DNA of 64,000 nucleotides from Microbotryum violaceum. Its lineage: Eukaryota. Below the pieces are notes generated by a model, which did no database searches, was not told the origin of the DNA, and saw only the letters and a list, made by a program, of their open reading frames with translations. The stretch is taken from contig CDLV01000016.1 of NCBI GenBank assembly GCA_001244265.2, positions 806,001 through 870,000 of the forward strand. Reading direction: 5' to 3'. Within the stretch, counting starts at the first letter, position 1. Each line of letters opens with the position of its first letter. Position numbers and translations under genes: made by a program. Below are positions 1-64,000 of this stretch, in pieces.

Positions 1-1349
1 GACAACACGCCGGCAACTGCGTTCTTTGTCCCTCCCACCCCCCTGTGAGCGGGTAAATGGAACGCTCAACGCTCACGGGTAATTGCGAACACGGATGCGA
101 GCTTCCCAGCTTCGACGGTGGCCTCGTTATTCAATTCGGCTGTGGGGAGCATGGGAAAAATCGGGCTCTGCAGCACATTTTCAGGTCGGTAACTATGGAA
201 TATTCAAAGTTTAGTATGTACGAGTGCACGATAGAGTGCCCCTAGAGGTGAGGTAAACCCGTTCTCGCGTTGGCAGACAGTCGTCGTGGGAGACCACCAA
301 ACCCTGAGTCGTCCTTTAAGCGTTTTCACATTTACCCCCCTAGATAATATCAACCATGGCCGAGTTTGGTGTGGGAGCTCCACAGTCCGAGTGAGTGGGT
401 CAGAGCCAGAGTCACAAGCTGCATATTTACGTTTACCCAGACGGATCAGCGACCTCTCCGTTCTCCCTCTTCTCTTCATTTCTCCATTCCTCCAAACTTC
501 ACAAACATCACCCCCACCGTTTCTCCCTTGCCCGCATCTGCTGCATCCTACTACCACCCTTCGAGCTTCCCCGAAATCCCTCGTATCCCGCTTGCGCTCC
601 TGGACATCGCCCTTCGGCGGGCACTCCCTTTCGATCCCATATCATCCTCGTCCTGTCAGGGTGAGCCACCTCACTGCGTATTGGCCTTGGCGGGCGCGGT
701 AATTAGTACCCTTACGCACGGTCGTAGCCTCATGTTGATACGTGGCTTGACGATCATCTGTATCATCGAATTCGTCGCCACTGACGTCGCAACGACGGCG
801 ACCTTCGTCTCGACCCCAAGCAGTGATCCGAACTATGGTATAGCAAAGCGGTCGATCAAAGATGTTATAAAATGATACGGGGAAACGATGGGAACGAGAC
901 CGAAGACGAGAGAGACGAGAGATGAGAGATGTACCGCGACATCTTCATGTCGACCGTGCTCTCCAATGAGATCCAACTTGGCGAAAAGGGAGGTACAGTT
1001 GTCTGAGTATCCGAGGCTCTCTCACTTGGGATGTACTTACTGTACATTAAGCCGCATCAAAGCCACCTACAAGTGACCCAGTTCGTTTGTTGCGAAAACA
1101 TCATTGCATCGTGGACATGAAATTATACTTTTCAAGTCAAGAGGTCTTCTTGAGAACTCTGGCGATTGCCCGGTTGCCAGCCTGACTCCTGTGGGTCTTG
1201 AACAAGAATGTGCGTAACACAAGAGGTATGACCATTGCAATTGATTTGAAGCGAGCAAAGGAAGAATCCACAATACGAACGCTCGAGTTGCACACTGATA
1301 ATGATAGTCCGGTTGTGCGCTCGGTGCGAAACTTCCAAGTACACCTCAG

Positions 1350-2445
1350 TAAGATCTCGGACCAAAAGACAGCCTCCATTGACCAACACGGTCTCTCCCG
1401 TGATGAACAAGTTAACGAGTAGCATCAACGCCGTACTTTCAACATCCTTGGCGCCTGAGCCTCCGAGTGGGGTGGTGAAGCCGAAGTCTTCATTTGCGGT
1501 GCTTGCTACATGATGTTTTGAATTAGGGAAAGGGCTGGTCAAGCATCAGTTCCGAAGCCTTGAATTACCCTAATAGGGGCTATTTCTTTTCGCCAACATA
1601 CCCTCAATCGTACTCCTCCCCCAGTCATCGACCATTCCCGGCCTCGTCATGCCCGAAGCGAATAAACTCGGAGCGATCGCATTGAGCTTCACACCCAATG
1701 GGACAAATTCATGCGCCAAGAGGGCGGCCATGACTCCCATGGAGGCTTTGGAGAGTATGTAAGGGTTCTTATGGCCTGCTGTGGCGGGGTCCTGCAGGAT
1801 CGGCCGAAAAGAGCGCGCGGATCAATCTTCTTGAAAAGGGGCTACGGGATAGACCGAGTGCGCAGAGGCTGTGAGAATGCCGCTTCCGTCGCCTCGTCCT
1901 GGCCAGAGGGAGGGCCAAAGATAACTCGCCCGACCATCAGCACAGCGCTCAAGGGCACCCCAACCCACTCTCCCCAACCATCCCTTTCAACATACCTTAC
2001 TCCCGTAAACCCCTTTCAAACCCTTCAAAGACCCCGCACCTTTGCCCCTACTCTTAGCCTGGCTGCTCCCTCATCAGCTCATTCAATTCCACTTCCCCGC
2101 CGTCTTGACCACCTGCTCCGAGTCTTCTTCCAATCCAACAATGTAGACCGTCGCTCCGTTGATGGCCAAGGTCGCGGCAATGTGCAGGCCTATGCCAGTG
2201 CTTCCGCCTAAGAAACGCCTGTTGGTGGGTTACGATGTTGCCCAGCGAAGGAAGGGTATGAGCGTTCATATGTCGGCAAACGAGCGATGATGCCAGTGAT
2301 ATCTCAAAGTGAGGCGGCGCGTCACACCGGCGAATCTGGGCGCCCGAGTCCACTAGTACTGTTGCTTACCTGTGACGACGGCGACGACCTCTTTTAGATC
2401 GAACAGGGAAGAAGCGTGCAAGAGTGTGGTGTTGGGTTTGCTCAT
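1350..2445 (-). pseudogene. Degenerate short-chain dehydrogenase/reductase (SDR) gene
   Basis: Exon 2445-2370 gives MSKPNTTLLHASSLFDLKEVVAVVTG, followed by a GT-AG intron (2369-2209), then GSTGIGLHIAATLAINGATVYIVG (TGxxxGIG Rossmann motif) ending in an in-frame TGA at 2085-2083. Later pieces give the YILSK catalytic motif plus LAHEFVPLGVKLNAIAPSLFASGMT (about 1770-1640) and FITGETVLVNGG (about 1410-1370). The middle of the protein appears deleted or frameshifted. Confidence 0.8.
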
Positions 2446-2834
2446 TTCTTAGGACGCGAGGAAGTGCGAGTACGCGGTCACTGGTCGGGATGGGCAAGAG
2501 CGCCGCGGCGGACGGACGAATGAGATCCGGAAGCGATTCATCCTGGCAGACTCTCACACTCGATCTCGAAGAGACACTTCGAACCTAAACATATCCGAAT
2601 AGTCTTGCAATCCCACCTTTGGGCCTGTCTGAGTAAAATGCAAAACGAAACACAGAAGAGAGCTCTATCTAGCGAAGGAAGGTAGTCTCCTGATCTCAAC
2701 TCGAGATCAGAATCTTCCTCCCTTCTTCGGTTTCAAATCAGCAAACGCTCATCACACCAGCTCGGAATTGTCCCTCTCTTCCTCCCCCTCCTTTGCAAAG
2801 CTCCTTTCTTAAACACATGCCCTCCCTCCTTCAT

Positions 2835-3142
2835 TCAAACAACCGGATCCTCCCTTCCTCCCGCACTCTCCGGCCCACCCCCCAAATGCGTCTCCTTCGC
2901 GGTGACGGTAAACACCTTGGGCATCAAAGTCCGATCATGCAAGTGAGGGAACGAATCCAAACTCGAGTCCGTCGAGAGAAGAGAGTAATTGTCGGGCTCG
3001 CCGGGCTGAGGAGGGGCAGCGCGGGGGGTTAGGGGCACTTTTTTTGGGGGGGGGGGGGGGGGGGGCTTTGGGAATGGGATGCGTTCTAGCTTTTACGTAC
3101 GATTTGGATCGGTGCGGGTGCGACGTACTCGATCGAAGCCAT
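2835..3142 (-). CDS. Small orphan protein (~70 aa, 2 exons)
   Basis: gacATGg at 3142. Exon 3142-3101 (MASIEYVAPAPIQI), intron 3100-3006 (GTACGT...CTAAC...CAG), exon 3005-2835 in frame (PGEPDNYSLL...GREDPVV*). No family recognised. Confidence 0.5.
3038..3065 (+). repeat. T-run followed by a G20 homopolymer (intronic)
   Basis: 20 consecutive G at 3046-3065. Confidence 0.9.
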
Positions 3143-3409
3143 GTCGGGGAGGAAGACTAAGGGTCACATTTTGAATCGAAATCGAGGAGACGGTCGGCGT
3201 CGGTCGTCGCCAAGGAAACAAGATAAGGAGGAAAAAGCAGATCAGATCCATCAGCTTTTGCTCTACACCACCTCTATGTTCATCATACCTTCAATCAAAC
3301 CAACTCACCTTGTCCAAGTTCACCCTATCCTCCACCATAACCCACCCCAAATCGAAAGCCCATTACCCCCAAAATCAGCAATCGTACTCAACAACACACT
3401 CCTCACTCC

Positions 3410-3643
3410 TCATCCCTCGTCCCCAACCTCTCCAACTCCACTCGGACTGACCTTCATCTCATCCCTAGGCGGTGCGGCGAACGGGACCCCATCATGTGGT
3501 GCAACCTTCTTCCCCGGTTCAACTTTGGTCTCTTTCGTGACGGCGACGGAGGAGCTGAAGTCTCGTGTACCCGTCGGCTTGGCGAAAGTGGCAGGACGGA
3601 GGAGGACAGCGCGGGAGCATCGCTGCAGGAGGGAGGTAGACAT
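3410..3643 (-). CDS. Small protein (77 aa) with a mitochondrial presequence-like N-terminus
   Basis: atcATGt start after a C/A-rich leader. MSTSLLQRCSRAVLLRPATFAKPTGTRDFSSS is rich in Arg/Ser/Ala and ends in an R-x-F-S cleavage-like motif. Confidence 0.55.
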   Translation of the reverse strand: MSTSLLQRCSRAVLLRPATFAKPTGTRDFSSSVAVTKETKVEPGKKVAPHDGVPFAAPPRDEMKVSPSGVGEVGDEG

Positions 3644-3945
3644 GATGGGGGGCAGCGTTTAAGTTATTGGTGTGTAAGTGTGTGTGGTGAAAAGTAGGAG
3701 CAAGAGGGAAACGCGCCTGACTCGATGACGGCATGCGGGGGCCCCCGTGCGTACGCTGCGAGCCGCGATCGATAAAGCCACTGGGTCACGTGATGGCCAT
3801 TCGCCTGCATATCCACTGCAACATGCAAAACGAATGGAATCTACAAAAGGTCACGCACATCCTTCTTTTCAATCCTGGACAACAAGGAACAACACAAAAG
3901 TTGCAGGCACTCCGGATCCGATAATGTACAACAGTCCCATCCCAA

Positions 3946-6278
3946 CTACTCCCCGCCCATCCCCATCTCCGTCCCCATTCCCTCCTCTTCACCACTTCTT
4001 TCTCTCCTCGTCACGAACCCCTGCACTCTCTCGGCTCTCCCCTCCCCTCTCATCCATTCCAAATCCCACAAGTCCTCCACCGCCGCGCGTTTACTAGGAT
4101 CGCGCACCAACAGCCTCGCGACGACGTGCTTGACTTGCGGAGTGATCAATCCATTTCGATCCTCGATTCGGGGCCAGCTATACTCCCCCTTGGCGATCTT
4201 GAGCAAATACGTTCTCCGCGCTCTCCGAGCCTCGTCCGACCCGGCTCCTCCACTTCCAGTCGCACCGACCGTCCCCCCCACCGCACGTTCTTCCAAGAAC
4301 GGCAACACCCCCGTCACCAACGCGTAAAGTACGACGCCTAAAGCCCACGCGTCCGTCCTCCTCCCGTCATAAGGTTTACCCATGATCAACTCGGGACTCG
4401 CGTACGCTTCGGAGCCACATCGAGTGGTCAGTGTCGGTGCTCGAACGTCGATGAAGCGCGAGAGACCGAAATCGGTCAATTTGACGAACGGCCGAGGGAG
4501 CGATTCCAGAATCGCTTGGGGGGACGTTCCCGTTTGGAGTGAAGGGAACGGTCTAGAGACGAGCAGGACGTTCTCGAGCTTGATATCGCGATGCACGAGG
4601 CCGATCCGGTGCATCCACCCGACCGCGGCGCACAATTCGCCAAAGATGCGCCTCGCAAGCCCTTCAAAGAGTGATTCGTGCCATAGGGCGAGAAAGTCGA
4701 ACAATTCGCCGCCTGCGCAATAGTCCAGAACGAGCACGGTGTACAGAGGTGTCGCGAACGACGTCGACAACGAGACCAACGAAGGGTGGTGGATCGTCTG
4801 CGGGATCGTGGTAACTGGGGTCAGTGTTTGCCCTTTCTCGTCGAAACAGGCAATGCTCGGCTCAAAGATCTCACCTTGAGCACTTCGACCTCCCTCACAA
4901 CGCTAATTCTCATTCTCTGATGATCTTCATAACTCTTCTTCGAGATGATTTTGAGCGCATAAGGCTCGGCCATCGGTCCCTCGCCTCTCCTTCGTCCCAA
5001 GACGACCCTCGAAAACGCGCCTTTGCCCAATATGCTCTCGACGACGTAATCGCCCAACATGTCCCCTCCTTTGAAAGGTACCGATTCATCGTTTTGCGAA
5101 TCGAGCGTTGACGACGAACTGGGCACTTGGCGCATCGTCGTCGATGTTGAGCCGTGAGTTGTCGATGATGCACTCGCTGCGGCCAATGGAAGTGTCGTCC
5201 TCGCTGTTGTAGCTTCGTGGCTTCTCGTCGGTGCTCGGGAGGCAGGAGCATCACTATTACCGTTCGTTCGACGGACCCCGTCCGCATCTCCTCGTTCCAG
5301 TATCGGTACCGACGACGTCGAAGTCCAAGACGTCGAGCCAAACAGCAATTTCGTCGACCCACTCGTCCCCGCACCCGCACCCGCACTTGTCGTACCAAAC
5401 ATTCCCTCAACCGTTTTCTCCCCACTCGGTACGGCCAAAGACCCCTTTTCCATCTCGGACAACCTCGCCCTCGCGGCCCACCTCCCCGAAGGCGTCGCTT
5501 TCAAACTCGTCATCATCGCCGCCGCGTCCTCGCGATCAAGCCAACTGCCTACGCTCGAAGTTGAACTGGCGCGATCTCGACCTGTGAGCGCACTTGCGAC
5601 GGTGAGGGAGGAGAGGAGATTCGCTGGATCGACGTGCGTATTGACGACGTTGTTCGTTTCTCGTCTAAGGGAACTGGTTCGGGAAGGTGGATTAGGTGGT
5701 GGGCTCAAGACTGGCGAAGCGGCGTCGGTGTGGGTACCAAAAAAATCAAGCGTTTTGCTCCTCGTCGTCGCAGCAGCCAAAGACGAATCGCTCCCACTTG
5801 TCGGACTCGTCGGTGGTTCAGGACCGGTCGACGACGCATAAAGTTGAGGTGGTGTAGGATGAAAATGCTGATTCGGGGGTTGAAACTGACTGAACGTATC
5901 ACTCGGCGAGTCGATTGAAGTGCGCCCGATCGGACTTTGATACGTATCGAACAAGGTCGACGCTCCCCTCATTTCCTCGAAAACGCTATCGGCCCTCGCT
6001 CTCGAATGCCGTAAGCTGCCTACACTCGGTCTCCCATGCCAAGCGTCGCTGGCGCCCGGGCCAGTGGAATTGGTCCATTCCCTCGGTCCTTGAGGGGAAG
6101 GGAGGGGAGTCATGTTTCGTTCGCCATAGTTGGAGAGCGCGGGACTGACGTCCGAGGCGGCTGAACCCCAGGAGGGGATTCGTCGCGCGGGTGAGGAAGG
6201 GGATGCATCGCTGCGACAGTGCGGCGAGACCGAGAGGCGAAGAGGTGGTTTGGTCGTTGTGGTCGCCGTGGTCGCCAT
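3946..6278 (-). CDS. Ser/Thr protein kinase, CAMK-like (yeast Prr1-type), long Ser-rich N-terminus
   Basis: Motifs GKGAFSRV, YALK, HRDIKLEN, DFG, RCGSEAYASPEL and DAWALG. Intron 4874-4798. First ATG at 6278. Two probable 5'-UTR introns (about 6795-6602 and 6531-6434). Confidence 0.9.
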
Positions 6279-7335
6279 GACTGAACTGTTGCCCGAGTGA
6301 TGGCTCGAGTCGGTCGTGAGGGATGGGATCGGACGTGGCGACTCGTCCCCCACTTGATCCTCCACCACGCCAGCCACGGCTAGTTGCTTTACACGGGGCG
6401 AGTTGGCGAACGATGACCCAATCCTGAACCCACTAGAAAGCGCGACGTGGAATGTCAGCCCCGAATACGGGATGCTCTTCCTGATGGGAAACCCCTCAAG
6501 AAGAGGAGGCGAGGGCAAGGTCGCAGCTCACCCCGAGGGAACGCCGACAGTGAACGAGGGCGTGTTGAATAAGACGTCCACGTACCACGTAGGGGGAAGA
6601 GGCCTGTGCTCGGAGAATACGAAACTGATTAGCGTCGGTGACGCACACGTGGACGTCGTCGCACGGACAGTAGTGAAGCTAGTGAAGCCCCCGGTCGTCA
6701 ACGGCTGCACGGCCTCTGGCAGGCACCGTTCGCGGGGTTCGAAACCGGCCGGGATCACACACACACTGAGTGATACACAGCAGGATGTAACTCACCAAGG
6801 GACCGAGTATGGTCTTGCAACTAGAGAGATCGCAATCCTGCCTGTTCTTCTAGGCACCCGCTATACACGTATGCTCGTCCGGTCGTCGGAGGTCCACTTT
6901 GACGGTCGGCCGCTCGGTCGGCTGGGTCGGATCGTGCGTCCCGTGACTTGGTACTTGGCGACGACAAATCAAAACGAACTCGGGCGCGGCGGCCAGCCCA
7001 GAATCACCGTTCGTCTCACTGAGAACAGGGGTCCGTATACAGGCAGATAGAAGCCTCGATTCCTGTCCTACTCCTAGGTCGTGTCGATTTGCACTTTGAC
7101 TTTGATGATGAACCGTGTGGGATGCAGAGAGCGAGAACCGGAACCTGGCCGACTGACTGGCCCCGCCGAGTCAAGCAAGACGACGCGGCGGGCAGTCGGC
7201 GGGCGCGCGCCGCTCTTTGCTATTAGTCTTTGCCCGCACCACTTGCCAAGTCGCGGCACCAAATTGGTTTGATCGCCCCCGCGTACGACACGTGCCGAGG
7301 CATTTTCATTGCCGCGCCGGAGCGAGGCTGGTGTA

Positions 7336-7467
7336 GTTTTTGCTTCATTCGTGTTTTTGCTTCATTCGTGTTTTTGCTTCATTCGTGTTTTTGCTTCATT
7401 CGTGTTTTTGCTTCATTCGTGTTTTTGCTTCATTCGTGTTTTTGCTTCATTCGTGTTTTTGCTTCAT

Positions 7468-7501
<34 letters not shown>
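7336..7501 (+). repeat. 17-bp minisatellite (GTTTTTGCTTCATTCGT x ~7.8) abutting a ~32-nt poly(T)
   Basis: Perfect units from 7336 to 7467, then a T-run at 7470-7501. Confidence 0.95.
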
Positions 7502-7596
7502 CCCTCTTGGAAGGAGAAACACTCGTAAAGGCTACCAACTGAACAATACCCGTATTGGAAATTTCACCCCAGGCTTACTCGAGGGCCCGCACCGGC

Positions 7597-9775
7597 TCAC
7601 ATCTTCTCCAACGGTTCGAGGGTCAAGAGCCTCATCGCACTCGCCAACACGTCCTTGGCGGTCACGTACAACCACAACCTCGCCATCGCGACGTCCCTCT
7701 CCTGTCCTTTGACGAGCAAGGTCTCCCAAGCGGACGAGATCGCATGACACAACCTGAACGCAAAGGTGACGATGGTCGCCGGTTCGTGGTTGATCAGTGC
7801 CGCTTTGACCACGTGCGGGTAGGTCGAGATGAGCACAACGATTTCCCGCGCTTTGGGTTCGGTCAGTAGGGAGGTGTTGATCGCTGTGGGACGTTCGGAG
7901 GGAGGGGGAAGCACGAGCTCGGGCGCGTTCTTGCGCTCGACCGAGCACAGACGAACGTGGGCGTATTGCAGGTAGGGGCCTGGCGCGAAAGGGAGCCATC
8001 AGGTCCCAACTCGGGTTCATACGTACACCTTTGAACTGTACTCTGAACTAACCGGTATCGCCCTCGAACGAGGTCATACGACCCCATTCGAACTTGTAAT
8101 TGTTGACTCTTTTGGCCGCCATATCCTGCACCTTGACCGCCGTAATGCCCAACTTGTCACTCGTGCCCAACGGATCATCGACGGCGTTGTACTTGGCCTC
8201 GTTCTTCTTCATCTGTTCGTGCATCACGTCCCTCGACTCGTTGAGAATCTGATCCAAGAACACGGCCGTCCCCTTTCGGGTCGACATCCCCAGGACCATA
8301 CCAAAGTTGACGTGTTGCAAACGGTTCGCCCAAGGATACTTCATCAATTCGAGTACCTTGAACAGCTGCGCGTTGTGCAGATCCTGTTGACTGGCGACGA
8401 CGTAGATGGATTTGTCCATGCGGTACCTCTCCCAGCGTTCGGCCGCTCCACCGATATCGCGCGTGATGTAGACCGAGGTGCCGTCCTTTTTCCTCACGAC
8501 CGTCTTGCCCATCTTGTACGGTTCCAAATCGACCACGAGCGCACCTTGCGACTCCTCCACCACTCCCAATTGTTGTAACACGTCCAGCGCATTTGTCTGA
8601 CACTGCGCACTGACTTGGGATTCACCCGAGTAAATGTCAAAGTAGATGTTGAGCCTCGCGTAGGTCTCTTTGTACTTGACGATACTCAGATCCCTGAACT
8701 TGCGCCACAACGCCAAAGCCTTTTCGTCGCCGGACTCCATCCCGACAAAGAACTCGCGCGCGCGCTCGTGGACAAGTTTGGCTTGCTCGGTCTCGTTGCC
8801 TTGTTCGTCCTTGGCGGAACCGTCGGCGTTGATCTTGACATAGACGTCGTACAAGTGCGTGATGGCATCTTTTTGCAACTCTTCTTCGCTACCGTACTTT
8901 TCGAAACCGACGGCGAGGATGCCTGACAAGGGAAGCGTCCAACGTTCAGATGTTTTACCCTCTAGGAAAGAAGCGAACGAGGTCGCTCGGACCAAACTGA
9001 CCGAATTGTTTGCCCCAATCACCCAAATAATTCAACCTGACCGCATCCCAGCCGTTCGCCTCGTAGAGGTTGGCCAAGAAAGCGCCGATGATGGTGGACC
9101 TCAAATGACCGGCGTGGAAAGGTTTGGCGATATTCGGACTGGAGAAATCCAACACGACCCTCTTGCCGTAGCCGGACAAGTTGCTACCGTAACCACCGGC
9201 CTTGAACCTGGTCACACCTCGAGGCGGTTCTTCCCGCGTGAAATCGAGCGCGTGCAAAGACGCCGGTGGTTCGTGCGCTCCGATCGGTTCGAGGTAGGTC
9301 AGACGGTTGATTTGTTCCAACACGAGACGGACAAAGTTGGCGGTGTGGGCGTGGTAGGTGACGAATGCGCCTTGAACCGAGACGCTTTCTAGGTAGTCGT
9401 TGGGGACAAACTGCACATACCACGATCTGAATTAGACCTCCCGTTCTTTCTGATCACACACACACACCTCCGGACTGAGACTCGACTCACCTTCTCCTTC
9501 AACGCCTCCGCAATCGTCTGCGGCTTGCCGGGCAACCTGAACCTGGGCAAAGCGACGGTCAGATCTCCCAAGGAGCCCTTGCCGGTCCTACCCGTCTCGA
9601 CGCCCTCATAAGCCTTCTCGAGAGGGACGGCCAGTTCTTTGGAGAGGTGATCGGCGACGGCGAGTTTGAAGGCGTCGAGCACGCACGCTTCGGGGGAGGC
9701 GTGCGAAGGCAGTGAAGGGAGAGCGGGCGAGAGGGACGCGAAACTGAGCGGCTGGGTGGTGGGAGCGGTCGACAT
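7597..9775 (-). CDS. RARS: Arginyl-tRNA synthetase (multi-exon), with a likely N-terminally extended mitochondrial isoform from GTG 9982
   Basis: [21 protein letters not shown] (HIGH motif), [18 protein letters not shown] (KMSK-like), [16 protein letters not shown]-terminal PLEKM*. Confidence 0.97.
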
Positions 9776-10259
9776 GGTGCGGTGGTCGAGTCGAAGTAGC
9801 TCGGGTGGATGCGGGGTTGAAGTTCGACGGAGGAGCGAGGGCGTGTTGAAAGCGGTGGTGGTGGTGGTGCCGAGGGGGCGAACGAGCGCAGGGGAGCAGC
9901 ACCTCAAAGCACGCCGGAACGCGGTGGTGATCAAGGCTGTAGCAGCAGGCGCGAAACAACGAACACCGCGTAGAGCGGCCACGGTAGCGGCAGTAGACGA
10001 TAGATCTTGAGAGTGAAGGCTCGGATGGTCCCTCGGAGGTTTGAAAAGGTAGGAGGAGCACCAGCAACTTAAGGGAAGCGCAGGACGGCAGACGACGGCG
10101 CCAAACGATCGGGCCCGACCGCTCATTCCGAGTCAAAGCCCTCCGACACCATGTGCCATCCAAGTCAACATCAAAACTTTTTCGCCACACTCTATCCCAC
10201 GTACACTCTCATTGAAACAACAAGCTTTTTTCTGCACAACAGACACACACCTTCATCCA

Positions 10260-12019
10260 TCACCTTGCGTTCCCGACCCCATTCCCCTCCTCCCCGTGAT
10301 CGTCAACCTTACCCTCGGCGTCCTCCTCTTCCCTCCTCTTACTGTCCCCCTCCTCCAACAACCAAGGCGCCAACCCGGGCGGGACCTCACACATCCCCAC
10401 GCTCGGTGCGCCATGCAAATACCTCAACCTCTCCAACGCGTCGATCCGGATCCTCTCCAACAGCGCTTTCGAGTTCAAATTCTCCACTCGATTCCTGCCC
10501 TGCACCAAATCGGGATGCAGTTTCCAATCCGGGTTGAAGAAATCGTCGTACGCTGTATGGGGCAAAGAATTCGGGAGATCGGTTTGCAGGTCCAACAAGA
10601 CCGCGGTCTCGTAGGTCCAACACCTCGATACGTTCTTGATCGTGTACCCTCCTCCGCCCAAGACGATCAGTGGAATCTGAAACGACTTGATGAACCTCAC
10701 GCATTCACCATGCGCCGCAATCGACAGATTGAAGCAACCGAGCCGATCACACCCCAACGAATCGGCCCCACATTGCAGTACGATCGAACTCGGTTGAAAG
10801 GTCGCGATCGTGGGTTCCATGATCGCCTTGAACAACGAGACGTACGACTCGTTGTCGATCCCATCTTGTAAGGGGATGTTGAGCGTAAAGTATTTGCCCA
10901 AGGAATGTCCAATCTCGGTCATGTCCCCTGTACCGGGGAAGAAATCGGACGAGTACTTGTGGAACGAGACGGTAAAGACCCGGTTCGAGTTGTAAAACGC
11001 CTCTTGTACGCCGTCACCATGGTGGATATCGATATCGATGTAGAGTACACGCGCGTGGACCCTGATGCAGAGACCGAGATCGAACCATCAAACTTTCGCT
11101 TGCTCGGCTTCGCTCTCGTTTTCTCCCAAAAGAAAAAAAGAAAACTGACCTAAGCAACTCCAAGATCGCCAAGACGATATCATTGACGTAACAAAACCCA
11201 CTCGCCTCTGCCTTTTTCGCATGATGCAAACCCCCGCTCCAATTGATGGCGATATCGGTCGTGCCTTGGACGATCTTCCTCGCGGCCATGAGGGACGCGC
11301 CGGCGTATTGGCGACAATAGTCGTACATGTCGCCAAAGATGGGGCAGTCGTCACCGACGTTGAAGCGAGAGAGGACCGAGGTGAATTCGTTGACGTTATC
11401 GGGTGTGACTCTGCATGCGGTGCCCCAGTAAGACCCCATCATCAAACCAAGGCGCGTTGACTCGTTCGTGGACGGACCTTACCTCGATAAGAAATCGACG
11501 TAATCCTCGTCATGAAAGGTCTGCAGCTCCTCCGCGGTGGCCGGTCTCGGGTCGTACATGTCCATCTTGCGATGGAGCCCATAGCCCATCACGAGGTGGT
11601 TCGTCAGAGTCAAACGATGAGGTTTCATAGGGTGACATTCCTGTGGTGAGTGATGAGAAGAGGGTCAGTCGGGTCGAAGGAGAGCCAGCAGAGGGAGCGC
11701 TTTCGGTAGTGGACCGACCCCGAAATGATACTCGCCCACGCCTTTGGGAAAGTAGTAAGAAACCCTAGGCTTCGAATGGGACTGTGCATCGAACCCTGCC
11801 CAACTTCAGTTTCGCCAACTCTTGCTTGCGCGTACACTCTCCCGTCCAACTGACCCCAATCGCCGCTTGCCCAGGTCTCCAATCCTGACCCTCCACCTGG
11901 GAAGCCAAAGTCGCCGCTGCCGAGGAGGCTCCATGTGCATCGACGATCGGTTGGTTGGGTGCATGTCGGTCGTAGAAGAAGGCCGAGGAGCTGAACGTCG
12001 GTTCGAGCAAGGAGCCCAT
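10260..12019 (-). CDS. HOS2: Class I histone deacetylase, Hos2/Phd1-like
   Basis: [62 protein letters not shown]. Several introns. The start codon and first exon are uncertain. Confidence 0.9.
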
Positions 12020-12442
12020 TCATTGGCTTGACGGGGGGGAACACGTCTCCGAGAGGGATGGTGGTCGCTTTCCGTGCGGTTCCGGTTGCGGCTTGTTCCT
12101 TGTTCGTGGTCGGATGGGGTTGATGGTGTGAGGATGCGTGGGGACGGCGGCGGGGTATATAGAGAGGCTCAACAAGCGGAGCGACCAGAAAGAGTCGATC
12201 GCGCGCGCACAAGTCACGAGGTCCACACCGGTACCAGCGCAACAGTAGCGCAACAGTAGCGCAACGGGAACGTCTGCAAAGTGAGCTCAGCCTCGCTCAC
12301 TACACAAAGACAAAGAAGCGCGGAGAGCAGGAGGTTTTTACTTTCGAGTGCATAGATTACGCTACAGCTAGAGAGGACAAATCTCTTTTCCCATTCTTCG
12401 ACACTCCACCTCCCCTTCCCCTTCCCCGTCCTCGTCCGCCAC

Positions 12443-12848
12443 TCATACAGTGAACCCCAACGACTTCATACACCTCCGATGCGCCTCGACAATCTTTTCA
12501 CATTCCTTCGCACTCGAACCCGCTTCATCGACATTACTTCCAAAGCGGAGGAAGCAGTCGTCCCGCGCTTTCTTCGTTTCAGGGCAAGCGCAACACCTGC
12601 TCTCGTCGAAATCACCGATCGCCAAAATGAGTGAGAGGGTGAGATGGACAGGACGAAGAGAAATTGCTTCGCTAGAATGCGTACGGTTTCAGGCCCTCGG
12701 GATTCAGAGGGTTCAAAGCCGGGTTCGCGGCTTCACTGTTGGTCAAGACCCTCGGCGATGCGGATGGTGCCACATTCGACGAGGATGGCGAATCGACCGC
12801 CACAGTCGACGGCGAAGCGGACGCTGACGAACTGGTGAAGGGCCACAT
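12443..12848 (-). CDS. COX17: Mitochondrial copper chaperone Cox17
   Basis: Exons 12848-12685 and 12596-12443 give KPCCACPETKKARDDC...CEKIVEAHRRCMKSLGF (CCxC plus twin Cx9C). Confidence 0.96.
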
Positions 12849-12958
12849 CGTGCTGACTGGCTTCTTGATGAGTCTTGGGACGTTGTTGAGTTTTGAACTG
12901 CTTGGGGGTGGGGATATGGAAACGAGAAGCGGCAAGCAAGTGGCTGACAGGCTGAATA

Positions 12959-13018
12959 ATGACTAACCGCCACAAGGCGCGGTGGTGGTGGTCAGTGCGC
13001 CTTGTGGCGGTTAGTCAT
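12959..13018. repeat. Perfect 22-bp inverted repeat with a 16-nt spacer
   Basis: ATGACTAACCGCCACAAGGCGC (12959-12980) and GCGCCTTGTGGCGGTTAGTCAT (12997-13018). Confidence 0.95.
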
Positions 13019-14193
13019 CATCGGTCGGCGAAACGGCGATCGCTGGCGTAAACTTACCGAGTTGGGCCGCCTTTTCATGGTATTTTATTTGATAGATTTC
13101 AATAACAGTCTAATTGTCTTAATACCAAGAAACCTTTGGAAAAGTCGGAGGAAATGCAGTTAAGCACACTGGCTAGGCCAGTAGTGTAGGACTCATTGAC
13201 CCTGAATCAGAATCAATTAGCATACCCACTACAACCCCCCTGGGTGGTTTAAAGAGACAGAAGGAGGCCCTTCATTACTCCTGAATTGACCTCAAATACG
13301 ACCTGGAATGGAGAACCATGAAAACCAGAGACGGATTCGATTCGCAGCGCCTGCACCCTCTTGTATGACAGTGCTTGACAGTGCACATCCGTGAAATTCA
13401 GCATCGTAAAATTACAGTTACTATTTCTGCCCTTCGAGCTGGCGCCCCACGCTCGTAACTCCAGCCTAGCTGCCACTCTCGAGCTCTCCTCATCCAACTT
13501 CAATCTCATCCTCAGCGTGGAATCAAATAGTTTGATGGACATATTGGAGTCTCTCGGTCATATCTCGGATTTTATGAACAAGGATCGAAAACCGACTTTC
13601 CGTGAGTACTCATAGCATTACTCTATCCTGGTCCACAAGTTGTCTCAAGTGGCTCTCTCTCCCCTTCACTGACTGCGCACTTGCGCGAACCGCGTTTCAA
13701 CTCCGACTCGTCGTCCGACTGCAGCATTTCGGCATCGAGCCCGGCCATCATTCAAGTCAACTGGCTCGATTCACACAACAGCCAACACCGCCGTACGTTC
13801 TACTAGTACTGACTAAATACCTTGCTCTGATGCCTGCCCAACCTAACTGTGAATGATCCGGCTGGATTGGTTTGTCCGAGGCTGCCCAGTGCCAACCATA
13901 AATCGCCAGGGCATCGCCTGGACCGCGACAGAGCTGGATGTATGAGAAGAAGAAGAAGCACAGGATCAAAGACTGCGAACGGGTGAACATCCTGATAATC
14001 GGATTCCTTGCAGATCTCAGAAACTCAGTAGCCGATGGACGGACACTAGCAAACTTTTTCTGTTTCTGCGATGCCGCCGAGTGTGGCCGCCACGAGGATA
14101 CCAACTGTGGTACTCGGATCCCGTCGGATCCCATTTCAAGTTGTCAAGGGTCAAAAGCGGTTTTGGCAGATTTCTCAGAATAAGGAACGACCA

Positions 14194-14650
14194 TCAGCGA
14201 CCGCTCGTACTGAGCGGACCAGGGGCGGGCGCGCTCGATCCGGCCTCGATCGGTGGATGTGGGATTGTTGTACCGCTCGGAGACGTTGGAGGTGGAGTCG
14301 CGGAGGTAGGACTTGCCCTATACAAGAGAAACCAGATCAAGCCAAGTCCACCGACAGCGAAACCCAGCATGATGGCGCGGTTGTCGTCAATCATCTTGCG
14401 CGGGGCGGTACTGGCGGGGCCACCGACTCTCTCGACGTAGGTGCGACGTTGGGGCTGTTGCACCTGTTGTGCTTGCATCTGCCATCACCAAGACATGTAA
14501 GGGTGAGTGACTGATCACAATCCGAGGCTGATGGTGATGGTAACGACGTACGACTGGACGGTGGGCCAGAGCCGGCGTCGCACGAACACTGCCACTCGTC
14601 ATAGCGTGTCGGAGCGAGTTGGCCGCACGAGTGCTTCCGAGGCCCAGCAT
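14194..14650 (-). CDS. Small (~127 aa) putative mitochondrial single-pass membrane protein
   Basis: Exon 14650-14552 (MLGLGSTRAANSLRHAM...HRPV), intron GTACGT...CAG at 14551-14479, exon 14478-14194 with RRTY and a hydrophobic AIMLGFAVGGLGLIWFLLY segment. Confidence 0.7.
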
Positions 14651-15283
14651 GATGGTCGGATGAGGTGGAGGTTGTGAGTGTGGGCAACACTATTGGTGCT
14701 AGTAGGGAGTACGTGTGCAGAAGATGTAGCTTGGAGTGTTGAATGCGAGGTGTTATGTCCCTGCTTGACTGTGCGACGACGGCGGCAAGAAGAGAGATGC
14801 GGCGGCCGGGAGAGCTTGGCTTCGACGCGCGCTGCCGAGGTCAGCCGAGTTCGACGATCGGGCCGCTGCGGCGATGATGTCAACCCCCACATGGCTCCTC
14901 TCACCCCATCTCGCTTCCTCCAGCCTTCGCGTGACCATCGAGATGACTTTTGGCGATCGAGAGGGATCTTGATCTTGCCTTGTCTGCACTGACTCTAGAT
15001 ACCTACATACACAGAACTGGGTTGCTTACTGTTTTGTCTCGATTGTTCAACATAGAGCCGAAAGACCATCGAGCTCGATCAAGCCGAAAGAGGGGTCCGA
15101 GACCTCGAAAGCGGCGAATATCACGAAAAAACAGATATTAGGGTTATGTAACAAACTATTGTGAAAGGAAATGAAGAGGGGAGAAATACGCCAGAAAAGT
15201 ATAGAACTAGTCATGTAACGAGACACAATTCGAATCCAGAACCCTGAAATGTTTAGTGCAACGAACACAGCAGCCAGTCTCGA

Positions 15284-18200
15284 TCAGATGGCATCGATAC
15301 CGTCGGACCAAGGCTGATCAGGAGGACCACGCTCGACATGAACCTTGCCCTCGGCGTCCATTTTGGCGAACTCGGCACTGGCATAGATCTTGAGCTCGTT
15401 CAAGCGAGTCGCCTCGGCCGCGCCGATGCCCAGCGTATCATCGCAGATCCAAACGACCGGTGCATCCTCGTACGTCGCGGGGTGTTGGTACTCTCGTTCG
15501 ACGTTCTTGTCCTGAGGCGGCTCGTAGTCTTCCTTGCTCTCCTTGCGGGGAGGGTAGGCGCCGACGGACGCATCGTGGCCCGCAGAAATGGGGGTCGTGC
15601 TCTGAAGGTAGTGGCATTCGTGGGGAGGGAAGCGGACATGGGTCGTGTGCCAGTGGAAGACGGCAACGAGCGCGAGCAGCAACGCCATCAAGACACCACC
15701 GGCCAATCCAGGCTTGGAGCGCTTGCCCGTCGCGTCGGTCGCGAGGAAGAAGAGACCGCACAGGCACACGAGTTCGAGGTAGAGCGAGACAAAGACGGTG
15801 ACCATGGCCTTGCGCATGAACTCGCCACCGGTCTCGAGACTGTTGGGTTGGTCGACTACCCAGATGAGCGTGTACTTGTAGAGGATGTACAGGAGCACGA
15901 AGGTGAAGAGACCAAAGAGCGTGATGACGGGCTGGATGCACGAGTAAACGACGCCGACGCAGAGCAACAAGGCGACGGGGGGCCACGTCGTCGCGAGCGC
16001 AATCGCCCCCATCTTGTTGCTGAACTTGAACTCCTTACGAGGGGTCGGGCCGGAGAGGATGAAGCCGAGGTAGCTCATCACAAAGGGCACGGCGCGCGAG
16101 ATCGCCAGACCGAACGAGGTGAGCGCATCTGGGCAGAACGAGTGAGGAGTCAGATCAACACAGTTAAAGATGTGCACTAACGTGAGGGGCGGGACTGACA
16201 AAGAGCGAGCCACTGCAAGAAGAATGTCGAAGCGGTGGGCAGCTTTTGTGCCAAAAGCGTCGGCAGTTGAGGCAACTGGGTCTTGATGTTCTTCAAAGCC
16301 GCGGGGAGACCGGCTACAGAACGGACCAGCAAGAACGATTAGTTGTTAACTTATGCTTGGCGTCACCTATGCAACGGAGGACCCACACGAAACAGTGACG
16401 ATCAAGAATCCGTGGATGACCTGGAAAAGCCAGAAACGCACAAAGAGCTGCTTCTCGATCTCACTCTTGCGAACGGTGCCTTGCATCTTGCAAAAGAAGC
16501 GCAGGATGATCGGCAAGAGCATGAAGAGGACGGCCAACAAGACGGGAGGAAGGATACCTGCGATACATATACGAGGATACTCAGCACATAGCATGCACAT
16601 AGTTGGACGTGCGCCAACTGACCTTGAATGATACCAATGACGGTGGGAGGAATCTTTTTCAAGAAGCTGAGGAAGGACACGGTCGAGGAGAGCGAGTTGA
16701 TGTTGGACAGCACACCGACAAACGCGACGGGGATCGCCCAGATGATGATGAGACCGATCGTCAACGACCACGACAGGATCTTGCGGGATGCGCGCATCGC
16801 AGGCGCCATCTTGAGGTTCGACCAAACGACGTCTTCGGCCATGATGTCGACTCCAGGTTCGATCTTACCAGCGGTGACGGCCTTGTCGACGCGCATCTTG
16901 TCCTTGGTGGAGGTCGTGGCCGGGTCTACAGAGCTGGCGAAGGCATGGGCTTGTTCACGCGTAGCGAAGCGGACAAAAATTGTATCGCCCATGGGCAGTT
17001 CGTTGAGACCAGCGCGCGCCTTCTCCAGCTCGGCGTCCTTCTCTTGGATGTAAGCAGGCGAGTTGTTGAGGGTGTCGACCTTCTCGCCGAGCAAGCCCAT
17101 GAAGCCTCGCTTGTGGCTCGGTTGCTTCTTCTTGGGAATGTATTGACCAATCAACGAGTCCGCCTCGACATCCGCAGCCTTGGAAGCCTCGGGCAGCTTG
17201 TTCTTGCGCTTGTTCTTGGCCGCGAGGGCGAGGACCGATCCTACGGCGTTCTCGAGCTTGGCCGTTTCCTTGTTGCGTTCGTCGTAGACGTCTTCCATCT
17301 TGCCGATGATACGCGACAACCATATGTTGGTGATCTCACCCGTCTCGCCGACGAGCTCCTGCACGCCTTCACGCGAGCGGTACTTTTCGGGGACGTTGCT
17401 GATGACGACCGTGCGTGCGGCATCGAGGTTGGCGCGAGCAGGGGAGGCGAGCCATTCCTGGCGCACTTGCTTGTAGTGATAGTACTCTTGGTCAATGAGG
17501 TAAAGCGTGTAGACTATCGAGAGGCAAGGTGGTCGCAGAATGAGGGTCAATATCTCGATCGCGGTCTGATGCGTGCGAAGATCACGTGACGCGTCGAGCT
17601 TACGCGTGAGCAGGATCGCGACCAGGAAGTAAGCGATCAGACGAAGTTGCTGCGTCGTGGCAACGTTGCCGTACGTAAACTTGTTGAGCTGTTGGGATGT
17701 AACGAAAGCGAGACTTTGATTGAGCCTGGTGATGACACCGTTTCGAGAGCCTCGTGACGATGGCACGTACCCCTTTAGCGTTTGCTGCTCCCGTGCCGGC
17801 GATCGGCATAAGGATGAGCCAAGTGACGATAAAAAAGGGGCCAAAGATCATGACTGCGAGCCTGTGATCGGTGGTACGACATGGCCGAAGTTTGCATGTC
17901 CAGTCAAAATGGTCGTCGTTGTTGTAGTAGTAAATGCCAAGCCGCGATAAAGAAAATTGTCGGGACCGCCAAGGAAGGAAATATGGTAGGAGAGGCTCAT
18001 CGATTACGTCAGGGATCCAAGCTTGTTTTGTTCATTTAGGGTTTCTTTCCTCAGGCACCGCGAAATCGGACGCGCGCAGTCGGCTCGGGCGAGCTCAAGA
18101 CGGCAAGGCCCGGCCGAGTCTGCATCAAGTGGGGAGCCAAAGGACTAACCTGATGAAGCGCATGAAAAAGTACGTGTCGGGACCTTGGCTGTGGAGGATC

Positions 18201-18777
18201 ACATCATCGGATGTTGTGACGACCGTTTTGACCCATTGTATAGGATTCGTCGGGAGATCAGGTGCTCGTTTCCTGCGGAGGCACGAGGGAGGTGGGGCCA
18301 CGATTCGAGCAGCGTAAGCAGAGTTGCGACCGAAGTGACAGTAAAAACAATAATAAATAAAGCGGTCCGGCCAGAAACCAGGTACTCACTCGGGAGGAGG
18401 AAAGATGGTACGGGGTGCGTAGACGGCCTGGTTCCTCTTTCGCAGCGCGAGCCAAACGGCGAGCAGAGCTCCGAGCACGACCAGACCCGTGATGAGCGCC
18501 GAGATGAAGGTAGCGGTCGAGTTGGACTGATCGCTCGTGTCGGCATTGGTGGCAGACCTGAAGAAAGAGAAAGCGTCCGAATGTAAGCTCCTGCGAAAGA
18601 CGCTCGCGTGGCAGCAGCACTGCTCGATCCGATTCGATGGATGAGCCTCTCTGCCCAGTGCCCTCCCGCGGAAGCGGAGCACGTGAATCGAGCGAGGTCA
18701 AGGCGCAGGGAAGCCCCAGCAGGCAAGAACCCCGGGGTGGCAGGGAAGGTACAGCACCGGCCACGCACTACTCACAT
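15284..18777 (-). CDS. OSCA/TMEM63/CSC1 (Rsn1/Phm7-family) channel
   Basis: N-terminal TM followed by VYAPR, GPDTYFFMRF, ARTVVISNVP, VVWSNL, WAIPVAFVG, GILPPVLLAVL, YSCIQP, GGEF, YQHPA, WICDDTLGIG. The start codon AT|G is split by intron 18775-18558. Confidence 0.93.
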
Positions 18778-20080
18778 GATGGTCTTGACCCTTCTTCAGG
18801 TGTGAGGGCTCTGAAAAAAGCAAGAGTGAAGGTGAAGGCGAGAGCGAAGAAAACGACCAAGAGGCTCGTGCCAAACGACTAGCGGGGGTCCTGTTGTCGT
18901 TGACGCGTTGACGTAGGTTGACGTAGGGCAATCTCATTCTCCGCCCCAGGGAGATCACCGCCTGGCAGCCGCGGGCCGCCCACGCACGCCGACGTCGCAC
19001 GGGCCACGGGCGACGTTGGTTGAAGAAAATCGGTCGAGGCCCTCCCGGAAATGCGACCTGTCCGCAGCTTCTTAGTTTACTTTTTCTGTCCAACGGGTTT
19101 TGTTTCGGCCCTGACCTCCATCGCAGTCGTCTCGAGTTCTTTCTTCAGCACTCAAGCAAGAAAAGGCTCAGCCAGACCCAGAGAGAATGTCCTCTCGCCT
19201 ACACAGCCCCTTTCTGCACCGCCACCCACCCTGCCCACTTGCTTGCAATTTGCAATATACCCCGATCAAGTTTCGTCCTTCACCTCTCCATCGCGCTCTG
19301 TAGCCATAAAACATTCCTACCTTGCGCCCGATTCCTGAAAGATCTAGACCGCGTGGAACTTTAGACACCTGTGTCTCATCGAGTAAAGCACTCGCCCTTT
19401 CTGCCGCGGCCGATAGGAGACCTTTGTCTCGGAAATCAGGGCTCGCAAAATTCAGCCTACGCCCATTCACCGTCACTCTGAATCTGTACAGCTTCTTCAG
19501 TCGCTCAGATCTTTTTCTCAGTCACCCACTTCCACCAGTTGGTGGTATCGCTTACAAGCACCAGCATGATCAATCTTTCGAGTCGCCGTCGATCGGCGAT
19601 CGGACCATCGCAAGCTTAGTTCGCCGCTACGCGGTCACGGCCCACACTGGAAAAGCACGTGAAACTCACGATGGATCCGATCATGTCGGCCCGCGTACGA
19701 GCCTTTCCAGCTCCAAGTCCGGTCTTCGAGGGTCAACCTCGAGACGGGAATCGGAAGAATTTAAGAGGGTTTCAAGATGCTTAACAAATATCGATCATGG
19801 TACGCTATGCACACACACACGATCGGAGTGTTAGGGCCGGGAGAACTCTCAGATGACCCCGCCTCGGCGATCGTCCGATGAAGCGCCTCTGATGCAGTCG
19901 AGCTACATGAAAGAGCTATTTACATGCTACCCCTATCTAACACCCAACAAGGCACCTGCGAAAGCCAAGACCGTGGTGCGATTCTGCCACCCCTACTCTT
20001 CCAAATTTGAAGCTCATCGATCCACGATCACCCTTAACCCTGCGGGTCCCTCATCCCACCTGCTAAATTCCAACCCTTTT

Positions 20081-21503
20081 TCAAAGCTTTCTCTTCTTCT
20101 TATGCGATCCCTCGCCAAAGATATCGACCCCCCAAGCCCTCGAAGGGTCGACCGTGCGCGTATGACCCAACTCCTTGGATCGAGCTTCGAGTTTCTCCAT
20201 TTCCTGGGGTGTCAACTCGATATCTGCGTATCCGGCGAGAGGTAGAAGGAAATAAAATGTGAAGTTATGCTTTGAGAACTAGCCTCGGCAAGGCCTATGC
20301 ACTTACCCTTGAAGTTATCCTCGATCCTCTTCGGCGTCACCGATTTGGGCAAGCACACAATCCCGCGTTGGACTTGCCAACTGATCAAAACGTTCGCCGG
20401 ACCGACGTTGTGCGCTTTCGCGATTGCTTGAACCTTTGAAATACAAAAGGAGCATATATCAGTACGGCGCGATAGCAATTACGAGGCGTAAGGGTAACGT
20501 ACGACTTCATCCTCGAGTTGAGGAGCTCCGGTCGAGCCGAGAGGGGAGTATGCCTCGAGGAGGATCCCGTTCTCCTTTGACCACTGCAGAACGGTTCGCT
20601 CGGTTCGATCAGTAAAGGTCCAGAAAGACCACATACGTGCGAAGTAAAACTGACTTTGACGAGTTCGGGTTGCGAGCAGCGCAAGTTGAGTTCGACCTGG
20701 TTAACGGCGGGCTTGATGCGAGCCTACGACGACAAAAACACCTTCATCAGCTTCTCTCATTCCCTTCCTTGATTCCCCACCGCGCAAGCGCTTACCTGCT
20801 CCAACAACTTCTTCGCCCTCTCGATACTAAAGTTCGAAATCCCAACGTTCTTGACCTTTCCGGAATCCACCAAGTTTTCCATCGCCCTCCAAGTCGGCAT
20901 CGGATCCTTTGTCAACTCTTGATCCACTTTCGGACTCTTTCCATCCTCCGCTTTTCCCTTTCCGAACGCAACAGGCCAATGCATCAAATACAAATCCAGA
21001 TAACCCACGCCCAAATTGTGAAGCGTTTCATCGAGTGCTTTTTCGACTCGCTCGGGGGAGTGGAACGAGTTCCATAATTTGGAGGTGATGAACAGGTCCG
21101 AGCGGGAGATTTGGGAATCGACGATCCCTTGGCCGACTTCAACTTCGTTACCGTAGATCCATGCGGCGTCGATGTGTCTTTGTGGACCACGGAGAACACA
21201 TGGAGTTTAGCGTCGATGGAAATCGACGATGGTGACGCCTGCCCGACCCCGCGAGTAATCCGCACCTCCAAGAGTAAGAACGTACCTATATCCAACCTTG
21301 ATAGCCGAAGCGACTGCCTTTCTTACTTGCCCAGGTTCACTTTGCCAAGTCCTGTACCCGACGTCGGTCAATCCGTGTCAGCACGTCATACGTCATTCCC
21401 TTCGCTACGCCTGCTCCGGGGTGAGGGGTAGTACTCACCCAAGACCAACGGCAGGAATCTTGATCGCCGATGAGCCGAGGGTAAAGTTACGACCGAGGGA
21501 CAT
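20081..21503 (-). CDS. Aldo-keto reductase (NADPH-dependent)
   Basis: IPAVGLGTWQS, HIDAAWIYGNE, FITSKLWN, YLDLYLMHWP, GISNF, VNQVE, AYSPLGS, LPKSVTPKRI. Six introns. Ends GSHKKKRKL*. Confidence 0.95.
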
Positions 21504-21833
21504 GATGACCGTGTTTTGTTTTTGGTATGAGCAGATTTAAAGTCCGATGATGAGGGAGGGGGGAAACCGAACGAAAGCCGTTCTCTCAATCCGGTCCCTC
21601 CACTTTGTAGCCCCCCCCCCCCCCGGTTGATTTGAGTCGCCGGAACCCGATCGCGCGGGTTTCGATCGGCGCTGATCAGTTAGATCGTAAAATTATCGAG
21701 TTCGGATCTCGGATCAAGAAAAATCTTTTGGTCAGAATAAAAAGTCCAGAGCATAAACCACCATGGGCAGGTAAAAGAGCGAGGTTGCATTGCACCCGTT
21801 CCAGCCTTTCCCCCCCCCCAACCGTGCCCTCTT

Positions 21834-24800
21834 TTACGATCTCCAATACTGCGCTACAGAGTGGATCCTATCCAACACGGACGTAAAATACGATGTCTCG
21901 TTCAACAACGCTTCGAATTGCTTGATCGCTTCTTCCTCGCTTAGATGGAGTAAGAACTTATCCTGCACCTGAGAAAGATCAAAGCCAGAACGAATCAACA
22001 ACCAAAAAAGCCCCATCCGATCCCAGAACCCAAAGTCACGCCACGCTGCGCTCGTTCCCTTCCCTACACGTACCTTCCCTACGGCCTTATCGGGTTCTAT
22101 CTTGATATCCTGGATGTTCGCCTCCGTCATCAAGCTCACCAAATTGATCAACAGATTACCATTCTTCCTCAACAGACTGAAAGCGGTCCCGCATAACTTC
22201 TTGAACCTCTTGTACTCGGTCGAATGTAAACCGCCCATCGCGTCGACCATCTCTTTACAAACTTTGACGGCGGGAGGGAACGGTTTGGGATCGCGACCCA
22301 AGATGTAACCAAAGTCGACGTGGAAGAAGTGGCCGTCGGGGGAGAGGAGGAGGTTGTCGAGGTGACGATCGCCTACGCCGAGGAGGTACGTGACGACGCA
22401 ATAACCAGCTGATTTATCGGGTGGGTTTTAGAGGGGCAAACAACGACGAAGCTACATCAGGCGCGGTCCTTACTTCGATGGACTCCTTCTCGAGGGACTG
22501 ACCACAACTCCTCACATACGTATCCAATACCTCCGCTCTTACAACCCCCTCCGACACCGCGACGCCTTCATTTCCGATCCCTTGCTTCAAATAACCCAAC
22601 AAACCCTGTGCGCCAAACTCATTCAAAATATCCTGCAAGGTCTTGCTCTCGACGAATTGAACCATCCATCCAATTGGGCGGTCGCCAAGACTCGATAGGG
22701 CATGAGTTTAAGATCGAGGTTTTCGGAGAGGAGTAGTCGGTCCATGAGGGTGAAGAGCTGAATGACGAGTTGGTCTTGACGTAGGTCATCACCGTTCTTG
22801 AAAATGACGGGATAAGCACCTCCTTCGCTTGTGAGGAAGTGTAACTTTAGAGGGAACAAATTCGATTTGAACACGCTCGATCGTTCGGGATCGATACCGA
22901 CGATCCGAGTCTTGGCGTCCAAGGGTAGCGCGATGGGGACGTCGAATTTGAGGAGATGGGCACGGATGTAAGCCCTTAGTCGTTCGATTTTCTTCGGTCG
23001 AGCATCTTTCGACATGCGCAATTCATAAGCCAAACTCGATAACCGAGCGATCAAATCCGTCTGTCTCCTCAACCCATCCCTTCTTGTTTCTGGACCCATC
23101 TCGAGTGAATTCGAAGCCGACGAAGAAGCTTCAAGCTCCGCCACGCGTCGTTCGAATCTCCTACCCACGTCGGCGAATAAGGAACCGCGTTCTTTGTCCT
23201 CCGTTTCGACTTGGATGTACCAATGAAAATGGTTGCCGAGTACGGGGTTTTGCGCACTTCTTTCGATGAGGAAATCGATCAGACTCAAGGCCGTCGTTGG
23301 AGGGGTTGAAGGATCCACGCGGTGATGGTGGTGAGAATGGGAGTGGCCGAGGTGGCGAGAGTGACGGAGCATGGAGGACGACGTCGAGGAGGAAGGGGAC
23401 ATGGAGGGTGGGGGCGGTTCGAACTTGATCGCTTGGACGAGTTGCAAGAGGTACAACATGAGTTCCTTTGGACACCAAAGACCAAAAAGTCAGCGCCCAG
23501 TTCAAGGACTCTTGATCGTGAGACGCACCTCATCATCCGCCTTCTCCAACCTCTTGACCGCGAATGCCCTAACCCTGCGATCCCTAAACGCCTCCCCCGG
23601 CCCCAAAAGTTCCAACGCATCGTCCATCTCGATCTCGACCCACATACCCAACAACACCTCCACGGCTTGTTGCACCTCCCCCGGATCGGACCACGCTACG
23701 GCTTTGAGGAATTTGGTTAGCGCGCGTTTGTCCCGGGTGAGGTAGAAACGGAATTGCCAGAGGAGGTCGCGTTGGGTCGAAGTGAGGTCGCGCGTGGGGG
23801 GGTAGCGTAGGATGTCCTGTGTCGAGCATGCACAAATGGATGATCAGCTACGAGTCTGGTTATGCTTCGAACGCTCAAATGGACGACTGACGTTCAACTC
23901 GTCCCGAATCTTGGCATTCGGCTTCAACTCCCTATCCAACGGTCCCGAGCGATGACTCCTGACCAATCGACGATGTTTCGCTTCGACGGGGTTCTCCCTT
24001 ACTATTTCCGGATCAATGATGGGGAATAAAGAGTGGATAGGTGCCGAGACAGCTTCAATGGTTGGAGCGTTCGTCGTGCCGGGGAGAGGGACGGCGGGGG
24101 AAGCGAGGGTGGGAAGGGTGTACTCCTGTGGGGAGAAAGCGGGTTCAGCCCCATCGCCCGTCCCCTGCTCACCAGACTCGCTCCGTACATGTTCGGAAAA
24201 CACCACAGGGAAATCGAATCTGGGTAAATCAATGTACAAGAACAAGTGTGGGCTCTTGCTCGCTTCGAGCTAATCGCAACGCTCTCAGTCAGCCGGCGCA
24301 AACTTGACAATTTTTTTCAAGTTAGTCGGCGAGCGATGTGGAGTGAGGGACTGACCTGATAGCTCTTTTCGATCTGCCTAAACGCAAGTTTATCGACCCA
24401 ATCCTCCCTCCGTACCTCCCCGCTCTCATGCCTCCTCACACACTTTTCCAACACACCCAACCGATCGTGTCCGCGCTCTCCGTCGTTGGCGAGCTTGCTT
24501 GGTGTCGTACTCGGCACTTTCCCATCGGCTTCACAGTCACGATGAAGGAACAACCTCTGTTTGCCCGCTTTGAGGAGGCGCTTGTTCTTTGAGAACAGGG
24601 GCAACGTACTACCGCCGATGACGAGCGGGGGTTGGTCGGGTCCGGCGAGGGAATAAACGGTCGTGGCGAGTTGAGCATCCAAGGGAAGGTCCGAACATTG
24701 AATACCGAATTCGATCGGTTCTGAATTCCATTCGATCGAAGAGCGCGATTTGAAGGACTTGTAGGACGATTTCCACGGGGGGAGTATTGGTTTGTTGGAG

Positions 24801-25072
24801 GAGTAGAGTTGGAGGATGAGGAAGAGGTCCGGAGGGAGGGAAGGAGGTGTAGCGAGCGCAGAGTGTTTGAGCGAGGGCGTTTGGAGCAGGGTCGTGAGCG
24901 AATAGGTCGGGAGAGGTCCGACGAGCGAGCACAAGCGCAGTTGGAGCGGGACCGTCAGTTGGTGGTGACGGACAAACGTGAGCGACGAGTCGAGGGAGCT
25001 GTGGGAGGTGTTGGGGGGAAGCGAGGAGGTGGACGCGGTGGCGGTAGAGGAGGTGCGACGTGGTGAATCCAT
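21834..25072 (-). CDS. VPS34: Class III PI3-kinase Vps34 (apparent 1-nt frameshift at ~22666)
   Basis: C2 domain, [71 protein letters not shown]-terminal AQYWRS*. Confidence 0.96.
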
Positions 25073-25347
25073 CGTGGCAAGTGGGGGGAAGAAGGAGGTG
25101 TGAGGAAACAAAGTGCGCGAAACGGTAGCCAGGCAGAGTCAAGTCTAATAGTGTCTAATGAGAAGGTAGAGCCTGATTAGTGTCTAATTGGGCTCAAGTC
25201 GGCGCTCAAGCGCTCAAGCGCTCAAGCTCAAGTGGGGGGACGGCGGACGGCGCGCCATTTACGATCGACGCCCGGACGGTCCCTCCCACTTGCGCCTCGC
25301 CTCGACTCGACTCATTCTCTCTTTCATTCCTATCACCTCGCATTACA

Positions 25348-26578
25348 ATGTCCTCCTCCACACCCACAGCATCGACCTCCACCTCCGCTTCCACAACCAA
25401 AGTCAAGCTCGCCTCTTCCTCCCTTTTAGCTCTCAAAGCCGAGATCAGGTACGTTCCCTTCTCCCCCACTCCCTCCTCCCTCCGCCTTCCTCTCCACTAA
25501 TCCACCTCCTCTCTCCCTCTCTTAACCCCCCAACCAGCCGCAAAACGACAATTGCCACCGCCTCCTCCTCTTCCTCCTGCTCCACAACCCGCTCCTACAC
25601 GCGCGGACTCCCCTCCTCCACCTCCGGTCCCAAACCGATCTCGCCCTGGCAACGTTCGAACCCGGGCCTCGCAGCTCGTCAAGCCAAGGACCAAATCATC
25701 TATGAAACCGACCTCGACCAAACGGGCAGGATCAATACCGTTCGATCGAATTTGGAACAAAAGGCGAAATTGTACGAGAGGATAAAGTGCGTTAAAAATA
25801 AAAGACCATAAGGCGCTATCAAAGAGTCGTGATTGGGTCGGACTGATTCCGTTCCTTTCAAGCGGGGTTTTAAAACAGAAAAGGTAAAAACTTGGGAGTC
25901 GATCATCACAAAGTCTCACAGTTGTTGGTCGATTTCGAAGCCAAGGATGAACAGACCGATTCGGAAGGGGAGCAAGACTCTTCCGAAGAGCAAGAAGATT
26001 CTGATCAGGCTCAAGCTGGAGAGGATCCACGAGTGGGTTCTTCACATCCCCAACTCTCGGAATCCATCAACTCATCTTTTGCTTCACCCCGCTCCCAGAA
26101 CCCAATGGTCGAATACCTAGACGAATTCGGCCGCTCTCATCGCGTACCTCGATCGGACGTGCCCGCCGGAACAGCCCTACCTTCGACCGTCCCTTCCCAA
26201 GTCTCTCCCGCTGACCAGGTGTACTACGGCGACCAACAACATTTCCCCGTTTACGAACCCGAGCCTGAGAAGTTGGCCGCCATAGCGAGGGAGAATCAAC
26301 GATCGCGCGGCGCTTTGGTCGATCGGTATGACCCGACCAAGGAGAAACGGACGAGGGGAGCTGGCTTCATTGCGTTAGGCATGGACGACAACACGAGGAG
26401 GAAGAGGATGGAGAGTTTGAAGGAGATCAGGAGGGAGGGCGTGCAAGCGAGGGAGGCGTTGGAGAGTGTGGGAGGGGTGAAAGGGAAGCGGGAGGCCGAT
26501 AAGGAGGAGAGGAAGAGGATGTTGAGGCACAAGAGGGACGAGGTCCAAGCCAAGAGGAACAAGCTCACCGAGGGATGA
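25348..26578 (+). CDS. CCDC174/DUF4078-like protein
   Basis: SLLALKAEI, SNPGLAARQAKD, LEQKAKLYERIK, LLVDFE, MVEYLDEFGR, YDPTKEKRTRGAGF. Two introns. Confidence 0.8.
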
Positions 26579-26650
26579 TCGTAGCGCTGAAACAATCTCA
26601 CCGAGGGATGATCGTAGTGCCGAAAAAATCTCACCGAGGGATGATCGTAC
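26564..26650 (+). repeat. 33-bp tandem repeat (~2.6 copies) spanning the stop codon of the CCDC174-like gene
   Basis: CTCACCGAGGGATGATCGTA at 26564, 26597 and 26630. Confidence 0.9.
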
Positions 26651-26694
26651 TGCTCTGATTTCCAATTTTGTTCGTTCGTTCGTTGTGTATCCCA

Positions 26695-27053
26695 CTATCC
26701 GCCCGATACGGGAGGGATCGGACAAACGACCTCTCCTCCGTTCAACTCGAACTTGTCCTCTTCGCCCCTCGGAATCATCTCCTCATTTACGGACCATTGA
26801 CTTGATTCGAGTGCGATTCGGAAAGGCTCGTTGTCCGGGTGGAGAGAGACGAGATGGGTGCGCAGGTGGGAGAGCGTGAACGGTAAAGAAGTGGGGAGGG
26901 AAAGCTGAGTTTGGGAGGGAAGACCTTCGAGAGCGGTCCGCACGGAAGCAAAGTAGCGCAGAGTAATCTATCGGCACCAAGGAAGGGAAGAGTCAGTCAT
27001 TCCAGCGGTACGGTAGATCGGTAGTCGAGATAGTGACGTGCCTCTTGCGCCAT
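26695..27053 (-). CDS. MOCS2A: Molybdopterin synthase sulfur-carrier subunit (MoaD/MOCS2A/CnxG)
   Basis: ITLRYFASVR...WSVNEEM...VCPIPPVSGG* (MoaD C-terminal GG). ATG at 27053; exon 2 is 26967-26695. Confidence 0.9.
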
Positions 27054-27187
27054 CGCTGTGCGCAAAAGTCAACGCACCGGGGAGAAAGAGCGAACGCGCC
27101 TCCACCCTCGCCTCGATCTTTGCCTTCTGACTTGTTTCCTCCTGCCGCGCTCCCACCCTCTCCCTTCTTTTCCCCGAGAAGCGCACC

Positions 27188-28333
27188 ATGCCAGGCCCAT
27201 CTCTGCAAGACGCCGTATCGTGGCTCGCTGCCCATGCTGACGAAGCGCCTGCGTTGGGAGCGCCCCTCCATCCTTCAAAGTTGGGGACCAAGCAGCACTG
27301 GGATGAGGTATCTCACCCCGGAGAGTGGGGCCCGTAGGAGAACGTGGTTCTCGTCATAGCTGATCTGTGTGTGCTTGCTTCGAGAATAGGTCTACGAACG
27401 CGAAGTAAAGATGTTTAAAGAGATCGGAGGCAAGTAACCCCCGGGGCAGACAACTAGGCGCAGCATACCAGCTGATCACGTGCTTTGCAGACCAAGGCGA
27501 AGTCTGGTTCGGCGAAGACGCGGCGGACAAGATGGTCGAATGGGTCCAGGAACATGTGCCCCAAACCGACGCAAACCTTTTGGATCGTCAGTGTTCTTCA
27601 CGACGCAAGCCCGCGAGGACGAAGAAGCTGACCGACCGCGCTTCGCTCTTCCCGTATCTGTGGGGAGCAGTCGGCACGGGCAACGGCCAACTCCTCTTTC
27701 GCCTTTCCGAAGAAGGCTACACCTCCCTGACGGGGATAGACTATTCCCTTTCCTCCATCGAGTTGGCCGAATCCATACTATCCTCCACGACCCAGCATCC
27801 CAAACCCTCGATCAACTTCTTCGTGTCCGACATCCTCTCCCCCGACCCGGACCCCCGATTAACCCAAAAAAGATGGAAAGTCTTATTGGACAAAGGTACT
27901 TATGATGCGATTTGTTTGAGTGACCAAGTCGATCCCAAGGAGGGGGTTCGGATCGGGGAACTTTATCCAAAGGCCGTGGCCGGTTGGTTGGACGAGGAGG
28001 CTTATCTCTTGATTACGTCTTGTACGTTGGCCCTGCGGAAAGATGTGCTCCTCACTCTTTCTCCGGACGGCTGATCCTTCATTGCGAACGGAATCTCTCT
28101 TACAGGCAACTGGACACGCGCCGAGTTGGAAAAAGCTTTCATCACTCCTCAGACAGGTTCGTCGCGCTCGAGCTTCCATCTATCAACCCCCCAGCACTGT
28201 ACTAAACAACCGCTTTCCTCCAACAGGTCTCATCTTTCATTCCTTGGTCCCACGCCCTTCCTTCTCGTTCGGAGGTAGTACCGGTTCTTCGATCACCACA
28301 ATAGCGTTCCAGAAGAAAAAGACTCGGGCGTAG
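27188..28333 (+). CDS. EFM4: eEF1A lysine methyltransferase Efm4/See1 (METTL10)
   Basis: PSKLGTKQHWDE|VYERE, GEVWFGED, GTGNG, GIDYS, LDKGTYDAICL, LITSC|NWT, FSFGGSTGS. Intron 2 (27430-27490) is GC-AG. Confidence 0.93.
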
Positions 28334-28436
28334 GAGCGAAATTTGCACTTTTTTGAGACTTGGAGAACCGTCATTTTACAAGTTCCAGCAACGGGTATCC
28401 AAACAGACTATAGCCACGCCCCGAAACATTCGTAAT

Positions 28437-31400
28437 CTAAAAACCCGATCCGACCACCTCTCCCACCTCCACCTTCCTCGGACATATATCCCTACAACCC
28501 TCCCCCTCCTCTTCCACCATCTCACACATCTCCACCTCCTTAAACTCATCCCTCAAATCCCAGTATTCCTTCCCTTGAACCCACTCGACGAATTCTACAT
28601 TCACCACCCTGGTCGTACTAAAATAAGGTCTCGTCAAGACCCTAGTCATCTCCTCATAAGACCCCATCGTCCTAAAATCCAACCACAACACCTCCGATAA
28701 TTCGGCCAAGGCCATCATGCCCGCTTCGGACGAAGAATGCGTTCGTCCCAAATGTTCGATCGCGTGCGAAACGTAATGGGGTTCGGTGAGGAGGACTTGA
28801 TGACCCGGTACGTGGGAAGGATGACTCGCCCAATAAGAGGTGGGGAATATTCGCCAAATGTAACGTTCTGTGGTCGATAATGGGGATTGATGGGTCGTGG
28901 CGAGCTCGGAAGAGCTCACGATCGTACCTTTTAATGGAGGGACAAAGGTTCGACCCGAGTCGTGTGCGGCTTGAAGGAGGAGTCCCATCACGAATTGGAC
29001 CGTTGTGCGATTACCGATCAGGTGAGGGGCTCGCAGGACTTGGGGGAACGAAACCGGACCGTTGGGGGAGGAACTAAGGGGGGAGGCGATCGAGGACGGA
29101 AGTACGACGTGGTGATGTCCGTGGAGACGCTTGGATTGCGCGTAGAGGTCGTCTTCCAGGGAGGGGTAAACGACGGTCGGACTGTGGTAGCCTAACGAAC
29201 CGGCCATGTAGGATTGACTCGCCTGCGATTGCCGGTGAAGATCAGTACCACCATCTCATCCAGCTCTCCCAACAAAGCCCGGATCCCACTTACCAGATCG
29301 CCACAACAGATACAATGAAAATAAACGGCCTGTTCATCCTTCTCCCTCTCCCACTCCATCCTCGCCAACCTCCCCGTACTCGTCCTAAACTTCTTCCTCT
29401 CCAAAACCTTGACGTCGATCCCTCCCCCCCATCCACTTTCGAATTCGGCCTGACCGTACAAACTTTCCACCGCATCATCGACCGCGCCTGTTCGTTCGGC
29501 GAACAGTTTCTCGTCTTCGCCTGGTGAATGCGGAGGTGCTACGTGGGCCGTATCGCGACGTGCTCCGGAGGGGTCGAGGAGTAGGTTCGTGGCGCGCCAA
29601 ATATAATCTTCTTCGTCGGGGCCTCGGGAGAGGTCCAACAGCCTTTGAACAAGGGATATGACGTGCTTGGTTGGGTTGAGGAAGATGAAGCCCTGGGGTA
29701 GAGAAACGGAAGGAACTGGGCGATGAGAGCTGAGGGAGGATAGGGGTGGTGGAACTGACTCACGGCTTGCAGGGCCCCCGTCTTCCAAGTGTCGGTGATT
29801 TGCATGTCGTAGTCGGCCAAAGAGCCCATATGGGGAACAGGATCGCTGTGAAAAGACGTATTCTTTGGGTCAATCTCAGCGTGGTCGGAAGTGGAGTGAG
29901 CGAACCTACGTTCGAAAGAACACATCGCTGCGCGATTCCCAAAAGTAAAGCTTGATCAGCCATCGAACCCAGACCAGACCGCTCACGAGCTCATTCCAAC
30001 CAACTCACCTATCAACGAAAAACAACCTCCTCCCGCTACCTAGCGTCTCCACGATCGCTCTAAGTTTGACCTTCCTCTCGTCCTGCCCTTCAGGCACCAT
30101 CCCACCCCAACAAAACATCCTCGGATGATCCCTACAATACTTGACGCACCCCTGATCCCTACAAAGCGTAACCGACATCCTCCTCGCGAACGAATCCGCC
30201 TCTTCGCCTTCTATATCCTTCGACGTCGCTGAATCCCCCCCTTCGCCTAAAGCTCTGACGAAACCATCCAAATGAGGTGTCGAGATCCGGACGCGCTCGT
30301 TCGTCGCTGTAGTAAGCCAAAGATGAGAAGGTCTTTTTCGTCGAGCACTCGTAGCGTAGGATAAATGAGATCCTAGTCGGGTTGTAAGGTAGTCGACGAA
30401 GTTCGTATAAACGTATTCGTCTTCTCTAGGCGTTCGGGGATGGGATTTGATTGGGTAAGGCACCGTTTCGAACGTATCGAAGAGGGTCATGGGTTGTGGG
30501 ATCGAAGGCATCCAAGAGCGTTGTTTCGAGGCTGTTTTGGAGGGAAATACATGTTGTAGAATGTGGCGACCGATGTAGATGCTCATGAACGCGCAGAAAC
30601 ATAGGCCGCCGAGTCGAATGAAGGAGCGTTTCGGGTGGCGCTGTCGCAGGCTCAGGATTGTCGGCGGTTCGAGCCCTTTGAGGGAACTTCGTTTCCTCGG
30701 CAACTTGCTCAATCCGACTTTCAAAAAGAGGAAGAAGTACCATTTGTCCTGTCCAAAGTGTTGTGCATGACCGAAGTGAGACTGGGAAGTTTCTGCATCC
30801 CCACGGAAGAGGCTCCCATCCCCTTCGTCGAGTCGCTGAATTCCATGTTGAAGCTGCTGGCGGCAGGTGGACTTCTCGATAAGCGACGACCACTATCTTC
30901 GCCATCGATATCGAGTTCACATCCCGCTTTTCGATGTTGCAGCAGTGATGCGGTCGAGGTTGACGAGATCCCCACCAGCCCTGGTTCCGAGCTCACGATC
31001 GACGAACCGGTCCCTAACCCTCGACTCGGTTCCAAACCTTGCCAACAGATCGGCAACACATCATTCGACCCCAACGTCGCGTTCGTTGAAGATCTCCGAC
31101 TAGATGGAGAGTTCAACAACGAAAGTCCGTTGTGATACTCCATCACCGAAGAACCGCTCCTCATCATCCCTACCCCAGGAGCGGTCGGTAAGAGTTCAGC
31201 AAAATTCTGCCTTCTCGACGAAGGGGTCGGTAAAGCCGTAGAAGTGACGAGAGGGGAATCAGGTGAGGGTGAAACGAATGACGGGACCCAATCTCGATCT
31301 CTTCTCGAGGAAGGCGAATCGCGCGAATTGGAGAGGTTGCTCAATGGGGTCGTCGTAGTCGATCCGGGGCGAGATGTCGACTCGGATCCGCCGCGACTCG

Positions 31401-31494
31401 GAGGAGGCGACGAAGGTGGGGTCGAGTAGGCCGAGTCGCCGGCCGCTGTGCCTTCAAATCCACCCGTCAAGATCGCGGTGCGACGGGAGAACAT
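28437..31494 (-). CDS. Putative type II membrane glycosyltransferase (nucleotide-diphospho-sugar transferase-like) with a Ser-rich N-terminus; apparent frameshift at ~30724
   Basis: TM segment FIRLGGLCFCAFMSIYIG, then LWLTTA, TLCRDQGC, FFVD|SDVFFRT|DPVP (DxD motif), GFIFLNPT, YFHCICC. The family assignment is from motif resemblance only. Confidence 0.65.
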
Positions 31495-32522
31495 GTCTCC
31501 TCAGATCGAGATGCTCGAAAGCCTCTTGATGAGTATCGAATGATGGATTGGAGCGAAAGATCGGCGCTGCAAACGAGTGGGCGTGAAGAGTGACACGCGC
31601 GATCGCTCGGCCAAGTTCAGCCGAGCGGAGTCCGCCAGGTGGGGTCGAGACCGGGGGGCGTTCGCCGAAGTCAAGAGCTCCGCGGAACTGGTTTGAGCTG
31701 CTGCCGCTGTTACCAACGGGGGAGGGTCAGTCACTGCTGGTGTATGGGCTCGAGGGGTGAAGGAGGATTGAAGTAATCACCTTCTGGAAGTTCAAGGCCC
31801 GCGGCGTCCACACGAAGCGGTAATAGATAGGACCGAAACAAGCTTCGAAAGCGTCGATGAAGCGCTCAAACGTTGTAATCACGACACGGCTTGGCCATTC
31901 GTCGCTGCGCGAAAGCGGAAGGTCATACCTAAGGAGTGGAAATTGAAAGCACACGGGAGTGATTGCCCAAAGGCGTGAAGTTTGATCCGGTGATTGAGCG
32001 GGATTTTGTTCAGAAAACCCTTGGCACCAACTCCAATCTCGTTGGCCAATGGCCGCTCGCCCGGGCTGGAATAAGGCGCGGGGTTCAGCCTGGACGAATA
32101 ACGGCTCACTGCGCAATGAAGAATGTCCGTTCGCTCTGCAATCTTAGTATCCACTTGAATGGGATGGATAGACCTTTCTTGTCGCTGCTGATATGGCATC
32201 CTAACAGCTCAGCCACTGGTTTCCTAGCCGCGTATTTGGAAGGCTAGGGAAATGTTCCCTCCGAGTGCCTTGATAAGTCCTACAGCGCTGTCGAGACTGC
32301 TCCAAAGATCGGGATCATTGATTCGCTAGTAGGGGTAGCATGGAGTGTGTAATTGGCGAGTTTCGAATGGGCATCGTAAAATCGAATATTCGGACGTTCA
32401 AGCGTGCCGTGATTGGCTCAGCGCGCGGCGTTGGCTGGCTCAGTTCGACAAGCGCGCGCGGAGGGGGACGGGGTCAGGTCGATCTCTTGCCGCCACCCTC
32501 GATCGTGCACCACTTTGCCACC

Positions 32523-34082
<1,560 letters not shown>

Positions 34083-34570
34083 ATGGAGGAAGCTAGATTG
34101 TCTCGAACATATCGCTGCTCCGTTCCACCCAGTAGCACTTTGGCTGCCTTTTTTTGTGTAGAACCTATTCTCTTTTTCTCTTTCTTTTTGTCCGCTTCAG
34201 CCTTTTGATATGCAAACCCTTCTGTCTGAATCTTATACATCGTAAGCTTCCCACTCGGAACTGACACGTTAAAGCAGGCGGCGGAAATGCACACGGGGGA
34301 CCGGGCCGAACGGAGGAAAAGGGGGAAGAGCGGCCTAATTAGCGGATGAGACGGTGGATGTAACGGGATGCCTTACAGGAACAGCCCCACAAATAGCTTC
34401 TGAGCAGCTAGAACTGTTGAGTTCGTTACGGCTTGCTTTTAGCCTAGCGATCAAGAATCGGTTCATAGTGAAGCTTCGCCAATTAGCAGGTGAGGGATGG
34501 ATGTCGTCGGCCTGACTCCTAACAGCTGGGAGCGCTGGAACCGGTGGCACCTCGACTAATTCTCGCTGTC

Positions 34571-34765
34571 GATCGACTTCAAGTGCCGCAATGTACGCAA
34601 AACAACGCACCACCGTCTGTTCCCTGAAGGCCGACGGCCACGAAATAATCAAGGACCGCGTGACATGGTTACCTTCCGGTAACTTAATTATTTCGAGGCC
34701 GTCGGCCTTCAGGGAAGAGACGGTCGTGCGTTGTTTCGCGTACATTGCGGCACTTGAAGTCGATC
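34571..34765. repeat. Long inverted repeat (83-bp arms, 5 mismatches, 29-nt loop)
   Basis: Arms at 34571-34653 and 34683-34765. Confidence 0.95.
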
Positions 34766-34976
34766 AACGTCATCGACCGACAGAGCTGTTCGTTTTCCAT
34801 CTGCGAAGTCGTAAGATGGTTGTGTTGTGGCTTCTTTCATGAGTGGCGATGGGATGATGTGCGATGGGTAAGATGTGAATATCTAGGACTCTGACGAACT
34901 ATATCAATTCCACCCATAAGTCCAAGCTCTACGCAAGGCGTACCCCACCCAACTCCGTTCTATGATCTGCCTTCAA

Positions 34977-37331
34977 TCAAAGAACCTGAAACTTCGCCCC
35001 CTGCCTCAACTTATCCGCCGTCAAACTCCAACATTCATCAATCATCGCGGCCCTGAACGTATTCGGCCCCATGACATCCTTCCGTTTCGCCGCGATTTCA
35101 GCGGCGACGTTGATGGCAGTGATACTACGGGATGAAAAGAGAAGCGTGTAAGCTTCTGTTTTGGAAATCGTTGGCCTTGGGGGAAAACGATAGATGGGAA
35201 GTGTGAACTCACCCTGTTACGGCGGCCAAGAAAGCTCTCGAAGCGATCGTTTCGTCCTTTTCGAGCGGTAGGGATGCGAAACAAGCCACAGCGCTAATAA
35301 AAACGAGTAACAGCCAAGTTGGAGCAACGCACTCGGTCCAAACTCCATTGCGATGGCCGAGACCAACTCACGTCGAGGCCATACACCCACTGCCCGTGAT
35401 GATGCCTTGGTAGTCGTGACCGTTTGATAACTTGACGACAACTTCGCCGTCGGAGATGTAGTCCACTTCGCCAGACATGGCGACGGTGAATTCTACACGA
35501 CGTAAACAGCCATCAGTCTCCGGTTCAGCGGACGGCCAAAACGTCGACCGAAATCGATCGCCCCTCGTTTTTCAACTCACTTTCCCTCCGCGCCAAATCC
35601 CTGACCACACTCGCCGGATCGGCGAACCCCTTCCCAACCGAATCGACGCCTCTAGCTTTGACCTCCTTGCTGCCCAACAAACTACCGATTTCCCCGGCGT
35701 TGCCTTTGCAAACACTGACTCTAACATCACCCATCAACTGATCCGCCATCCCTTTTCTATGGACCGTCGCTCCACACCCCACTGGATCAAACACCACCAA
35801 TTTGCCGACCCTGTTCGCGGCTCGGCCAGCTTGTCTCTGAGCTGAGACTTGGTCCAAAGTCGCTGTTCCTAAATTGAGCAATAGGCAACCCAAATACCCC
35901 GCGAGTTGATCCAGTTCTTGAGGAACGACGGACATGATGGGAGAACATCCAAGAGCGAGGGTAAGGTTCGCACAATCGTTCATGACGACTTGGTTCGTCA
36001 GATGGTGGACGAGGGTACGGTGTTCCTCACTTGTCGATTGAAGACGGGTGAATAAATTGATCACTTGGTCCAAGAGGGTTGGAGTGGAGTGGAGTGAAGT
36101 GGGGAGGGTGAGGCTGAAGCGTGGGGAAGTGCGGAATTGGCTCAGGAGCGAGCGAGCGGCTTGGTCCGGTTCGGGGGAGGCGGCGATGGAGGATACGACG
36201 GCTAGACCATCGAGATGGCGATACTTGTTTGAGCCTGGCATAGCTGCAGGGGTTTGGTAGAGTATGTTGGGAATCGTTTCGGGTGTGACGCCGCCTGTGT
36301 GCAGAAGGACGCTATCTCAGGCCCCGCCCCCCCTGTCCAGCGAAAAGCCCGGGCTGAGAAGAGACTTTGCTACTCACCAATAACAACAACTTTGATCTCA
36401 CTCCCCCCCAAGCTCGCCAACAAATCCCTCACACCTCTCACCCCAAGAACAGGGCTCAAATCCTTCTTTGTCTTTGTCCCATAACAGGGTCCCACACCAA
36501 TGTAATCGACCGTGCCCTCGGGATAGGCCAAAACGGTATCCAATTCTTCGACGGTGTTGATGGAGACGCCGAGAAGTTGGTCCGGACCTAGGAGTTGTCG
36601 AGCTTGAGGGGCGGGAAGGTCGGATTGCCCTACGTGGAGACCGCAGGATAGGAGGAGTGCGATGTCGAGACGGTCGTTGATGATGAGGGGGACCGAGTAC
36701 TGGAGGAGAAAGGGGTTAGGGGAAGGTCGGGATTAATTTCCCGCGGGAATTAGCTCGGCGACCGAGATGGGGGAAATTTTGTAAGGATTCGTCCTCAAAG
36801 CGTCGTGTATCCGGAAAGGGAGCTTGCCAAGTACTTTCAAAAACTCAGTCGCCCCTCCCCATCCAAAAAAGTGACCTGTACCGAGCTGCTGCTCCTCAGT
36901 CTGCCGGTGGTCTGTCGATCTCGTCAGGTCGAGGAGGGGCGTAACGATTCGCGTGGAAGGGATATGGAGCATATCCTCTATACCGGTTCTCAGACTTTGA
37001 ATCGACGCCCCTCCATCCATCACGAGGACGCCTACCGTTCTTGAAGCTCCGCACACCGCCGGCCCCACCCACATTCCCGATTGCCAGTCCCCCCGAATCT
37101 CACCTTATCACAAACCTCCTTCGATCTCTTGGCGACTTGATAAAACTCTCTTCCGCCCACATCCTTCTCCCTAATTTGCACGACCGTCACGCCTCCTTTC
37201 AAAGCTGATTCGAGGTGAGTGAGATAGTACGGCGTTGGGTTGAGGTCGACGTCATTTGGGTTCGACGAGGGGGGAAGTAGCTCGCGACCTGTGACGTAGT
37301 AGAGGGAGTAGTCGATCGCGGGTTTGACCAT
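34977..37331 (-). CDS. THI6: Bifunctional thiamine-phosphate synthase / hydroxyethylthiazole kinase
   Basis: IDYSLYYVT, VQIREK, IINDRLDIA, LHVGQSD (ThiE part), then HHLTNQV, DPVGCGAT, KGNAGEI, RGVDS, ITGSGC (ThiM part). Intron 1 is about 404 nt (37103-36700). Confidence 0.96.
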
Positions 37332-37721
37332 TATTGATGAGGGAAGCGGAGGGGAGGTAAGGGGGAAGAGGGAACAGGAGAGCCGAAGTGGGGCGCTATT
37401 AGAATGATCGGCAGGGCAGCTCGTACCTCCTTTCGGACAGCCTCTATTAAGCGCAGGAGTCTCGATTGGCGCCCGATCACTCGAAATACGCAAGAAGACG
37501 GAGATGATTACAGGAATTTACATTCTACACGGAGAACATCTACAACGTCGACCCTACAAGTCCAGCCTTATCGAAGGTTTCGATGCCGATCCCAAGACGG
37601 CGCCAGCGTGTGCGGAGCAGAGCAGAGCAGGGAAGGAAAGGAGAAGAGTCAGTACACGGGATCAATAAATAAATAATGGACCAAGCCAAAATGGTCGAGG
37701 GGGAAGGAGAGAGCCCAGGAA

Positions 37722-37925
37722 GAATCGATATCAGATAGGAGCTGTGACGAACAGGCACTCGGGGTCAGTTCTCACGAACGCACAGAAAAACGAGTGCCAA
37801 CTCGCAGAAGGGGGCTTACCGAAAGACTATTTTGATAGATATTAGAATCAGCATCGTACCCCTTTTGGGGAGGTAACTCAGTGTGAACTATGCATGATTA
37901 CTCGTTGAGATCATCCTTTCGAATC
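37722..37925 (-). ncRNA. SNR60: Box C/D snoRNA, snR60 (Z15/U80-type) homologue, interrupted by a 78-nt spliceosomal intron (37819-37742)
   Basis: Box C AGGATGA (37917-37911). D' guide GCATAGTTCAC then A then CTGA (37881-37878). C' ATGCTGA. Spliced D guide TAGTCTTTCG|CTCCTAT then CTGA (37734-37731). Terminal stem GATTCGA/TCGATTC. The guides are complementary to the conserved LSU rRNA sequences GUGAACUAUGC and AUAGGGGCGAAAGACUA. Confidence 0.9.
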
Positions 37926-38387
37926 TTTTGGGGCGGAGAAGGGAGGGACGTGTCGTTTTCCTCTGGTTGCGGAGGAGGAAAACGGTAGCCCAAGGAGGGC
38001 TAGAGATAGGGGGACGGAGACGGGAGAGACAAGCACCCGAGAGGTGGGAGAGACGAGCACCAGAGAAGTGGAAGAGAAAAATTACCTTGGGTGGGTCTGC
38101 GTGAGTCTTACATCGTGCGGAAGGAGCGACCGGAAGGGAATCTAGCGGCGAAGCGAGTTGCGGGAGGGAAAGCGACAGACAGGCGCACACGAGAGGCACA
38201 CGTCGTTCGAGTGCGCATTAGCAACCAAAGTCATCCAACTCTAACCAACCCTAACCAGCCCACCACGGATCGGAAAGAGTATTTCGGGCTTTTTGAACGA
38301 ACGTATCAACACGCTCTCGCAGTTGCATCGGTGTGTTCCAGGGAATATCCTAGGCCTTGGCTACCTTGCTAGCCCATCATCTGATCG

Positions 38388-39744
38388 ATGAACACCCCAT
38401 TCACCTCCACCTCCACCCCCGTTGATCCCAACCGTCCCTCGAAGCTCGGCATCGTCCCCTCCTCCCGCTCGACTCTCCAACTTCGTCGACCTACAAAGAA
38501 AGAAGTCTCCACTGAAGACCCGCCCCGGACAGATGAAGTCGACGCAGAATTCGATGAAGACGACGAGGAAATCGAACATGAACAGGATATCGATACGTAT
38601 GGGATTGCGGGGAGGTCAGTTTGCTGTCCGTCTTTCGCAACAAGTCGGGGTTAGCTCACGCTCTCTCTCTCTCTCTCACGAAATTTCTTCCGTGACAGGA
38701 CATGGGAAGCCGCCTACTTGATGAAACGCTACTGCAAACCACCATACGCATCCATCTCCAAGCTAATATTCGAACCCCCCTGCCCTCTATTCGTCCAACC
38801 TCCCTCCACCGAAGACTCTTCCTGCCCCCCTCCTTCACACAGAACGAAGCAGCGAAAACGAACCGTCGTCGAAATCGGTTCTGGAACGGGATACCTCTCC
38901 CTCCACCTCCTTCCCTTTTTGAAAGAGTCGGATCGGTTGGTCGTCACGGACCTTCCAGAAGTGTGTCCTTTGTTACGCACGAACTTAGGTATTTCGGCAA
39001 CCACCGAGCAAGGGGAAGAACGAAGGAGCGACGGGAAGGGCAAAGGCTCGCGTGTTCAGACTACGTTTGGGGATGTCAAAGTGAGACCCTTACCTTGGGG
39101 CGATCAAGAGGCTTTCGAGAAGCTCGAGAAGGAATTCGGTTTGTTTTCCTCGGCCGATGACGACTCGAACACAGGTTCAGGTCCGGACTTGATCCTCGCT
39201 TCGGACCTTATCTACTTCCCCTTCCTATACCCCGGTCTATTACGCACCTTGATTTGGTTGACCCAACCACGGAAGAAAGGGTTTCGGAAAGATGCGACTG
39301 ATACATCGAGGAAGGAACAGGATGCTCCCCAAGTCGTGCTCGGGTACAAGATCCGCAGTTTGCCAAGAGAAGAACCGTTTTGGAAAGCTTTTGGTGAGTT
39401 TCAGTTTCGGTGATCGGGCCCGTCGGACTTTTGTCCAGGATCACACACTCAACTGGGGATGAGTTACAGGGATTTGGTTCGATTTCCGACCCGTGTACTA
39501 CCGACCCGTCCCCACCTCAGCCCAAGACCCAAACACCACCTTCCCCTCTCCCGCCGCCGACGAAGATCACTGGCATCGTTTCGGTGAAACCTCCGAAGGC
39601 CAAAACCAGCTCTTCATTTTCGTATGCACTCGCAGACCCAAAACTTACACTTGGGATGTACCGAAAGAGGATGAGGCGTTGATGAATGGTCTAGGGTCGG
39701 ATGATCAGTTCGAGACCTTGTTGTTACTGGGGATGGAGTGCTGA
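38388..39744 (+). CDS. METTL21/Efm6-type (Methyltransf_16) protein lysine methyltransferase
   Basis: YGIAGR|TWEAA, VEIGSGTG, VTDLPEV, LPWG, ILASDLIY, GYKIRS. Two introns. Confidence 0.88.
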
Positions 39745-39930
39745 GAAGTTAGAGTGTTTCTTCGGGTCGTACCAGGCTATGCGCTCCCTTGCATAATATC
39801 TGATAGATGTTGAAATACATATACGGACTACAACAACTCGAGGACGCGTTCCAATATGAAAAAGGAAATGAACGATCAACACAACAGACCGGAAAGCGAG
39901 TTCTAACACCTTTCCACCACCTCGGCTCCC

Positions 39931-41804
39931 TCACTCACTCCCACTCTCCGCCTCCCCTTCAAAATGCGGAAAGTACCAAAACGGTCCACACGGTCCAGCA
40001 GGCTCATGATTCGCCGTAGACCAAATCCCTACCACCCCGAACCTACTCTTGGGACCCCCGACCTGTACCCCATTCATTAACCACTGGTCCTGCCCCGAAT
40101 AACGGATGATGTATTGCCAATGCACTTCGTTGTCCGGGGTTATGGAGACCGTGCCGCGAATGGAACGTTGGGGTTGTTGTTGCATGTGCGGGTGGGAGGT
40201 GAGGAATGTGCCGTTAAAGTGGAGGGGTTCGGACGTCCCGATGAATGAGAGGGGCGTGTTGCCCTGAGATGAGGGAGTCGAGGTAGAAGGTACAGCTTCA
40301 AGAGGCGAAGTCGACGAGCTGCTCGCGCCAAGCGTCTCCGACGTAGGTGGCGAAGCCTCCCCCATGCCATCCTCCACGTTTTGCTCAATCTCTTTGCTCC
40401 CTGAATCCACGCTCTCCTCCTCCGAATCCAACCCAAAGTCCCCATCATCCTCGTCATCATCATCGCTATCCCCCTCCCCTTCCCCCGGTCTAGTACGAAC
40501 CTCATCGAACCCGGTCCCAACATCCCTCCAATTCCGATCAGGAGGGTACGGCAATTCTCCTTCAGGCAGTAGCTTCAACTTGAGCCGCATAATGTCGCCG
40601 ATGGCTTCGGATTCGCCTTCTAGGGTGCTGCGGTATTCTGGACTGCGATGGAAGCTGTGAGTCAAGGGTGAAAGAGAAGGAATCAGGTGCTCCCCTATCA
40701 GCAGTTGGGAACCGGAACCCTTGGGCGACGACCCACTCACTTGAAGTGTTCAAACGATCTATAATCCAAGAACGCATGGGTCCCTCTGAACTCCGTCTCC
40801 TCCACCCCTGCCCAATCCCTCACCTTCTGTTCTGAACCATCCCAATTCTTGCCTTCCCCTTCCCCCGCCCACGGTCCTCGCCTCGTCGTTTCCCACCCCT
40901 GAGGAATCTTCGCCTCTTGATGCACCCCATTCGCTTGTGCCTCGTTCAAATTCGCCGTCATGACGATGCTCAACGAGAGCACTTTATTCCAATCGACCCT
41001 TCCCGATCGATCGGCCAAAAACGGTCCCCAATGCGAAGCTTTCTTAAAGTTCGTCTCGCGATAAACGACCTCCCTCGCAATCGTATGTCGATCGGGATCC
41101 AGGGATAGGATACGCGTTAGGTTGGGTGTGGCCAAGGCTTCGAGATGATGGAGTAAGGCGTCGATATGGTTCGCGTTGGGGAACAGGTACGTTTCGGGTT
41201 CGGAGAGGTGCTGCTGCCTTGTATTGCGCCGACTGGCACTCGGTTTGCAACGAGTCGAAACGGGGGGAAACAACTTTTGGGCATTGAAGTGCTCGTTCAA
41301 CCATACTTGATTGGCGGAACTTGATTCATCAACCTCGTGGAAGCGCGGTAAAGATACCTCGCGGGATGGATGAGGTTTTCGTGAGGTAGCGATATCGAGG
41401 ATCGCTTGCGTGGCTCGTAGGTCGAGGATCGGATGAGGGGCGTGAAGAATTTGCCGCGCGTAGATGCGTTCTTGTAATGCTTGACGATAGTCGAAATCCC
41501 CCGAGGATGAAGATGCGGCGCTTGGAGAAGAAGCTACTGAACATGATCCCGCTTGCCAAGTTCCTTCCCGGCTTTCGGCGTCGTTCGCCTCGAACGTCCG
41601 AGTCACCTCGCCCAACCCGGCAAGTACGGCTATGGGAGGATCGAAGATAGCGAGGAAGCACGCCTTCCACAACGTCGCGCTACCCTCGACATGCTCGTAC
41701 GCTTCTCTGCACGTCGCTCCGAAATGCACGACGTCGACTGGGTCCGCGAATACGAGACAGTGGTGCAGGAGCTGTGCAAGGGGGGGACGGAGTCGAGGTG
41801 CCAT
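39931..41804 (-). CDS. Fungal F-box-like protein
   Basis: N-terminal LLHHCLVFADPVDVVHFGATCR...LWKACFLAIFDPP, then WGPFLADRSGRVDW, DWAGV and a C-terminal GPCGPFWY. One intron (about 40740-40654). Confidence 0.75.
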
Positions 41805-42293
41805 GGCGGTCGATGTGGGGAAGCACGATCATCATTCGATCGGCCGAGCGCCGAGAGCGACGTGGGTGGGTGTCAATACCTGCACCCTCGATTGAATGCA
41901 CAACGGACATACCTCGGGTGGCAGATCAAGTGGTGATGAAGCCATGCTAACCAGGTCGGATGTCGATGATGGGATCGGGGGTGAAAGACGCAGCAATCAA
42001 GCTATCAAGCGAGAGCCCTCTGCGCGCCTGTCGCTGTCACGGACACGCTCCACTTATCTCGATCGTTCATGAAGCGGCACCGGCCCGGACTCGTCTCCCC
42101 CGAGCGCCAACGTAAACCATAGCTCTCACGCAATCGAGTTGAGGGTCATCAATTGCATTTTGTGACTTGAGCCCTTGCAAAGAAAAACGTCCGTGGGTAA
42201 AAGATTAACAGAGCCACACACAAAACACGCAAAAGTCTTCCTTGCAATCCTCAATGCCGATATCCACAAGAGAACCCCACCGGTCCCGCCTCT

Positions 42294-45200
42294 TTACAAA
42301 CCCTGCTTGATCCTCAACGAAAAATTCACAACCACCGCCAAGAACAGGACCGCACACAAAGCCGTCGGCCCAAAGTAATCGTGGTAGATGACAGCCTCGC
42401 GGTTCCGGATCTTGGTCACGCGCCAGTAGTAGGTGTAGCCCGTGTAAAGCAACGAGAGCAACGCGACGACGGTGAAGGAGGAGGCCGCGGCGAGGGCGAT
42501 ATCGTCTGTATGAGAGAAGAGGCGGTTCAGTATGACATAGGGAATGACGGGAAAGGGTGAACACTCCACAGACTGACCATGAGGATCGGAAAAGGACAAG
42601 ATCCCAATGCCGATCGCCGAAACAACGACGCTAAACTCTACCCACGACAAAGCTGCAAGATCAATGGTTCCATAAATCAGCCTCCACCCACTTCACTCGA
42701 AACCCAAGATCTCAAAAGCGCTCACTCGTCCTCTCATTCGCGTAAAACACCTTGGGCTCGACCCTGACCGGAATAGCGACCTTCTTCCCCGCCTGCGTGC
42801 GGAATGAGCTGACATACTCGACCCTCCCAGGCGTCAACGAGATACCCGAAGGGTTGATCGTCTGTTCCTCCCCGTTGACCCCATTCTTCCTTCTACCACC
42901 ATTCCCACTGCCCGCACCATCACCTCGAGAAGAACGTTCGTTTAACCCCCTTGATCGTTCGGTCTCGTACTTGGAGTCCAACAACTTGCTCAGATTCGCG
43001 GGCGTCAACTTGGGGAAGATTTCATGCTGTTTCCTCGCGTTCGCCGAGGTCGAAGCATCCGCAGTGGACAAGGCTTGTCCTACTCCCGAAGCGGCATGCT
43101 TGGACGCTTCGTCACGGAATGCTTTGGCTTCTGCCGCAGCTTGGGGAGGGAGGTTGGCCCATCCTGCTTCGTCAGACGTGATCGCCTGATGACGGTTATC
43201 GTCTTCGTCGACCTCGTCATCCGATACAGGCTCCGTGTACTGCGCCAACTCGGCTTCATGGGACGCGCCATCCGACGGCGTGTTCGATTGCGAGGTATGC
43301 GACGGTGCCGGACGCTGGATCTGCGCCTTCCTCGTCGCCGGTTTACGAATATCCGTCTCCATCTGCGGCAACCAGAACGGCACGAGGTCGACTCGATTCG
43401 GCAACAGGGTCGCGCAACCATGAATGAATTTCGAAAATTTGGGCACGGCCTCGACCAAATGAGACGAGACGAGTTCGCGCACCCATTCGGGCGGTTGTTG
43501 GCCCATCTCGGTCTGCAACTTGACCTCGAGCACACCGTAAGGGAACAGTTCCTTGTCCTCGTCCGGCAATTGAGGGAAAGGCCAATCAATGCCAATGTCC
43601 GTTCGACGCCAATTGTCGCCCGAGCGCGTCACACCATCCCAGTTATCCTCACGAATGAGCGAAAGCTGCGTATCGAATGAGATGCGCACCCTCGCATCAC
43701 CCGGCAGCTGAAACGCCGTTCGGTTGTAGAACGTGCGCATGACCGGTCCCAACTTCTTGTGCTTAACTGCGGCCTGCACCTCCCGTGCGAGCTTGAGCAT
43801 CGAATCAATCTCCTTGTCCGATTTCTTCCCCTTCTTGCGCAAAGCCTCGAACGTCTCGTCCATCGTATACCGCCCAGCGAGGAAATCGTTAAGGTATTCC
43901 TCCTTGATCGGGAACCGCGCCTTGACAGACTTCTCTCCCGTCCAGTCCTCGCGATGGGTTTTGCGCTCGACAAAGATCGTCTTGACGTCCATCCCACCGT
44001 ACCAACGCATGCGGATCGCCTCGGCCCCTTCGGTCTTTTCCAATCGTCCTAGATACAGGTCGAGGTCCTGAGCAAAGTCAAACGCACGCATCAGTCACTA
44101 GAAACGACAGCTGCTGAGCTCGGGCAATGCGCCCACGCACGCCGTTGTCAAAGTAGATCGACGAGATGGCCGCATCCTCTTGCTGGAAAGGCTTATCAGG
44201 GTTAAAAACTGCGAATCGAAAATATGGCATATCAGCTTTGGTTCCACCGACCGGGGGAGGTCGAAAACGACCCACCCAAAACAGGCAAGTGCTTGAGGAT
44301 GACGAGCTTGAGTTGGACGTAGTTGTCCTGTGAGGAGTGTCGACCATGTCAGCTTTCTACGCCCCGACCCCCCAAGCGACTCGTAAGTGCTGGACGAAAA
44401 CCAACCGGATGAACCCAGTACTGTTGGCACACCAGAGGCACGAGCCAGTCAAATAGGCATTAGCTTCCACGTTCGTCTAATCAAAGTCCGATTCGTGAAC
44501 TGACCTTGGTCGTCTGTCGAACAAAAGCGCTTTGTCCACCACCGGCGCTCGAGTCACCCATGACAGGGTGTCCTCGCGTCCGGACGAGGTTGTACAGCCT
44601 CGACAATTGCACGATGATCGAGTCCTGAGCGAAGACAGAGATACGGTTGGGTCAGCGACTGTTGGCAGAATACTTCGGACTAACCGCAGATGGTGACTGA
44701 CGTAATTCTCCTTGTAAAAGGGCTTGCGATCGAGGAAGCTGCGCATGAATTGCCCTCGGAGTTGGAACCCAGTTCGTTTCTGTTCGTTACGGTAACATCT
44801 GCATGAAGTCAGTACCCGTCTCCGATACGCTGTAAGACCTCTCCGGTATAGCAGGTATGACGAACATCGTGTTTTCTAGAACCGAAACGAACACTGAGAT
44901 CAGTACCAGACATCCCATCCACAACATCTACCTGGAACGACTCACTTTACGATCTTGACGAAACCTGTAAAGTTCAAATGGGTGAAGTGGCCCAAATCAT
45001 GCACATCCGCAATCACGTTGGCCAAATCCTCCTCCAAATCGACGAAGCGATCCTCCGTCTCATCATCCGTATCATCGTCCGAACCCCCATCGTCACCCAG
45101 TTCCTCGGGATGTCGACCTGCTTCCGAGGCGGTCGGCGTAGGAGGGGCCAACGAATCGGCATGCGCGATGAGGTGCTTGACCTCTTCTTCGTAGGCCGAG

Positions 45201-46167
45201 ATTTTGCCCGTCAATTCGCTCATCTGGTGAAGAAAAGAATCAAACAAAGGACGAGTGTTTTTTAGCGCTCGGAAAGGTCATACACTGCCTTCTCGCGTAA
45301 CGTAGCCTATTCTGACCCACCTTGCTCTCTTGGAACTTGACAACCTTGTCCAACTCGCCCTCCAAAGCTGAATGAAAACAAGTCAACCCAAAGATCATCA
45401 GCACGCGCACCGAGGCCCCTCTAGGCAACACAAACTCCACAACAAACCTTTGATAAAGTCAGCCTCGTCGGCATCGTCCCACTTGTGCTGCGATTGCCGG
45501 TCTTTGATGAAGCGCTTCAAGCCCGAATCTGAAGTGCGAGAGATGATTTGGAGCGAAGAAATGCCGGCGGAGGCAGGAAAGGTTTTTCCAACCGAGGATT
45601 CCCCAAGGAAAAGGAGGTACCGAAGATTCAAAGAAGATCGAGGAGTTAGTTCATGACTCCGCGAATCCGATCCGGAAACCTTCCTCCGGCTTTCCCCCCA
45701 CTTTTCCCCCTTTCCACTTTTTAGTCGAGGAGGTACGTTTCAGGGGGGGGGCGTCGGTTTGGAACAGCGCGAAGAGAGAACTTACAATCGATGTAGGAAG
45801 ATTGCCAATCCTGGTCTATAAACACGCACGGGAGGGAGACAAGGTCTCAAAGAAAAGGTCAGTACAGAGGAACCTACTCCAAGTTACATCCTTGCGCAAA
45901 AGTGCGCGGCGGCTTCGATCTCGTTCAGCAGCAGAGCAGATCACATCCACGGCGAGCCGAGACCGGGTCGTTGTCGCCCATCGGGTCCGTCAACGACGTC
46001 GGACGAGAGCGCCGTCGATAGTCCCAGCGGAGAGCCTCAGCGGTGGGAGGAGAAACGTACACAGAGCATCCTTGATGACGGATCCGACTGATGGGAGAAC
46101 AGGACAAGATTAACTCTCTAGTCGTCGGTGCGGAGGTGGTTTTGATGCGGAACCACTGACACTTCAT
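42294..46167 (-). CDS. VTC4: Vacuolar polyphosphate polymerase Vtc4 (SPX + VTC + TM)
   Basis: [26 protein letters not shown] (SPX), [15 protein letters not shown] (10-nt microexon 44875-44866), [59 protein letters not shown]. Confidence 0.97.
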
Positions 46168-46630
46168 CGCGCCGGCTGATCAGGCGGATTTGGTTTGGAG
46201 GCTGTCAGGCGAGGGGCTGAATGGGGTATAGCTTGAGTCACCGAATCACCGAAGCTCTAATCGAATCACAAGCGCAAGGCAGTCTCGCAAAGGTGGATTG
46301 GTAGACTGGATACGGAGCCGGGTCGAACGAAGAGGATGGAGGAGCGACCGTCCGAGGAACGTGAGAACCGCCAGCGGCGGCTTCCATTCGCGCGCTCGGC
46401 TCGATCATCAACCCCAAAGAAAAAACATCGCCTGTGAAATCAAGCCCCTTTCATCTCATATATCTCCGATTTTTCAGATTAAGGACATCAGTCCCATTCC
46501 AGCTAAAAATGCTTCACTGCCCCTCCCCATCAGGGAGCTTCTTCATCTCGAGCAGACCTCCGCCGTCAAGTTTATTGCCGAGAGGGTTCCGGCCAATCGC
46601 GATCACTGATTGGTCCGTTCTCCCCTTCCC

Positions 46631-46642
46631 CACGTGCACGTG
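46631..46642. promoter_or_regulatory. Tandem E-boxes (CACGTGCACGTG), candidate Pho4-type sites upstream of VTC4
   Basis: Reads GCACGTGCACGTGGGG on the minus strand, about 465 bp upstream of the VTC4 ATG. VTC4 is a PHO-regulon gene in other fungi. Confidence 0.55.
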
Positions 46643-46869
46643 CGACCCGAGCTTGAGCGCCTGGGCCACGGGTCATGAGAAGCAGGCTTCTTGCCAGTGA
46701 TCTAACGTTCCTTTCTCCGAGGACACAACCGTTCCTTCACTTTTCATATTAGAATGGTCTTCCTTCCCACCGGATATTACGTAGTTTCTACTCTTGCTCC
46801 ACATATTACGTCTCCCAGAAATTAGCCACTAATCCACTTCCCCTCCTCAATACCCCTCCCCACATTCCA

Positions 46870-48583
46870 TTACTTCTGCCTCTTGTAAACCTTCTCCAAG
46901 AAGGCCCTAAACACCTCCCTCTTCAAACCGACTCCGCCTTGTTCCGGGATGGTCTCGATCACCGCATTGATGCGCTTGTACGACTCTGCCTCGTATTCAT
47001 CGAACGCTTGGGCGAGTCCGAGTTGCTTGTAAACTTCCTTGACGCGCGCTTCGGATTCGGACGATTTGACGCCGTAATTTTCCTATGCAGAATATAACGA
47101 CGGGTCAGCTTTACTCCGGGAGAAAGAAGTTTCCTTCATCATCGGAGCCGTCATCCCTCCCACTCACATCCAACACTTTCCTCTGCCCATCATCGGCCTT
47201 GGCCAGAGCGGCATTGATCAACCAACTACACTTGTTATCCAAAATGTCCGTGCCAATCTTGCCAATCTGTTCCGGAGTACCATAACAATCGAGGTAATCG
47301 TCTTGAACTTGGAAGTATTCCCCCATCGGGAGGAGGATGTCGAGCGCTTTCTTGTACGAGGATTCGGTGGTGACGCCGGACATGTGCATGGCCAAGGCGA
47401 CGGGGAGGTAGAAGGAGTAGAAAGCGGTTTTGTACACCACAATCAAGTGGTGTCTAGAGCGAGGTGAGGAGCGGTCAGGTTTCCTGGGATACGATTTCCT
47501 TTGAACCCTACACTCCGAAAGCAAACTCACTTGTCCAACGAAAATCTACTCAAATCGACCGAATCTTCGGGGGCGGTGATGAGGTCGATCAACTGACCCA
47601 TCTCGGTCTGGAACGTAGTCTACCATCGATGAAAAGAACCAAACTATCTCCATGATTAGCTCTTCTCCGCGGATCGTAACGCAGGATCAGCACCTCGGCG
47701 CCAAACGTACTTCAAGGAACAACTCCAACAGATCGACGTAGTACTTCTCGGACCGGAAGTACTTCTTGAGCAAGTGGTAGATCGCGGCTTCGAGCATGAA
47801 GGCGTCGTTGATGGCGATATTGCCTACGCCTTCCTGGAAAGTGCGAAAAGTGCATGCAGCGATGGGGCGAGATGCGCGATCAGCGATTCATTATGAATCA
47901 TCTGGGCAGGATGCGTTTTGGACGCGAGCTTACAACTCGATACCAACAAGGTTGTCCCCTACGCGTAATGGATTGATCCATCATATCATCCGCGACCAAA
48001 AAATACGCTTGGAGCTGTACCCACCACATCCATCAGCATCCCATTCGCTTGTAATCCGTTGGGAGAGCTTGATACAGCACACACCAACTCGATACACCAC
48101 CCCAGGATCGCGGCTTGCTTGTATTCATGGTCGGTCAAGTCGGAGCCTTTGAGGATTTGGACCGTGTCGACGACGGAGATGCCGCGGTTCAACTTGCCTG
48201 GATGGAAGGCGCGTGATTAGTTGGGGTGTGCGAAAAGTGTTTGCGAGCTCGTCGGTGGTGAGTCGGCCGTTGTAGCCTTCCAGGTTGCTTCCATCCCACG
48301 CGACGACGATCGGCAGCGACGAGTGAACCCCGTCAGCTCCCTCTGCAATGACCTACCCCCGGGTGAATTATGATCCAAGTTCTACTCTCGCCCCAAACCA
48401 TCGCAAACAAAAACGGGTCAGCGAGCGTCCCGTTGGCGCACGCCAATCGGTCTGCAAACCAACCTGCTTGAACCACTCGGTCGCCTCCTTGGGCATCTTT
48501 TGCGCTTCGAGGTAAGCCACCAACTCGTCCCTGATCCCGGGCCAGATGGAGAGGAACTTGTCGCGCGACGTGGTGGAGGACAT
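46870..48583 (-). CDS. ERG20: Farnesyl diphosphate synthase
   Basis: [17 protein letters not shown] (FARM), [28 protein letters not shown] (SARM), [21 protein letters not shown]. Confidence 0.97.
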
Positions 48584-49036
48584 GATGGGGAAGGAGTGTG
48601 TGGAAGGAGTGTACAGGAAAGAGTGGGGTATGAAGAAGAGAAAGAGAAAAGGGACACGCGCCGCGCTTCTTCCCCATCAGATCGCCCCGGCTGTCCAGGG
48701 ACATTACTCAGATGAGATACACCGCCACGCTCGGGTCTTCGCGCCTCGTGACCAAACCAACCTTCTTTCCTTCCCCGATGAAATTTGACCGAGCGATCCA
48801 AATTCCTCTCCTTTTTCCCGTGACCTCTTCTCACACCCATCTGATCCGCGGGTACCGGGATAGACTATTTCATATTCAATTACCAAAATGATTCCCCGGA
48901 GTGATGGATGAACCTCCGACGACGACACATTGGTAAGTCTACCCAAGTTCAAAACGATTCTTTACTTAAAGAAAAGAAAAAAAAAAGAAAAGAGAGAGAA
49001 AAGACATCCCAAATACAAAATTGCACTCCCACAAAC

Positions 49037-50529
49037 TCACGTCAACACCTTCCTCAGTCCCTCGATCTGACTCGCACTCAAACGAGCCGGGAACTCCACC
49101 TGGACCTTGACCAACAAATTCCCCTTCTTCGGTGCGTTCTTCCTCGAAATCGGCATACCTTCACCAGGCACCTTGATGACCTGACCGGAGGAAAGCGGTT
49201 TCCCACCCGACGTAGGACTGGGATAAGGTACATCCACTTTGATCGTTCGCCCATCCAACGTCGTGATGGAGCTTGTCTTGGCGTCTGGTGACGAAGGGCC
49301 GGTGAGAGCGTCGACGAGCGGTACCTTGAGTTCGTAGATGAGGTCGTCACCTTCACGTTTGAAGGTCGGGTGCGGCTTTTCTTCGATCACAAAAACGAGG
49401 TCTTGGGCCGACGTAGCGGTTTCGTGGCCGGCTTTGGCGAACCGAACTTTGGTACCGGCTTTCCATCCGGGCTTGACGGCGACTGCATGAACAAGGGGGG
49501 AAGCGATAACGCCGTCAGCTTTTCCGTCCCTGATGAGAACCTCGCCTCAGAGCCAACAAAAACCTACTCTCGAGCGTGTTGGCCTCTTCGCCACCCGCAC
49601 GACGCTTCTTGGTGACCTTGAGCTTCTTGGTCGCGCCCTTGTACAGATCCTCGAGCGAGACAGGCAATTGCTTGACTGTAGGGTCAGGGAAGCGTCAAGG
49701 GGTCAGTTTTTCACCCTGTACCGCTGATAATTTCAACCCACGCGCGCGATAACTTACCAACTTCCTGCGGCTTCTCCTCGCGAAACTCCTCATCACTCGT
49801 ATCCATCGGACCGCCGGGCATACCTCCCATCCCCCCCATCCCCCCCATCCCGGCAAACGGATTTCCCCCGGCCCCACCCCTCGCACCTCTCCCACCGCCC
49901 ATCCCGCCCATCCCGCCCATCCCGCCCATACTCCCAAACAACGAAGCAAAGATATCATTCGGATCCGAAGGTTGGAATCCACCGCCACCGGACCCTCCCC
50001 CTGGCGCTCCTCCCGACGTAGAGAAGGAGAATCCACCGGCTGGGAACCCACCTGGGAACCCACCTGCTCCCGCGAATGGGTTCCCTCCTGCGCCACCTGG
50101 GGGTGGGCCTCCTCCTCCACCACCGCCCATTTTGAGCCCCTCTTCACCGAATTGGTCGTAGATGGCTCTCTTATTCGAGTCCTGTGTTGTTCAAATGAAA
50201 ATTCATGAGTATCTCGCATGTCCCATCCGAGCTGGCGAAGAAAACCCAGAGTAAGACTCACCGTCAACACTTCAACTGCCTCGCTAACTTCCTTGAATTT
50301 CTTGGATGCCTCCTCCGTATTATCCGGGTTTCGATCGGGGTGATACAGCATCGCTTTCTTCTTGTACGCAGAGCGAATCTCTGGGAGGAGGAGGGGCCAA
50401 AATCATGACAAGAGTCGGTTCATCAATCCCGAAGAGGTGTCAGAGGCCCCGAGAGCTGAGTAACCTACGTTGTTCATTCGCATCCTTTTGTAGTCCAAGA
50501 ATCGCATAGTAGTCCTTTCCTTTAGCCAT
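49037..50529 (-). CDS. SIS1: Type II Hsp40/DnaJ co-chaperone (Sis1-like)
   Basis: [12 protein letters not shown]-domain, G/F- and G/M-rich linker, [24 protein letters not shown]. Confidence 0.93.
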
Positions 50530-50571
50530 GCTGATCGGTCCTTGTTTGTATGATCACTTGTTTCGAATGCG

Positions 50572-50607
50572 TGGGCGTGTGCGTGTGCGTGTGCGTGTGC
50601 GTGTGCG
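50572..50607. repeat. (GTGTGC)n hexamer microsatellite in the SIS1 leader (probable 5'-UTR intron)
   Basis: About 6 copies. Upstream AAG|GTACGC donor at about 50768. Confidence 0.8.
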
Positions 50608-50959
50608 AGTTCAAGCGATGAGCCTAGTCTGGTGGTGGGACGGGGTGAGTGACGTCGAATGTGGGTGGGGGGTGCTTCGATGGGATTCCTTGACAGTAGT
50701 TTCGGTTTCGGTCGAATTTGAGCTCGGGTGATATGAGGTACTTTGTTCGTGTGATCGAATGTGCGTACCTTGAAAGCAAAAACTGCTTCTTGTGTTGGTG
50801 TGTTGGTGTGTTGGTGTGTAGTCGTGTGTAACGAGGTGCGTATATGCGTGTGTTGTAAGTAGGTGGATGGCGGAAAGAAGCTAAGCTGCCCCGAGATGGC
50901 CGCTGGCCGCTGGCGCTGGAGCCAACCCCGATGGAAGCGGATGGAAGCCTCCACCCAAC

Positions 50960-50994
50960 CTTCTCGGACCTTCCAGCACGCTCTAGCATTTTCG
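50960..50994. promoter_or_regulatory. Candidate heat-shock element upstream of SIS1
   Basis: TTC/CTC at 10-bp spacing (50961, 50971, 50981, 50991) with GGA/GCA in the intervening GAA positions. Confidence 0.5.
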
Positions 50995-51223
50995 CCCTCT
51001 CCCAAGCTTTGACCCGTCGGACATATCACGCACACGAGTTTCTTTCGTTGGTTTCAACAAGCTTAGTACGATTTGTCAAAAGAGGCAACAACAATCGAAG
51101 AATGAAAAGAGAAGTGAACCAAGCAAAAACGAACAGCAGGACAAACGTCCCCCCCCCCCCCAAAAACAAACATTTTTCAAGTCCTCAAGCCCCCCTCCCC
51201 CGCCCCTCTCTTCCATCCACGCC

Positions 51224-54200
51224 TTAAAACCCATAACTCCTGAACCTCGATCCATCCTGCCCTTGTCCCTGTGTTTGTCCTTCCCCACCTCCACTTTCAC
51301 CATTACCACCCGTCGCCCTCTCCCCATGTTCGCCCTGCCCTTGATCACCTTCGAACCCCGCATGCGTATGCCCATTGCCAAAAAAGTCATGGTGCGAATG
51401 CGATTGTTGCTGGTGGCGGCCTCCATGATGTTGATGTTGCTGATCGTGCTGTTGGTGTTGCATCTGTTGATGAGGTTGAGATTGTTGATGATGAGATGGT
51501 GGGGGTGGAGGATGATCGAAACCATTGGACCGTCCTCCTCCTCCATTGGCTTGCATCGAAGGTAATTGATACTCCCCCTGATTCACAAGTTGTGGTGACG
51601 AAGATACATCTTGATGATGTGCTCCGGTATGAGCATGGAAGAAGGAATCGTCATCGAGCGACGCGTCCACGCCAAGCGAACTCTCCTCTTTTACGGTACC
51701 CGAACCCCCCGCTGCGACGGCGGCGGCGACGTTTGCTTCGGCTATAGCAGCCTCGGCGGCTTTGACCTTTTTCGACTTCTTCCCCTTCTTGGGTAACGCT
51801 TCACCACTCGCCGCAGCTGCTGCAAGTTTGGCTGCACGTGAGACTTGACGAGCGTATCGAAGACCTGTAAGGATGGGACAGGGAGGGGTCAAGAATCAGT
51901 AACTTGGTCACTTACGTCCAGCTGCGACCGACCGAGTCATCAAACCCACCACAAGCATTACAAAGGCTCTTGTTCCCACTCGGTCCCTTCCTCCACTCGG
52001 GGCTATTCGCCGTCCCACAACTCTCGCACGCCGCAGGACCAGGCTTGTTCGCCACGGGTTCCGTCTTAACCTTCGGCGCCTTTTCCTTCTTCACAGACGT
52101 TGATGCGCTGAGAGAAGATAAACCGCCTTTGGTGGAGGTGGAAGTAGAGGTGGAGAACTCTGCGCCGCCGGGATTGAGGCCGTTGGGATCTGACGCCGCA
52201 CCGAGACTGGATTCTTGCGTCGAAGAGCCTTCTTCCGAGATGCCGGAGCGAGCCGGCGGTAATGAGCTATCGCCATTGAGATGAGGACTACCCGTGTGAC
52301 CGATCAGATGGGGGTGTTGCATCATGTGGTGCGATTGGTGCGACAACAGACTACCACCCGCAGCTCCATACGGATTTCCGAGAGGCGGCAAAGAAGGGCT
52401 CGGGTACCCAGCGTACCCATGCGATGTGGCCATGTGCATCATCGGATGTTGTTGTGGCGCCATTGAGTGCTGAGAGTACATCGGGTACACCTGCGCGGGC
52501 ATATGGGGGTGCTGGTGATAAAGCGGATGGCCGAAAGTGGCAGGGTGCGAGAACGGGTAATGGGGCTGGGGAGGTGCGGGGTAAGGAGCCGACGGGGGCT
52601 GCATCGGCGACCGATAGAGATTTTGGACCGGAGGCAGATGCGGGCTCGGGTGATGAACGGGGGACGTCGATGGGTTGAGAAGAGGACCACCCGTCAAGGA
52701 CCCGAGGATCGCGGCCGAGGAAGCGACAGTCGGTGACAGACCACCATTACGTCGGTCCCCAGGAGGAGAAAGCCTATCGGATGAGGCCTGTGGTACCTCG
52801 AGCCGCAGGGAATCATGCGGTGTCTTCGGACCGAGCGGTGCCTCGAAGCGAGGTCGCTTGAACAGCGGATACTCCGGGTAATCGAACGAAAAGGGCTTGG
52901 GCTGTCCCGGTGTCAAAAACGGCACATCCTCAAGCTCAAACTTATTCGCGGCGTGCGAGACCCTCGGTGACGAAGTCGTAGACTGTGATGAAGAAGCCGG
53001 CGATGCCGACGACACGGCACGTTGCTTCGCCGCCGCCGAGAGATAGATTCCACCCGTGTCGAACACGCAGAACGTGATTGCGCCGTACAGAATGACAACG
53101 GACTCGATCGAGACGAGCGATCCGGCCTTGAGCAACGGGTGCTTGTCGCGGTATCGGCGCGTGCAGCTCGTTCGACTCTCGTGCGACGGCCTCGGCTTGT
53201 TGACGACTTGTTGGCCCAAGGCAGCATACTCGGTAGGGTCGTACTCGTGAGCGGGCGTCGAGGGAGGAGGAAATGTCACGATCGGGTGGCCATCGGTGTT
53301 AATGATCTGAAAGACGTGAGGTGGGGGTCCTTCCGACAGTGACTGGTGTCGCGACGAGATATTGTACGAGGTCGCTCGGGCGAGGGCGGCTTCAAGTTCG
53401 ACGCAGCGTGCTTGATCCAGGTATCCACCGTCCTCGCTACGGGGCCCGCACCAGTTGGACCAATGGCTTCGGCGCGACTCGTCGTTATCGCGTGCCTCAT
53501 CCTTGTCAGCTGTGGCATGAAAGAAAGCCAACACTGCCCCACGCAACTCGTCGCCATTGCCGGAGCCGAAGCCGGTCTCCCCACCTCCGATCCAGGAAGT
53601 GGTGATATCGATGCTGAGGTATTCACTGTCGTACGCGATAAGCTTGGCTTCTGGGTCCGTCTCCGGTTCGGTCGCTCCAAGCATTTGGCGGATCCGAGGT
53701 ACTCGAGAATAGCGGCATCTGGTCAAATCTCGGAGAGAGCGAAAGTCAGCACCTCGGGGAGAGAGAGACCATGGCCAAAGCTGCGATGAACTGACCTCGT
53801 TACACTGCCGAATATACCGGCCTGCTCGATCCCACTGTGACCATCCCTGCCTGGGTTCGGCATCAGATCGGCCCTCAACGCATCCCTCTCGTCGGGGTGA
53901 ACGTAGTCGAGCATGTTGGTGCCGAGAAAGCGGTCCTTTTGCTCCTTGAGATGGGCATCGAGGATGGGGTCGACGGCGATGTAATCCAGCGACGGCGACA
54001 AGATGGACCAATAGCAACGCGTTCTCCCCAGTGCGACGGTGTTGGGTTTCGGCGTCGAGCTCGAGTAGGAGTTGCTCGACAAGGGACGGCCGAGCGAGGT
54101 CGAAGGCACGGTCGCGGAGGCAGCGGCAATAAGCGAGTTGAACGGGAAGCTTGAAGCCGATGCCGACGCTGCGAGGGAGGGCATCGTCGACGTGCTCGAG

Positions 54201-54244
54201 CTGGACCCAAAGTCGAACCGAGCGTGCGAGTCGGACGAGGCCAT
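51224..54244 (-). CDS. PAS-domain + GATA zinc-finger transcription factor (basidiomycete WC-2/NsdD-like class)
   Basis: TRCYWSILS...LDYVHPDE (PAS-like) and CESCGTANSPEWRKGPSGNKSLCNACG|LRYAR (Cx2Cx18Cx2C). Introns at about 53794-53722 and 51948-51866. Confidence 0.88.
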
Positions 54245-55103
54245 GGCTTGTGTGCGTGGCTGCTGTTGCTGCTGCGGCGGCGGCGGTTGTCCCTGGACTC
54301 GCGACGAAGGCTGGTTTTGGTGCGCCTAGAACGGGTGCCGGTCAGTCAGTCGGTCGCTGGTGAGATCAGTCGCTCGCTCAGGCGTGCCGTGGTTGTGGGG
54401 CCGATGGCGTACGGTATACCTCGCTCAAAGCCAGTAGCTGACTGGCTTTGACACCTGTATGGTCAGTCAAGTGTTGGAGCTCGAGCACAACACAAGGATC
54501 GTCACCGTTTTCGCTCCGAGGGCGCCGTTCAGCAGTGACAGCCTCAGGCGGGGGAGGCTCAGGCGACCGGGTCAGAGGCGACCGCGACAAATGGCAATCT
54601 TTATGCCACTTTATGCCACTTTATGCCGGCGCAGAAGTCGCCTTCAGGATGAATAATGGCCACTTTGGGGCCGTCTCCCCATCTCCCCATACTCATACGG
54701 TCATACCGCTGTTGGCTGGGCATGGCGTGGTACTCGAGTCAACGAGCAAAAGCAATCATTGAGCACTAACATCTACCCCATTATATTTGTGATCGTCTGA
54801 ACCCATTTGATGGGTGCAGTGCCCCCGGCAGCATACCGACGCTTTGCACTGCAGGGCTGCAGCCCCCACCCCCACTCGCGCGAAAACGGGCCAGATCGCG
54901 GATCGAGTCGCCTTTGATGGCAGACGAATACGGCCTCTGTCGCTCCTGCACAGGGGTGCATACGGGTTCATGATCACCTCCAGCTCTTTCCAATACCTCT
55001 GCCTTACATTACACAGCTATGCACGCTCGTGCACGCTCGGACTGAATCGACCCTCCGCACGGAACAGCCTTCGGATCCGATTCCCAGCGCTTGCGCCGCC
55101 GTT

Positions 55104-55193
55104 CATGACAGTGCATGACAGTGCATGACAGCGCGTGACAGCGCGTGACAGCGCGTGACAGCGCGTGACAGCGCGTGACAGCGCGTGACAGCG
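55104..55193 (+). repeat. 10-bp tandem repeat x9 (CRTGACAGYG)
   Basis: CATGACAGTG x2, CATGACAGCG x1, CGTGACAGCG x6. Confidence 0.95.
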
Positions 55194-56600
55194 CACATCC
55201 CTGCATTTCAATGATATGAACCATAAGACCCAGACGCACAGTGATGCATGCCGATGAACCAGCATGGCGTACTCAAAAAAAAAAAACATGTTACCATTTC
55301 TGCCTGGTGACCGAGTTTCAAGTTCTCCAGCAGCCGAATCGCCACTCCTGGGTGACCGACTCTGCCACATGTTTGATACCCTACACTAGACCGAGGTGGG
55401 TCAATATCCCATAGGAAACGGTCACGCTCCGATCCGCCTTTCGAATGGGGATCTGCACGTTTTTGGGGTAGAGTAAGTGATCGACCTCGATAAGTCTTCC
55501 AAGCTTCCCAGCCTCGGCTTACCTACTTCGCGCTCTAGGATTTGTGTTTAGATTTGGAGAATGAAATAGGGGGCTAGGGAGCGTCAGTTGGAGTGGGGCT
55601 GTTCTGCTGGTAAAGCTTACAAGAGGTCGAGGTATGTGAGTCAACGCATGCGACGACCCATCAGCTCTCGCACTCAGCCGTTCGCACAGGGGGTGGGGGC
55701 CCGTCAGTTAGTCGACTCGAGTCGGACTCCACTGCACCTCGATCATCCATCCTCAGCATCAACCTCGTAATCGCGAGTCATCGCCATTCATCATCATACA
55801 TCATCATACTGATTGAAGGCATACTTTTCTGTTGTGAATGAGGTTATCTCTCCACCTGTTTGAATACTGGGTGGAGCATGAATACGAGTCCTTGAGCTCG
55901 CGCGCGCGCGCCTCGATTTGATTTGGTTATTTTTGTCCAAACCTACCAGAACCACGTCGCGCGCCTTGTCTCTCTTTTTTTGTCCAAAGTTTCCTCTCTG
56001 AGACTTCTGACGGCCGAGGAGCGGTTTAAAGTTTACCCCGATCGAGCATGCATGCTGCTTCTAGACCACACGAAGCAAGCGGGGCTAGGGGCTAGGGGCT
56101 CGATGTACCACCATGACAATACACCCTGTGATGGGATTCAACACCTTCCTGGAGGCCTCGGAACGAAAAAAATTCTCGCTAAGTGTGAGTGAAGAGTGTT
56201 CACGATTTCGATCGGGTTGTGGAAGCCTGCAGGGCTGCAAAGAGTGATCGAGGCGAGCACCGATCGACATCTCTCCCCGCCCGCCTCGAGCACTAGCAAC
56301 GACGCCGATCGCTCCAGCGAGCTAAAACTGCCCAATGGAGATCGCCGATTTGCAAATCTCGATTTCGAAGACCCGTAATGCAATCGCCCATGTCTCGATA
56401 CCTTGAGGATGCCCAAGAAGTTGCTTAAACCCGGATATGATATCAACAAGAAAAGATGTGTGCTGTACTCTGCTACGGAAAATCTACTGCCAAGATGGGT
56501 GAAAATAAGAGGCTCACTAAAACTGAGAATGCGACGATAGGACGAAACTGAACAAAAGATAAACCTATGCTAATGCGGGAACAAGAAGAAAGGGTAATCA

Positions 56601-59600
56601 TCAAGCAGCCAAAGCTTGAGTGATGATGGTTGAAATTAGATTGGCTCGGTCGTGGTCCGAGCTAAACCCTTGAGCGACATCTTCGTCCGTTGTTGAGGTC
56701 CAATCATTTCCACCTCCGTCCATCGAGTAACGACCTCGCGCAGCCTTAAAGGTAGGGGCGAGCGAACCGAAGCCGAGACGATGTAGTTGATCGAGCAAGG
56801 CGGTATCGGAAAAGGTGGAAGCGACAGACCCCGATGGAATCGAGTTGATCGCGTCGTACAAGAGCGGGTCGGAGCCGAGCCGGGAGAGGTAAGTGTCAAG
56901 AGTGCGAGCAAGGGTCTCCGAACTGCTCGTCGAGAAAGGATTGACTCGGAAAATTGAGCAGGCAGTCTCGTGACACAAGATGCGTTGAATGCACTCACAA
57001 TAAGCTTTCAAGATCCGGATATAATGTGAGAGTCCGAGCAATGACATGGAACAGGGCGGCTGCCGCCGCATCGGAAGCCGTCACGTCTTCGAGCAACCGC
57101 GTGGACAAAGCGAGGCACATCAACGCCTGAGGAAGATGACAGGAAGGATCAGCAAAAGCGAGCTGATACAAGACCTTTGCATACATGCTCACGGCATTTT
57201 GGTCAGGAATCTCTAGCTTTGCTGCGATAGCAGGCATGTTCGAGACTCGAGGCGGGGTGTCGATGCGTGCCGCAGACAGGAGCTCGGGCAGGCGACCTTG
57301 GTCGACCAGAGTTGGAAGCAAGGCGATGAAAGGTCCCAGCCAGCGAGACTGTGGCTTTGGCACCTCCGTATCATCCTCGACCAGTGGATGAGAGTGATGA
57401 ATGATTGACAACAAGCAGTACGTCGCGTCCGAAGCCGTCTTGGCGTCCATCGAAAGCCGAGCGAGCAAAGAAGCGAGAGCAAAGCCCAGATCGAGCTCAA
57501 AGCTGACGCCGATCTGTGCGGGCATCGATTGGACATCGTGAGCGAGCCACAGCTCGCCCAGCATCTCAAGTGCTCCGGTGTCCATGAACGCCCCGCTGAT
57601 CTGTAGCTTTTCGATCGCCACCGCCAACAGCGCCACGGCGGGCCGGCTCACGAGCGAGGGTCGGGCGAGGAGTAACGCCATGCCGGTTTCGGTTGTGGCG
57701 AGCAAGAACTTGGACTCGGACTGAAGCGTCTTGGATAGACAGCGTGTCAGTAAAACCGCAAGCTCAACTCCATCGGGCGAACGAATCGCATTGGACAGGG
57801 TAGTAAGGAGCTGGAAGACGACATCATCATCGAGAGCCGTTGAACCGAGGTACGACAGTGTCGCCACCGCACGACCCTGGAGAGCCGCGTCGTACTGGAA
57901 GCAGAGCGTCGAGGTGAGACTCGCCCATCGAGTCCGCCAGGCGTTCTCAGTGTCCGTGCCCGGCGCACCAGCCTCGATGATCTCGCCCAATGCTGTCGCC
58001 AATCTTTCGCCGTGACACAAGACGTCCCAATCCGCCACAGCGCCCGCGCCTCGTGATCGAAGGCCCATCAGCTCGAGCACGGCCTCGCTTTCAAACGCTT
58101 TGCTCAGGTCCGACAGTCGCTTGCGATCGGCCTGTTCGTCCAGGGCTAGGCTCGAGATGGTGTTCTGTATGAGCTGTCGGAGCGTCTGCCGTTGCGAGAT
58201 CGAGCCTTCGCCGGCCAAACACATGACGATGTGTACGATCTCGGGTAAGAGGATCTGCGTCGAAATCCTTGCCTCGAACGATAGCGACAGGTCGAAGCGC
58301 AATGCGACGGCGATCAGAAAGTCTTGCTTGGTCTGGGCAGAGTTCAGCGTGGTAGACGGCACAACTGTGGTCACTGCGGCGGCTTTTGCAGCCAAAGCTC
58401 GTCGAATTCGTCCCAGGACTCGGCCCCTAAATGAAGGACCTGCAGCCAAGGTGGCAAGCACGTCCCCATACTTCGCAGCAGCAGCTTCGCTAGCACTCAA
58501 CTCTTCCCGGGGTACAAGATCCAACGCCTGGTCGAGAACGAGATCATGCACCGCTTCAAGCCTCCCCATGGCGGGCCAGAACCGAGCCGTCAGCGCGGCG
58601 CCCAGGTGAGGATCCTCAACCGATTTGCGCAGCAGCGTGCGGAAGATGCGCCGTAGGCGAAGGCGGACTTTGGAGATCTGCTCGGTCGGTACGAGCAACG
58701 CGCTAGGGAGATGATGTAGCCACGAACGAAGGGCGTAGATCGATCCGATTGCTTGGATGAGCGAACGCCCAGTCCTCGCAATAACTTCAACCAGTCCTTC
58801 GACGACATCAAGGGCGAGTTGCGGAGGCATCACTGCCGATAGGGTTTCGCTCAGGGACGAAAGGTGCACAAGGTCTCCTGAAGGTAGGTAGGAGCCTGAA
58901 CATAATGGAGGCATCAGCTAGTGAATATAAACGCAGACATTTCACGCCAGTACTCACTCGACAAATCCGACATGCCTTCGAATGCGCCAAGCGCCTTGCC
59001 CAGAGCTCGAGCGAGCCTGTATCCGTGCGTTCGAAGTTCTGCATCTGGCGAGGTGCAGGATACCATAGCCAAAGTTGAGATACAAGCGAGAGCGGAACGA
59101 TTGCTGCGCATGCTGGAGATGGCTTGAGTTACAAGTAGTGCCTTGGTTGATGAGCCAGTACACCGAGCCCGAAGCTCTTCAAGGATCTCGGCAGCCCCCG
59201 ATTCGATGAGTAGCGTCCACGACTTGTCCCCGTCCCCATCTCGCATGCGCACCATAATCTCATCGCCGTACCTGTTCGTGCTCATCAATCGCACATCGTC
59301 GATCATGTCGAACGGCGCCATTTCGCAGAACACTGAAGTGAGGTCCCACGAGATCGGATGGGGTTTGACGGTGGTGAGATAGGCGGTAGTCGAATCGAGT
59401 TGGAGCAAGACGGGGACTTCGACCCTCACGGGATGTTTGAGCGTGATGCGATTATAAGTGACTCGGGGCTCCCTTACGAGCGCCAAAGTCGAAGCTGGAA
59501 GGGCCGAAGTAGGAAGAAAGCGGGCCAAATCCTCCAAGTGATAACATGCCACGACCATTCGTACATCGACTGAGCCCATTCGAGTCTCCACTCGGCGCAG

Positions 59601-62600
59601 GTAGGCCTGGGCACAAAAGTTAGGCGAGAACAGCACCGCTTGCGAGAGACGTTTGACGATCGGTTCCGGCACGAAGCCGAGAAAGCGCTGCACGTGAGCA
59701 GGGTTGAGGATGTTATCATTCGAAATCCCCGTCAGGTCGATGAGGATGTCCCAATGCTCCGTCTCAAAGGTCGTGAGGCAGTGCAGGGCCCAAAATGTGA
59801 GGCCTTCGACATCAACCGTCTCGGCGTCGATCCTCCTGGGACAGTAGATGAAAAGAGCCGCCCTCGGATGAGCCGTCACGGGAGAACGATAGAAAACGTC
59901 TGACCACTTGTTCGCTTCGTTTGAATTGATCCGGAACGCATTCTGCGCCATAAAGGACGTCAGCGTCTCGTTTGTCCGTTCGCCGGGTCGAGTCATGACC
60001 AAGTCGGCCTGCTTGACTGGACCCAAAGCCGCAACGAGGTCAGTCAACGTCTCCCAGAGATTGTTCGCATCGCCGTCGGGGTAGTTAAGTAATTTTGATC
60101 CGATCTTGCTGCAATTATCGACAAGGAACGAATGCAAGAACGCCAGATTCGCAGGGCTCAGTTGATCTTGATTGGCCGCGTCGAAGGTCTCGATCCGCGG
60201 TGCGCTCGGTGGACGCGACATGGACGAGAGGAAGCTTGTCATGGTGAAGATGTTGCGATCCATAAAGGGGTTAATGGCGCGCATGCCGGGTTCCTTGGCT
60301 CCGAAGCGGACATTGTTGGCGAGCGCCTGCAAGATCTTGCTAACCGATACCAGTCCTTTGCGGACCTCCCGCGCGTCGGTGCCTGCGGCCTGGTCGACGA
60401 GGTCGAGGTCAATCATTTCTGGTGACACAATGGCGGGGTTGATGAGACGTAGAAAGATGAAACCTCCAATGGCGGTAAAGACGGATTCGGGGAAGCGCGC
60501 TCCCACGGCCTCGGCAATGAGCGCGCAAATTTCTCGAATCGTGTCCGGCGCTGCGTCGGCCGATTGAGCGATGCGGACGAGGAAGGCCTCGGTTATTTGG
60601 ATCAAGTTGCGCGAAGCGACATCGTCGTCGCTCGAGTCTCGATGAGGGTCGAAATCCTGTGATATGACCCGCACAAAAGTCAGCTTCGCAACTCTCGGCG
60701 CCTCGCACTCTGCAGCGCACTCACCAAGTTAAACTCGGGCGGCTTCGAGCAAATCGCTAGCAGCAATTCACGGAGCGTCTCCCGAAGATAACGATACCCC
60801 TGGACCTTGGAATAGATCGTCAAGAGCCTCGAAGCGAACGTATTGCCTCGGAACAAGGTCGACTCGTGATCGGTCGCTGAGACCTCTGCGGCGATGACGG
60901 CACGTAGGAAGCGGACTGTCGCAGACGGAGTCGACATGATTCGCAACAAGACCTCGATAAGATCGTCGTACTTGGCAGGTGGGCACACTTCGCACAACGC
61001 CAGAGCCAAAGAGGAAGGATTATATCGGATGAGCTGGGAGATCTGACGGTAGGCACTATCTGTCGATGAAGCACCATCATCGACGTCAAACTTGACACCC
61101 TGGGCTAATAAGAGTGTGAGCACCTCAATATAGATGTGTCGGAGCGGGTCTTGCAATTTCGAGCACGTCATTTCGGAGATCCTTCTAGTTGCCATCGCAA
61201 TCTCCTGATTCGACGCCAGGAGCGCAGCAAATCCTTGCATCAGCGCTGCTTTGGTCCGGTTGAGGTCGCCCGCGATCCTAGGCTCGGCTTCGACGCCGGC
61301 CATACCGGTCAACACTTGGGTGAAGTGATCGAAGTACCGGTTGAACGCGGCTCGATCGGGTGTACCATCGTGGGCTTGTAGCTTGAGTCCCTTGAGGAGG
61401 ACCGAGAAAGCGCGCTGGCCCGCTCTATCGTCAGTGACGGAGATCCAGCGATAGAGGTACTCCACAAGCCTGATCCGCTTTGGTGCCGAGACCTCGTCGA
61501 GCTCACCCGACTTGGCATGCACGTTCTCGCAGAGCGTCGACAGCTTGCTCTGTAGGCGTAGCCGCTCGTCCTGGATGGATAAAGTGCTGATGAATTCGGC
61601 GAAAACGACGAGGACCTCGACCATTGGCGCATACACGTCCCGATGAAGGCCACTTGAATCGACTCGAGTAACGAGAGCTTGCAATATGACGAGCGACTGA
61701 GTGATGAAGAGCATGTTCGAAAAGACACCGTCTTCCAAGTCGAAGTCGGGCTGATTCGTCGTCGACAATCGCTGTGCCGACTTTTTGAGCTGGATCACGA
61801 AGCCCGCCAATCGTCGCACGTCTAGGTTGCTGGCGAGCAGCTCTGTTGCATGAGTTCGGACGATAGGATCGTCGACAACAGATTGTTCCACTAGGTCGTA
61901 AACGATCGCGTTGGCCTGTCTTGCTCGTTCGTTGCGTCGAGCCATTCGAGAGTCAACGAGGCCCGTGCTACCTTCGTCAGATCCGGCCATGCGCGTACAC
62001 ACCCAACTCATGACCAGCAGCAACCCCGTCAACGACGACCAGTGGTTCAGTTCGAGGGACGCGGCCATATTTGACGACCCTTCGTAGGAAGTAGGTGATG
62101 TGTGATGGGAATGGAAGATATGGCTCGCGGCAAGGTCGCTTGCTCTTCGAGTCAGCTCGTCCCATGCGATGAGGAGACCCATCGACGCCTCATCCAGATC
62201 CTGAATGTAGAGCTTGAGGTGCCGCAACGTGTTGGACTTGGACGACAGGTCCCTCGCCTGTCCGAGCGGCTTGACGACCGAGCGAGAAGGGACGGCTGCG
62301 CCATGAACAAGCAGGATCTGGCGCGCACATTCGAGGGCGAGTTCGCTGGTCTCATCCGAAGGCGACAGGGCCGAGACGAGCAGACTCGCCTCGAGCGCAT
62401 TCCAAAATGCCTCCGACCACTTCCAAGTACCGCCCACCTTCTTCGAAAGGGGCTGCTTGATGATCTCGAGCATGACGCGCAGCAAAAGACAATGACACAT
62501 TGTCGCGTCATCGGCTTCCAAGATACGATGCGCGATGATCTTGCCTAGTTCGGACCAGTCGACAGTGTCGTCCTCTGTTCCGGTTCGCTGCCCGAACGAT

Positions 62601-64000
62601 GCGAAACACGCCAGAATCACCCCGAACGCAAGTCGATCGATCGTTTCGTCCAACAGATCGCGTGCGAGTTCTGCGACCGCGACGAGGGTGATTTCTGCAT
62701 CGGCGATCAAGAGATGGGGCGCTTTACTCCACAGAACCAGCATCGAGCGAATCAACACTGGGGAAGCATCCTCTGCCACGGTCGAAGGGTCAGTGTAGAT
62801 CGCTCCCGCGCTGCCTTGTCGTGCTCGTCGGATCGGCCTGGGGAGTCGAGTCGCGTAAGAGAACAGATTGCACAGCGATTTTGAAATTGTCGACAACGAC
62901 TCGGTGGAACCGGGATCGCTGAACAGGATCAGCAAAGCGTTGACGGTGCCGAGTTGGTGAGCGAGCGCCGAGTCAGGTTCCATGAGACGACTGAACAATT
63001 TGACGAGGTCGCCCTCATCCATTGCCTGGACGTTGGCGATAGCCACGAGGCACCTCGTCAAAGTAGCTCTCTGGATCGGGGACTCGCTGATGGCCTGCAT
63101 CAAGCTGGTGATGAATACCTGGGCACAGTCACTCGCAAGGGTCGCGATCGAGCTTGATGGCTCGACGATCTGATGCGACGCCATCAACAGATCAACACAC
63201 GCATTCTGGGCATACTCGTTGCTGCCTCCTGTCGAATTCAATAACGCGGCCTTGATAGCGTCGAGGAACTGCTTCTTCTTGCTGTATCCGCCCGAAGGCT
63301 TGTCCGTTGCCGCAGCGTCCTCGTTACTTGTCAGCTGTTGCACGATGTCGGGACAGCAGAGCAAGAGCATCATCATCGTCGGCCACGAGCTGGTAGGTGT
63401 CGGGCTCATCCGTCGTGTTAGGTTCTGGCCTGTCGGCGTCATCGCCGATGCTGATGGCGCAGCGCTCGAAGATGGATCGGGGACGAGAATTGTCGATTGG
63501 GCCCAAAGCAGATCGAAGAGCATATCGCAACCACCTTCGAGTCTTCGACCGAGCTGGACCATCGCACGGTATTCTTCGGGGCGAGAAGTGATCCAGGACC
63601 ACACCGAGGACCGCAGAGCGAGGACTATAACGAGCTGAGCAGGCTTGCGCAGGTGAAGAAAGGCATTGAAGACGTCTGCGAGCGATGGAGTGAGACGTCA
63701 ATTTCGGCGTAACATTCAAGAAGAAAAACTCGACTCTGGGCTCACCTTGAAAGACAGCCGATAATCGACTTCGGCTCATGCAAAAGCTTTCCAACATCCT
63801 CAGATCATGGGCCTCGAACTCCATCGCGGTCCCATTCGACGAAGGCAGGTCATTGGGAGTTGCGCCGGGACCAGAGTGACTCGCCAGTCTTTGCCGGAGA
63901 AGATTCTGTAATAGAGGCCAGTTCGAAGCCGACAGAAAGTATACTACCAGAGCCGAGTAATGGTGAATGTCGGAGCGCAGGTCCTCGCGCGTTTCAGAGG
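56601..64000 (-). CDS. NF1: Neurofibromin/Ira1-Ira2-like Ras GTPase-activating protein (5' end outside the window)
   Basis: Arginine-finger LFRGN, GGFIFLRLINPAIV (FLR motif), KILQALAN, then a Sec14/PH-like region (WDILIDLT) and long helical regions. Ends QALAA* at 56601. Confidence 0.92.

Follow-up and report, generated by a model that had tools for sequence, protein, structure and literature searches.

Box C/D snoRNAs direct methylation at the fifth-letter position, and in their snoRNPs the C/D motif and the terminal stem recruit the core proteins, with exonucleases trimming the RNA to the protected particle. Among small structured RNAs, introns are known in U3 and U6. The locus at 37925–37722 on the minus strand of the window (the whole stretch of DNA analysed here, 64 kb long, whose positions are used throughout) raises the question of whether an mRNA-type intron can also lie inside the antisense element of a methylation guide. 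A preliminary description of this DNA had claimed a box C/D guide whose box-D antisense element becomes contiguous only after splicing; the anatomy of the sequence and a joint in a contig of sequencing run X1 both support that claim. We consider it probable that the locus is an ascomycete methylation-guide gene of the snR60/Z15 box C/D family that has acquired a spliceosomal intron inside its box-D antisense element.

Anatomy of the gene

Reading the sequence from 38200 to 37500 on the minus strand revealed the full set of parts of an snR60/Z15-type box C/D snoRNA at 37925–37722. The coordinates assigned to these parts beforehand were all correct on minus-strand reading. From 5′ to 3′ along the transcript, with RF00309 denoting the snR60/Z15/U80 family in Rfam, the parts are as follows:

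37918–37925, minus strand: 5′ half of the terminal stem, GATTCGAA, from reading of the sequence
37911–37917, minus strand: box C, AGGATGA, with G rather than U in the second place, from the sequence and the RF00309 alignment
37883–37893, minus strand: D′ antisense element, GCATAGTTCAC, whose first 10 letters equal the RF00309 consensus
37878–37881, minus strand: box D′, CTGA, two letters (CA) past the 10-letter consensus guide, one of which the covariance model treats as an insertion
37859–37870, minus strand: internal hairpin CCCC-AAAA-GGGG between D′ and C′, from the sequence and seen in predicted folds
37848–37853, minus strand: box C′, TGCTGA (one mismatch to UGAUGA), which aligns to the C′ region of RF00309
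37820–37829, minus strand: 5′ part of the box-D antisense element, TAGTCTTTCG, at the end of exon 1; the RF00309 alignment is good to here and then breaks
37742–37819, minus strand: intron of 78 nt, GTAAGC...AACTGAC...CACAG, from the sequence, skipped by an X1 contig and retained by an X8 contig
37735–37741, minus strand: 3′ part of the box-D antisense element, CTCCTAT, at the start of exon 2, which together with box D equals RF00309 consensus positions 80–90
37731–37734, minus strand: box D, CTGA, from the sequence and the orthologue profile
37722–37730, minus strand: 3′ half of the terminal stem, TATCGATTC, from the sequence and the pairing energy

The stem halves GATTCGAA and TATCGATTC pair over 4 + 4 bp with one U–U mismatch (−7.8 kcal/mol). 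Once the exons are joined, box C to box D measures 109 nt and stem to stem 126 nt, and the short stem that must flank boxes C and D is in place. The D′ guide, GCAUAGUUCA, is identical to the family consensus and is followed, after a 2-letter spacer, by the CTGA that a D′ guide requires. A guide directly before box D that can pair with the LSU rRNA, UAGUCUUUCGCUCCUAU, is present only with 37819–37742 removed.

The removable segment itself has GT..AG borders and a branch site near its 3′ end, with the branch A at 37765, 23 nt before the end of the intron. Its GTAAGC, AACTGAC and CAG motifs presumably fit the fungal splice consensus. As a separate observation, two intron-internal segments on the minus strand, GGCACTCG (37792–37799) and CGAGTGCC (37753–37760), could form an 8-bp stem with the branch site in the loop.

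Family assignment

An Rfam scan of the 64-kb window returned no match at curated thresholds, nor at E ≤1. In a permissive scan of 37600–38050 (451 nt), RF00309 stood at the top of 6 matches with 22.2 bits (E 0.31), a score at which the genomic sequence does not reach the gathering cut-off of 41 bits. The alignment to RF00309 is good over model positions 1–79, breaks exactly at TTTCG/GT, and past the break is completed by a spurious 3′ end inside the intron. The printed consensus at positions 80–90, CUCCUAUCUGA, is identical in all 11 letters to the start of exon 2. Covariance-model scans had been expected to miss or truncate this gene, and they do, giving nothing at thresholds and a permissive alignment that breaks at the 5′ splice site.

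We collected orthologues by a pattern scan of metagenomes with the two conserved guide cores, which gave at least 117 loci and 124 matches. Among the 124 matches listed, 105 have box D 5–8 letters past TTTCG, mostly as CTCCTATCTGA, another 2 (on contig L006) have a degenerate box D, and 17 are unrelated. None of the 107 snR60-like matches listed continues with GT after TTTCG or has an intron at the same site, and all 105 listed orthologues with an intact box D carry the guide uninterrupted. Every one of the 12 intronless orthologue loci tested against RF00309 reaches the cut-off (43–70.6 bits). The family is a known one and the locus works like a member of it; the cut-off, we infer, is missed here only because of the intron.

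After exclusion of 5 of the 105 matches, in which no box C was found or the locus ended, the remaining 100 reduced to 68 unique intronless sequences, from which a profile HMM was built. This HMM scores the joined exons at 38.6 bits in an end-to-end match from box C to box D, and finds the unspliced sequence as two separate pieces of 19.9 and 4.4 bits. The score arises partly by construction, as the guide cores formed part of the search pattern; the letters of exon 2 did not belong to it. The nearest orthologues among the matches listed (L050, L029, L001 and L105) have 90–91 identical positions to the 141-nt query. They also carry the GGATGA variant of box C, which occurs in 12 of the 68 unique metagenome orthologues among the matches listed.

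Two snR60-type copies per contig were observed on the metagenome contigs L005, L006, L010, L030, L045, L093 and L095. The two copies on L006 each carry a degenerate box D (CTAA and CCGA), as expected of decaying duplicates.

Evidence for splicing of the 78-nt intron

Contigs of four sequencing runs (X1, X2, X4 and X8) were aligned to 36300–38400. None of the 13 runs listed is on record as RNA, and X1 is labelled 'RNA? (a guess: may be DNA)'. A 275-nt X1 contig matches the window with 0 differences from 37982 to 37820 and then from 37741 to 37630 ('skips 78'), and the ends of the joint, CT..AC on the plus strand, are GT..AG on the minus strand. This is exactly the 78-nt junction that had been predicted from the sequence; it occurs in what is probably an RNA run and is missing from the DNA-like contig of X8. 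The latter, a single contig of 11 kb, spans the whole of 36300–38400 with the 78 nt retained and without the joint, and may be the window's own source. The two runs together supply what splicing calls for, precise removal in RNA and presence in DNA, with the RNA status of X1 remaining a guess. A second X1 contig extends the transcript to 37454, and of the 2101 bases examined X1 covers only 37454–37982.

The joint might have arisen without splicing, from the DNA of a strain that lacks the 78 nt or as an assembly artefact. A single contig carries it, and the RNA label of its run is a guess with no run on record as RNA. We nevertheless judge such an origin very unlikely: the missing segment is bounded by GT..AG at exactly the borders predicted beforehand and contains a branch site 23 nt from its end, there are 0 differences across 275 + 197 nt of non-coding flank, and X1 coverage is confined to one interval, like that of a discrete transcript. 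RNA splicing is the simplest reading of the X1 joint, on the basis of one contig from one run guessed to be RNA.

The neighbouring gene provides a positive control. X4, from a related organism with 90–95% likeness, has a 404-nt skip there which, shifted by 3 letters, corresponds to a GT..AG intron at 37103–36700, the first intron of that gene; the approach thus detects real splice joints. An X2 contig at 37705–37982 is unspliced, but X2 also covers the inside of the neighbour's 404-nt intron. The run is therefore probably DNA at low coverage, and the contig is no evidence on unspliced RNA.

Pairing of the joined guide with LSU rRNA

The 17-letter LSU motif was found once in the viral collection, on a 4-kb contig (L118) whose bases 1–135 are a fragment of eukaryotic LSU rRNA (122 bits to LSU_rRNA_eukarya, model positions 874–1008). 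At gathering thresholds, a scan over the full contig reported no match; the fragment became visible only when bases 1–135 were scanned, and the contig may be chimeric. The joined guide forms 17 contiguous pairs with positions 44–60 of L118, one of them G–U, at −27.4 kcal/mol; 1000 shuffled joined guides gave a mean of −10.3 (sd 2.3) and a best value of −19.7. The preliminary description's 17-bp match with one G–U is thereby borne out in computed pairing with a eukaryotic LSU fragment. Counted back from box D, the fifth letter of the guide is paired to the second G of GGGG. The unspliced RNA had been thought to keep 7 guide nucleotides at box D; the number needs correction to 8 pairing letters, since the last G of the intron pairs too. 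With only these 8 letters available, methylation of the G should require splicing.

Could the unspliced RNA nonetheless be the working form, a long box C/D RNP that uses the D′ guide only, with the region before box D idle or directed to another target? Exon 1 holds boxes C, D′ and C′ together with the D′ guide, and the terminal stem can form across the self-folding intron. These points are countered by the contig assembled from X1, which is spliced, by the letters of exon 2, which exactly complete a conserved guide, and by the pairing of the unspliced RNA with the LSU, which is weak and interrupted (−15.6 kcal/mol with interior loops for the 20 letters before box D). We regard a working unspliced form as highly improbable, and take the spliced RNA to be the one that carries the complete guide.

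For the pair of targets, we scanned the prokaryote genome collection for the complement of the D′ guide followed by a gap of 65–95 nt and the 17-letter motif, which yielded at least 47 stretches. The complement, GTGAACTATGC, is present in 47 of the 47 eukaryotic LSU rDNA stretches among the matches listed, and the gap between the two target motifs is exactly 80 nt in all 47 listed stretches (34 distinct sequences). All 4 stretches tested were confirmed as eukaryotic LSU rRNA (1376–2184 bits). That the target motif is likewise conserved for this gene is inferred from these 47 listed stretches, together with the fact that 105 listed orthologues carry identical guides. The LSU motif itself is found in none of the 117 metagenome snR60 loci among the matches listed.

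The stretches that carry the rDNA (L119–L165) are 47 short contigs in bacterial isolates or MAGs, one of them also with 5.8S rRNA. These contigs seem to be eukaryotic contaminants of the prokaryote assemblies.

The 80-nt gap sets the target G 91 nt downstream of the second A of GAAC. In yeast, the positions given as targets of the D′ and D guides of snR60, 25S 817 and 908, are 91 apart according to the available portion of PMC5824354; the same distance separates positions 797 and 888 for N. crassa CD48 (PMC2780460, available in part) and positions 815 and 906 for A. fumigatus Afu-263 (PMC2377427, likewise). Because the 91-nt spacing is common to the yeast, N. crassa and A. fumigatus pairs, the two guides here are the snR60 pair.

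The assignment of the D′ target is less certain by one letter. The spacer before box D′ is 1 letter in 58 of the 68 orthologues and 2 letters here; ATCAGA, found in 9 of the 68, represents the same D′ register as here. Strictly counted from box D′, the fifth letter selects the initial A of GAAC, which precedes the target G by 92 nt and lies one residue 5′ of the A817 equivalent, so the assignment to Am817 is possibly off by one. The preliminary description had the guides select the equivalents of Gm908 and Am817: the snR60 pair and G908 stand, and A817 may have to give way to its 5′ neighbour under the strict count.

The arrangement of boxes exceeds chance, in that the predicted junction is the one found, exon 2 has the consensus letters, the joined guide pairs with the LSU rRNA and the HMM matches the joined exons.

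Transcript and genomic context

Two features frame the snoRNA in the window:

37454–37982, minus strand: spliced X1 transcript, from the alignment of two overlapping contigs
35525–37331, minus strand: THI6-like gene (hydroxyethylthiazole kinase + TMP-TENI), first intron 37103–36700 (404 nt)

In the X1 transcript the snoRNA is preceded by a leader of about 57 nt and followed by a trailer that runs for at least 268 nt; the whole, once spliced, measures at least 451 nt. This spliced molecule is a precursor and not the mature snoRNA. The X1 and X2 contigs both end at 37982, which is a weak hint that the transcript starts at this position. The THI6-like ATG lies at 37331, 391 nt downstream of the snoRNA 3′ end on the same strand, and the nearest atlas clusters of this gene are ascomycete. 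On the plus strand a gene begins near 38655, which places the snoRNA in a divergent intergenic region. The X1 transcript ends about 125 nt before the THI6-like start codon and could therefore be the THI6-like leader.

This arrangement bears on another explanation, in which the spliced RNA would be long and non-coding, or else the 5′ leader of the THI6-like mRNA, and would carry a redundant or decaying snR60; a working snR60 would then reside elsewhere and no functional small RNA would be made here. The transcript does extend at least 268 nt past the snoRNA toward the ATG at 37331, the contigs contain no mature ends, the D′ spacer is one letter off, boxes C and C′ have one mismatch each, and a second snR60 elsewhere in the genome, such as an intact intronless paralogue, cannot be excluded. 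Decay is, however, at odds with the letter-for-letter agreement of both antisense elements and box D with the family consensus and with the intact terminal stem. The GGATGA box and the two-letter D′ spacing are also features of the intronless orthologues closest to this gene among the matches listed, whose scores exceed the Rfam cut-off, and X1 assembled the snoRNA transcript but no THI6-like coding region. We consider this explanation unlikely, and retain a functional guide gene as the preferred reading.

An 84-nt block at 37535–37618, between the snoRNA and the THI6-like ATG and within the X1 transcript, is about 90% kept in an X4 contig, whose flanks on either side do not align at that level. 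No Rfam family was found for this block. An Rfam scan of 37250–37740 detected no second snoRNA or riboswitch, and only one lncRNA match at chance level.

Origin of the intron

No intron is present at this site in the 107 listed snR60-like matches, so the intron looks like a lineage-specific gain; no intron-carrying relative was found among the matches listed. Reading of the sequence revealed no duplicated flank at the insertion site. We also considered multiplication of an introner-like element and rejected it, there being no second copy of the intron in the window or the metagenome loci and its fold being no more stable than shuffled sequences (z −0.58).

Proposed maturation pathway

We propose that transcription would start near 37982 and run past the snoRNA to at least 37454, the extent seen in the contigs, and that the spliceosome would excise 37819–37742, as the observed joint suggests. 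Ligation of the exons would then create the 17-nt guide directly before box D, as can be read from the sequence, and would also shorten the distance from box C to box D and the 3′ stem half to 109 nt. Box C/D core proteins may assemble on this RNA and nucleases may remove leader and trailer, leaving a snoRNA of about 126 nt, a step that we infer. Judging by family and base pairing, the mature snoRNA is predicted to direct LSU 2′-O-methylation at the G equivalent to yeast G908, and its D′ guide would on the same grounds direct methylation at either the A equivalent to A817 or the residue immediately 5′ of it. Accumulation of the mature RNA of about 126 nt, the methylation and its dependence on splicing are all inferred, as the contigs show neither ends nor abundance.

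The intron might in addition act as a switch, regulated retention yielding snoRNPs whose methylation is confined to one of the two snR60 sites. Boxes C, D′ and C′ and the D′ guide are all contained in exon 1, whereas the guide for the G site needs splicing, so retention would leave one site. We think it quite unlikely that the intron serves in this way. If it did, site-specific methylation of the ribosome would be tied to splicing efficiency, and might also be linked to transcription into the adjacent thiamine-biosynthesis gene.

Comparison with known systems

Members of the snR60/Z15/U80 family (RF00309) share with this gene the two antisense elements, the order of the boxes and a pair of LSU targets about 91 nt apart. 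In the portions of the reports available, N. crassa CD48 is 91 nt long and intron-encoded (PMC2780460), and A. fumigatus Afu-263 is 96 nt long (PMC2377427). The guide is unbroken in described snR60 members, whereas here a 78-nt intron interrupts it 7 letters before box D; the snoRNA also resides in the exons of a longer transcript instead of within a host intron. A tblastn search with three pieces of the THI6-like protein and the plus-strand neighbour gave no match in the 117 metagenome loci listed. With no shared neighbours in these loci, and with CD48 intron-encoded, the genomic location appears to be new too.

Canonical mRNA-type introns whose removal is a precondition for the RNA to function have been described, as far as the available text goes, in the U3 snoRNA genes of S. 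cerevisiae, N. crassa and other fungi (PMC5832005). U3 does not guide methylation, and in its genes the introns interrupt the 5′ stem-loop, in contrast to the intron described here, which splits the antisense element of a modification guide. In the S. pombe mamRNA/snoU14 precursor, as described in the accessible part of PMC12508059, a functional element likewise exists only once exons are joined, namely a hairpin for the RNase III Pac1 across the exon–exon junction. As far as that text indicates, the junction element in mamRNA/snoU14 is a processing signal outside the snoRNA, whereas here it is the snoRNA's own guide and the C/D terminal structure. An intron-split microRNA of Solanaceae also has an intron between the functional halves of a small regulatory RNA precursor, but in another RNA class, kingdom and processing pathway (PMC11706861, available in part). 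A search of the full-text literature and a 2023 review of maturation yielded no report of an intron within a modification-guide snoRNA; most subscription journals and supplements were outside its scope, and absence is unproven.

Significance

The gene extends the small set of structured non-coding RNAs that need mRNA-type splicing, U3 and U6, to an rRNA methylation guide. Its intron sits in the very part that reads the target, and one conserved modification of the ribosome would hinge on the spliceosome. It is also an unusually clean case of intron gain, an insertion without duplication: since the guide must match invariant rRNA and is unbroken in 105 of the 105 listed orthologues, the sequence before the insertion is known to the letter. 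Standard covariance scans find nothing at this locus, so apparent losses of snoRNAs in fungi may include split genes, and a blind spot in the annotation of conserved snoRNAs in fungal surveys is thereby exposed.
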